A DNA stretch of 62,660 nucleotides, the filler included, from Sphacelaria rigidula (lineage: Eukaryota), in the NCBI GenBank assembly GCA_964200075.2. It is 8 parts of 8 records of this genome, joined end to end, with 100 filler letters (N's around TTAATTAATTAA, not from the genome) between each part and the next. Parts side by side here need not be neighbours in the genome. Positions count along the whole stretch, not along the records: positions 1 to 7,746 come from CAXNAA020013591.1; 7 more parts are not named here. One strand, written 5' to 3'. Each line of letters opens with the position of its first letter. The first letter of the stretch is position 1. Positions 1 through 62,660 of this stretch are shown piece by piece. The position numbers were made by a program, and so were the translations under genes. The notes under the pieces were generated by a model. It was not told where the DNA came from, made no database searches, and saw only the letters and a list, made by a program, of their open reading frames with translations.

Positions 1-332
1 GCGTAAAAATGCTTTGTGCGGTATCTCACCGACCAGACCGCCGAATTCCTCGAATGGGGTACTGTACGGTAGCTGCATGCACAGGACGTGTGCTCAAGTA
101 AAAAACAAGAGTTGCTTGTTAGGAACGCTAGAGCATCCACTCTGAATCTGAAACTACGTTCTGAATCTCACGAATATAGTGTTGCTCGCGGAGGGATATT
201 TTGAGCGTTTTCGGCATGTGGTGATACATCTTTCAATGGCGCCCGCGAAGATAGAACTGCCCACCATACTAATTCCAATACATTTTCCAATCTACGTGTT
301 GAAAATCAATATATATATATACAATGCTGCAC

Positions 333-725
333 CAATATGCATTGTGACCGTCCGTTCCTTCGTGTATTGTTCGCTCAATATATATTGGACGCACTGGCGC
401 ACGACATATTGAGGCGGCAACGTATATTGGCGCTTCGGGTGTTGAGTATATTGAACCATCAATGTATATTGACCTCGTGTGGCAGCCAATATATTACTCG
501 ACCAATATATGTTGGTATCTTACCACACCAATATATTACTCGTGCAATATATATTGAGGTGGCGCGTGTCGTGATATATTGTTTGGTCGATATATATTGC
601 ATGTCGCGAGACTTGACATATTGATGGCACAATATATATTGACCCTCTCTCCTACCATCATATTGCTCGCCCACTATATATTGGCCACCCGACGCGTCGA
701 TGTATTTGGCGGGCAATATATATTA
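333..725. repeat. Periodic 42-43 bp dual-palindrome array with variable spacers (9 full units plus a terminal repeat)
   Basis: CAATATATATTG-like 12-mers start at 333, 376, 418, 460, 503, 545, 588, 630, 672 and 714. Each is followed by a mostly 14-15 nt GC-rich variable segment, a CAATATATTG-like 10-mer and a 6-nt variable segment. Confidence 0.9.
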
Positions 726-1034
726 CATATTGTATTGTCCAGGGTGTGGAATTTTTGCACTCTAGATCTGTTTCATGCTTTATGCTCTGCAAGAATCTTG
801 ACACTCTGGAAAACCCCCAACCCTACTGTAGTATATATGTAGTGAATACTTGTATATACTCTTGAGGATATTTGTGGATATAGTTATTTTGAGGGGGGGG
901 CGATTGGCCACAAGTGGAGCCTTAGCCGAAAGTAAGGATAATAATAAGATAATTAAAGTCAATCCAAGATTCTGACAAAAAGTTGAAATGCCATGGTAGC
1001 TCGCGCCCAGGTGTCGTGGTCCGACAGCCGCCAT

Positions 1035-1285
1035 TAGGGTGGAGAGAACGAGAGTTCAATTCCCGATGCGTTGAATTTTCCCTTCATGTCTGATATCCAC
1101 TGTGGAAAGCGTGAGAACGTGAGTGCACAAAGTAGTCGACTGAGTTTGTTCGACGTGAGTTGACGCGATGCGGGAGTGCTGACCCAACCCGCGAGATCAA
1201 AACTCAAGGCGTGTACCGGGGGAGGGATGGGTTGATCCCTTGAGACCACGGACTCATCCCGAGGAAGGGGAGGGGTTCAAAGTGC
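1035..1285 (+). repeat. Interspersed repeat (second copy near 36497-36665)
   Basis: Shares TTAGGGTGGAGA... and GATGGGTTGATCCCTTGAGACCACGGA(C/A)TC(A/G)TCCCGAGGAAG with 36497-36665 on another scaffold. Confidence 0.75.
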
Positions 1286-1559
1286 GACAAAAGAATAAAT
1301 TCAACATATATAGGTATAGGTACTACATTTTGGTTACGTAAGGTAATATGTTTTGCGTTTTAACGTGTAGAACGTACACATAGATTTCAAGCCAAAACTC
1401 CTAAAATCGAGGCGTGCATTCCACTCTGTGTATACACACACCGTTTCACCCCGTTGTCTAGCTGATAAGAGACTTCCACAACGGCGGAAGGTCATGAGTT
1501 CGAATCCAGACAGATCGCATTTCCCCCCCCGCGCGCAAGATCTGGTTCATTCGTCATTA

Positions 1560-1755
1560 GAGAGTTCCGGAAAACTCTTTTTTTCAGAGTGCAAATATCT
1601 CAGGATCAGACTGTAGAAAAAAAACAGCACCTCATCGAAAAAACGTTGAGGGGATACCACATTTGACGGAGGGGGAAATACTTTTCGTTACACTCTGATC
1701 CTGAGATATTTGCACTCTGATATGACAAAAAAAAAAAACGTTTTTTGAAACTCTC
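1560..1755. mobile_element. MITE of about 200 bp with long TIRs
   Basis: GAGAGTT..CAGAGTGCAAATATCTCAGGATCAGA pairs with TCTGATCCTGAGATATTTGCACTCTGA..AACTCTC, flanked by TA. Related copy at 29451-29656. Confidence 0.75.
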
Positions 1756-1769
1756 TATTAAGGTCATCC

Positions 1770-2100
1770 ATTGTGCAATAAATCCCCCTTCCCCTCTCCC
1801 CCATGGTGAGGCACCCATGAGGCAGTGTATAAGCTATGGCTGTCTCAGGAAGTGGCAATTCCAGACAAAAAAGCAGCTTATTGTAGGCTGTCATCCAGAT
1901 TGCAAAATAATCAGTAGGCTTCGGCCCGAACAATCTCGGCAGAATGCAGCTCACCCTTTATGCGACTCGCCGAACACACCATGGGGCTTCGCGCTTGGTG
2001 ACTGAGTGCGAGCCTGGTCCGGTCAAAACCCGGCGTGCNNNNNNNNNAGGGCGATGGTCGTGGGGCTATGGCATGCATGCTCATGCGTCCGCCCCCCCCC
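1770..2100 (-). repeat. High-copy interspersed repeat family A
   Basis: Reverse complement of the GTACTCATGATCATGCATGCC...CACCAAGCGCGAAG...GGCGAGTCGCATGAAGGGTGAGCTGCAT family also seen at 4688, 37463, 54745 and 58130. Confidence 0.8.
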
Positions 2101-4687
2101 TCCCCCCGTTTTTTTTGCGGGAGAGCGTGCATCAGCAGGTTGGTCTGCATCTCACAGCGATAAACTCATGCCAGCTTTATTCGGCAAACTGAAAAGGTTA
2201 TCGTGTGCTAGAGGATGTGCGTTTTTCGACTGGCCTAGCTTATTGTACAGATATCTACAAACAACCCCGACAAAAAAAATCCGTCCCAATTACGAGCAAA
2301 GAAGACGTACACCATTCGCGTTATTCCGTTAAATCGCACAAGTCAGGAAGAGACATGGCAAGTTGTAAATACAAGCACACATTTAATAAACTCACAGTGC
2401 AGTCGCCGCAAACACGCAACAATCGTAACGATGTACGTCCGTACGTGAACTCAAAGCGCCAAGCAACAACACACGATATATCTGCTGTACTTGATGGACA
2501 CAGCCGAAGCATACCGGCGAAAGAGAGGGAAAACATCCATGCCCCTTCCGCTTGTTCCCACGCCCCGGCACCATTTAGCTAAATAGTAGTGATTTGAACC
2601 CGTACTTTGCGTATGTATGCTTCTGTCTGGGATCAAAAATTATCGTCGTTGCTGTCGCTGTAAGAGCGGGAAGCCTTGTCCTCGGAGCTCTCGTCGTCCT
2701 CGTCGATTAGAGACCCTGTATCATCAGAGTCATTCAGCGATACCTACGTGCGGCAAAGGCATGTACACAGGCGCGCGCGTGGACGGCCAAGCCACGCATA
2801 AATAGAGGGAAAGTTTCACAGGGGCGGGTGTCAGTAGCAAGCATAATTGAACAGGCAGCAGAATACCGTGCTTCGACGTGTGTTGGTAACTTGTGGCCTG
2901 CACCGAACTGCCGCTGCCGCGTGAAGCTACTCACAGGCAATACGTGGGCGACGTTGCGATGCATGGTTTAGCGCGGAACCGTGTTATTGGGGTTATGTGT
3001 CAGGCCAGTTCCTAGTTGCTGGTAAAACTTGCCCTCGAGAATTTTCAGCTGGTTGAAACTGAATTACTGTTGTTGTGCTTCGAAAAAAACACCATAAACA
3101 CCGTTCATTCGGGGGACTATATTTTTGTGATGCAACCTTCGAGTGAGGGCTAAGGATAATCCGAGAATTATATATATATATATATAAGTGTTTTGCGCGC
3201 TTCGTATAGTTTGACGTGTACGCTTGATGCACCTCTTCATCTTCGCTGCTTGTCGCACCGCCAGAGCGATTGAGGTCGCTGCCAGACATCTCCGACGATG
3301 ATGCCCCCGACGCACTCCCGCTGCGGTTTCGATCCTGTCCGTTTCACCCAAGTCGTGCACACACACACACACACACACACATGTACGCCACGCGGGAACG
3401 ACAGAGTGTCGCAACAGATATCTTCGACAACCAACAGCTGGGCACACATTATCACGCGCACCCAAAACCTTGGGTAGAAAAAACCGACTGCACACGCACA
3501 CAAGACAGCTGTACCGTCAAGCGTCTTCTCAGCATCCCGAGTGAGGCAATGGTACAGCTCCTGTATCGATATAAAGTACATGAAGGAATCATACACGCGC
3601 TAGGTAGGGAGGCGGGGTCCATTGTTGCCCAAACATGGCTCTTTCGGACAGTGATTTGGCAATAACGACCGCAAACAAACGTCCCCCTCTACCGTGGGAT
3701 GGCTCGTTGCAACTACTTGCGCAATTTTACCGTCCGGATCGACAACAATAGGATTCTACATGCTCGCTACTGCCTGAAGCGACGTCTCAGAGAGGTTCTC
3801 TCGGTCGTGCAACTGATGGTTAACCCCTCCCGTCATACACACACCCAGCGTGGGACGGCCTCCAGCTCGATGTTTCCCTCTCTCTTCTGACTCACTCACT
3901 TCCCCCTAATAACACGATTTGTTACCCTCCCTTCTCCGCCTGTGCATGATGGTGCTTGCCGTCTTCGAATGCCACCAACGAATCCCCCCGCCTCGAGAAT
4001 CAACAGGTGGATTGAGATCATTTTTCGGAAGCAGTTTGATCTACACCACATGAAAAAGAACGTACACAGCGCCGCAGCAAGTCATCCATGAAACACGACA
4101 AGCGAGGACAAAGGTCTTCGACGGCTTTGCCTTTGAACGTGTAAGCCGACAACGACAGTAGTCTTGAGGCGGATCTTCGCTTGTTTCTGCTGGCTCCTCA
4201 AATGCCGCCACGTATCCCTTACGCCAATGTCATGGATATACCGCCACCCAAGGATAACGCACGCACGCAGGCATGTCTCTGTGAAACCCCGCCACACTAT
4301 GGTACCCTAGGCCGTAAAACGGCGGAAAAATCGAACTAAAGAAGGATGACCAATTGTTTGATCAGGGCTTTTTTTCTCATCACACACGCACTCGCTCGGC
4401 TGTTCCTCACCCGTGATCCTCCCGTCCCCGCCTTTGATGAGTTCCGCCGCGCACTCCCGTGGGCTCCTGCGCGATCTTTGTTGTTACCGCCGCCCCTACC
4501 ACTGCCGCTGCTACCTCGATCTCTGTTGGATGTTCCCGCGGAGCCGTTTCCCCCCCTCGAGTTGGCTCCGCCTAGGCGACTGTTGCCCCCTCCTCCGCCC
4601 CTGCTCCCGCCTTGTTTTGCGCGTGTGTGAGCATAGCATCAATGTGTGGGTTTTTTTGCAAGGGGGCGCGCGCGAGGGGATGGGGAA

Positions 4688-5125
4688 CGGGGGGGGATGC
4701 TCATGATTCTGCATGCCGTGGTCATGAGACCATCGACCTCGCATCCCTTCAAAGCCTGGATGGAGCGCGCCAGATTTTCGCCGGATCGGACTCGCAATTC
4801 AACACCAATCACCAAGCGCGAAGCGCCGTGATGTGTTTGGCGAGTCGCATGAAGGGTGAGCTGCATCCTGCTAAGATTGTTCGGCCCGAAAGCATACTGA
4901 TTATCTTGCAAATGGATGATAGCCTCGAGTAAGTTGCTTCATTTTCGGGCATCGTCGTCTCCAGAAACAGCCACGGGTTACACACTGCCTTATGGGCGTC
5001 TCACCATTTAAACACTGCGGAGTACGACCAACCCCCTTTGTGTAAATTGTCCGCCCGGCACAATATGATGCAGCCCAACCACCATCATGGTTACGCCAAG
5101 AAAAAGCAAGCGAGGAGAAAAACAA
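4688..5125 (+). repeat. High-copy interspersed repeat family A
   Basis: Aligns by eye over about 430 bp with 37463-37890, including the shared run CGAGTCGCATGAAGGGTGAGCTGCATCCTGCTA. Confidence 0.85.
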
Positions 5126-7509
5126 ACCGTTGACGACTAATGCCGAAGTAGCCCCCCCTCAAACGTGCACCGGAGACCGTCCGATACACCGGCTGCGATC
5201 CCATTGTTGGGCTCGTTTGTAGCAATATCGCCCAAATGAGAGGCGTGTAGCATTCCGAAATCAGCTAGAACGCCCAAATGAGTCGCGTCGTGCAGCACGA
5301 AACCAGCTCTAACGGCATTTATGAACATCGCCTCCGTGCAGGTTTTTGATCGGTTCGGGGGGGGGCTATCTCGGCTGCAGTCTAACCCGGTTGCCTAGCC
5401 CACGGAGTGAGTGATGTGCTCTAGATACAGCGTCGTCGCCGACGGACGCCAATCGTTTAAAGGGAAAGGGCGCAGTAACCTTTGAATTTTCTTCGTCGAT
5501 TTTACGACATAACTGCAGATACGTAGTCACAACATGAACAACTTTCAAGTACCATTGCGGTATGCTCGGGTGTCCATCAATTTGAGACCTCTGGGCGACA
5601 AACAACAAAAACTCCATGCGGTATCAATGATGGTGTAGTTTGGCAGGTTCGAGTAAAGAAATAACGCTTACATCAGCCGCAATCTTTTCCTACGACTGGG
5701 TATGAGTATGCTTCTTCGCATACGCCGGCATTTTTTCTTTTTCTTCATTTTCCCTTTTCATTTCGTAGTCTACCCTGTTACTGTTCTGCCCCACCTCTCC
5801 TGTTTTCTTATTTTTTTCCCTAGCGAGTGTTCCAGTTTTGTTTTGTCTCGGGGCACGTCTAATCATGTGGTCACGGCTGGATCCTTGGGGGTCAGTCAGT
5901 GCGACAGTCATCACCGTATCCAGCGATACAGAATACTCTCGCGGTGTAATCTCAGCCTGCTCTTCGTCGCGCGTAGTCGGAGTGATCAATCACTACGGTC
6001 ACTCATAAACCATCCCATCGGAAGGAGGGAGGATATATATCGGAGCTCACAGGTGTGCTGTACAACGCCACAGTTGTGTGCTCGGATTATGGCAAGATGA
6101 ATCGTCGCCAGGCCACCGACATGTCGCTGCAGGTCAACACGGAGACAATTCCGGGTGCTCCTTACTGCTTCAAGCACCGTATCGAACTGGCTTTTCTCAG
6201 GCAGCATTTTCATTACCCCCCCTGCCCCCCTCCTTTCGTGCGATGGCTCAGGTGCCGGTCAAGGGGTGGCAGGGTGGACGATGTACCTAGAACAGAGTGA
6301 TGCTACGGTAGAGGTGCACAACTTTATTCTGACGTCAGAATCGTCAGGAGCCCCTTATCTCATCCAAAACACAGCTCATGGAATGTGTGAGAGTACGCCA
6401 GGATAACTATTCCAATGTGCTGGAGATGTCCCGAATGAATCTCCAACCGGTGATGCCCTGGCCCATATTCTTGTGCATTAACTAGAATCGTTAGGAGCCC
6501 CTGAACCAGAAAACATTTTCCGCAAAAGGTGCACCCCTACCGTAACATTGCTCAACACGACACGGTACCACTCGCATACTACTTGGGCAACGTCCTACGA
6601 AGGTACGTGATGCTACGTATGGAAACATTCTTTGATTTCTCTTCATAGGACACAAAGATGTACGAGAAATATCGAACTAGAAAAAAGGGGGGGGAAGACA
6701 CGGTCTTCTGCCATCGGAACGGGTTTTTACGTACAATGAATAGCATTCAGTATCTATCATAACTACAGTATACAGTGGGTGGTATAGAATCCCGCATACA
6801 TGGCCAGGGAGAAGAACTCATCAACTCCACCAAAAATGCCGACGAAAGTTGTTAGCTCACTACATACAATGCAGCACGGTGAAGCACGATACAACAGTGA
6901 CGGCGGTAGCGAGCACAAGAGCCAAAACTTTTCACAAAATAACATTGTTGCTACGAAGCTGCTGGGGCCGTCTACTACAGGAACACGACGTCGCGAGCAA
7001 CGGACGAACGCTGGCATTGATCGGCATACATACATGGGTTTCGAAAAATGCCGCATTCGTCTCAGCTCGAGAGCTATTGGCAGGCCGCTTAATTCAAATC
7101 GATACTTGTTTGCTTTTTTTTTAATTCCCTCGGGCAACGATTCTTTGCTTGTTTGGACACTTGCATACAAGTTCTTCTATTTCTCTGTTGAAACACAGAA
7201 GCAGGAAAAAAAACTAAGACAAAAAAAACGCCAATGATTGGTATCTCAGAACGACCCTAAAGTTCCATAGTACAAACAGCACTATACGATCCGTCATTGG
7301 CTAGAACGCACCCCTGCTACCGCTGCCAGAAGGAGACCCGCTGCCTCTCCCGCCATTGATCGCCGTGCCGCCTCCGAACCCCGGGAACTGTTTTCGGAGA
7401 AGCTCCTCCTCGATTGCACTTTCGTTGTCCGGCTCCCTTCCGAAAAACTAATCCACGATCGAAAAGAGGAGCCCGACGAGGGTTGGGAGAGGGGAGGGAT
7501 GTCCAGTGG

Positions 7510-7746
7510 CTGACGTTTGGGTTCAGGCAGCATAAAGCGCCTCATATGGGCGACATTGGCGAGAACGAACCCAAGCGTGAGAATTCCCAGCTGCTTGTTG
7601 TGCTCGGCTCATTCCATTTCGATTTACGTCAAGATTTCGTCTCACCAAACAAGTGACTTATTTATTTATTTATTTTGGGGGGGGCGTACTCATTTGTTGC
7701 TTGCCTTAGTCATTTGACCATTGACCACGCATCCCTTTCGAGACGG
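7510..7746 (+). repeat. Repeat segment C followed by family B head at the scaffold end
   Basis: TTTGG(G/T)TTCAGGC...CATTGGCGA(G/A)...CCCAAGC also occurs at about 26610-26700 and 37310-37450. It is followed by a G run and GTACTCATTTGTTGCTTGCCTTAGTC. Confidence 0.75.
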
Positions 7747-7846
7747 NNNNNNNNNNNNNNNNNNNNNNNNNNNNNNNNNNNNNNNNNNNNTTAATTAATT
7801 AANNNNNNNNNNNNNNNNNNNNNNNNNNNNNNNNNNNNNNNNNNNN
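7747..7846. other. Artificial scaffold linker
   Basis: N44-TTAATTAATTAA-N44, with stop codons in all six frames. Confidence 0.98.
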
Positions 7847-9151
7847 AACAAATGGCCCAAAATACCCCTCCCGCTATCGTAGGATGACTCCATGATAAAA
7901 GAGTTATGGGGAAATTTCAAGTTTATTTCGCGACCTCAAGGTAATAATCAGTTTTCAGTTTTTTTTTAAATACCGTCAATTCATCAAAATTTGTTTTTTG
8001 TCAATACATACTTGTTCTATTTATACCCTGCTAACTATCCATCCAAAATTTTAGAGTTCAACCCCAAGTATTGAATTGCGAGTGGGCCTGCAAACTTCAA
8101 ATCCGCTTCTAGGCTGGCCCAGCTCGTACAACGAGTACTGTCTGCACTTGTATTCTGTGACCACAGGTTCGACTAATACTGGATCTAATGTGACGAGAAA
8201 CCTCGGGCGGCGTGGGTGCAATTGCAGAACAGTAGCAGCGATCCATTGACGCAATCATGAAGGCACCACGCCACGGAACAGCTGCCTTCGTGCTGCGAGG
8301 AACAGATAGACGTTTCCGCTTTCAATTTCCACCTCGAACTTGGCGCAGCATGCACGGAAAATACAGGACAACCCTCGTGCAGTGCCTGTTCAGCTGCACT
8401 CGGGTGTGATGTACCGTACTTTGTATCGTCATCACTCACTTCTAGGCGCTGGAACTTGACACAGCACAAGTACAGCACAGCTGTCAAAACCAGCTCAGCT
8501 CAACGTCATCTAGGTAGTTGTGCGCAGTACTTCGGGCGGGAGGGCATCGAGAGGGGAATGTTGGTTCCGGGTATGCAGGGTTGGTGTGTGAACTCCGTCG
8601 AGCACGTGGCGAGTGCTTGGAGGAAATGGGAAATTTTCCGGAAGAGCTATTCGGCCGATGGAGGGGCATCACGCTCGACCAGGTAAGGGCTATGATGTAC
8701 TCATGATCATGCATGCCATAGTCATAAGACCATTGATAAGGGCTATGATAGGTGGGTACACAGAAACGCATTTATTGAGTATCACTCATGCTACTACTCA
8801 CCGCGGGTAAAAGCTATGGAGCTCACTCTCTGACGCAGAAGCATCCGCGGCATGCATGTCTTTTTGCAGCGAGCAAGGGGGACCACCTGGATCTGCGAGC
8901 TCGATGACCCTCCCCGTCATACCATACTATGATGTCCATATGCACACGCGCATACTCGTACTTCAAGGTTCGTGACATTTGACTTATTATTAGAATACCG
9001 GTATATTTTCTGGCAAAATGAGGCGAGATATTATGGCGAAGACGTTATTGGCCCACGGATTGTCCACTTTTGGGACGTTTGGCCAACGTTTTGATCCCTA
9101 AACAGGAAAAATTGTGAGGCTGTGAACTGAACAAGTTTTTACTGGCGATCA

Positions 9152-9628
9152 GGCCGCTCCTCATAACCGACAAAAATAAAAATGTGGAAAAGTGCCTTTT
9201 CGGAGCTTTTACGTCGTTTACGCCCCTAAAGAGAGCTAGGTGGAGTTTGACACCTTGGAATGAATCACTCTACTAGTGGAGGCGGTTCCAGAACATCGTC
9301 CCGTTTTTCGGTGGCCGCAGTTATTATATTGGCCTAACAAGAATTTTTGTCCAAGAACCGTAAAAAAAAGTCAAATCTGGAAAAAATCGCCACTTTGCTC
9401 TGGACTTGATTTTTTCTTGCAGTTCTTGAACAAAAATTATTGTTTGGCCAAAATGAAAACTGCGACCACCGGAAAACGGGAAGAGGGTCTGGGACCGCCT
9501 CAACTACTAGAGCAAGTCATTCCAAGGTGTCAAACTGCTTCCAGCTCTCTTTTGGGGCGTAAAACGATGTAAAAGCTACAAGAACGCGCTTTTCCAAAAA
9601 AATATTTTGTCTGTTATAAGAAGCGGCT
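9152..9628. mobile_element. Foldback MITE, PIF/Harbinger-like termini
   Basis: The whole 477 bp is an imperfect palindrome (e.g. GTTTGACACCTTGGAATGA / TCATTCCAAGGTGTCAAAC). Termini GGCCGCTCCTCATAAC / GTTATAAGAAGCGGCT are flanked by TCA and TTA. Confidence 0.8.
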
Positions 9629-12318
9629 TTACACTGGAACGGGTCATGAAGACTCCAGCTATCGAGTTGATTTGAGGTCTACTGTTACCGGTTATGTTGA
9701 TATCAATTTTAGCGTGGTGAATTTATAACGAAGATGTGATGGTAAATGACTGAGTGCCTGAATTAAACTAGTTCTTTGAGATTTGCAGATGGTCCCCAGC
9801 AACGACCGGCGGGTATAAACAGATTCTAGTCGAATGTGTGCTTGTGCAACGTCGAAACTGGGCCAATACAGCCCAATCGGCGTCGTTGCGCCTGCAGGCT
9901 GTAGTCGGATCGATTATATCGGATTTGCCATATGGGGCATGCGCCTGCCATAATAGGTAGATAAAAGACACGCGCCACAACGAGTTGGTATTATGGCCAT
10001 TGTATGCGTAACTAGGAGGTTTTGAGGGTGAGGGCGAACAGCGCCCACCATCGCCAACGAGTTCACTTGCTATCCACTGGTCAAAGAGAGGCTTACCGTA
10101 GAACAAATCACAAGAAGGATCCTCAGCTTTTGATCTGCTCTGCACGGAGTCTAACTCTCTGGCCAGCAAGCCGTTTCTCAAGAAGTGAGTGACGTGTATT
10201 ATAATCCCTTTGCGTCTTTTGGTTTTTCTTTTTCTGAAAGAGCTCGGTGCTTACTTTCAACAACAGCTGTCTGCTGTTAACGAGTGCCGTGTGCGAGAGA
10301 ACCTTACTGCTTGAGTCAACGAGCCAAACACAGGACCAGCGGGTCACATTCTAATCTACCTTGGGGTGTGGCTTGCTCTGCTAGTGGATACAACGGCATT
10401 CATGGGACTTCAGAGGTAGCTTGTGTCATTCAAGCCGAGGGTTTTCTGTCTCGATCGGCCGCTGTTTACACACAGCCAAACATCAGCTCGCGGTTGTCTT
10501 TGAAACATTGCATTTTCGGCCCATGTCTTTCACTTGATATTTGTGCACACGATTCACCGGTGTTACCACGCGGGTAATTGGACAGCTTCTTGGCCAGCTG
10601 TTCTTTTTCTTTCCTCGGAGTTTTAAAGACATTCCGACTTGATTTAGCTGCAGGGCTTCGATGTGTCATACAGTTCCCACGTTGGTTTCAGGCAATGGCG
10701 ACCGACCCACGAGGTGCTTCAGGTACGAGCGCACACGCGAGTCCTCTTTTGCTACACAACCAATCACCCCCCCAACGCTCCGCGACCGCCCCTGTTCACA
10801 GTCCGTCGACCCTGTATCAACTGAATCGACCGACGTAAGTCGCAACACACGCCGATTCATGCTTGCAGATAAGGAGTACGAGGGCTATTTCAATCGCCGC
10901 CGCTGCGCAGACGATTCTAATTTCCAAACACGGAACGTTGAGCCCACCATGCACACTGAATTCTATCGATGCGACATATTGGGCCAGATATATAAGAGTT
11001 TTGTCTGCACACGAGCATAATGGAACACGACGAGGCGCAAGGCTCATGTTACTTATACACAAGCGCTCGGCTCTGTACTTCTGTCACTTTTACACGGCAC
11101 CAGTGTACACTACAGTTTGGTTGTCTCCCCACCAATACAACCACTGCAGTACGTACCAACCGCCCAGAACGCCGCGTACCTCCTGCGTTGAAATATTGTT
11201 CCGAACTGAAGTACTGTCCAGAGCACAGGGCCGTTTGAATTGCAAGTGGTCTCGGCGAGCAATATGTTTGCGGGCGGTTAGGTGCCGTGCTGTATCATGA
11301 GTGGCACTGCTCTCCAACCTAAACAAAGCCATCTATGTTGCAATCTCGATATGATCGCACACGGCGCGGGTATGACGTTGTGTCGGGTTTTCTTCATGTG
11401 ATGCGAACAAATTGACATCGTATTGCTCTGTCGACCACGCCCGCTGCACCACGCGAAGATCAAATGTACTGTACTGTGCCACACAGCATTTTGCTGTCTG
11501 GTGCTTTTTACGCTGCTGTCTGCACTGCACTACACATTTGTATTTCGGTTGTGCTTGTACATTTTTTAACTGTCTACCTGCACGATGCTACGTGATCGAA
11601 ACCCCGACTCGGCTAACTCCAGCGAACTACGCGGTACTGTGATAAGTATCGCCAGCTGCGCTGATATTGCCTCTAAAAATACGACTACCGACAGTTTTTG
11701 TTTTTTCTCAACCTCAACATGTTCTCAAAACCGAACTGAGCGGTTTGTCGTCGGTGTTCGCCGCGTCCCACACGTATATCCCTTCATGGCATGCAGGTTT
11801 GTCCAATGCGCTGTTGCGCTGATGACAGTCTCTGTATGTTGATTGTGACAACCTTCGTTTTCTTCTTGTCTCTCTGCTGTTACAGTGATCCACCAACACA
11901 CACACATGCCGTTTGTTGTGTGTCCTCGGTTTTGTTTTTTTCTTTCGTCTGCACCTGATTGAAAAGGTGATAGACCGCTACATGTGCGGAGTGCGCGGAT
12001 CTCCATGTCGATCTAAAACTGTCAGTGCCCTGCCATTATATTCCCTTTATTTTTGTTCACTCCGCCTCAGTCCTCAAGACTATGCTGTCTCCCACGACGA
12101 AACGTTCACTTTTCGAACCCGCATCTCTACGTGAAGGATCTGGCGCAATTGCACAGGTGTACAAGCCATGTCTGATATTAACCGCCCTTCGACTTCATCG
12201 GCGCACGATGCGCGGAGGACGGTGCTCTCCTTACAGACAATGGTTAAACGACCGTACAGTCAACCCAAATCATGCGTAGAGAGACGGTTGGCAACAACGA
12301 ACCGGAACGTTTCGATGT

Positions 12319-12727
12319 TGATGATGGCGTTGTTGCCGGGCGTTTTTTCAGGGACGTGAGTGTGGATAAAGACAATCCTCCTCCACATGCTCACCCTAAC
12401 CCCGTTGGTGCCCGCTCCCCTGTACTCTAACCAGCCACACAAACCGCTGACGGTATTCCTACTCTTCATTCTCAGATGGTATCTCTCCACGTGAGCTCTA
12501 ATGCTAAGAAACGCTTTCCTGACGATGACCTCCGCACCCCACCAGGGCGGTACCCACATAACACTGATGCTCACCTCACAACTTGACAACCTTTTGGGAA
12601 CGTTCTACAAGTTCCGGAGATTTCAAATAGCATCCAGTGGGATGACCCAGGACGCGTTACTTAGCCCAAAACCTAAGCACCGCCACCTGCCTGTTTATTT
12701 TCTACTTCTGTAGTTTATTTCTCATCA
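12319..12727 (+). repeat. Candidate 5' LTR of the gypsy element
   Basis: Begins TGATGA, ends TCATCA, and is followed 2 nt later by TGGTAC (PBS-like). Lies upstream of the pol remnants. No second LTR is in the scaffold to confirm it. Confidence 0.5.
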
Positions 12728-15540
12728 GTTGGTACAATCTCACAATCAGAAATAAACAATGACCGGTAATTCACCGCAGAAGTTTCCAACAATTTTATGT
12801 CAACAATTTTCTTTCGCTCGGTCAGGTTACACACATCACACACGTGAACCAACGGTGGCCACCGCGGATTCAACCATGTGGTGTGGGTTTCTTGGATGTG
12901 CTGACACTGCCTTGAAGGGTTCCAAGACAGTCAAATCCCGTGCACCGTTGCATGACTATCAATTGAGCAGTGACCAAACCCAACGTTTGAATCCCGGATT
13001 TGATCACCCCAGTTTTATATCCACCAGGTACTAATCATATTCAATCGAGCCCCCTTCCCTTGAAGGAGAGGAAGTCATGTAGTGCAGTTTTTAACGCACC
13101 CGGAGCCGAAATATCTTCTGGTACGGTAAACACTGCCGCTCCGACCGTTCATCGGAGAACAAAAAATTCAAAGCCACACACTCAAGCACCCCCCAACTGC
13201 TCAAGTGCCCGACTAACCACCCTACCGAGTTCCGCAAAAGCTACGGTACCCGGTTCTCTTTTATTTGATGAGCGTAATTATTCCTCGAGGGGTCGCTACC
13301 GCAAAGAACCCATGCTTTCCGTTGCTCAGCGGGTTGGAATGAAACCCCAAGTGACAGCGACTCAGGTGGTGCGCCAAAAGCGTGACCTAGATTCGACTGT
13401 CCGAGAATTTCAATAGCTCCTGGAGCCGCCGACCCTTTCGTGCGCTACACGCGTCATCCTAGGCGGGCTCCTCCAGATGATCATGTAGATAACCCTGATG
13501 TAGCAAGCGCACGTGAACTCCAAGGAGGAGATTGCGTGTGGACTCAGACAGATAAAAACCTGAGAGTGAAACAGGCTGGTACTCTCCAGATTTTGAACAC
13601 ATCGTTACTACTCCCTGACCACCCCTCGTGCACTGCGTTAGAACCCATTTCCGATAAAGCGTTGCCGTCTGTAGGGACAGAGACTTCGCCGACTCATGGA
13701 CGTTCGCATCCTAGTCATGAAGGCGCTTCAATCTCGTGTTCGTCACCAGGCAGACAAAGCGTTACGCAAGACGATTGGTCTCTTGACTCGCCCACGTTGG
13801 CCGCTTTAATAGACGCCGGGTTGAACAGTACAGCTTTAACAACCCCGCGTCCTGACGAATCGTCTCCAAAAACTCCCATGTTGGCCCTAAGTAGTGATGG
13901 TATTGAGTTGATCGGCGTATCAAACTCAACACCGCGTCCCGATGGATCGTCCCCTGTTCCGACTAAGCTGGATAATGTAATTGATCCCGCTTTGCACAAT
14001 GACGATTCACCCCCTCTGTTGGCCAATAAAGGTGAAACACCACGCACAGATCAGTTGTCGGGTCCAACCACGACCACTGCCCTTCCCCAGCATCGCGCCC
14101 CCGTCGCAGTATATGAGATTCAACCCTCTTCTGATGAGACAAATATTCCAGGCACAACACTGACACTCCATGCACGCACCATCCTTCCGACCAAAAGCTT
14201 GTCCCACAGGATCATCAACGGGTGTATTTAAGCACGTTCGTTCAAAATGCAAGGCAGGATGTGTCAGATGTCTTGCCCGATTTTTTGCCCGATTTCGGGC
14301 CCGATCTCGTTAGGGGTACTGCAACTATGGATGATGCTTCTTTTACGACCAAGATAGGTTTACATAGTGGAGCGCGTGCAAACTGTCATTCGATAGCTCT
14401 TGCACTACCAGACTCTGGTTCACCTCAAACGTTCAATCCCGCCAGCTGCTGGCAACAGATGATCAACGCGGGCGCGGCGGACGAGCATTGTCTGTCCACC
14501 GTGCACCCTCGTGTTTGTGGTAGGTTTGGTTCTTCCACATGTCTCACGGCCAATCAATCGGTAGGACTAAGTGTACAATTTTACCAGGATACTACTCCCA
14601 CTGCTCGGTTGTCCGTATAGACACTAATTGTGCCCGACGGTTCCATGTCTTTTGATGTTTTGTTGGGTCTAGATAGTTGGCTTCGTTTCTCCACACACAC
14701 GTACACGACGGACACACCTGTCCCGAACCGTCCAGTAACAGGCAAACTGTCACTGGATCACTTCGACACTGATTCGGAAGCTCATGCCTACGAGGATGAC
14801 CCCACGCAAACAGGTAATGCTTTCCGTCTGTACTATGTTGGTGAACCTGTAGTCAGTTGTTGGGTTATGCTCAAGCGCCTCTCATACGAACCACCCTGTC
14901 AGATGTGTGTCCCCCCGCGATCAACAACTCGCCGATCGACCCCCCGAAATCCACGGGCCCCCCTCCGCTACACATGCCTGACCCCTTGGTGGTGACAAAT
15001 CCACCAGGTGCGCCTGACCCTCAACCCCCAACTGCATTACTGGATAGGTTTTCTCCAGAACAACGCGCCAGTTTTCAAAGGTTGTGGGATAACATTCCCC
15101 CTCACTTACGGCATATTGTTTTTGATCTATCTGGCGATGGTTGGACATCCACTGTAATCGATAGATTGAGATCCATCTTGATTAGATACTCTGAACGGTT
15201 TTCTACTACACCTTTGGACTTAGGTCGATGTACCACGACACCGTTCAAGATCAAGATTCTTGGTGGCACTCCGCCCATCGCTATGCGTCCGTACCGTACG
15301 AACCCCCTCTTAGCGGATACGATCCAGGTATTTCTCGATGGTTACTCACCCTCCGCTTGAATTCGGCACTCGGCGTCTCCGTGGGCCTCGCCTTTAGTAG
15401 TCGTCCGTAAGAAGAATGGCAAAATTAGTCTGACGGTCAATTATCAACGATTGAACGCTGTCACCAAAATCGCACGGCTCCCATTTCCACGGATTGATGA
15501 AATTATTTACTGTCTTGGCGGGGGTGACACTTTCTACGAT
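12728..15540 (+). mobile_element. Degenerate Ty3/gypsy LTR retrotransposon internal region (protease plus RT N-terminus), truncated by the scaffold end
   Basis: Aspartic protease motif ALPDSGSPQTF (about 14402-14434) and FDVLLGLDSW. RT start reads DLGRCTTTPFKIKI..PIAMRPYR, then after a frameshift SPWASPLVVVRKKNGKISLTVNYQRLNAVT..PFPRIDEII. Contains stops and frameshifts. Confidence 0.9.
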
Positions 15541-15592
15541 AGCCCCCCCCCCAAAAGTGCATGGTTTTGGGAGGCAAAATCTTCTCGCAAAT

Positions 15593-15692
15593 NNNNNNNN
15601 NNNNNNNNNNNNNNNNNNNNNNNNNNNNNNNNNNNNTTAATTAATTAANNNNNNNNNNNNNNNNNNNNNNNNNNNNNNNNNNNNNNNNNNNN
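15593..15692. other. Artificial scaffold linker
   Basis: N44-TTAATTAATTAA-N44. Confidence 0.98.
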
Positions 15693-15870
15693 GTCCGGCG
15701 AAAACCCGGCGTGCTCCGTCCCGGCTTTGTAGGGATGCGGATCAATGGTCTGATGACTATGGCATGCATGATCATGAGTACACCCCCCTCCCCCTCGTGC
15801 TCCGTCTCGAAAGGGATCGTGGTCAATGGTCAAACGACTAAGGCAAGCAACACATGAGAACGCCCCCACC
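15693..15870 (-). repeat. Family B head followed directly by family A head
   Basis: Minus strand reads GTTCTCATGTGTTGCTTGCCTTAGTCGTTTGACC..GAGACGGAGCAC, then a G-rich tract, then GTACTCATGATCATGCATGCC..GGGACGGAGCAC. Confidence 0.8.
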
Positions 15871-16371
15871 CTCCTCGAGAAATTACACAATACCACATTT
15901 GTGTACTATTTTTTTTCATCCCAAAAAAAGCGCCAATTTATCACACGGTGACGAAAGATATCACACCACACACCCTGGGTTGAGTCGCATATAATCCACA
16001 GAGCCCCGGCTTATCACGCGGGTGTGATGACGTGTGACAACGCACACGAGCGCACGCAATTTGCGTGCCACAGCTGCGGAGACCGACGATATCAAGGGAA
16101 GGGATGCAAAACACAACCCTGCTGAAAGCTCCGCGCCCCAGACTGCAGTGTGCCAGACTCCAGCGGCGGCTCCGTGGTCCGTATATTCGTTTTTTCAAGT
16201 AGTTGCGGGGGAGGGTCTGTCCATCACATCCCATCATTATCATCACACCTCCTGTAGGGATATCCTCGTTGCGCCCTTTTACACACGGTCGACATTATTA
16301 CATCCCTGCATGTTTGGTCCTGTGGGTGCGCTTTATCACACCGGTGACAGAAGATATCACACCCCATACAC

Positions 16372-17700
16372 CAGGGCTGCATCTCGGACCGAGAGTAAAG
16401 TTCGACAGAATATCGAACCACAACCGCCGATACCGATATTTTTGTCGATATTCCGAAAATGACACGATACGTATCGGCTGTTTTGGTATGGCCGCAGTCA
16501 GTGTATAAGACCGAGCAGTACACTTGCACACTGACACCCTCACTCACTATTGTAGGTCGCTCAAGATACCACAACCCGTGCACAGATTTTCGAAGCTCAC
16601 TTACTCCTCAACAGAAGCGATGCCAGGGCTGAACTGGGCGGCCTTGCGACCATCTCGTCGAGGGAAAGTAATCAAGCTTTGAAAATCGCTCCTAAGGGTG
16701 TGGTATCTCAAGCTAACGGTAGTTTCCAGTGGACAGCAGCAAAAACATGATGTACAGCAGCGGATAGTGTGCAAATTGACATCATAGCAGCGGCGGCATG
16801 CGGTGATACAGCTGTCTTGCGAATATCTTTCGTCGCCGTGCAAGAGGTATTTGATCACAGCGGACCGGGTGTGGTATTGGTTATACTGTTTTCATTTCTA
16901 CGGTCACTATTCCGTGTGTTTGGATCGAATGAGCACATACCTCGACCCTGCACGTTCATTAGAAAATGAAAAGGTGTCAAATCTCGAACATGCAGAAACT
17001 CGAATGCGAGCTCTGTTTTTCAACGTTTTTCACTACCAATAACTGGAAACGTCGGCAGCATGCGTCAAGTTTTAATTTTTGGATGCCAAATGTATATATA
17101 TATATATACATTTGTATGTCACTAACCAAGAAGAAAAACCACTAAGCTTGCAACAATTAAAATGTCCAGACCAATGCATGGAGGGGGAAAAATATCCAAC
17201 ACTCGTCAAACATGAAGGAAAGGCGAAGCGACAGTACCATCTCCTCATACTCCGAAGGACAGCTGTTTTCTACTGTTATCTGCAGCTTTGCATTGATAAT
17301 GACCTCATATCTACTCCGCCACGCCACCCGTATGTTGCCGTTGGTGAACACCCCCGCTCAATCATATCACTAAACCCTAAAGCCCCGAGGCACCGCCGGT
17401 GTGTCGTGTGTGAAGGGGACCTTGTGGAGTGAGGGATGGGGGGGGCGGGGTTGCACATCAACTGGGGGTCTTCCGTTCGTGAAATTTCACCCCCCTGCGT
17501 TTCTCGTGACGACGGTTTCGAGAAATTGAGGTGATTTGACGAAAAATAAACAAAAATATCGGTATTATCAATATCCGATATTAATATTCGATATTGATAC
17601 GTATCACATATATCGGTTTTCTACGCTCCGATACTGATATGGCATATCGCCGATATTTATCGAATTCGCATCGATTATCGATATCCGATGTGCAACCCTT
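16372..17700. mobile_element. Non-autonomous hAT-like element
   Basis: TIRs CAGGGCTGCA / TGCAACCCTT, 8-bp TSD CCATACAC / CCTTACAC (7 of 8 match), and dense subterminal CGATA/TATCG motifs at both ends. Confidence 0.75.
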
Positions 17701-18779
17701 CCTTACACACCATACCAGTTTTTCACGGTTCGGACGAATCATCGCCGGTTCCAATCGCCAAATCCAAAAGAGGGGCAAAAGTCGACCGCTGGTCAAACAG
17801 GTCTCCACGCAACTTTTGCGCTATTCCACGTGCCTGGGCTTCGCGTACCTGGTTTGCAACGCTGAAAACAAAGCGTGAGGATTGACTCGTACCGTACGAA
17901 TCAATTACACTAAAATCAAGTAATTTCCGGATGAATCATGAATTTTTCCGACCCTTGGTATTTCCATGCTCGAAATGTCATCGCACGGGTGTGATATCCT
18001 TCCTATTCAACCCGCGGTATTTTTTACATTTAGGCATTTTGAAAAAATCGTACTCCTAGCACTCGAATCTCCGGTAGAGTGTGTTGAGATCGTACTCGGC
18101 AGTACCCAGATTTTGTGTAAAGTAATATGATTGTACCTAACTCCACCCAGAATTTGAGTAAAGCTTGGAGATTGGAGCAGCGCAACACAAAATTCGGAGG
18201 AGTAAATACCCCGAGTATTTGCCCTGCTTAGCAAACCGTTGGAATCTTCCCTTGGTGGGACAATCCGCCAAGCCCTGTATACAGTATTCCGGCTACAATC
18301 GGCGCTTGATCATGAGAAGGAGCTTTTTTTTATGGAGTTTTACTCTTCTTTTTTTCCCCGTTGCTCGAGAAGCGGCCTCTACGCCGTCTTGTCTTGTAGG
18401 TCCTTTTCTATACACACTCGTATTGACACATACTTTCCCTCTGTACGAAGAGTAAACTAGGTTGCGTTTACAGACAGGTCCTTGACCGTGATGTACGCTT
18501 GACTTATCTTCCATTGTTTTGGAAGAAGTGGAGTTCATGGGTCGATTTTTTTTTTTTCCTTCGTGTGCGCACCTCATCAGGTGGCCGGACACCCCCCAAA
18601 ATAGTCCATTGACCTGAGAATGAGGGGATCTAGAGAAACGTTCGTACACATTGCTTGATGGAAAAATTCATGCAATGTTACAAGCTGACATTACGTCTAT
18701 CATGCGACCACGGCTGGACCCGTGGGTGGTCAGTTGAAGTACGACGATCAAATCAAATCAAGAATCGGAACACTAATAT

Positions 18780-19010
18780 TAACCCTAACCCTAACCCCGA
18801 CCCAAGGCGCACGAGACCCTCGGGTGAGGAGGGTGCATAGATGCCTCTAGGCAACGTGTGCGTTGGCAGACCTCGAATCGACGCCGCAGGCGCCGATCTC
18901 GACACAAACACGTTCTGGACGAGCTGGGTCCACTGCTCACCTGCCCCAAACCATACATTTTCTCAGAACTTTCTTCAGTCTAAAATCGAGTAGTCATCCC
19001 TGTCAACCAT
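18780..19010 (+). repeat. Arm of the telomere-repeat-capped element
   Basis: TAACCCTAACCCTAACCCCGACCCAAGGCG..GACGAGCTGGGTCCACTGCTCACCTGCCCCAAACC matches 49850-50098 (minus) and 61290-61445 (minus). Confidence 0.75.
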
Positions 19011-19214
19011 TGTGTACGAACATCTCTTGGAAGTCTGCTGCTAAAAATGCGTGTGTTCTCGCCCTTTTATTCCAGGGGAAAATAAGAGAAGAAAAATGCA
19101 GGAGGCTTGGCGTGCAATGGCAGCAACTTCCCTTGTTGCGGGGGAATTCTCAGAAAGCAGAATAAAACAGTGAAATCCCGAATGGGGAATATTTCGCCCG
19201 AAACGCCCACACGA

Positions 19215-19584
19215 GTGTGTGTTGTGTGCGGTCATCCCATCTTTTCTGGACGCCTGCCTACACTTTTCGGTGTATGTGTGGACGCATCAGCCGGGGTCGC
19301 ACAAAAAACAGGCCAACACAGATTTTTTTTCTTGTTGTGTTTCAGTACTCCACCTTCCTTCTGCGGTGCTTGCCTTACTTTTTATTGCGAAATGGGTTCA
19401 GCAGTCCCTTTTCCTCGTCGACCGTGAAGCCGAATTTTGTGTATTTCATGCATGGGTCGCTCTCCTCTCTTGAGCTTTGTGTGAGAAAAAAGCCGAGATC
19501 GTGCGCCTGCACCCGAGATTCGAATTAACGACGCAACCGTCAGAATGTTTCGAGGTTACCAACTGAGCTACGGGGGCGACCGGC
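19215..19584 (-). mobile_element. tRNA-derived SINE
   Basis: Minus-strand head GCCGGTCGCCCCCGTAGCTCAGTTGGTAACC (A box) ... TTCGAATC (B box), a shared body CCGCAGAAGGAAGGTGGAGTAC and a (CA)n tail. Confidence 0.8.
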
Positions 19585-20009
19585 CCCGGTTGCACAAATA
19601 CATATCGTTTTCTCCTTTTTTTTTTCTCCCCGTCAGCATCCCCTGTACTTCACCTTTCTAATGAGCCCAACTACAGCATCCTCAAACCCTGTGGCTCGGG
19701 CGATATGCACGGCCTCACTGCCCCACGTGAACTTAGTTTACTCACGGGATAGAGGAAGCATACAGTTACGCATAAATACAGCCGCAAAGCTACAGAAGCA
19801 GCAGAAGAGACTACATGGGGAGAAAAAGCTCAAGACATGATGATACTCGTAAGTTCTAACCTGCAATACTGTACCCCTGTAGCCAGGCGTGAGGAGTTCG
19901 GATTTAACTCGCGAGGATATTTTGTACTAATTTCTCGATACTTGGGATCTCAACCGCAGTAATCCATTTATTCTTCATTACTATTATTTTTATTTTATTT
20001 TATTTTATT

Positions 20010-20250
20010 TTTCCGCACATGAGTCCTATCTCTCGAACTCGTGGTCATAGACGTAGGCTCATATATCCAATACCGTCCCTGCCATCCCTTACAAAACATG
20101 AAGTTCTCCATCATTCTTTCTAGACTCCAGCCTAATTACAAAAACAAACGCAATCAACTAAAATATTACCTAAATGATAATGAGAAGAGAAACGCCGAGA
20201 AAAACCTGACGAGTAGCTTCCACGAGTCCATAGCCTTGCACTATACTATC
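20010..20250 (-). repeat. SINE-like repeat (second copy about 39760-39990)
   Basis: CCGCACATGAGTCC..CTCGAAC(T/C)CGTGGTCA(T/C)AGACGTAGGCTC is shared between two scaffolds, with a B-box-like GTTCGAG on the minus strand. Confidence 0.65.
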
Positions 20251-22671
20251 TGCGTGTGCGATGTTGTGGGAAGCACGTCGCAGTACGTGTTGGAAGTAGT
20301 AAGGTAACTTTAATCCTTTTGGAACCGTTGATGGAAAAATGATTATTTATAATTCACGTTTTCTTGGGGCAAAATTTGGCTGTTCTTTTTGCAACTGTTG
20401 ATGATGCAGCCCACCAAAACGGTGTGCTAGTCTAAGTTCAAGTATTCCGATGTGACAGATTCGTGTACCGAACTCCAAGTGACGTTTTTCCGGTGACGAA
20501 ACATAGCATATGGGAGTTTGTACTGTTTTTCGCGAGTTCCGAAAGGGTTAATGAGGCCGTGCTTATTTCATCTGTTCGTTTTTGCGACGGTGATAGTGAT
20601 GGCGAAGGAAATAACATGGTGCAAAAAATGATGTGTTCCGATATGCCGTACACTTTTTGCAACAGCACGACGGGTGGATAGAGGTGTCCGACGTGGAAGG
20701 GATGCTGGGCAAGGATGGCAGCGGTACAGGCATCAACGATGTGGGCAGAGTGAAGGTCAAGACGTGCACCAAGAAGGTATAGTCATGAACAAGGTATAGA
20801 TACGAATAGGTATAGACACGGAAGAGTATACGATCCGATCAACCGAGGGCCAGATATGAAAGCATACCATCCGATTGAGTGAAGTGTGTACGGAGTATAT
20901 ATAATGAGTATGAAGGTATACAATTCGATCACCAAAATTGTATGAACATGGAGAGTACAAGATACGACCACTGAAAATGCGCAAGTATAACGGTACGCGA
21001 TTTGATAAAGACAAGAATAGGTCTTGCGGAAAAGAGTATGAGGGAGTTTACCGTCCAATTTACCGAACAGGTGGTGAGGAGAGTACGAGATCTATCGAAT
21101 CATCAAAACGTTACCTCACGTGGCGATGGCTTTTATGTTGCCGATTATCGCATACTTGTCGTCATCAAAGCTTCAGGTACTCATTCTCAAACCTCGAGCG
21201 AATAATATCTGAGGCTGTGTGAATTTCCAACAGCTTGTAAATCCCGTACGTTATTTGCAGATATCTTTTCTCCACCACGTGTTTCAGAAGCAGGCAAGGC
21301 ATTATAGGCGTTCTCGCCTTGGACGTCGGCTACACGCCTAGCCATTTTGAGGTCAACCGGAACAGCCCGAGTATTTTGTCATGATATTCGTGCCACATCG
21401 AAACCAGCGGGATGGTTGTTGGTGTTGGTGTTGTTGTTGTGGTTGTTGATGTTTCTCTCGTTACGATTCTCACATTAGCCCATTTCTAGAAATCTAGCGC
21501 CCGTGGTCACGCATCCATGGTACAAGGAAACAAGACGAAGACTAAATAAACAAGAATATCCCGCACGAACAGGGAGAGCAAAAACTGCGCGCGAGAGGTG
21601 GGTTGTTACAAACACGTCAGCGAAAACATGAAAGAAAAAAAAAAAGTACATGAGAACAAGAAACGTGTGAATTGGTAAGAGTGCCTCCATAACCCCAGTC
21701 ATTGCGCGCGGCGCACTCGGGGTTGTTGGCCATACAGTTGTAGGGGATAACCGACTTGTTGTGTTGCTATTTTCGCCGCTGTTCGTAGTGGTTGCGCTGG
21801 TAGGGGTCAAATGGTGGGACCGGCCTCAAGTTTATGGCGTCGTTTACACATCATTTATTTTTTGGCCGGCTGAAAGCCAGGCAGCCCAGTCATGCAGTCA
21901 GCCGCAAGCAGTACCGCTCTGCGCTGTGGGGTACCAAATCATACACCGGTCTTTATGGCACTCGAGACTCCCTACAGCACAACTGCTTCAAAGGGTTGTG
22001 GGACAATTAAATGGACCAAAAGCCCAAGTGTGGACGACCTTTTTTTTGGCACACGAAATCCCAGGAAGAGAAGAATATTGTATAATTGATACTGGGGGTC
22101 GAAAAGTTGGATATTTTTTATTGTGTCCCCAGTAGCATGGGACAGGCAAAATACCGCGTGAAACTGCGAGTGCCATCTACTGAGGCTGAACATCGCTGAA
22201 TAACCGATGTTGAAAATTACCGTACTGTACACCGGCCCCCATCGCACAAGAGACTCCCTACCGCGAACTGCTGTGCATTATACTGTAGGTGCGCAGCCTC
22301 CAGCAATGCTCCGCTTTTCATCTGCGCACGGGAGGGGGAGGTGAGGGGGTGATATCTTGATGCCCAGTGGTGACGAACCCGCGGGCGACTGACATGTCCG
22401 GCGCAACAATACAGCGGGGTAGAAATGATTCGACCTAGGCTGTCCGCGAAGTACGAGGCGATCGATTCCCGCGATACCGTCAGAGGCCGATTTATGCCAT
22501 GTGAAGGGTCGATCTGCCATGGGCAAAAGCCATCGTCTTAAGAGTACTCGAGTGTTGAGCATGATCCTCACACCACTCGAAGACATACGAATGTTCCTGG
22601 CGTTCCTTTTCTTTTTTCCCAACAGTAATTTTCCCCGTTTGGTTTCCTCCTCCTCTTCACCCAGGGAGGAA

Positions 22672-23187
22672 CGAGAAAACGATGACTATACTAGAAGAAA
22701 AATAGTGGCCACAGACGGCGAAACAGGACGGGGATATAATATGTGAAGGGTTTTTGTGCAATGTACAGAAGCAAAGTGATGAGCACCGGAATGTTGGAGG
22801 TGTATCTACTACTGTCTCGCAAGGGATGCGTAGTCAATGGTCGAACGACTAAGGCAAGCAGCAAATGAGTATGCCCCCCCACCCCTCCCCCTTGCTGGCT
22901 AGAGGGGGAAATGCGGGACGTGAACGAAGGTGGCGTGGAACCGTTTGATGCATTAGACAACAGTAGCGAGAAAACGGTGACTATACTAAAGGGAAGATGG
23001 TTGCCACGGACGGCGAAACAGGACGGGGATACTATATATGAAAGGTTTTGTGTAATGTATGGAAAATAACGTCATGAGCACCGGAGTGTTGGAGGTGTCT
23101 CTACTACCGTCTCGAAAGGGATGCGTAGTCAGTGGTCAAACGACTAAGGCGAGCAACAAATGAGTACGCCCCCCCACCCCTCCCCCC
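22672..23187 (-). repeat. Two tandem diverged copies of family B (22672-22890 and 22968-23187)
   Basis: Both copies read GAGAAAACG(A/G)TGACTATACTA..GACGGCGAAACAGGACGGG..GAGCACCGGA(A/G)TGTTGGAGGTGT..AACGACTAAGGC..AAATGAGTA(T/C)GCCCCCC. Confidence 0.85.
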
Positions 23188-23201
23188 GTTATATAGATCG
23201 G

Positions 23202-23292
23202 CGAACGGGGGAGGGGTGTACTCATGATCATGCATGCAATGGTCTTGAAACTGTGGCATGCATGATCATGAGTACACCCCTCCCCCGGTTCG
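23202..23292. repeat. Near-perfect hairpin formed by two inverted family A heads
   Basis: GGGGGAGGGGTGTACTCATGATCATGCATGC, an 18-nt loop, then GCATGCATGATCATGAGTACACCCCTCCCCC. Confidence 0.9.
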
Positions 23293-23438
23293 TCTTTCTT
23301 TTCTCGACTTTGATTCATTTACTGTTGCTGCTTGTGTTCCACGGGGGTAAATGAGCCTAGTGTATATTGCACGGTTAGGACAAATAATGATTCGTCAGGA
23401 AATTACTTGGTTTTAGTATCATGAGTTGACTCGTGATG

Positions 23439-23538
23439 NNNNNNNNNNNNNNNNNNNNNNNNNNNNNNNNNNNNNNNNNNNNTTAATTAATTAANNNNNN
23501 NNNNNNNNNNNNNNNNNNNNNNNNNNNNNNNNNNNNNN
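23439..23538. other. Artificial scaffold linker
   Basis: N44-TTAATTAATTAA-N44. Confidence 0.98.
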
Positions 23539-26246
23539 GGTCAAGCACCCATGTTGAAGAGAGAGTGTTATTTTTTAGCTCAAAAAACGCCAGCGAATGC
23601 AACCAAATAATCGAACATCAAATCGGACATCGTTAAGAGCTCGTACAAACATAACGATACAGACTTATGGGACATAGGAAGTATTGTATAAGGTGTGAAA
23701 TAGATCAAAATGATATATCTCCACAGGACGCGGCAGGAGAGTTCACGAGTGTGCCTCGTGTAGACGCGGGCATTTCAGGTAAGAGGTGCAGGCGGAGAAC
23801 AGCAGCATAATAGGGAGAACAAACAACGACGAGCGTCAAGATATGGTACAATCATATCCGGCTACTCATCATTTGGTTTGACGAATAGTCGTCAGAACGG
23901 CGGCACGCTTGTGATATATGCAGTGTCAGCAGGGTCGAAGATTCATCCTCCTCCGGGTTCGCATCCTCAATGAAAAACTCCCATCCTCAATTCGATGAGC
24001 GGCGGCTGTTCCAATCCGTACGAGAGTTTTCATCAAGAAGTTTATGGGTCACGCCAATGGGTGATTTTGCTGTATCATCGATAATTTCAAGCTCTACACC
24101 ATCATATGTTTGAACCATTGTGATCTTGCGAGCAGTCGTACGGCCGGTAACAGCTTCGACCGCAACAGAGACAGCAGCTCCACAGAAGAATGAAAACACA
24201 TGAACATGTTCTTTGCTGCATGCCGTGATTCAGGTTGGGTTAACTGAACTCTGGTGCTTTTTTGTGGCCTGTACATCGCCTGCCTACCGCCACACAAGGA
24301 AATATTACACGACTCGCGCCTGCGTGCCTCTCCTGCTTGCTGCCGGAGACTTCTCTCAACATCCCCCCACACACTTCATCAGCCCGTTTTCTTGTTATAG
24401 CAACCGATTTCAACTTATTTCTTTTCCAACTCCACCCACGACCCTCTGGTTGAGGGATCGTTCTTGATTATTCACCTCATCCCCCCCGTGACAACCTTAC
24501 AACCTTTATCCCGACGCCACATCCAAACCATCTCTCGACTCTTAGTTTCGTAGTCCAACGACGGGTACGGGAATACGCCACTCTTTTTTGTCACAAACCA
24601 ATGTACAAACCAACAATGCCCACGCAAAAACATCTCGTACCTTGTGCATGGCCACTGACCATGTTTGCTCGACAGTACTCATATTTTACCGAAATACGCC
24701 TCATTCCTGCTGAACATGTTTAGGTGCGCGGGCAAACCTCTGTTGTATTCGGTTCCGGCCCACTCGGAATACTGCACCACCACACCCCGTCCCCCTCCCG
24801 GCGGAGACCAGAGAAACCATCCCGAGTGAACTCGTGTTTTGATTCTTGTTACGCGCGCCACTTTTGTTATCGCGCTAACCGTGTTCCTCTACCGACTATG
24901 AACACCCCTTCTCTTCTCCTCACTCCTATATTTCCAACCTCCAAGGAACATGTACATATATATAATAACACGAAACTGGCGAGAATAGTGGATGTCTGTG
25001 ACTGGAAATCATGCCACCCTTCTAAATGTCAGTTCGTAGCACTTGCAGAGTGCGCCCCGTCATGATTACGGAACGGGGAGATGTGTAAAAAAGCATGCGT
25101 CAAACAAAACGCTTTTGCTAAATTAACACCGACTTTCGAGAAACCACTCGCCGTGGGTGGGTCAGCGAATGTTCCCCCCGACGTGCCCCCCCCCCCCGCC
25201 AACTAACAGACCAAACACGCGTAAAAGTTCGCCACTAAGAAAAATAGCGGGACAGCGTAAGGCACAGGTGAAACCCGTTTACGAAACGAAAAAACTGTTA
25301 CGGGATGCACGCACTGAACTCGTGCTACGGAACAAAATATGTCGAAAAACAGCATGCACTTGTTGACGTATCACAAGTAGCATATCGCGCTGTTGCTGTT
25401 CAAGAGGGGCGGAGGATGAGTGGGAAACAACTAAAAATTGTGTATCTGATCAGTAGATACCACCACGTTCCAGTATATCGCGTGTTTTCATCTCTCGTCC
25501 ATCCACTGGTGCATTCAGTTCTGACTGCAGCCCTCCCACCCCCAAGCTGCACGCATGAAACACCACAAATGCCAAGTGCCATCAAAAACCATCGATCGTT
25601 TTGGCCATCATCGACGATTCATTGGTCAATTCCACAAAACTCGTAAAAATCCAGACACAAAAAACAACAAAAAGGGATCAAAGGAGAAAATGTATTGCCG
25701 CGTGATTTTAGTAAGGCCACATGTAAATCTTTAGTGGGAAAAAAAAAACTCTCGATAGTAAATAGTGCAACATATCGTACTCTACACGCCATTAAACAGG
25801 TCTAACCGCAAGGACGCAACAGACCAGCCATATCATGAACCTCTCGGGGGAGACACGAAACACAAAGCACCCAAAGCATGGCGTGTCATTATTACAGCAA
25901 TAGACATTTTTTTAGTTATTCCGCCTTCCGCCATCCCACCAGGCGGTGAAAACAGCACGGGGTGAGGGGAAGCCATCTCCAATCCTTACCCTCCCCTACT
26001 GCGAAGACAGAAACATGTGGCAAAAAAACACAAGAGGGGACGCCGGTTAAGCTCTCCCTCTCCCTCTGTGCCCTTGTCTCTCGTTCAAAATATCGCGTCC
26101 CGTGTTCAAAAGGGCTCTATGCTCACTTCGGCCACGGAAATGCGACACAACAACCACAACAATTTGACAGGGAAAAAAACTCAGGGCACAAAGACACAGG
26201 ACACACAAAACATCGAACTCAGGGACCAACCACACGGCAGTGCCGC

Positions 26247-26318
26247 CTAGAAGACATACGTCACGTGGCGAGTGTTGAGGGGCTGGACGGGTCGGTTGGT
26301 GTTCCCTTCCAAGGATAC
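26247..26318 (-). CDS. Alpha-CA last exon (VSLEGNTNRPVQPLNTRHVTYVF*)
   Basis: CAG acceptor, conserved NxRPxQPLN motif, TAG stop. Confidence 0.9.
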   Translation of the reverse strand, partial: VSLEGNTNRPVQPLNTRHVTYVF

Positions 26319-28716
26319 CTGCTCAGCATTGCGGGGCGGAAGCGGTTCAGGACGGTATTATGGTAAAATTATGTCGCTACCGTATATATATATATATATA
26401 TATTTACATGGGTGGAATCGGACGATAGGAAAGTGAAAAGAGGAACAGGAAAGGACAAGACAGATTTTGCGAAAGGGCATTTTTCTTCACTCACCCTAGA
26501 TGCAGGATGGGGCAACAAACCGAGGAGAGAAAACAGTCGTTCTACGAAGGGCCCGCTCCAAAATCCAGCCCAAAACTGCCACGCAAAAAATGGTCATACA
26601 CCGCCTAGTGTTTGGTTTCAGGCTGCATGGAACATATATGGACCACATTGGCGAGAACGAACCCAAGCATCGGAACTCTCAGCTGCTCGTTGTAGTCGGC
26701 TTTCTCCGAGTCGTTTTGCATGTAGATTTAATAAGAACAGAAACGATTCATTTTCATTTTCCCCACCGACTGAAGTTGCCGCGTGCATGGTTCTCAACGA
26801 ATGTTGAAAGCTCGGCGGACACTATTTACGCTTTACACACGACCACAAGTGGGCCATTTTTTTCACCCCACCATACTCAAATGCCGGATAGACAACTTTG
26901 TTTTCAACCTGCCTGACGGAAACTGAACAGTACTTTTGGTGAGCCACAAAACCCTAGACGACTCGGATCGAGAAATTGATAAAAGGTTCAGAGGACAAGA
27001 ACAAACATGATTCGTGGGGAGTCTCACCAAGTGCGCGGAGCCCATAGCCTCCCGGAACGTCGTGAGTTGGCTGTGGCCAACGACGGTCGACATGGACATG
27101 ACGATCCACACCACTGACTGCTCGCGACAACAAAAAACGGAGAAAACGGCAACGACAACCACAACCACAACCATTTTTTTCGTGCGGGTTAAGGGTTGAG
27201 TAAGAACAGTAGCGAGAAGAGTCCCCTGTTGGGGCCAGGTCGGGTCAGTGGGGAAATATTTTACCCTCGAAGAGATCAGTTGTACGGTAACGACGGAACA
27301 CGCCGTCCACCGACGCGCAGCAGACGGGACACCGACGGCGCACTCATGGGTGAGAGACGGCGGGCGAAGCTCGTCACGGCGGTGGACAAGATGATGAATT
27401 TGATACTACCCTTAAGGTATCCAGTCGGAAAAATCTCGCCCGTGACAAAAGTGGTATGATCCAAAAAGCTGCAGTAAAAGAGAAGCAGAAGGAAGAACAA
27501 GAAACAAATACTTGGGGAAGAAATGAGGATCGGTGAACGCTGGTACGAACTATGGCGGGATTTACTACACGATTCGAGAACCATCTGAACAAAAGCGGTT
27601 TCTTTACATACCTCTGTGCACGGCGGAGTTGTCAACGAACCCATGTAGTGCGAGTAAGCAGGGGATTGGGGCAGCATCTCGTAGGCGCTGAAGAAGAAAC
27701 TTGAGTTGGCCATCTCTTGCCCCGTCACCATGACGTCCCACAAGTCGTGGATCTACGGACGCGCGAAATACACGAGAGGCGAGAGACAGGTGGCCGTCCT
27801 TCATCACGTTTAGTCAAAACATCGGATAGTCAAGATGATAAAGTGAGCTTCGGGTGAACAGCAATTACCCGAACATGAGCGACGCCACGCACTCGCGTGC
27901 TTTTTGCGTATGCAGCACTCACGTATCATTGTTAATCGTGCGTCGCATGCCGTGCCGTACGGTGTGGTACTGTGAGAACTTGTGCGGAGCTGCGGTTGAA
28001 TCTCCTCATGGGCCTTCTCGTACGTTCTTTTCTACGAAAAGGTGCTTGATAGGGGAAATATTCTTCTCCCGCTAGCGGCAAGGATAACACAGCGTTCGTT
28101 ACTCATCTTTTCAGGTGTGTTTCGAGTTCCCAAGCCCAGCATTCTCCACAGAACACGTTCTCTTGGTACCTGTGAACTCTGCTACGTGCTACGAAGTCAC
28201 CGACCACTTTGTCCGATCCACCACCATTTCTACGACTTCATTCGTCCCCGATCAATTTTTCTTCTATCGCTGTTGGTGGAAACGGAAATTCGAACGGGGA
28301 CTTTTGGTTGATGCAAGTGTTCCGAATTCTCCCTCATGGTGTCGTCAAAGTGTGAAGGAGATTTCCTGACGTACACCTTCGGGAACATTCCTCTCATATG
28401 TGGTGATACCCACACTAGCAAGCAAAATACTTAGTTTTTTTCAGGTTGTCCCCAAGGAAGCAGGGAAAATACATGACACTCACGTTATCGTTCTCCCCGT
28501 GTGTGTTTTCGTCCAGGAGGACTCCGACCACAAGGAGCTCGTCATCGGTGCCTTCTTTGACGTGAACCATGTGCACTTCAGCGTCGTGACTTGCCGTGCC
28601 CATCTATTCCCGGCGCATGAAGCAAAAAAAAGACCAAGGGAAAACAAGTCAAGCAAGGGAAATAATTATGTTTAGAAAATGGATTGATGTTGTGATAGAT
28701 GGATGTTGTGATAGAT

Positions 28717-28754
<38 letters not shown>

Positions 28755-31045
28755 GCCATCCCACTTATTCTGGACGCCAGTCAGTCTCCACCTTACGGTA
28801 TATGTGGGCGCATCAGCCGGGGTCACACAGAAAGAAGGGCCAGCACCGAAGTTTTTTTTTTTCTTGCCTAGTACTCCACCTCCCTTCTGCGGTGCTCGCC
28901 TTATTTTTTGATCGCGAAAGGGGTTCAGCAGTCCCTTTCCCTCTTCGACCGAGAAGTCGAATATTTCCGAATACCACGACATGACAGCTCCACTGCGGGA
29001 CGTTTTATATATGAGAAAAAAAATCCCACATAATCGTGATTGCACCGAGATTCGAATCCACGACCCAACCGTCAGGAGGTAGGTCGAGGTTAGCAACTGA
29101 GCCATCGGAGCGACCGGTGGATAGGTGACATCAAAATAAGAAAAAAAATGACAGCGATTTTGTGACCGCAAAAAAAAAAGCACATAATACAATTTCGAAA
29201 GTGCTGTACATCTTACCGAGTGCTCCGAGACGGAGTGGATATGAACGTTGATGAGCACGTATGTCTCGTTAACGAAGCTGAGCTTGGGCGCGTCGGGGCA
29301 TGCCTCCAGGTTGACCTGACATAGTTGGGGTTGGCAAAGATCCACATGGCACAGACACGACGAGCACGGGCAACACACATCCACAAGGGCAGCAAGAGTT
29401 TCAAAGCTACGATCGGACATGCATGCACACACACATATATCCAATATTTGACAGTTTCGGAAAACGCTTTTTTGTCATTTCAAGATTGCAAATATCTCAG
29501 GATTAGAGTATAACGAAAATATATTTCTCGCTCCGTCAAATGTGATACATCCCCTCGACTTTTTTTCGACGAGTTATGTTTATTAATCATTCTGCGCTCT
29601 GATCCTGACATATTTGCACTCTGAAATGACAAAAATGCGTTTTCCGAAACGTTCTGTTTACACATCTGTACTTATGAGAACATGGGAACGGAGACACCAA
29701 TCCACACTGTCCTGTTGGCAACCCCGACCCATCATGGCTCATGTTTTTTTTTTTTTTCTGTGGCCACATCATCATGCCTCGTTCGCCTCTTCTTCACGTG
29801 CGCTGTACAAGAAACGTCTACGGAGAAGACCTGCGGTGGAAGGTACCGAGATGTAGTTGAGGAAATGAATCTTGTGTTTCATGTGTCTCGATCACCCTCA
29901 TGTTCCCTGTTCCTCTAGCGATTCGGAGTTCGATATTTTCATCACGATGCCGGCGAAAGGAGGACACGACGCGGGATCAGACGAATCGAGTCTGACCAAA
30001 ACAATTCCCGTGCTCCACTGCGGTCGAAACCGTGGTTCCCAATATCGAAATTGGAATTTTCCGCGCGCTGAGGCTTGGGTGTCAATTCACAAGGTTCGAG
30101 TACTCACCATCCACTGGTGCTCTCCGGGGAAAAAGCTGAGAGATGTGGAGTGACACGCGCCATCGAAGAACTCCAAGTTGTATCGGTCCGGCTGTCCGGG
30201 CACAGAAAAAATTGTAGTGCAAGGCCCACAGCACATGCCGAAAGAAAGAAACACACACGGAACGGACGAGATACATTCATTTGTTGTCGTGGGATGATCA
30301 CGTACATACGCCATGCACAAACCAAACAGGCGAACACGGAACAAGACGATTGCAGCACAGGGGACACCACGCTCATCAGCTACCGCTGGAACAGCGCACG
30401 TGGCATCTCATTTCTTGGAAGGATCATCTGCGAACGACAACCCATCAAGGAAGGGTGTGTTGTGTAGGGTGGTGACTTTGGGCTGTCGGGAAAAGTTATC
30501 AGAAAAAAAATCTCATCGTAATAAAACGCGTTTTCTGATCACATAAGAAATGGGTTTCGGGCCTGTTATCGGAAAACCCGTTTTGATACACCGTTTTTTT
30601 CAATACAACAAGTAGCCTTTTTCACAGCAGAACACGATTATTTCAAGGATCGGACGAATACTATTTCGTCTGAAAGTTACTTGGTCTTAGTATAATTGAT
30701 TCGAATCGTACGAATCAATCCCTACGCTTTGTTTTCAGCGTTGCAACCCAGGTACACACAGCCCATACACGTGGAATGGCGCAAAAGTTGCATGGATACC
30801 CCTTGGACCAGCGGTGAAATGTTTTCTCTCTTTTGGGCAACCAGGCCGAAGACATCGTGGATTTGGTGACTCGTAGTCGTGATGGTTGGTCCTAACCGTG
30901 GATTATTTCAAGATAACCATATGTTGTGAGTATTCCACCCAACACACCGTTGCAACTTACGGTTGCCCTCATGATGTGTGCGTCCGCGAGGTTGATGGGG
31001 CTTTGGTGCGTTCCGTAGCAATCCGGGAATTCGTCTCCCCAGTGT
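26247..31045 (-). CDS. Alpha-carbonic anhydrase, 7 exons, 5' end missing
   Basis: Exons 31045-30961, 30191-30108, 29315-29217, 28603-28484, 27752-27612, 27117-27028 and 26318-26247 join in frame with GT-AG introns. Motifs present: QSPINL, HIH-SVSEH, EVHMVH, YMGSLTTPPCTE, VVWIV and NRPVQPLN. Confidence 0.93.
27028..27117 (-). CDS. Alpha-CA exon (SVVWIVMSMSTVVGHSQLTTFREAMGSAHL)
   Basis: CAG acceptor, GTGAGA donor, 90 nt in phase 0, VxWxV..QLxxF motif. Confidence 0.88.
27612..27752 (-). CDS. Alpha-CA exon (IHDLWDV..YSHYMGSLTTPPCTE)
   Basis: TAG acceptor, GTATGT donor, signature GSLTTPPC. Confidence 0.93.
28484..28603 (-). CDS. Alpha-CA exon (MGTASHDAEVHMVH..LLVVGVLL..)
   Basis: TAG acceptor, GTGAGT donor, third zinc-ligand His in EVHMVH. 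Confidence 0.92.
28718..29117 (-). mobile_element. tRNA-derived SINE in an alpha-CA intron
   Basis: Head CCGGTCGCTCCGATGGCTCAGTTG..GGATTCGAATCTCGGTG, the same body as the 19215 copy, and a long (CA)n tail. Confidence 0.8.
29217..29315 (-). CDS. Alpha-CA exon (VNLEACPDAPKLSFVNETYVLINVHIHSVSEHS)
   Basis: CAG acceptor, GTAAGA donor, HxH zinc ligands plus SEH. Confidence 0.92.
29451..29656. mobile_element. MITE, same family as 1560-1755
   Basis: TIRs GTTTCGGAAAACGC..TGCAAATATCTCAGGAT / ATCCTGACATATTTGCA..GCGTTTTCCGAAAC. Confidence 0.75.
30108..30191 (-). CDS. Alpha-CA exon (PDRYNLEFFDGACHSTSLSFFPGEHQWM)
   Basis: CAG acceptor, GTGAGT donor, 84 nt in phase 0, fitting between the neighbouring exons. 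Conservation is weaker. Confidence 0.75.
30961..31045 (-). CDS. Alpha-CA exon (HWGDEFPDCYGTHQSPINLADAHIMRAT)
   Basis: CAG acceptor, GTAAGT donor, W...C.G..QSPINL motif. Confidence 0.92.
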
Positions 31046-31283
31046 CTGTGATCGATCGACGAGCGACAGCGAGAAAAAACAACCATTTGGAGCAGCAGGG
31101 CGAGCCAACGTAGAGGGGAGGGGAATCGCCGAGCACGATCGTGATATAACAATTAATAGCTCAAAATTGTGTCGTTCGTTTTGCGGAGGGACATGCAGGG
31201 GGGGGGGGGGGGGGGCCCGTTTGTCCGGAACAAGACGAAAGGGGAATTGCTCCAGGCATTCCAAAAAACCCCGCTGTTTCGGG

Positions 31284-31383
31284 NNNNNNNNNNNNNNNNN
31301 NNNNNNNNNNNNNNNNNNNNNNNNNNNTTAATTAATTAANNNNNNNNNNNNNNNNNNNNNNNNNNNNNNNNNNNNNNNNNNNN
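31284..31383. other. Artificial scaffold linker
   Basis: N44-TTAATTAATTAA-N44. Confidence 0.98.
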
Positions 31384-32735
31384 ATGAGCATGATTTTCTT
31401 AAATGCTCCTTTCTTATTTTCCTGGGAAAATGAGCATGATTTTCTTAAAAGCGCCTTTCTTATTTTTGCCAGCAACGTTCAATGTTGTTTTCTTCCTCAA
31501 TTTTGAATCCATCTCTTCTCTTCTGACGCTATTCTCAGTATCAAAGCGTATACGTCCCCATCTACGCCCGAATGACCACGATAAACCATGATGCTACTCG
31601 TGGTCTTGCAGGCGCACGTTAGGCGTGCGCTTCCTACCCCCCTGCGCGAATCGGCCCGACGTCGCTTATCTCGTTCAGGCCACCCCCTCCCACGACCGGC
31701 GAACTCTCGATCGTACTACCGACCCCCCCTCCCTCTCCCGACTCCTCCTCCTCCTCCTCCTCCTCGGACCCAACGCGCATGCGCTTCCTACCCCCTGCGC
31801 GAATCGGCCCAACATCGCTCATGTCGTTCAGGCTACTCCCCTTCAAAAATTGGAACCTCCTGTCGCTCTGGTCTTCAAAAGTTGGAACTGGTCTGTGGTC
31901 AACGCTCCCTTGTGCCTCAGGTTGCCCAACTCGGCCTTGACGCAGAGTAAGGCCGCAGCGTTCATGGGCAACAACAGCGCTTGCTGCTTGGCTCTTGCCT
32001 CACGCGGGCGCAGCTGCGGAGCTGCGGAGCTGCGCGCGCCCAGCAGGAGTTCTACCACAGACGGTCGGCTTTTTTTGTGGGACTGTCAAAAGCGTGTAAC
32101 CCCCGTTCGTTCTGTCATAATTTTGTTTTATGAAATATTCGTCATCCAAGCCACATTAGATTCGTACCTGAGGACTGACAACACTTCGAAACAGCCAGTG
32201 TACAGTAGCACAGAAAAATGAGAGAATAAACTGTTTGCTTCGGCTCAAGAACTCTGGTATTATGTGTTGTCCCGTTTCTACGTACGGCAGTGTCTCACTA
32301 GAATTACCGCAAATTAAAATGCGTTCAACCAAAAACAAATCGAACTCAATGCGGTATGCACTCGGTGCATTTTTTGTCCCCATCATCAACTCATCAACTA
32401 CTACGTACTATTAATCAGGCTAACCCGAAAATCGACGCTGACGATTATGTTATTACTACCCCCTGCGGAGCTATCCACCTCTCCCCCTGCTGTTACGCTA
32501 GAGCTACTCCGCACAGTCACCTATCCACTTTTTGCACCCTGATCCCACCCTTTCTTGCGCGACGGGGCGGCGGGTGGGAAAGTCGATCGATCCTCTGCGA
32601 AGCGCGCTAGTTCGTGCCTACTTCTCCCTACTTGTGCTGCATATATCAGTCGACCGCTGCTAGATGAATGCTACTTGTTGCTTGTTGCTGGTGATGGTAT
32701 CTGTACTCGTGTGTGCGGCAGCCTAGCTGCGATGG

Positions 32736-33010
32736 CCAACTTTTCACACGTCGGACAGCTCATGAGCTACCTGAAATAAGTAATCGAAGAGAACTCCCAG
32801 ATCCATTGTACCAAAACACAAAACACGTTACAGCAGTGTCCGAGAAGCCAAAGCGTTACCTTCCCGCTACACGGCGTGCTCGGCGTCCATCGCTGTTGGG
32901 AGCGAATGCGGAAATGGTGGCCAAATGAGCTAGCTCATGATCCGGATCAGTACTCTAATAACAAGTAATATCCAGGTAGCTCATTAGCTGTCCGACGTGT
33001 GCAACATTGG
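32736..33010. mobile_element. Small TIR element
   Basis: CACACGTCGGACAGCTCATGAGCTACCTG (about 32745) is inverted at CAGGTAGCTCATTAGCTGTCCGACGTGTG (about 32973-33001). Confidence 0.6.
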
Positions 33011-33376
33011 GTAAGCACTCTCAGCAAAACTTGGGGTACAGAGTATCACTTCGGGATGCGACCTAGTTACTCTACCGAGAATTGGCTATCTTGGGTACTA
33101 TCTCTAATACTACACACAATTTTTGAGTAGATTGGGTAGGACCTCAAATACTATACTCAAATTTGGGTAAGCACTCTCAGGAATGCCGGAGCATAGAATA
33201 CTGTATCATTTGAGTATGACCTCAATACCCTACCCAAATTTGGGTAAGTTGGGTACGTGATCTCTACTACTGGTGGATTGGGTACGATTTCAAGAACTTT
33301 ACCCAAATGTTTGAGTAGTAAGAGTATGACTTTTCAAAGCACCGAGTATCGGGTATACCATACCCGAACTGCCCTT
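33005..33376. mobile_element. Fragment of a Mutator-like MITE family rich in TACTCAA/TTGAGTA motifs
   Basis: Repeated TT(G/T)(A/G)GTA and TAC(T/C)CAAA motifs ending in CTGCCCTT, the reverse complement of the 51016 terminus AAGGGCAG. Confidence 0.6.
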
Positions 33377-34328
33377 AAAATGTCTGGAATTGGAAATCCA
33401 CCTGCCGCGGCGCGGATGAGAGGTGAAGTTTGTTTTTTGCTTCCCAATTCCAGTCACCTTGACAAAAACAAATGAACAGAGCAAGGGTTGACTTTTGTTC
33501 ATTGTCACCATGACTGATCCCCCCCCCAAATCGTTTGGGTACAGTTTCCTTGCTATGAGCAACCAGCATGTCGACGTGTGGAATATAGTAATACTCCCCA
33601 CTCTTCGAGAGACAAAGTACGCCATCTGTTGAATCGGCATCAATTTCAATTGAAAAAAGTATGCGGGATTAATTATAGGTGGATGGACTACGATACTTCC
33701 TCCCGATCGGCCGAATAGAGATATCTCAAACTCGGCTACCGGTATCCTGGTTTGTTTTGTTATATTTTTTAAAGTGAAAGTGATGCCGATTCATCAGATG
33801 ATGAGACCCGTTGACCGCCAGGTCAGGTCCTCCCACGAATCGCGATCACTTTCACTTGGAAAAATAGTACACAACTTTAAGGGTGAAATAGGTTCTGTTC
33901 AATTTTTCACCCGCGAAAAATGGGCGTTTGGGATCTTTACCATCAGTGAAGCATGGTCATGCTCTAGCCTGATAGCAGCATTCATTCATTCTGTATGCAG
34001 CGATGTCGTCGGAACGACGAGAGGTGAAACAACAACCTGAAACCGGTGCACAATTCTGGGTGACGCCATGGTCATAATGATACAGATATTCAACTACGGA
34101 GGCCGTGTCTTCTCAAATTTTTTTCGACTCGAAAACGTACGGTGGGATCGAATCTGCTTGTATCTGATACCGTACGTCCACGGCATTCATGTTCTAAACC
34201 ATCCGAAAAAATTAGTAGCGTGGATGAATCAGAAACGAGCGAATTCGATTCCACCGCACGTTTTCGACACGAAAACAATTTGATAAGACACGGCCTGAGT
34301 ATAGAAACTACAGTATCAAGTGTCATAT

Positions 34329-34570
34329 CCCACCTTCCTTCTGCGGTGCTTGCCTTTTATTTTTTAGAGGGGTTCAGCACCTCCTTTCCCTCGTCGACCG
34401 TTACGTCGAATTTTGTGTACCCACGACATGGTCGCTCTCAACTGTTGGGCATGGTGTGAGAAAAATCCCAGATCGCTCCGAGAATTGAACCCACGACCCA
34501 ACCGTCAGAGGGTTTGAAGGTGGGTTTCGAGTTTCGAGGTTACCAACTGAACCACCGGTGGGGCGACCGG
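34329..34570 (-). mobile_element. tRNA-derived SINE (3'-truncated)
   Basis: Head CCGGTCGCCCCACCGGTGGTTCAGTTGGTAACC, with the body shared with other copies. Confidence 0.75.
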
Positions 34571-35287
34571 TTGTCATGCGGAACGGGCGGTCAATCCAGC
34601 AATTCATTACAGCTCTTGCAGGCCGTTCGAGTCTTGAGTCTTGTATTGCACACCTCTAAGAGGAATGCTTATTATTAAAATAATGCGGCGGAAGGGCCGT
34701 AATAACGCTCTTTCTGTCCATGCAGCAGCAGCAGCAGCAGCAGCGAGATGCACAGATTGCCCGTATAGTACAGTACAGACGGTAGTGTGCTGCTCCCGAG
34801 CGATGGTGATGACAGTCAGAATTTAATCCCCTGCAGCCCAGGGAAATTTCCATCTTCGAGCGCATCTTCAAGAACCTGCTCCGAACTGTCGTCCCGGATT
34901 TTTATGATTGATTCACTGACTATTTGTATCATAGCTGTCGTTGAGGCCGGTCGTGGCAATGACATGGCAATCTTGTTGTCTTGCATCCGGGATGGGGGGG
35001 TGGGGTGGGGCGGGGTGGGGGGATGAGGGGGGGGTACAACAGCAAGGTAAGCTTCAATCTTAGATCGGCTCTTTCTTTGTCGGGAAGAGTGAACAGTCCA
35101 CAGGATACATCTACCTAGAACGGCAGGATCGGGCGCTGAATGCTATACATAAACGCAATATTATACTGTAGAGTACCGCGTTGTGCCGAACTCAGCTCTG
35201 AACTACGGTTCCCTCTGCTGTGCTCTGCAATGTGCACATGTTGCACGCGGGTGCCAAGGTAGGCTATGGTTATGGTGGGACACTCAC

Positions 35288-35959
35288 CAAACGGACGAAA
35301 ATGTATCCCTAACTCCTGCTGCTTCTGCTGCTTCTGCTGCTTCTACAGCTCCTTCTAGGGTCTCTTCTACTTCTGCTGGTGCTGATGTTGGTTGATCCGT
35401 GAACTGTTGCAACAACACCACTTTGAGTGCATCGTTGTTTTTCTCGCCTCGCGGACCGGACCGAACCGCACCCAAGGGACGTACGTGAGGAGCCCAAGGA
35501 GACTTGCCTGTCTGGACGTCCCATATTCGTCTGTACGCAGAGAAACGGTATGTTACGTATTAGTGCTATCATGGCTAACATCTGCCACGTGGGCGGAGGC
35601 AAACTTCACAACAGTACTACTGGGTTGTAGTAACTCTCCAAATGGCTCAGAAGAGCCAGAAGTCTGTCTTACTGTACTAAATGATGCAACAACCACAGCT
35701 TCGTACACAACTCATGCACGCGATACGATATGTGGAGGCGTTGTTTTACTGTGCAAGGCACAATGCAGTCCTGTGCTAGCGTGCAGTGTACCGACTGTCT
35801 GTTGTGTTGTGTTCTGTGCTGAGATAATCCCTCACCTCTCCCTGTGCACTCCAGACGTCTACTTTATCTGGAACATACAAGAGTAATAACATCGGCGTGT
35901 TCGGGCCATTCAATTGCACCTGCACCAATGACAAGGGTGTCCCAGATGATGGGAAAGTA
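35288..35959 (-). CDS. Tentative two exons of an unknown gene (about 35959-35836 and 35403-35288)
   Basis: CAG acceptors and GTGAGG/GTGAGT donors give a phase-compatible join, ..VDVWSAQGE|FTDQPTSAPAEVEETLEGAVEAAEAAEAAG... No family is recognised. Confidence 0.3.
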
Positions 35960-36677
35960 CTGTACACATGGGCAATTGTGCAGACGTGCAGACTAGTAAT
36001 GGTTGGAGTACAAAATGTTCATGGTTATTGACGCGTTTTACAGCTATCGCTACCCCGAACCCTAACCCCAACCCAAGGCATACCAAGAACACTCGGGCAA
36101 GGGGAATAACTCGCGTCACCCTGGCAAAGCGCGGCCTTGGTAGAACCCAAACCGGCGCCTGTGGCACCGATTTTAACGAAAACGCGTTCTGCAGACGGGA
36201 GGAGCACACGGGACTGTCAGCCCTACTCAAGATCGATTCTTGTTGTCTGGACTCAAATCAAGTAATACCAACCATGGCATAGTGTAGCCCAACGCGAGCT
36301 AACTCTACTGCCGATACGCCCGCTAGGATACGCGAAATTCGGGGCTTTGCTCGGAAATTCTCCCCGCGGTACTTTTCCCGCGATCGGTATATTGCGGTTT
36401 TGAAATTCATCTATTTGACCGCGAGGGTACGAGCTGAGCCGGCCTTGAAAAAAAGCTGAAAAACCTTGCAGCGAACACACCTGCCTCAAGATTCTTGTTA
36501 GGGTGGAGAAACCGTGGGTTTGGTTCCCGCCAGGTGTTTAATACATATATATATATATATATATATTATATGATTTCCACCGTCGAAATACGCATGAGGA
36601 CGTGAGAAGAGATGGGTTGATCCCTTGAGACCACGGAATCGTCCCGAGGAAGCGGAGAGGTTTACAGTAGAGTGTGA

Positions 36678-37159
36678 GGCCGCTTCTCATAGACTGAGAA
36701 AAATATCTCTGAGAACTGCCCTTTTGATCCTTCCATCACGGATTATTGGCGGAATATAGGCCTTGGCGGATTGGGCCTCCTTGGCAAGATTCGCTATATT
36801 TTTCACGGGGATTCCAGCGCGCTTGTCTAATCTTCCGCACGCCCAGTTTTACTTTTGGCCGGATTCTGGATTTTTTCAGCCGCCCCACGCGAAACTTCGA
36901 GTTGTCGGGTTTTTTTTTTTTTTTTTAAGACAAATGGACGATTTTCGTAGCGACTGAAAAAATTCAGGATCCGGCCAAGAGTAAAACTGGGCGTGCGAAA
37001 AATCGGACACGTGTGCTAGAATCCGTGTGAATAACATAGAAAATCATTCCGAGAAGGCCAAATCCGTGAAGGCCTGCATTCCGCCAATCAATCACCCGTG
37101 ATGAAAGGTTCAAAAGGGTGCTCTAAGAGAAACTTTTTTTCAGTCTGTAAGAAGCGGCC
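36678..37159. mobile_element. Foldback MITE with the same termini as 9152-9628
   Basis: Termini GGCCGCTTCTCATAGACTGA / TCAGTCTGTAAGAAGCGGCC; internal arms CGCACGCCCAGTTTTACT / AGTAAAACTGGGCGTGCG. Confidence 0.8.
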
Positions 37160-37462
37160 TGGCGCGAAAAAAAAGTCGTTCGCCAATAGATGGTGACAAA
37201 AAAACAACCATCCGTCATGTGATGACAGAGAGCTTCTCTACCATAGCCCCCCCCGAAAACCATCCCAAAACTATCACGATCGAAGAAAATGGTGATACAC
37301 CGTCTGGTGTTTGGTTTCAGGCTACATGGAGCGCCTCATATATGGGCGACATTGGCGAAGACGATCCCAAGCGTGGGGATTCCCAGCAGCTCGTTGTGCT
37401 CGACTTTTGTCATTTCGAGGTACTAGGCGTAAATTTTATCTCCCCAAACGAGCCACTTCATT

Positions 37463-37965
37463 TGGGGGGGGGGAGGGTGTACTCATGATCATGCATACCA
37501 TAGTCATAAGACCATTGACCTCGCATCTTTACAAAGTCGGGACGGAGCACGCCGTGTTTTCGCCGGACCACTCAAATCACCAAGCGCGAAGTGCCGTGGT
37601 GTGTTCGGCGAGTCGCATGAAGGGTGAGCTGCATCCTGCTATGATTGTTCGGGCCGAAGCCTACGGATTATCTTGACAGCCTCCAATGAGTTGCTTTATT
37701 TTCTGGTATCGCCACTTCCAGAGACATCCCCGGCTTATACACTACCTCATGGATACCTCACAATGTAAGCACTACGTAGTACGATCATCCCTATTGTGCG
37801 GAGGCGAGGTTCTCCCACGCCGCATAACATGATCTACTGTAGCTCGACTACGATCATGGTTACCGCAAAAAAACGCAAGCGCGCAGAAAAATCGGTAACC
37901 TGGTTGCCTAGCTTACGCAGTGAGTGGCGTGTTTTATAGCGTCATAGACAACCGACGCCAACCCC
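37463..37965 (+). repeat. High-copy interspersed repeat family A (longest copy)
   Basis: GGGTGTACTCATGATCATGCAT..GGGACGGAGCACGCC..CACCAAGCGCGAAG..GTTGCCTAGC, homologous to 4688-5450. Confidence 0.85.
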
Positions 37966-39128
37966 ATCGGGGGCTATTATTCGCCCCTACAAAGCCGGGA
38001 CGGAGCACGCCGGGTTCTCGACAGACCGGAGCGAAGTGGGGGGGGGCTACTATAATCGTAGAAAGTGTCTATTATAGAATGCTAGGAGGTCAAGTACGCG
38101 GTACGCGCCCACATATTTGCCGAGAGGGAAGGAGTGATGCTACCACGATCGGGCGGGGGGGGGGGTCACTTCGGGCCATTTCTTCCACAAAAATCCATTT
38201 TCAACCAATCATCGTGGAGCTGCAGCTTGTGTTCGAACGCGCTTTTTAGCTATAAGACACACCCATTAACACTTGACATCGCGTTTTCACCCACCGAATA
38301 CAAACTCACCGCGAGTAGTTACAAATTACGTTGTCCGGCACATGCTGGTGGTATGATTGCGCGAAAACGACGACGCGCGGCGCATCGCCTCGAACTTCGG
38401 GGTGAAATTTCGACAGCAGAGAGGCAACACATAGATAGATAGGCCTCGCCTCCCCCCGGAATCAGCAAAATCTTTATTTCCAATTGCTTTGAAGGAGCTG
38501 AAAATAAAGTCCTAAAAATTACATCGCCCACAGTTGGCGCGAAAAAGAAAAATGCTGCTGCCGGGCAAAGGACCCTGAGAAGCAAGACGTGGACCTACTA
38601 CGGGTCTTCTTGTGCTTCTTCTCTGTTGTCAAGATTTCACCTCGGAATAAGAAAAACTGCTCTGGCATGGCCTGTGGACGGCGGTGACGGAGCCTTGACT
38701 GGCTCAACTCGTAGGTCATCATCTGGGTCACGCATTCCTTTTTTCATGTGAAACTGATGCATAGTCAGCAGCAGATTCAGGTGATAATGACCTAGCTGAA
38801 CAACATGTACGTGAGATTAGGAACGGAGTTCATTTTCGGATCGGGAGTTCTCTGGTGATTTACACCGAGAGCGTCGAATCGTCCGAAACGGCCGTCACTC
38901 CCCTGGAAGCCCATGATCGAACGGGAATTTCGGCGCAATCAGATTTAAAACCGGTGATGACGCCTTCCATGAGATACGACCAAAAACGTGATGACTTTTT
39001 TTTTTGCCGCTTCGTGGATTGGTGTCGAAATAGTTTGTGTTGGAGTCAGTGTTACCCCCCCCCGGTGTTGCTCCGTCTCGAAAGGGATGCGTGGTCAAGG
39101 GTCAAACGACTAAGGCAAGCAACAAATG

Positions 39129-39228
39129 NNNNNNNNNNNNNNNNNNNNNNNNNNNNNNNNNNNNNNNNNNNNTTAATTAATTAANNNNNNNNNNNNNNNN
39201 NNNNNNNNNNNNNNNNNNNNNNNNNNNN
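39129..39228. other. Artificial scaffold linker
   Basis: N44-TTAATTAATTAA-N44. Confidence 0.98.
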
Positions 39229-40143
39229 AGGAAGAGAAGGAAGTGACTGAGTATGGCTACCTCAACACCATGACAAGTAGACCTTCACAGCCAGACATCA
39301 CGTACGTAAGTACAAGATATACGCCTACTACGGTATCAAATCCCACCGCATGTAACTGACAATGTCGAGTAAAGGCAGATACCTTCGTACTGTGGTTTGT
39401 CAGTACTGCAGACTACACTGAAAAGGCTGTTCACACCAACAGACGCGGGATGGCTCCCAGGCTGTTCACGGTGTAGTATCGAGCGTGAAGTGCCAGCCAT
39501 GGATGACACCGACCTTGCCTGAGGGGTCTCGGTATGCCTTCGTTGGGAATGCAGAGTGTTCCTTGAGCAAAGTACGGTGTTGTCAGACTTCACGTCGGCG
39601 CCAATTTTGACCGAAACGCGTTCTGCGCACGCTAAGAGCACTCAAGGAAGTAGTAGCACTCTTCCAAGAGTCATTTTATCAAGTGGCAATATCCACGGAA
39701 TATTTTGCTGTTCTAGCTTTCCCTGACATGTAATCACTGCGCAGATTATTATGATGACTATTCCCGCACATGAGTCCGATGACTCGAACCCGTGGTCACA
39801 GACGTAGGCTCTTGTTTACAACACCGTCCCTGCTAGTCCTTACAAGAGATGGAGTCCTCCATCATTTCGTTTGAGACTCCTGCCTGATTGCAAGAGCAAA
39901 ATCAGTTCACTGGAATATTACCAAAATGAAAATAATAAGAAATACGCGATGGAAAACATGAGAAGGAGCCTCTCCGAGTTCAACGCGGGGTGAAAAGAAA
40001 AAAACAGAACTACTAAGGAACGCACACCGACAGGACATATGAAGAAAAAAAGACAAGAACATACAGATGACACAAGAGGATTCACAAGGTCACCGAGCGG
40101 GGGGCAACTCAAGAAGACCTCCACCACAGCTCTTCGGAAGGAC

Positions 40144-40253
40144 CACGGGTGGCCACTGGGGTGCCTGTAATCTCAAATTTGAACGGTACAGACGTTGTGC
40201 AAGGTCTGTCACGTCCGAATTCCAGGTTACAGGCACCCCAGTAGCCACCCGTG
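40144..40253. repeat. 110-bp hairpin downstream of the LINE remnant
   Basis: CACGGGTGGCCACTGGGGTGCCTGTAA pairs with TTACAGGCACCCCAGTAGCCACCCGTG. Confidence 0.85.
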
Positions 40254-40334
40254 ACCGCAGATGTTCTAGTGAGTGTACTACCCGATGGACTATTGGTTAC
40301 GTTTCGGAAGTCCTCGGTAAGCACTGGGAGAGCT

Positions 40335-41190
40335 CTAGTGGTCGCACAGCAAAACGTTCCTAAGCGTTGCGTACTTTCGTCCAGGCTGCCATGTACATTG
40401 AGCCCCCTCCTTTACAACTCGGGACGATTCGGATACATCTTGGGCAACCTGCGTCCACGATGTCGCTTGTATTCCGAAGTACGAGCAGTAGTCCACGATA
40501 CAGTATTTTAGACGTATTGCTGGTCGGCCTGCCGTCGTGTTCCCCTCAACCATGTCTACACGCATGATGATGTTTGGGATGTTGGGGAGGCGTTCATTGT
40601 GTATGCGTACAACACGGCCGGCGTGTAGGAGGTTTCGCTTCATCACTGTGGCCTTAATGCAGTTGTAGCCGGTTCGTTCGAGGACCTCGTGGTATGGCAG
40701 CCTGGGGTAGTCAGGAGCCCTGCGGCTTGAGGTATGCTTATAAAGGCACCTCAGCGGGTATTCTCGATGGGCCTCCCGTAACGCGCCAGCATTTCGTGTG
40801 CGATCGTCCAGGTCACGAAGCGGCACAGCACTACCTTGATCACTTCAGTCTTGAGGACACCAACCGTGGTGGCGAGGGCGATGTATGGGTTGTCGTATAC
40901 CGCTCTGCTGTACAAGCACGGGCAGGCCTCGCCAATGCGGCTGTGAATCTCGGGAGTGACATCACCGATGCCGCTGATTGTTCCGCCGAGGTACAGAAAT
41001 GACTCAACCTTTCTGTATATTTGGCCCGCTGCCTCCACGTAGATCGTATCCGTCTTCTTTTCCGCGAAGACGAGACCGAATGTTGGACATACTTCGACGA
41101 TGGCCATCATTTTTGCCAGGCTTACCCGCGACCGCGAAGCGATGACAGCGTCGTCGGCGTATAGCATAGCCCAGAGCACCGCCGCACCGC
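40335..41190 (-). mobile_element. 5'-truncated non-LTR retrotransposon (RTE-like) reverse transcriptase remnant
   Basis: MLYADDAVIASRS..FGLVFAEKKT..VESFLYLGGTIS..EIHSRI, then frameshifted C-terminal LLHAGRVVRIHNERLP..GRP. Confidence 0.9.
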
Positions 41191-44100
41191 GCGATCTGAG
41201 GTAATCTTTCAAACCGGCATCATTTTCATTCGGAAAGAGTGTGCATGATCCGGATGGACTACCCTCGCGGTCTAAGGCTGATGCCGGTTCAACAGATTAC
41301 CTACTCGGAGGGTTTGTATTTACGCCGCAGGATGACACACGTCGATAAATTGCACCCTGTGGGGCACGTCTACAGGATTCAGGGAAACTGTGCAGTGTTT
41401 CTCGCAGGGATTTGACTGTAGGGTGTTTTTTTGCGCCACACAGGACGCTTCACAGGATTTCAGGGAAACTGTACAGTGTTTCTCGCGGGAATTTGGTTGT
41501 AGGGTATGATTTTGCGCACATACAATATGCTCGACCTAGAGCGACCTATTTGCAGGTGGGGTATGCAAAGAAGAGCGTACAGGTCGCAAACGCCTCCAGA
41601 GCCAACCCACGATAAATCCACTATCAATTCGAAATGCTGCACACACGAAACAACGGTCAGGTGTCCTTCGCAGCTGTCCACAGTAGGGCAGTAAGGAAAG
41701 CATCTTGTCGTAGGGCAGAAGAAAACACGCCTGCGGCGATGAGCTTCCTGCTCGATATTGACGAGAAAACAGTCGTCTTGTGTTCCTGGTCAGCCAAGCA
41801 CCGCGCATGCATGCGTGATTGTATGGATGCGCTGACAACACACGGACTGTATACAGTATGCATCAGCTGCTTGCCATCGAGAATATCTCCATATCATACT
41901 GTTGTTGCACTGCTGTTGTACAAGACACCACGCTGTCTGTACACCGTGTCTGTGTACTGTGCAGGCTATCCAAGTGGCAGCACGAGTAGCGGGAGTGGTC
42001 CTGTATCGCGTCACATGCCAACAGTTCAGAGCACCATAGCCCCTGTACAGTTGTACCCCTGTCAGTTGTACCCCTGTACTGCTGTTGCCTGTTGTTCGTC
42101 GTACATAGTGTACAGTCCGCACAGCAAACAGCAGGTAACGGTACTTGTGGTACGATGATGGTGCGACTTCGCAAGTTTCCCTACTTGCGGGTATACGACC
42201 GTGTAGAGTACTCAGAGCATCCAAATGTCGTTATCTGCCCGGATACACCGTGTTCCTGCGCATGGGCTGGCGGGTGTGAACGATTGTCATTACGCAACGC
42301 ACACTCTCATGACAGGATTACACTCAAACACCCAGCTAATTTCATGTTGCCCATGCCGCAGCAACCATCAACCATCAACATATTTTTGTGCTTCCAAGAA
42401 ATAGCCCTGAAGAAGTGCCCCGAGAAAAAACGATTGATTCCACGATTCCCGGTAGTTTGTAGCAAATAAATTATCGCCGCCTACGTTTGCAGCATCCTGC
42501 CCCACAAGCAGAGGAATATGATCGGTGTTACAGCCCTGCTGTACGCTACTCCTGCGGAGTACGCCTGTTGTGTCGTGCGCTCAAGAGCATTTGAAAATGG
42601 GTGTGTCGTGGAATTGGTTCTGGAGGTGTTCGCGACCTATACGCTCTTATTTGCATACCCCACCTGCAAATGGGTCGCGCCGTTCACCTTACAGCGCGGG
42701 CGCAGTAGTGGCGAAAAACAGTTCATTTGTGACAGGGGTGGGTAAGACGTTAGTTGCCGAGAGAAGAACGCACTGAGCTTTGAACCCTCTCTAACTTGTC
42801 GTGAACGTGAACATGAATTTTGGGTTTCTAATGGATATATCAAGCAATATAACTTCAGAAACGAAAACTTGAGCACCCTCATCTTGTAATTTTGAAATGT
42901 TCGCCTGTTGGCAACTTGGGAGGAAAAGTGCTCTCTCGGGTGTAAATTACCTGTGGAGTTTGACTTTGTGGGACCCCAGAAATTTTGTACTTCAAAGTAC
43001 TTGTACATTATATAGTATAGATGATGATCCGAGATCCATGCAAGTCACCCATAACAGTAACACTTTTGTTCAGCTATACCGCACAACCCAATACACTGTC
43101 TGTAGCAACGAGCACGAGTTGGGCACAGGGATCTAGATACACACTGCCGTGGTTAGGTATGAGGTATTTTTTGTTGGTAAATGGAAACTTGATCATCTTC
43201 TTTCATGGTCGCGCGGCATCGCATGGCGACGGATCGAACCGCCATATGCACGCGGGGTATAGATAGCACGTACTCACCGCATATAGAGATGATGCATGGG
43301 CGCAGGCATCGTCAGTACAAAGCTGCACGTTGTTCAAGTCCTTTTCACGTCGCAGTGGAGGCAGAGCACATATATAGTCCTGCGCTGTCTGTACTGTACC
43401 TTCCCTGGTTCGAAGCACAGGCGTGTGGGCATAAACTTGTGAGCAGTCTGTGGGATTTCTATTCAGCAAAAACTGTTGAGACTTCATTCATCCTTCAGCC
43501 CAATTGATCCATGAACTGGGGGGCAAGAGGATGAAGCGTTTTCATAGTTTTTTTGCATCTCGGATCCCACCCGCTGATGACGGCTCAGTATGCGGGATCT
43601 GCACAGCTGATGCTGTTCGCAATGATTCTCTTTTGCCTAACTTCTGGAAGAATTGGCGAGCAAAGTGAGGATTTATTTCGAGCTTTTTCTGTTCAAATCC
43701 CAAGTCTGCCAGTGTGCATGGGATTCGTACAGCAGGAGAGGTTGTTTGAAATGGATCTTTTTTATATCCAATTTGATTGGGCGAAAAAAGGGTCCATTTT
43801 GAATAGCTTCTTCTGCTGTTCGAAATAAAAAAAATTATCGCCCAATTAAAGTGGGCGTTAAAAGGATCTGTTTTGAATAGCTTCTCCTGATGTCCAAGAT
43901 AAAATTCCTTGTTGCCAGATTTGAATCGGGAAAAAAAGGATTTATCTCGGACAGTAGAAGAAGCTATTCGAAATGAATATAGAGGGCCTCTCCACAGGGT
44001 TGTTTGCAGGGTTTCGACAAAAACGCTATGCAAAATGCTGGTAGAGGTACTAGGGTTTGCGAATGCAGTGCAGGATTTCTCACAAAAGACGGTAAAGAAC

Positions 44101-44638
44101 CCTGTGCAGCACGTCCTACAGGGTGCTATCTGTCCACGGGTGGAAGCACTTTGTGTCTACGGAGCCATAAAACACCCTCGTGCCCAAGCGTTCACCGTCT
44201 ACCTTCGCCGGGTTACGGTCGCGGTTCGTGGTGACGTGCAGTTGGGTCAGTCTACAAAAGATCCAGATATTGTGAGGAGGGGGGATGACGAGATTGAGCC
44301 TTTGATCATCGGAGGTGTACACTTGTTGAAGGGCTTAGTTTCCTGTGTGGTATTTGCATCAGTTTTACTCGAAAAAATCATGAGAATGAGGCTGATGCTA
44401 CAAATGAACACCTCCGGCGGTTCAAGGGTCGGAATTGGCGCCGTGGGACAAAGCACCCTGTGACTACGAGCGCCATGGAATCCTCTCGGTGCACAAGTGG
44501 TGACGACCTGCCGCCATCGGCGGGTTACGGTTGGAGGGAGGGTAAGAGTATAGCTGTTACAGTCTATACCGGAGATTTAGATATTACGGAGAGAGGAACT
44601 GACGACGAAATCGAACCCTTGACCGCCTCTTACGTTAA

Positions 44639-44738
44639 CCCTTTGACCGCGAGGGTAGTTCACTTGCTGATTCGCCATTAATTTCACTTGGAAAAATCAT
44701 AGGGATCCAGATGAACTGCCCGCATCGCGGTCTAAGGG
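44639..44738. mobile_element. 100-bp piggyBac-like MITE
   Basis: TTAA|CCCTTTGACCGCGAGGGTAGTTCA ... TGAACTGCCCGCATCGCGGTCTAAGGG|TTAA. Confidence 0.8.
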
Positions 44739-46422
44739 TTAAATAGGAATCATTTTCGTATATTTTCCGAGTAAAAATCAACAAAGGTAGTCACTGGCAC
44801 GAAAGGGGGGTCGAGCGGCTGAGAACGGCACTGGTACCGGAAAGACAGGTCCCGTTGTATTGACTGGTGAAGAGAAAGTCAATGGCGCCAAGGAAGTAGG
44901 GTGCGTTAGATTCTCATGAGGGACACGTCAAATGGCCTGGCAGGTCACTGGTGCCGCAGGTTCCGCGAGATATATTTCCAGGAGGAAGAAGACGTGAAGA
45001 GTGGGACGGAAATCGGTTGCGTTAACTCCGAGTAGGGGAACGTGAGATTATGGTGGCAACGGAAGTTACTGGTTCCAGATGAAGTTCCGCGGAGAAAAGG
45101 GCGGATTCCGCGAAGGGAAACGGGAAAGAGCGGATAAAGCACAGATTTCAACAAAACGACGGGAGAGCAGACATGGAAGAATGAAATTCTGGCCGCTGGT
45201 GCGTCGAAGTGCGGAGTAATACTGAGCTGTTAGGTATCGTCAGACCTGCGTGCAGGGATCGCATCTGCGGATAACCATAACGTATGAGAGTAAGAACTAT
45301 ACACAAATAAATATATGGATTCAACATCTGTTTTGACGACATCGTCCATCATTAGATACTCTCTGGAACAGTCCATGGTTCACGGCAACGGCTATCGATA
45401 GATACCCTCAAAATCATTGGGTGCGGCAAAGAAAATTGATGAATTGTTCACCATACTCGTTGATGACTCTCAATACGTGGCTCACCGAATCTAACGATGA
45501 CGGTGGCTATCGATATATGCCTCACCATATATATCGAGTACGGCAATGACTATCGATACACATGTTCCAAAACCTATTGCGGCATTCGATTTCCGTCGAT
45601 TGCCCGTGATCTTTGTCTATTGTAATCACAACAACAAATATATCGGTTCTTGCAACATCTTTTGTCACTTCCGACGATTATCAAAATATGTTTCACAATC
45701 TATTGTGTTCGACAGTAAAACGATGGGCTCGCCCCTGCATCTACTACTGACGAAATGGCCTAAAGGTTTGTCCATTGTCGTGACTGTGAGACCGCTACTC
45801 AGAAGTGGAAACAACCCTTGTCACAGATATCACTCCTTAGCTGCTGCTGAAACGAAAAATATGTCAGCTAACGTTCTTTTTCGTCGTCCATGAGAGCGCA
45901 AGCGGTGGTGCGCCTCCAGCAGTAGAAACAATACGAACGAGCAGAGTCGGGTACTATGGCGATGATTGCTTGCGATGACGAAAGCATGCTACTTGTGCAG
46001 CTAGGTTGTGCATCGTCTTTCGCTGGAGAGAGTTGAGAGTGAGGTCATTGTGCAGTACAGATGTTGTTGTTGTGGTGGTGGTGGTTGTCGTTTTTTTTTT
46101 TTTTTCACAAAACCTATCGATAGACAGTGATGCCCCAACACTCATGTTGAATTTTGCGGATTGCTATTTGGAGGTGTAAACCCAAGATATTTTCACAGAT
46201 GGCCTGCCTACCGCGTAGTTGATTCAGCGTATCTTCATATTCAACATGTGCACGTCCATCCGCCATGAAGTTTATCCTCAGGATATTCGCAAGCAGTCAG
46301 AAACGGCCCCATCTCATTTTTACATGTATGTACTCGCACAACCACAAAGTCTACCTGTATCCATACCCGAAACCTTCTGAACTTTCGACACCCTTGACGC
46401 GTTTCACTTGCACCTCCTACAG

Positions 46423-46603
46423 CCACATGCGCGAGGCTATGATGAACATCATGACAGCTTCCGTCGATCGACTGCACCAGCGGGGCCGTGGGGGGATCAT
46501 GCCTACCCAAGCGGTGCAGAGTGTCGACGTCGACGCCTCCACGTGCATGTTCTGGTGTGCGAGTGCTCTCGGGGGGCTTGCCCAAGGTGCTGCAGTTGAC
46601 GCG
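46423..46603 (+). CDS. Internal exon, probably of a brown-algal Zn2Cys6-type transcription-factor-like protein (region downstream of the zinc cluster)
   Basis: CTACAG acceptor and GTATGT donor, encoding HMREAMMNIM..DASTCMFWCASALGGLAQG. The family assignment comes from recalled resemblance only, and no zinc-cluster exon was located. Confidence 0.45.
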
Positions 46604-46973
46604 GTATGTGCTTGGTGTCAGGAACGGCAGAGCACGTTGTGGGTAGTAGGTCTCAACGCATACAGTACCGTGAAAGTTTGTTGATGCAGGTTCCCAAAGC
46701 TTGAGGTCACCGGTTGTATATTTGTGTGTGCCAGGGATGCCTACGATGTTCATGACGTTCTGTGTTTTCCGAGGACAGGATCTACACTTCTGTTCGCGAT
46801 GGTCTCTTGCGTTGGCCGCTCAGGTGTAGCACCTAGCGGACCAATTGAAATGCGGTGTTCTCGCAGTCAACGCGAAACCCTATCGCACTTCCACTAGCTT
46901 GATGCCCCCAGGAGCAATGCTACGGTAGGGGTGCACTTTTTTCGCGAAATTTTGTCTGGTTCAGAGGCTCCTA

Positions 46974-47073
46974 NNNNNNNNNNNNNNNNNNNNNNNNNNN
47001 NNNNNNNNNNNNNNNNNTTAATTAATTAANNNNNNNNNNNNNNNNNNNNNNNNNNNNNNNNNNNNNNNNNNNN
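46974..47073. other. Artificial scaffold linker
   Basis: N44-TTAATTAATTAA-N44. Confidence 0.98.
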
Positions 47074-49409
47074 CGTCCATAGCGCCACCGCTACTGCCTT
47101 GAACAAAAATCCGGCTGTGTCACCCTCTTCATCTCTTCATTGCGGTAAGTATGATACCATATGTGCGACTATTGGGTGCGTATTGCGGAAGGCATTTGCT
47201 GATGATACAATTTGGGGTGATCACCGTGAAACAGCCTGTATGAAAAATAATGTCGGCACGCAGTGCTCTCTACACACCGTTGAAACGTTCATGGTGTGTT
47301 GGCTGTTTTGTCTCAAGTCGACGGAATAAGGCGCTTCCCCAACCCATCATTTCTGTGCTGTAGTTCTCGCCGTGCTGTTGGGCATCTAAACACTCTACGA
47401 CGATCACGGTGCGATGTGCACTGGAGAGTGCGTACTGCTGCATGCCGTGTTCCGGGCTGCACAGAATTGGGGTGGGATCAAGGTGCTGTCGGAACAGAGG
47501 AAGGTTGAAACAATCGCCACATGACGGCTGTACAGCTGTCTGTTGAGTCTTCTCTGGTACTTCAATTATGGTCGGGTGCTGTGATCGGGGAAGACACGCC
47601 AGGGGGGTGCGTGCAGGTTGGGAAAAACAAACTGAGCCAGCACGGAGCTGCTGTATCCTCGTTTATTGTCGGTAGCAGCTGTCTGTGTCGCTGCGGCGCA
47701 ATGTGTGGACCAATCACAGCTGCTTTTTGACTTATATCTACTACTGATATATCTCATCTGATTGAAGAAAGTTCGCCGCATTTTGGTGTATTTAAAGACT
47801 CTGATTGGTCGAGAAACTTTGCAACTCATAAATCTTGTCCCTATCTGTGGGCCCAGTGCCGCGCTCGAAGTGCAGTGCCCAGGGTGGTGTTTTAGGGCGA
47901 TACGGACTAGATACCCCGTTCATCAGGGGGACGTTATTGTGTCATGTGTATATTTATCTGAATATTTGAATGAATACGAAAAAATTCTTCACAAAAACGA
48001 TCGAGATCGTGTTTCCCTCCTATACTGCACGGACCTCAGTCTAGCACTTTCTGCGGATGGCCTCTTTTCGTTTTTTTTCCGCATAACATTTTCCATGACC
48101 TCTCGAAAGTGCTAGCGTCGATAGTTTTGGCAGAATAAGCAGACCGTGCTCAAATAACAGTGCCCAAGTTGGTGTTGTGGGGGCGATACGGAGTAAAGAC
48201 CCCGTTTATCAGGAGGATGTTATTAACCGTGCATGTTCCAACAAACATATTTTTCCGACTCTAGCGCAGTGAATTGGTAGAATTTTGCAAAAATAATCTC
48301 TTTTGAGTCTTCACTTATATGATCGGGATTGAGTCGGTCCACCGTACATACCAAAAAGCTAGAACCTGGAGTTGCACTTTCGCAGGGCCCCCGACGATTG
48401 GTCACGCCCGTAAGTCACTCAATATTGATCGCAGATATTTTTTCTTTCAATATTTGTCAACATGAATAAAATATCTCCAGATGCCCATTTCTTGGCATCC
48501 AACAGTCACTGTGATGAGCGGTGGCAAGCGAAACGAATTTGGAAAATCTTCGAGAAACGAAGAGATTACGAATTCTGCAAACTTCTTGCCCTGACTACTG
48601 TATTTCACCAACACTACCAACGGGAACACCGTTTCGACTAGACTTCTACTTACTATGCTAGCACGATTTTTGAAGAGTTCACTTATCTTAAAAATAATGT
48701 GGGATCGCTAACAAGTAAAACCGTGCTAGCATAATAAGTTGAAGCCTAGTTTCGACAGACCTCTTTCACCCGGACCGGCATCAAGTTGTCACGAAGCAGA
48801 TATTGGGGCACATCTGGACGCATTGTATTTGCGCTGTCGACATCATGCAACATTTGCTTCACACTCCGGGTGGTTCCCGGGTAAAAGTCATCATGCATCG
48901 AGAATTGGGCAAGGCTTCCGGTATTGAGGTTCAGCTCGAAATGATGCCGTTGCAGGCATCCTGGGCTTGGCCAGAGGTATTGGACAGTTCTCGGGTGCAC
49001 AATGCGCACGAATTACGATGGGATGATTGATTCCTTGCTGCTCTGAGTGCTCTGTCATGACACCAAGACCTATTGCGCGAGACGAGACAGATTGTACAAA
49101 ATAGGGTGTTTCAGTCGTTGTGAGATGGCTTCGGGGAAGACATACCATCTCAACACGAAATCACAGATCACAAAATACAAAATACAAAATAGGGGAGGCG
49201 ACCTGTAGCTTTAGGCGAAATATTATTGGTGATTTTTTCAAACAAACTAACACGAATACTGGCTGATACGCCCACATATACAGGTGTGGATTGTCGTCCA
49301 GAAAAGATGGGATGACAACATAACATACATCCGAAAAACAGGGACGACAATGATCGTGTCGACGAGGGCTGATTCACAAAGGTCAGAAACGAATGTACTA
49401 AAGATGAGG

Positions 49410-50098
49410 CTAACCCTAACCCTAACCCCGACCAGGCATATGAGAACCAACCCTCGGGTGGGGAGGGGGCAGAGTGTTCTCTAGGCCAAGTGTGGCGTTG
49501 GCAGACCTCAAATCGGCGGCGTCGATTTTGACGAAAACGCGTTCTGCGCAAGTGAGGGGCACTTGGGACTGTAAGCCCCACGAAAGATCCAAATTTCTGT
49601 GATCAGACTTGAATCAAGTGAAATTATTCCTTGAGGAGTCATTTTACCAAGTGGTAATATCCACTGGGATAGCTACCCTATGTGTACTCCGTGGCGCTCG
49701 CAAGCGTTCTAGAGTCATCAGGTACGTTGCCAGTCCCGAAAATTCCGGATATCTCTGAAAAAACTAAAACCTTGTGATAACCTGGTTCGCGAGAACGCGC
49801 TGCAACATTCCGCTTCGATTTTTCGATCAACTCAGTACACCTATAGCTTCGGGCGAAAATCTATGGTTGGCGGGGTGACTACTTGATTTTAGACTGGAGA
49901 AAGTTCCAAGAATTTTTATGGTTTGGGGCAGGTGAGCAGTGGACCGAGCTCGTCTAGAAGGTTTTTTTGTCCAAAATAAGGGCGCCTGCGGCATCGCTTT
50001 GACGGCAGCCAAAGCACACTTTGCCTAAGGGAACCTTTGCACCTTTCTTGCCCGAGGGTCTCGTACGCCTTGGGTCGTGGTTAGAGTTAGGGTTAGGG
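49410..50098. mobile_element. Element with diverged inverted arms, capped by (CCCTAA)n and (TTAGGG)n
   Basis: Left end CTAACCCTAACCCTAACCCCGACCAGGC..CCCTCGGG; right end CCCGAGGGTCTCGTACGCCTTGGGTCGTGGTTAGAGTTAGGGTTAGGG. Confidence 0.65.
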
Positions 50099-51015
50099 CC
50101 ACAAGAGGAAGGCCAACACGGCAGTTTTTGATTTTCGAATTAGATTTAGTATTTTCACCTTCCTTCTGCGGGGTGTGCCTTAATTTTTTATCACGAGAGA
50201 TTCAGCGGTCCCTTCCCTCGTCGACCGTGAAGACGAATTTAGGGTACCCACGACGTAGTGGCTCTCCACTCTTGGGGGATGATGTGAGAAAAATCCCAGA
50301 TCGTGTGTCTGTACCGAGATTCGCACCCACGACTCCACCGCGAGAAGCAGTGTTACTCCTTTTCGATCATATGGGGACGATGTTTCGTAAGGTTGGGTGT
50401 CAAGGTAATCCGCACCTCGCTAGTGATGACGCCAAAACTTGAAGGATGTGTAGATTGGTGAACGGCAAGGTATCACAGTCACAGCAGTAGCCGCGCAAGG
50501 CGCTCTGGGTCCGGTCTGCATTTGAAGCGGTGGATACCAGCAGTGATTGCATTTTGTTTCAGACACGTCCTGTCTGATGACGATTATACTGGCCGGGTCG
50601 GCCCGCAGGCCGCAGTGGATCGTGTGCCGGCCTCATTATGAATCTTCGCCCAGTTATGGATGACCGTTCGCAGAAACCCGGCAAAGAAGTATCGTTCATG
50701 CTCCGTAGTATATTAGAGTGTTGGGGGCTGAAGGTTTCCGCTCCAAGTCGCTCGACGACAGGTCAAGGTTAAGCTCCTCACGCGCGACCACTGCGTTCTG
50801 CCACGGACCCTTGCTGGCGTGTCTGGACGCAGGTACAAATAGTACCAGTCCCAGCGGATGCCGCTTGCTGACCGCCGGGTAGCCGGCACGGTGCTTCTAG
50901 TGGTGTTATTCTAGCGATATCAACTTACAGAGCACTGTTGGGGGCGGGGGGGTTGCACGTTGATATGTTGGCGATTGCCCCACCTACACTTCACCCTTAT
51001 CTTATAGATTTTTTC

Positions 51016-51901
51016 AAGGGCAGCGTACATATACTCAACACTCAGTATTTTCGAAGAGTCACACTGTAATTACTCAATTTCTGAGTAGAGTATTTGAGGC
51101 CGTACTCAATCTACTCAAAATTTGTGTAGGGTATTTGAAGCCGTACTCAAAGTGGAGAGCGACTATGTCGTGGGTACACAAAATTCGACTTAACGGTCGA
51201 CGAGGGAAAGGGATNNNNNNNNNNCACCCACATACACCGAAAGGTGTAGACTGGTGCCCAGAATAAATGGGACGACAACACAACACACACACACTCAATC
51301 CGGTCGCCCCAGTGGCTCAGTTAGTAACCTGGAATCTTTCTGACGGTTTGGTCGTGGGTTCAAATCTCGGAGAGATCTGAGATTTTTCTCACACCATGCC
51401 CAACAGTGGAAACCGACTAAGTCGTGTACACACCATATTTGACTTGACGGTCGACGAGGGAAAAGGGACTGTGTACTCTTCTCCCGATAAAAAACAAAGG
51501 CAAGCACCGCAGAAGGAAGGCGGAGTACTAAAAATAAACAACAAACAAAAGAAGCTCCTGCGTTCGCCGTCCTCCTGTGCGACCCCGGCTGGTGCGCCCG
51601 CCACATATAACGAAGGGTGTAGACCAGCGTCCAGAATAGATGGGATGACAACACACACACAACACACTCAACCCACTCAAAAGTTGAGTAGAGTATTAAG
51701 GTCACATCCATGTGATACTCTATACTTGAGTATTACTGAGAGTACTTACTCAATATTTGAGTAGAGTAGTGGAGGTCGTACTCAATCTACTTCGATTTCG
51801 AGTAGAATATTTGAGGTCGTACTCAACCTACTCAAAATTTGAGTAGAGTAAATACTCGGGTATTTTACTCGAGTAATCGAAAGTACATACTTTACTCCCT
51901 T
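51016..51901. mobile_element. Mutator-like non-autonomous element with nested SINEs
   Basis: Termini AAGGG / CCCTT, perfect 10-bp TSD AGATTTTTTC (51006-51015 and 51902-51911), and TACTCAA-rich arms. Confidence 0.75.
51300..51667 (+). mobile_element. Full-length tRNA-derived SINE (a partial copy precedes it at about 51154-51295)
   Basis: CCGGTCGCCCCAGTGGCTCAGTTAG (A box) .. GGTTCAAATC (B box) .. body .. CA-rich tail. Confidence 0.82.
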
Positions 51902-54817
51902 AGATTTTTTCACGATCTCACTGCGTAAGTTTATATGTGGAAATGCACCACACCCCGGGCAAGAGATTTTTACAGTCAGTATACAATGTCAAAAGGTATA
52001 CTGCGTACAGTATAGAATCTATTGCTTACTGCAATTTGCGCAATACGCGTACGTGTAGCCGGTACTGCACGCAGTACACTTTGTCATTGCGGCTGTCCTA
52101 CCCTACAGCTTCACCCAAAATACAAAAGACAGCCATTTTAACGGCGGAGGCGGCCTTTCGCTCCTGCGTGCGCCACCAAGGGTAACCGCACGCTTAGCTG
52201 TAACACGGACAGCTAAACAAAATGTGCCGCAACGAAGGGTGATTACCCTCGTGGACGTGGGTCCCAGCACAAGCGTCTGCGCTCATGTTGTGGCGAAGAG
52301 CGCAAGATGGCGAGGAATCAGCACAGCACAGGGATAACGTAATGATGTGACAAGCTGCGGTTTGCTATGCCATCCTGCACCCTATCGCTGATCGGTGAGG
52401 AGGCACAGTTGCCCAACGCGCCACTGCTGCGCTTGGTACGCAGTGTAAAACACGGACTGCAAGCAGTGTATTCGATGTGTATTTTTTTAAAACCGATGCG
52501 TTCAGGGTGAGGCTCGCATCTAGAGAACTCTAACTCTGCACCTAGTTCGCCTTGTTTCTTGAATAGCGGATCCTGACATAATTTCAGTAGCCAGCGCTTG
52601 CGATGTGTTCTGTGACGGATCTCGTGCGTGATGCGGCTTTCTCCACCGTGGGGTGTAGCCCGTGAAGGTTGCTGTTGATGCTGACAATGCCCATCCCTCT
52701 TCCCACGATAATGTCTTTCCTGCGCACAAGATAATTGAACGTGTCGACCATGACTCAATCTAGTGGAATGTCCACGTCTCTGAGTGAAATGCCTCCATAT
52801 TATCGAAAAGGAATAACACTGGAAGGTTTCGAGGTTACCACCTGAGCCACCGGGGCGACCAGCCGTTATTACTACATTTGGATACCGAAAACAATTTCAG
52901 ACTTTTTGGGCTGCGTTCAGATTTCTCCGGACACTAAGCGAGTTGATATTTTCGCCGAAGCTTCAATTCTGGAGGAACCCGAACAAGTCGGAATGCACCG
53001 CAGCACTTTAGGTGGCTGCCCTGTGTGCACAACGTGGTGCTCGCAAGCGTTCAAGCCTCAGGCAAAGTAGTTGGCCTCAGGCAACTGCTAAGGCATGCCT
53101 TACCCCGTATGCATGCGTGAAATGCTCTAGTTTATAGCTCGGGATGCCTGAGACTTGCCATAGACTTGCCATAGACAATCACTCCGGTTACCCGAATAAT
53201 TTGAGTGGGTGTTGTTGTAAGCTTGGTTTATTGCTATTGTTTTTGTTGCATAGTGTGTTTGCCTTTATGAAATAAGGCATCTCAGGCATAAAACACTCAT
53301 CAGGCAACCCCTTTTCGAAAAGAGGCATTAAAGCTCCCCGATATACCGATTTATTGGAGTTGGCGTCGTCATTCGTGTGCCTTACTTTCATTCTTTCTTG
53401 TAGTATACGTGTTTGCCTCGCCCAAACGAGGCATCTCAGGCGCCATACCCCCTCTCAGGCAACCCCTTTCTGAAAAGGGGCTCTAAGGCAAAAATGATCT
53501 GTAAATACTTACGTTTGTATGTATACATCATGGGGCTTGCGCGCATCTTATTATCTCACCATATTAATATCATGCATCAAGAATGTGTTTATGTCTCTCT
53601 CGATATTTGCAACGTGAGAGTCAGGGACGCATGTACGATACGCTTGCTGAAAACCATCATTGCAATTTCAAAACAGCGACCAGAACGCGCTTTATGCTCG
53701 AACAAGGCAGTCACCGTGAACGCCCCGTACCAAGTTACATTACATGAAACGTTACAACATCGTACGCAGCGTTCAATTGCTCCAACACGGTCAAACTGTA
53801 TCGTTACAAATGACAACACGCATCACATGTAAGCGTTCTGAAATACGTCATCGTGACGTGGCATGCCGTATTATTTTTCAAGACGTCATAAGACTGACGT
53901 GACCTGACGTATTATAACCAAGACGTCGCGTTTGTGACGTGACATGTAACGTTTAACTTTGAGTGCCCTGTAAAGAGCAGCTTCACCTTCAGGTGGGCGA
54001 CATTGGGCGATTTTTAGATGAACGTCGTGAATCGTTCCGTCAATCAGAGCGATCAAAGTAGTTACCCCGACCCTCTTTAGACCTGTAGCTCTACCTCAAA
54101 CTTTACTGGAAACACGCAGGGTTGATCTGGTATCCATTCGCTGACGACTGGTGAACCTGCACACCCCGCCCTGCCCTCGCCGTTAAAAACGTTGAAACCC
54201 CTCGACCGCTATGCAGTGACTGTTCCGAAACAACGCTGGAAGTCAAAAGAGTTAACGTGTGCCTATTCTGGATCCAGAATCATTTTTACTTGGAACAAAA
54301 TTGAAAAAAATGCCTATTTTGCAATTGGACCACCTCCGATGGTCGAAGGCTTGAATCGCGGAAATCAAGCGTGGATCCTGGCACCGACATGGTGCCCAAA
54401 TTGAGACTATCTCAGAAAATCCACTGTCACCTGCACCCGGCCCTGTTGTTTCGCGGTACCCACATGGGCATTATCACACAAAAGGCAGCCAACTTTGGGG
54501 CAGCTTCGACATCAAATTGTGTCACGCTGAGCCCAAGCAAATTCGGAAATCTCCGAAGTCCGCAAAGGGCAGATTTCGATGTGAAGGTTCAACCAAGAAC
54601 TTTAGCATCTTGACACCATTACGGTGCTACCTTCCAGAAAAAGTTGGTGCTGCCTTTCTTGGATATCGTAGATTGCACGGCGAGAGCGCATCCACGTGGA
54701 AAAGTATGCCTCTGCTGTGGGGCTTAGAGGTATAGGCGTGAAACGGTACTCATGATCATGCATGCCATAGTCATAGGACCATTGACCTCGCATCCCTACA
54801 AAGCCGGGACGGAGCAC

Positions 54818-54917
54818 NNNNNNNNNNNNNNNNNNNNNNNNNNNNNNNNNNNNNNNNNNNNTTAATTAATTAANNNNNNNNNNNNNNNNNNNNNNNNNNN
54901 NNNNNNNNNNNNNNNNN
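54818..54917. other. Artificial scaffold linker
   Basis: N44-TTAATTAATTAA-N44. Confidence 0.98.
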
Positions 54918-55329
54918 TTCCCGATACTGTAAGATGAAAAAAAAAAAGACCCAGCTGTCTTGGCTCGTACAAGAACCTTCCCGTGTGTGTGTCCCAACAC
55001 GTCATTTCTGCGGCAGTGCAGAGAAGTTGACCCATAAGCGCGTCACCGGTTTGTCGTCAGTGGTACGACCGGAGGACCGGAGGGTATAGCATGCACGTTC
55101 GCGCCGATCTCTTGCATAGCCGACCGTGGTACAGTATAAGCACAAGAAACCATGTTTTTATTCGGTGCCGTCCGAGTTTAACGCATACTCCCTTTCCAAG
55201 CGCAGAATATCGACTGATCGTTTGCCAGCAAATGAACCATCTTTTTTCGTCTCTCCTTTTACCGTACTCTTTCGTGCCTCTTTCGCCCCTGGTCCTGTGG
55301 TGTTTGTTTTGGTGTTTGTATGCCAATAG

Positions 55330-55446
55330 GTGCGTGCTATCTCGGCGACGAACCTTCACCTGCGCACGCATCACATATACATCGACTCGGACGACCTGAG
55401 GGAGGCTGGTTTGACGTACGTTCTTCCGAAGAACGTGCTGTCAAAG
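55330..55446 (+). CDS. PRP8: PRP8 exon ([27 protein letters not shown])
   Basis: TAG acceptor, GTGCGG donor, 39 codons. Confidence 0.95.
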
Positions 55447-58400
55447 GTGCGGATCACGGTAGATAACGCCATGTTCTAAGATAGCCCCCCTGCTTTCCCC
55501 CTCCCTCCCTAACCCTTTTGGGACCGGACTCCCAGATATATGGTGTTTGCACGCAAGGGCCTTTTGGTGAATCGGCATCATTTTTACTTGAAAATGAGTG
55601 ACGAAGATACCGAGTATCCAAAAGACCCCTGCGTGCAAACACCATGTTTTTGGGAGTCCGGTCCTATAAGGGTCAACAAGACATGATTTCAGGGAAATAA
55701 AAAATCGCTTGGATTTGGGTGGTGCAGAAGCCATGTGATCTGTACCGGGTACAATTGAGTCGCGCCCAACGAGGTAACTGAGCCCTGTGGTAAGTAGGCG
55801 GGGTCAGAAAGTGCGGTGTTCCTGTCGCGTCTGGTGCCGGTGTTGTTTTCTCCGACAAGCCTGCGATGTCCGAGCTCAGAGCCGTTTCGGAGAGCTACCG
55901 TAGACGAAGCGATGTCGACGAATGAGTGCTGCACAATATAGTCTCTCTAATGGTGTCCCCAATGTTTGTTGTTCACTCTCGCTGGTCGTATTGTGTCACG
56001 CTCCTTGTGCGTGTGTGCGTGTGTGTGTTTTCGCGTGTTTGTTGAGTTTCGCTTTTCCCCCACGTGGACGTGGTGTTGCGGACTGCTGTGCGTTTTAATC
56101 GCATTTAGCCGTTTCTTTTTTCGTGTCTCTGTCCAGTAACTCCTGCTGCCTCTCTTGTCTCGTATTGCCCGGCGGCCGTTGGTGCATTCAGTTTATCACG
56201 GTGTCGGACCTGAGGACGCAGATCGCGGGCTACCTGTACGGCGTGTCTCCACCGGACAACCCCAGAGTAAAGGAGATTCGATGCATCGTCGTTGTACCGC
56301 AGGTGACTCCTCGGAAATATATGTATTGAGAGTCTTTTTTGCCGTAACGATCCGTTGTCGTCGTTCGTGTTTGTTGTTGTAGTCTGGAAGCGTGTTCCTC
56401 TGCCTCTGGGCTTTGTGTCAGCATTAACTGTGTTACTATATTATGCTCGAAGCTGTTTTTCGTTGTTGCGCCCATATGCTGTTGTCCTTGGTTGGGTTCT
56501 CGTCGTCAGCTCCGTCCTCATCATGTTTGAATATAAACTTCCTCTGTACCATAAGTAAATGTACCTCAATTTTTACGGGCCCTTGACGATGTCCGTTTTT
56601 TTTTTTTTTCCAATGAACTCTACGGTGTTTTTTTGGTAAAGAAAATGTGTTTTGAATTTGCAGCTGGTGGTTGAACCATGCCGCCGAACAGCTGCAAAAA
56701 AAGTAGTCGGCCCAAAAATGGCCGTTTTTGCCCCTGCCCCTTTCCGAGGGGGAAAAAAGGTGTCGATTTTTTTGTTTGTTTGAATTTTTTTAATCGCCAC
56801 CGCCTTCACTGGGACTTACCGCCAGGAAGTCCCATGCGATTGGGGAAAAGAAAAAACACGACATTTTTTTCCCCCTCGGAAACGAGCAGAAAACGGCCAT
56901 TTTCGGGCCGACTACTTTTTTTGCAGTCGTTCGGCGGCATGATTCAAGCACGAGCTGCAAATTTTGAACACATTTTCTTCACCCAAAAAAACACCGTGGA
57001 GTTCAGCGTGTCCCCACACCCATATTCACAACAGCCGGTTGTAAAGATGAGATTGACCGCAAAAATGAAGCTCCAGCCCAAAAATAGTGCTTCCTCAACA
57101 CTTGGCCGATTTTTCCGCTTCGTTTTTCCCCTCGTTAGTTGCAAGTTCATGAAAGAAAAAAACGGACATCGTCAACCCGGGGACAGCGAGAGTAGGTCAT
57201 CTGTTGAATCGGCATCAGTTTCACTTGAGAAAAGTATGCATGATGCAGATAGACTACCCTCGCGGTCCAAGGGTCAAGGGCTCGTACAAATTAAGGTACC
57301 TTTACTTCTGGGACAAAGTATACATATACGTGGGCCGCACGTGCACTCACCGGTGAGCCGAAATATCGCAACAATGTTTTGGGAACAATTCAACGCAGGT
57401 GGGAAACCATCAGTCAGTGACCCTGCCGCACCAGCTGCCGGATCACGACTACCTGGACGGGCTGGAGCCGCTGGGTTGGCTTCACACGCAGCCCAACGAG
57501 CTTCCACAGCTTCCTCCCAACGACGTTGTGGTGCACTCGAGGTTTGAAATGATGATGCCGTCTGATTGGGTAGATTCGAAGCAAGTGTGTCGTGTTGGTA
57601 GGGCTGTGTTGCGATGCACGCTCTGAAAGCTGGCTGTCGCTTCTTGAGCTCTACGAGGAGGTTCTCCTGCCTGATTTTCTCCTGTTTTGCGAATCGATGG
57701 GAACGTTCGTCCGGATATGTAGACTGTACATGCTCCTCCTTGCTCATGACCTGCTGTTTCCTTTTACGAGTATCATCGTGCAGTTTCGGCTTGGTTAAGG
57801 CGGGAAAGCGGTGTTCTTTCTACCTTTCTGTACACATTTTGTTGCCCTCCCCCCCCCCCCCCCCCCCGCCCCCCCCCCCACAACCGAAATCCCAGCCCCT
57901 TTTTGGGGGTTCGTCTGGGTCAGCGCCNNNNNNNNNNTTCGCTTTGTTACGGGCGGAAACGCGGGTTTCTTCTTCCTTTTCGTTCCCCTTTTGTTGCCCC
58001 CCCCCCCCCCCCCCCGCTGAGACACTCATGAGACAACGTAACCCGTGGCTATTTCTGGGATGGTCACTGTGACCAGACCAGAAATTGAAGCAACTCAATC
58101 GAGGCTGTCTCCCGTATGCGAGATATTCAATGGATAGTGCGCCTCGGGTTGAACAATCTTAGTAGGGTGTTGATCACCCCGCATGCGACTCGCCGAACAC
58201 ATGACGGTGCTTCGTGCTTGGTTTATTGCGAGCCTGTTCCGGTAAAAACCCGGCGTGTTCCGTCCCGGCTTCGCAGGGACGCGAGATCAATGGTCTCATG
58301 ACTACAGCATGCAAGGTACACAAGTTCACCCCTCCCCCCTGTATTCTTTTGGCTCATCTCTAATAACTATTCCTCCCGTTATTGTTTTTTGTTTCATTCT

Positions 58401-59777
58401 TTTTGGTGCATGATAGGATAATGGCCGACAATAAGACGTGGGACGGGGACAAAACTATCGTGATCACGTGCAGCTTCACTCCTGGGTCGTGCAGCCTCAC
58501 GGCCTACAAGCTGACCCCTCAAGGCTTCGAATGGGGGAAAGCACACAGGGATGCAACCGCTGGAGCGCAGGGCTACGCTCCGACGCACTACGAGAAGGTT
58601 CGCCCCGCTGGCTGGTTGGCTGATTCAATGTCGTCCACGATGATACTTTGTGCTCGAATTGAGATCGTGCACCAGCTGGTCGTATTATTTTCATGACTAT
58701 AACACTGTTTTTTTTCCCTGATTTGTAATGCACACCTGCATGGGGATATTCGAGTGAGATGCGGGATGTAATTATGGAAAAGGTTCGCGAGACGCATGTT
58801 CACAGCAAACATATTGTCGCAGGATACAGTGTACATGTGCGCAGTAGTTCGATGTGAAGTGTCGTACCCCACTTACACACCCTCCTGGGTTGTGAAGGCG
58901 AGAAAAAATGCGTGGGAGCTACCTTGCTGGCAAACATGCACGAGTCAAATATCAACGTTTGCGGTATCCTGGTTTTATCCGGTCTAGGGGTTCATGATAC
59001 GGGACCGGGACAGCATGTGAGATGCTCACTCGAGTATCGTGCGGCGAAGTGCCGATCGTTGATTTTCATGCGCTTGTGTGGCATGTATGCCTTCCTCTGC
59101 ATATTTGCCGGTAACAGGTGCAAATGCTGCTGTCAGACCGCTTCCTTGGGTTCTTCATGGTGCCGGACGACGACCGTTGGAACTACAACTTCATGGGGGT
59201 GAACCACTCCGTCGGCATGAAGTACAGCCTCAAGCTTGACAACCCCAAGGTGCCCAATCGTTTCACTCATGCCCCCGTTGTTGTCGTGGCTCGGTGAATC
59301 GCACAGTGGTTGCTGGGTGGCATTCCTAGGTTTGTCCTATCTTGACCTCCAGGTGCCCGTTGGATCGCGCGACCGTTCCATTTGTGGAGTAGAAGCATGC
59401 AATGTGGCGCTTGTGCGCGACTGCTTTTGTTGTTGTTCTCCGTGCCGTACAAGCTGGGAAGTCGGCTCGCAACACGAAAGACGAATACCTGCGTTGAAAG
59501 CGTACATTTTCTGACGGTTACACGAGATCGGCTGCAGGTGATGCCCGGATGCGTGAATCATTCGTGTTTTTCCCTGCTCTCGGATAGGCCCTTCGTGCCC
59601 TCACTCTCTGTTCCATTTTTTGTTGTTGTTGTTGTTATTGTTTCGTTTTTCCTGTGACGTGCTTTTTCACAGGGATTCTACCACGAGCTGCACAGGCCAT
59701 CGCACTTCCTCAATTTCACATCCATGGAGGATGTGGAGCACGCGGCGGAGGCTGACCACGAGGATTTCTTCAATTAA
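55330..59777 (+). CDS. PRP8: Pre-mRNA-processing-splicing factor 8, last six exons (Jab1/MPN and PROCT region)
   Basis: Exons 55330-55446, 56192-56302, 57399-57541, 58417-58597, 59118-59249 and 59673-59777 splice in frame with GT-AG introns. Peptides are near-identical to known PRP8: [56 protein letters not shown] and [14 protein letters not shown]. Confidence 0.98.
55513..55672. mobile_element. piggyBac-like MITE in a PRP8 intron
   Basis: TIRs of about 50 bp, CCCTTTTGGGACCGGACTCCCA..TGGTGTTTGCACGCA / TGCGTGCAAACACCA..TGGGAGTCCGGTCCTATAAGGG, flanked by CTAA and TCAA (degenerate TTAA). Confidence 0.75.
56192..56302 (+). CDS. PRP8: PRP8 exon ([24 protein letters not shown])
   Basis: CAG acceptor, GTGACT donor, 37 codons. 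Confidence 0.96.
56576..57181. mobile_element. Foldback element in a PRP8 intron
   Basis: Outer TTGACGATGTCCG / CGGACATCGTCAA; inner arms of about 170 bp, e.g. AAAAGTAGTCGGCCC / GGGCCGACTACTTTT. Confidence 0.8.
57399..57541 (+). CDS. PRP8: PRP8 exon ([24 protein letters not shown])
   Basis: CAG acceptor, GTTTGA donor, phase 2 matching the next exon. Confidence 0.95.
58417..58597 (+). CDS. PRP8: PRP8 exon ([19 protein letters not shown])
   Basis: TAG acceptor, GTTCGC donor. Confidence 0.96.
59118..59249 (+). CDS. PRP8: PRP8 exon ([18 protein letters not shown])
   Basis: CAG acceptor, GTGCCC donor, 44 codons. Confidence 0.96.
59673..59777 (+). CDS. PRP8: PRP8 last exon ([20 protein letters not shown])
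   Basis: CAG acceptor, TAA stop at 59775-59777. Confidence 0.96.
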   Translation, partial: GFYHELHRPSHFLNFTSMEDVEHAAEADHEDFFN

Positions 59778-62029
59778 TATCTATCTCATACACGTATTTT
59801 GTTCCTTACTCGGAAAATACCTGAGCTGTTGGCCCGTACAGTAGAAGGGTGTGCGTGTGTTTGTGTTTTTTTTTCTCTTTTGCCGTCGATCGCGACTGGT
59901 ATTGGCCGAGTGTCGGACGTGGATCACGTTGAACATTGCGCCTGTATGTATTGAAGTGTGTTGGGTTGCGCGGGTGTTCTTCACTTGTACCGTTTTCTAT
60001 TATTTCCCTGTTCCTCGGGGGATTGATTTCGCTGAGTGTGTTGCTGGTCAATCAACCGTTGGTGAATGCTCTGCGTGGCAATTCTGCAAGTCAAGTTTCG
60101 GCTGTCGCAGTGCGGAGCGCAGTAGGATATGCATGGAAACACCGAGTACTCGAAGGTTGGGATGGAGAAGGACATGTATCGATCAGACCTAGATCGGTTT
60201 AGGTGGGTGTAGCCTTGTGCATGGTGATCAAGTTGGGTTTTGGTGGGCGAGGACAGAGCGATGAAGGAGTAACAAGCGCAGTATGTTTTTGATTAGATTC
60301 GAAAAAAGGAGAGGTGAAGGACAGGGTAGAGAGTTGATCGCATCAATCCAGAAGAAGAGGTGGCAACAAATGAAATCAAGTATTTGGCGGGGTGGCTTTT
60401 CAAGGGGTGCGAGCGGGAGGAAAATGTACTCTAGTGTTCAACCTTCTGGGCGTGGTGTTGCGCCTACGTTTTGATATCTAGTAGGCTGAAGTGTCAGTTT
60501 CGGCTTTCGCGGGACATGTGTGCAGCTTGCATACCACAGGCACTGCCGTTGGGTGGGGACGTTCTGTTTTGTTTTGGTTGCGTATGACCCCAAATCTTGT
60601 CGGTTTTGGTATCACCGCGAGGACCCCTCTTTGCCACTGGGGTAAGTGTAGACATAAATGTCAGCGAGGAAGAAGTTGAGCAACATTGATTGTTGGGGTG
60701 TCCTCAAGCCAGCAGCGGTGTGCGCGCCGAGTGTACGGAGCATGCACGGCTAAAAGGGCTACAGAGAATTGATTGCTTCCTCGCACGTGCTCGGCTCGTC
60801 AAAGCTGGCGATCAAGAATCGCAAACAGCCGCTGAAGACTCAATCTCTACAGAAGATGTTCCTACTGCTGCCATTTTTTATGGGGAATGAACAAATGGGG
60901 GTGTACCCCCCGGGTATGTATGGACAAAATTATGAAGTGTATATTTCGGAGGGGAGCACCCCATCACGCCGGCTACGCACCTCTTGAAACACTTTCCAGC
61001 GCCTCAGTCCCACCCCGGAGGTGCTTGAACAGCATGCCCAACCTTTTTCCTTCTACACATGGTACTAGGGTTAACTGGGGCGTGAAAAAGGGGAGCTTAT
61101 TGAAGCACCCTGTTAAGTTCACGTGAATTTTGTACCTTCTTTTTAGTCAGTTGTGACCCCCCTGCGGACCGTGCAGAGGACTCCCCGAACAGCTGCAGAC
61201 ATACCCCCATTTTGTCACTCGATCTTCCCGGAAGAGCCGAATGACCGATAAGTGATGGTCTGCTGTTTGCTGCAGTAGATCTTTAGCTTTAGTCGAAAAT
61301 CTATGGTTGACAGGATGACTACTTGGTTTTAGGGTGAAAAAAGCCCTGAGATAATTCGTGGTTTGGGGCAGGTGAGCAGTGGACCCAGCTCGTCCACAAC
61401 GTGTTTTTGTCCACGTCGGTGCCGGCGGCATCGATTCGAGGTAAATTTTCGGGCACATCTAAAGGTCGTCTCGTTTGCTCCAAAGTCCGGGAATGTGTGG
61501 AGGGTGCTGTGAAAGGTTTGGTAGAGCTTACAACTCCTTCGAAATCGCTGGAGATGTTCCAATTTTCAAATTGGTTTTTGTCTCAGGCCATTTCAGATTC
61601 GGCATTGGATTTTGGATTTCCGTGACAGAAAAATGTCTCGTTTTTTTCAGGATATATTTTCAGAACCAATCAGAACTTTTCAAGAACCTACACCCAAACC
61701 GTGACCCCTCCCACATACTTTAACCCCTGTTGTTGAAATACAGAATTCCTACAGTATATATAGCAGTACATAGTACTACAATGAACACAACACAGAAGTC
61801 CTACAGTGTTATTATACCTTTTCAAAACCTACTGTACATACAGATACCGCACAGCAGACAGCAGAGAACGATACTTGTGGTACAATGATAATGTATTATC
61901 CAATCCCGCAAGGGAGCTACCGTACCGCTGATCATGCGATCCCGCAAGGCAGCTATAAAAGTGTACCTACTACTGTAGTGCTACTGTTGTGCGACCAAAT
62001 CCTCTTGTACTGTAGTTTTTCTTGTCGTC

Positions 62030-62462
62030 TGTGGCGGTTTAAGAGACAACCAACTAGACTACTGACCAGTCAACGCTGACGAGTTGATTGTATCTTAAAC
62101 GGTCACAAAAGTTAGTCGTGGGGGTTTGATCCCCGTCACTTTCACTCCGAGGGGGGCGACTCTCCTTGCCAGCGCTCTATCGACTGCCATCAGGACCTCT
62201 ACTGTTGTTGTCGTTTTCACCGTTTCCTAGAGTTACTCGTCCCCCCCACTCATTTCAAGAGTGTGTGCACTGGGGTCCTTAGCAGTACACTCCAAACATA
62301 GCCACCAGGCTAAACCTCACTTTTTGGGGGGGGGGGCAGTTTTTTACTGAGGTTTTCCCTCCTCTTTTTTCTTCAAAGAAGGTGCGTCCGACGGGAATCG
62401 AACCAGCGACTAAACACTGACTGATCAGTAGTAGTCTAGTTGGTTGTCTCTCAAACCGTCAC
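62030..62462. repeat. Two inverted SINE-like heads
   Basis: CGGTTTAAGAGACAACCAACTAGACTACTGACCAGTCA (+) pairs with TGACTGATCAGTAGTAGTCTAGTTGGTTGTCTCTCAAACCG. The minus-strand copy has a B box, GGTTCGATTCC. Confidence 0.65.
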
Positions 62463-62660
62463 ACGTCGATGAAGCAACAAGCAGGAAGAGGCTAGCCGAT
62501 TGCAACCAATATAACAGTGGATCCTAGAAAATGGGGTCCATACAAAATACGGGATTGAAATGTCATTTCTTATTCGCAGGGATCACGAAACACTTACGAC
62601 CGAGCGAAGCCATCTTTCTCCCCCAAATATCCGCAGCAGTTTAACAGCTGTGGCTAGGTG

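Follow-up and report, generated by a model that had tools for sequence, protein, structure and literature searches.

An abundant, unclassified repeat of an alga, with palindromic sites in an unusually regular array

Layout of the array and its surroundings

The stretch of Sphacelaria rigidula DNA analysed here (62,660 bases in full; hereafter, the window) is eukaryotic nuclear DNA with few long open frames. A Pfam scan of the 150 longest of its 228 stop-to-stop frames of at least 85 aa recovered only an exon of a carbonic anhydrase (Carb_anhydrase) and a Prp8 PROCT exon, and a scan of 15 frames returned carbonic anhydrase together with a weak reverse-transcriptase fragment; intron-split genes could escape scans of stop-to-stop frames. 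The initial annotation had stated that no cas, Nop-domain or nuclease gene is visible, and this agrees with the Pfam results for the 150 frames, among which there is no transposase gene either. A 139-aa open frame running across the array matched no Pfam family, and a comparison with a protein collection (lengths 76-244 aa) brought up five candidates but no scoring relative. Judged from its sequence, the repeat that carries the array is non-coding. No tRNA was found in the window, and Rfam gave no match at gathering thresholds across the whole window, nor at E values up to 1 across positions 200-1400.

Read directly on the + strand, the array advances in steps of 42 or 43 nt through nine full units to a tenth 12-mer at 714-725 (Table 1). 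Each unit consists, in this order, of a 12-nt AT palindrome-like motif close to CAATATATATTG, a GC-rich spacer A (14 nt in six units and 15 nt in three), a 10-nt motif, and a spacer B of exactly 6 nt in all nine. The 12-mers start at 333, 376, 418, 460, 503, 545, 588, 630, 672 and 714, at intervals of 43, 42, 42, 43, 42, 43, 42, 42 and 42 (mean, 42.3), and the 10-mers mostly end in ATATTG, only this 3' half being well kept. On the + strand the repeats begin with CA and end with TG and, being palindromic, read alike on the - strand; all units nevertheless lie head to tail in one direction, making the array directional, with no foldback. The eight spacer A strings quoted in the initial annotation are all correct, and the ninth, in the unit at 333, is TGACCGTCCGTTCCT. 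Alternatively, the conserved block can be read as a 28-nt dyad (10-mer, 6 nt and 12-mer) split by spacers of 14-15 nt, which fits the eight copies of 29 nt in the repeat family that we call D1.

Direct reading, autocorrelation and a shuffle test all bear out the earlier description of a strict 42-43-bp array in which two palindromes alternate with two spacers. Specifically, the autocorrelation of positions 300-760 over lags 5-134 exceeded 0.36 only at lag 42 (0.432) and lag 127 (0.41). With up to one mismatch, CAATATATATTG has eight matches in the window, all within 376-725, against 0.09 ± 0.32 expected from shuffled sequence, and none of 100 shuffles reached eight. Of the 27 copies of the hexamer ATATTG in the window, 13 lie within 382-727, at distances alternating between 24/25 and 18 nt. 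Clusters of half-sites elsewhere in the window (for instance at 48420-48448) form no arrays. Tandem Repeats Finder, run at a minimum score of 30, produced 69 rows in the window and none over the array.

The elements of the unit differ sharply in how well they are kept from one unit to the next. The 12-mers have a mean pairwise identity of 0.854 (z = 28 against shuffles; GC 0.23) and the 10-mers one of 0.669 (z = 14; GC 0.27), whereas spacer A stands at 0.356 against 0.342 ± 0.015 when shuffled (z = 0.9; GC 0.64). Spacer B retains some similarity (0.421, z = 3.5; GC 0.63), opening with CTCG or TTCG in four units. Some duplications are visible inside the array: the units at 460 and 503 have a 29-nt block in common that is 90% alike (family D1), and part of spacer A in the unit at 503 resembles a shifted 10-mer plus spacer B (family D2, 81%). 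CpG dinucleotides are concentrated between the motifs, with 24 of 29 in spacers (17 in spacer A and 7 in spacer B) and the two motifs holding 2 and 3. Conservation within the array, then, is confined to the two AT-rich motifs and to spacer length. Spacers lacking detectable common ancestry between units, in combination with unchanged lengths, set the array apart from a uniformly decaying minisatellite. Folded as RNA, the array scores z = -4.8 (+ strand) and -3.0 (- strand), which is no evidence for an RNA because so many self-complementary motifs would give such values anyway.

Copies, edges and decay of the repeat

All evidence across copies comes from contig alignment of public sequencing runs. 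Thirteen public runs were listed, 12 of which carry some part of the stretch; they belong to five studies, under the labels organism A, organism B, algae metagenome and protist metagenome. The contigs of four runs (X1, X4, X8 and X12) were aligned on 1-2038 at a minimum likeness of 88%. In run X1, summed contig depth is 55,333-244,773 on array bins 341-748 versus 76.1 on the adjoining bins 817-952, and the single-copy contigs of the same run (727-1057 and 1267-1585) have 0 differences from the window and depths of 74-76. In run X4, the array bins reach 25,865-112,900 versus a depth of 23.2 for one single-copy contig. Across the array, summed depth is about 700-3,200 times that of adjoining single-copy DNA; summed contig depth is not copy number and is taken only as an indication, here of hundreds to thousands of copies.

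The aligned contigs extend over several units and the spacers between their motifs, at 88-92% identity and in most cases with no gap. One example comes from run X12, labelled organism B, in which a 419-nt contig covers 398-748 (351 nt) with 31 differences and 0 gaps; contigs of X1 cover 526-664 with 15 differences and 546-673 with 14, one of X4 covers 529-663 with 15, and one of X8 covers 519-697 with 20. Internal self-matches of the array, whose units are alike in motifs only, reach 62-64% in self-BLAST. Since the contigs stand at 88-92% identity versus about 60% for motif-only likeness, their spacers, and the order of these, are those of the window. The array with these spacers in this order recurs in many copies, and the same array is also present in a second labelled organism, organism B. 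Identical spacers in the same order at many loci inside a TIR element had been named beforehand as the mark of ordinary subterminal repeats; the first half of this, spacers fixed in content and order, was seen at 88-92% identity in many contigs of two runs and in one of organism B. One contig jumps back from 644 to 364, with eight letters between. None of the listed runs is entered as RNA; run X8, which may be RNA, has contigs on 519-735 at depths of 2-23 and none on the single-copy flank, a pattern that cannot tell RNA from DNA.

Apart from these runs, the searches recovered no further array. Self-BLAST of 1-1000 against the 62,660-base window gave no second copy, and the right-end 17-mer is met again in the window only as a match with three mismatches. 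A one-unit pattern matched 28 loci in viral contigs, each a single match with at most two near-12-mers per locus and no arrays; these are chance matches in AT-rich DNA. The array pattern with two 12-mers had no match in viral contigs, metagenome contigs or prokaryote genome contigs, a spacer-specific pattern with CpG places left open had none in metagenome contigs, and a sequence search of papers for the 12-mer found no match in the literature.

The right edge of the repeat lies at about 748-751, because two organism B contigs (X12 records 10 and 11) stop matching at 748 and 751, where 62 and 81 unmatched letters follow, and because summed depth in X1 falls from 104,780 (681-748) through 2,163 (749-816) to 76 (817-952). 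The single-copy contig over 727-1057, with 0 differences, runs across this edge. The left edge probably lies somewhere in 301-333. In one contig, place 301 follows directly on a SINE-like 3' tail (place 1284, letters TGAG), and CAATATATATAT at 307-318 is a degenerate 12-mer with two mismatches, 26 nt before the first 12-mer. The element is accordingly about 420-450 bp long. Upstream lie two repeats that are separate from it. The nearer one begins sharply at 184 and ends within the (TA)n run; X1 records 1-2 and X4 records 19-20 match it from 184/186 to 309/316, and X4 records 19 and 20 carry flanks of 149 and 66, and 37 and 169, unmatched letters. The other one stops at 183, where contigs end (X4 records 17 and 18), and bins 1-204 have a summed depth of 500,000-761,000 in X1.

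Table 1 Features at the array locus, in window coordinates.
Feature	Position	Strand	Evidence
Another, still more abundant repeat, cut by window start	1..183		Summed depth, contig ends
Separate adjoining high-copy repeat	184..316		Contigs matching 184/186 to 309/316
Probable left end of the repeat	301..332	+	Degenerate AT-rich motif, short (TA)n run, contig joint
Array, nine full units and a tenth 12-mer	333..725	+	Direct reading, register layout
Right terminal segment	726..751	+	Contig ends, depth drop
Well-covered differing places	456, 464, 503, 511, 532, 543, 544, 584, 611, 652, 674		Contigs of X1 and X4

The two ends of the element were compared with each other and with their flanks. The segment 301-343 is about 74% alike, with gaps, to the reverse complement of 700-739, a likeness that the common motifs alone may explain, and the family extends past 739. 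A scan for target duplications over about 1,460 position pairs yielded, as its best candidates, an 8-mer at 296-303 versus 744-751 with one mismatch, which would delimit an element at 304-743, and a 5-mer, which would put the element at 333-755; both are at chance level. The 8-mer candidate conflicts with the family contigs that match up to 748/751.

The copy in the window is decayed, because at least 11 places in the array depart from more than 95% of the summed depth in X1. At these places (Table 1), 95-99% of the X1 depth carries a letter other than that of the window, and X4 shows the same places. Four lie in 12-mers, where the majority letter restores a perfect palindrome at 464, 511 and 674, and not at 503 (a first base); one, at 532, lies in a 10-mer, turning CAAT into CAAC, seen as the GAC form in the units at 376 and 588. 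Two of these five majority changes inside motifs (503 C>A and 532 T>C) thus move off the ideal palindrome. The remaining six of the 11 fall in spacers. At three spacer places, 584, 611 and 652, the non-window letter was found in 100, 97 and 75 distinct contigs of X1 and in 90, 92 and 73 of X4, respectively. Among eight listed insertion or deletion rows, none lies inside the array.

Interpretation and rival readings

The segment from 301/333 to 748/751 is best explained, with a probability that we put at roughly 0.6, as a decayed copy of a high-copy, interspersed, non-coding algal repeat of about 420-450 bp, likeliest a non-autonomous, MITE-like DNA transposon on which the transposase of its family docks. 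That it is a multicopy interspersed repeat with fixed spacers is very probable; that the docking protein is specifically a transposase is more tentative, at somewhat less than even odds. Under the preferred reading, the array would have arisen once, in a master element; from then on, the palindromes and the exact distances between them would have been kept by selection, and the spacers would have drifted until they were random. We infer docking sites because motifs and spacing are kept and spacers are not. The palindromes would then be putative docking sites for a dimeric or oligomeric DNA-binding protein assembling cooperatively along the element. The earlier estimate of about four helical turns per unit agrees with the layout: at 10.5 bp per turn, the 42.3-bp step amounts to about 4.0 turns, which would place the 12-mers on one face of the helix, and the 10-mer centres, which follow the 12-mer centres by 25-26 bp (2.4-2.5 turns), would look to roughly the opposite face. 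The likeliest protein would be the transposase or recombinase of the family, which an autonomous partner would provide in trans, with a host factor as the second choice. The initial annotation had preferred a reading as binding sites or as part of a transposon, which the finding of a high-copy repeat with fixed spacers in order partly supports.

In being short and non-coding, with an edge at 748-751, different flanks and many contigs, the element resembles a MITE, its copy number being indicated only. Against this, it is directional and not symmetrical, which is unusual for a MITE, and against a transposon in general stands the fact that neither a TIR nor a TSD is established at this copy. Arrays with a period of about 41-42 nt do occur in the transposons of this genome, because the element at 51015-51902 has them. 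This element is flanked by a perfect 8-bp target duplication, GATTTTTT on both sides, it begins with CAAGGG and closes with CCCTTA, ends that we take to fit the hAT end motif YARNG, and it carries 41-nt periodic arrays of TACTC/GAGTA palindromes near both ends. It is a clear case of a transposon, hAT-like and of similar design. Other classes of element were also considered for the array repeat: readings as an LTR, a LINE 5' monomer or a SINE are argued against, in the sequence, by the 183/184 boundary and by the lack of TG...CA ends and of a tRNA-like head.

Among the rival readings, an ordinary minisatellite diverging uniformly from one consensus, raised as an alternative in the initial annotation, does not agree with 12-mers at 0.854 and 10-mers at 0.669 next to spacer A at the shuffled level, nor with the blindness of Tandem Repeats Finder to the array. 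A subtler version holds that a functionless old minisatellite sits inside the repeat, its 42-bp unit having been amplified by slippage in the master copy and having then decayed, with motifs that only seem conserved, for mutational reasons: mutation is faster in spacers rich in GC and CpG, and cores resembling (TA)n may be kept uniform by slippage or conversion. The 24 of 29 CpGs in spacers speak for it, as do the residual similarity of spacer B (z = 3.5), the 90% block of the units at 460 and 503 and the 81% of D2, which point to a real history of internal duplication. We nevertheless consider it unlikely, in that spacer A is at chance while the 12-mers keep their identity, that spacer lengths are fixed in nine of nine units (6 nt; 14-15 nt) where neutral decay would be expected to change them, and that Tandem Repeats Finder detects no single consensus unit. 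Alternatively, the copy could be a stray block of a satellite whose higher-order unit, about 420 bp long, is built from ten diverged 42-bp subunits and sits mainly in long tandem blocks elsewhere, for example centromeric or subtelomeric ones. Very high summed depth in short, fragmented contigs would fit such a satellite, the contig returning from 644 to 364 shows that unit rearrangements exist, and the window starts 333 bases before the array; yet no joint from about 750 to about 301-333 is found among the best-supported 15 of 249 joints, in three contigs (X12 records 10 and 11 and the one with the joint 1284/TGAG/301) the repeat borders on unrelated sequence, and the block is single here, amid other interspersed repeats, all of which makes this reading quite improbable.

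We attach a similarly low probability to a host regulatory module, in which a dimeric transcription factor would bind the palindromes and the cluster would act as an enhancer, as an insulator or in organising chromatin, having been spread by a repeat or co-opted from one. The constraint on motif and spacing is the same as for the preferred reading, nothing ties the sites to a transposase, and both the 12-mer and the 10-mer recall CAAT-N-ATTG pseudopalindromes, presumably of the sort bound by homeodomain-leucine-zipper dimers. However, the very high copy number and the decayed state of the copy fit a selfish repeat better, and there is no evident gene for it to serve, the nearest recognisable coding pieces lying far away. 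Hardly credible, by contrast, is a guide-RNA array of CRISPR or TIGR type, whose transcript, cleaved at each palindrome, would yield RNAs of about 42 nt with spacers that pair with targets. What recommends it is the alternation of two short repeats with two spacers, in 9-10 units, a number within the 5-15 usual for TIGR arrays (PMC12045711). The resemblance to guide arrays noted in the initial annotation breaks down on the lengths, however: spacers of 14-15 and 6 nt, units of 42-43 nt and CA...TG ends contrast with the spacers of about 9 nt, 36-nt units and UG...CCA ends of TIGR arrays (PMC12045711). It is opposed further by the spacers, which are fixed across a high-copy family and have no more near-matches in the window than chance would give (two for spacer A versus 3.6 ± 1.7 for shuffled spacers), by a eukaryotic nuclear context with carbonic anhydrase and Prp8 PROCT exons, by the 150 longest of 228 frames, none of which gave a Nop, cas or nuclease domain, and by the absence of the array pattern from the viral, metagenome and prokaryote collections searched.

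A bolder thought, and a highly improbable one, is that the family is transcribed and that its transcripts are cleaved, under the direction of the palindromes, into phased products of about 42 nt that each hold a fixed GC-rich segment of 14-15 nt, which would amount to a transposon-borne, eukaryotic guide-like array with its protein encoded elsewhere; a milder version would take each 28-bp dyad as a recombinase site and the whole as a row of ten recombination sites. If the preferred reading as a MITE-like repeat with docking sites is right, the locus represents an uncharacterised, very abundant algal repeat family. Ten dyad sites, exactly phased at four turns and set between unconstrained spacers, would be an unusually clean example of selection on spacing, would predict a protein that assembles cooperatively along the element, and could point to the DNA-binding specificity of an uncharacterised transposase. 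Repeat annotation of the genome would gain as well, as Tandem Repeats Finder misses the array. No new class of RNA-guided system is opened.

Comparison with known systems

In TIGR-Tas systems, TIGR arrays have spacers A and B that are both of about 9 nt (up to 12), in 36-nt units numbering 5-15; their two alternating repeats of 8-12 nt begin with UG and end with CCA (box D / box C), and an adjacent Tas gene encodes a Nop domain, in prokaryotes or viruses (PMC12045711). The alternating motifs of the present array, at 12 and 10 nt, fall within this range of 8-12 nt. The remaining TIGR traits, namely equal spacers, a 36-nt unit, UG...CCA ends and a prokaryotic or viral context, are all absent from the array, and no Nop gene showed among the 150 longest of 228 frames. 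CRISPR arrays combine repeats of 25-36 nt with locus-variable spacers of similar size and cas genes; the array, even when read with a 28-nt repeat, has a spacer of 14-15 nt, half the size of the repeat. Its spacers are, moreover, the same in many copies, and no cas domain is found in the 150 longest of 228 frames.

Clusters of subterminal motifs are carried by the transposons En/Spm and Ac. The nearest documented parallel lies in the subterminal repeats of hAT elements. For one of these, Hermes, transposase BED domains are described that bind short subterminal repeats, cooperatively where these are palindromic and with exact phasing as a crucial factor, the motifs being of 4 nt, irregularly spaced and arranged differently at the two ends (PMC10368747). 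The array is like such subterminal arrays in having many short, partly palindromic motifs within a few hundred bp of an element edge, in the lack of conservation between the motifs, in a phasing of the kind that matters for cooperative binding in Hermes, and in belonging to a high-copy non-coding element. It differs from the Hermes arrangement described there in that two longer motifs alternate, with a strict 42-43-bp period through nearly the whole element, and from Hermes-type arrays more generally in that TIRs, a TSD and a transposase were not found for the array element. Within the same window, the element at 51015-51902 provides the other close comparison, as one of the MITEs and other non-autonomous elements that consist internally of a tandem array, being likewise short, non-coding and abundant, with a periodic array of about 41-42 nt that contains palindromes. 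In that element the whole 41-nt unit is conserved (76-84% matches in Tandem Repeats Finder) and the 8-bp TSD is evident, whereas in the array at 333-725 only the motifs are conserved. With its palindromic sites in so unusually regular a row, this abundant, unclassified algal repeat still belongs to a known kind of system and not to a new one.

Inverted and SINE-like repeats

Of all repeats in the stretch, the most abundant is one present as two copies in mutually inverted orientation (1803-2038 and 4806-5007), with arms of 85-95 nt that are 75-88% complementary and about 2.8 kb enclosed between them. In the public sequencing run X1, its summed depth, that is, the total contig depth per bin and not a copy number, reaches 7.6 million. 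A 39-nt inverted repeat (1584-1720; 90%, with a 59-nt loop) lies between two further arms, at 1558-1584 and 1731-1757, a nested arrangement that is MITE-like; its inner part is absent from other copies, as indicated by contig joints from 1605 to 1682 and from 1623 to 1682.

The repeat at 1021-1292 is a SINE-like retroposon, with an X1 summed depth (again, not a copy number) of up to 3.5 million. Loose contig ends show that its other copies stop at 1284-1292 and are followed by poly-A. Although a T-arm-type tRNA-like stretch is found near 1040-1075, ARAGORN called no tRNA at 1021-1292.

Coding pieces, telomere-type runs and N runs

A Pfam scan of the 150 longest of 228 open frames detected two host gene pieces, and an earlier scan of 15 open frames yielded a weak reverse-transcriptase match. 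Tandem Repeats Finder identified three short stretches of TTAGGG-type telomere repeat at interstitial positions. Seven pairs of 44-N runs, with 12 bases between the two runs of a pair, are spaced at regular intervals of about 7,845 bases, starting with the pair at 7747-7846, described as filler between the first and second records; this regular spacing looks like masking rather than biology. Three further short N runs occur at 2039, 51215 and 57928.

Coding, telomere-type and element-internal features of the window
Feature	Position	Strand	Detail
Carbonic anhydrase exon, eukaryotic-type	27279-27752	-	Pfam, E 3.8e-06
Prp8 PROCT-domain exon	58367-58693	+	Pfam, E 7.8e-15
Reverse-transcriptase fragment, weak match	40751-41212	-	
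Telomere-type run	18780-18803		TAACCC x3
Telomere-type run	49410-49428		CTAACC x3.2
Telomere-type run	50079-50098		GGTTAG x3.3
TACTC/GAGTA palindrome arrays	51066-51150 and 51666-51867		41-nt period
tRNA-like SINE-type insert	51151-51665		parts duplicated

A hAT-like element and periods near 42 nt

The element at 51015-51902 is a hAT-like non-autonomous transposon, with termini CAAGGG... and ...CCCTTA and a perfect 8-bp target duplication, GATTTTTT, in both flanks (51007-51014 and 51903-51910). Its interior holds two palindrome arrays and an insert (table). The main array (333-725) shares its period with two copies of a 42-nt unit, 71-79% alike, at 5221-5304, but this unit is unrelated to that of the main array and lacks the palindrome motif. 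By comparison, the period of the arrays within the hAT-like element is about like that of the main array (41 nt versus 42-43 nt).
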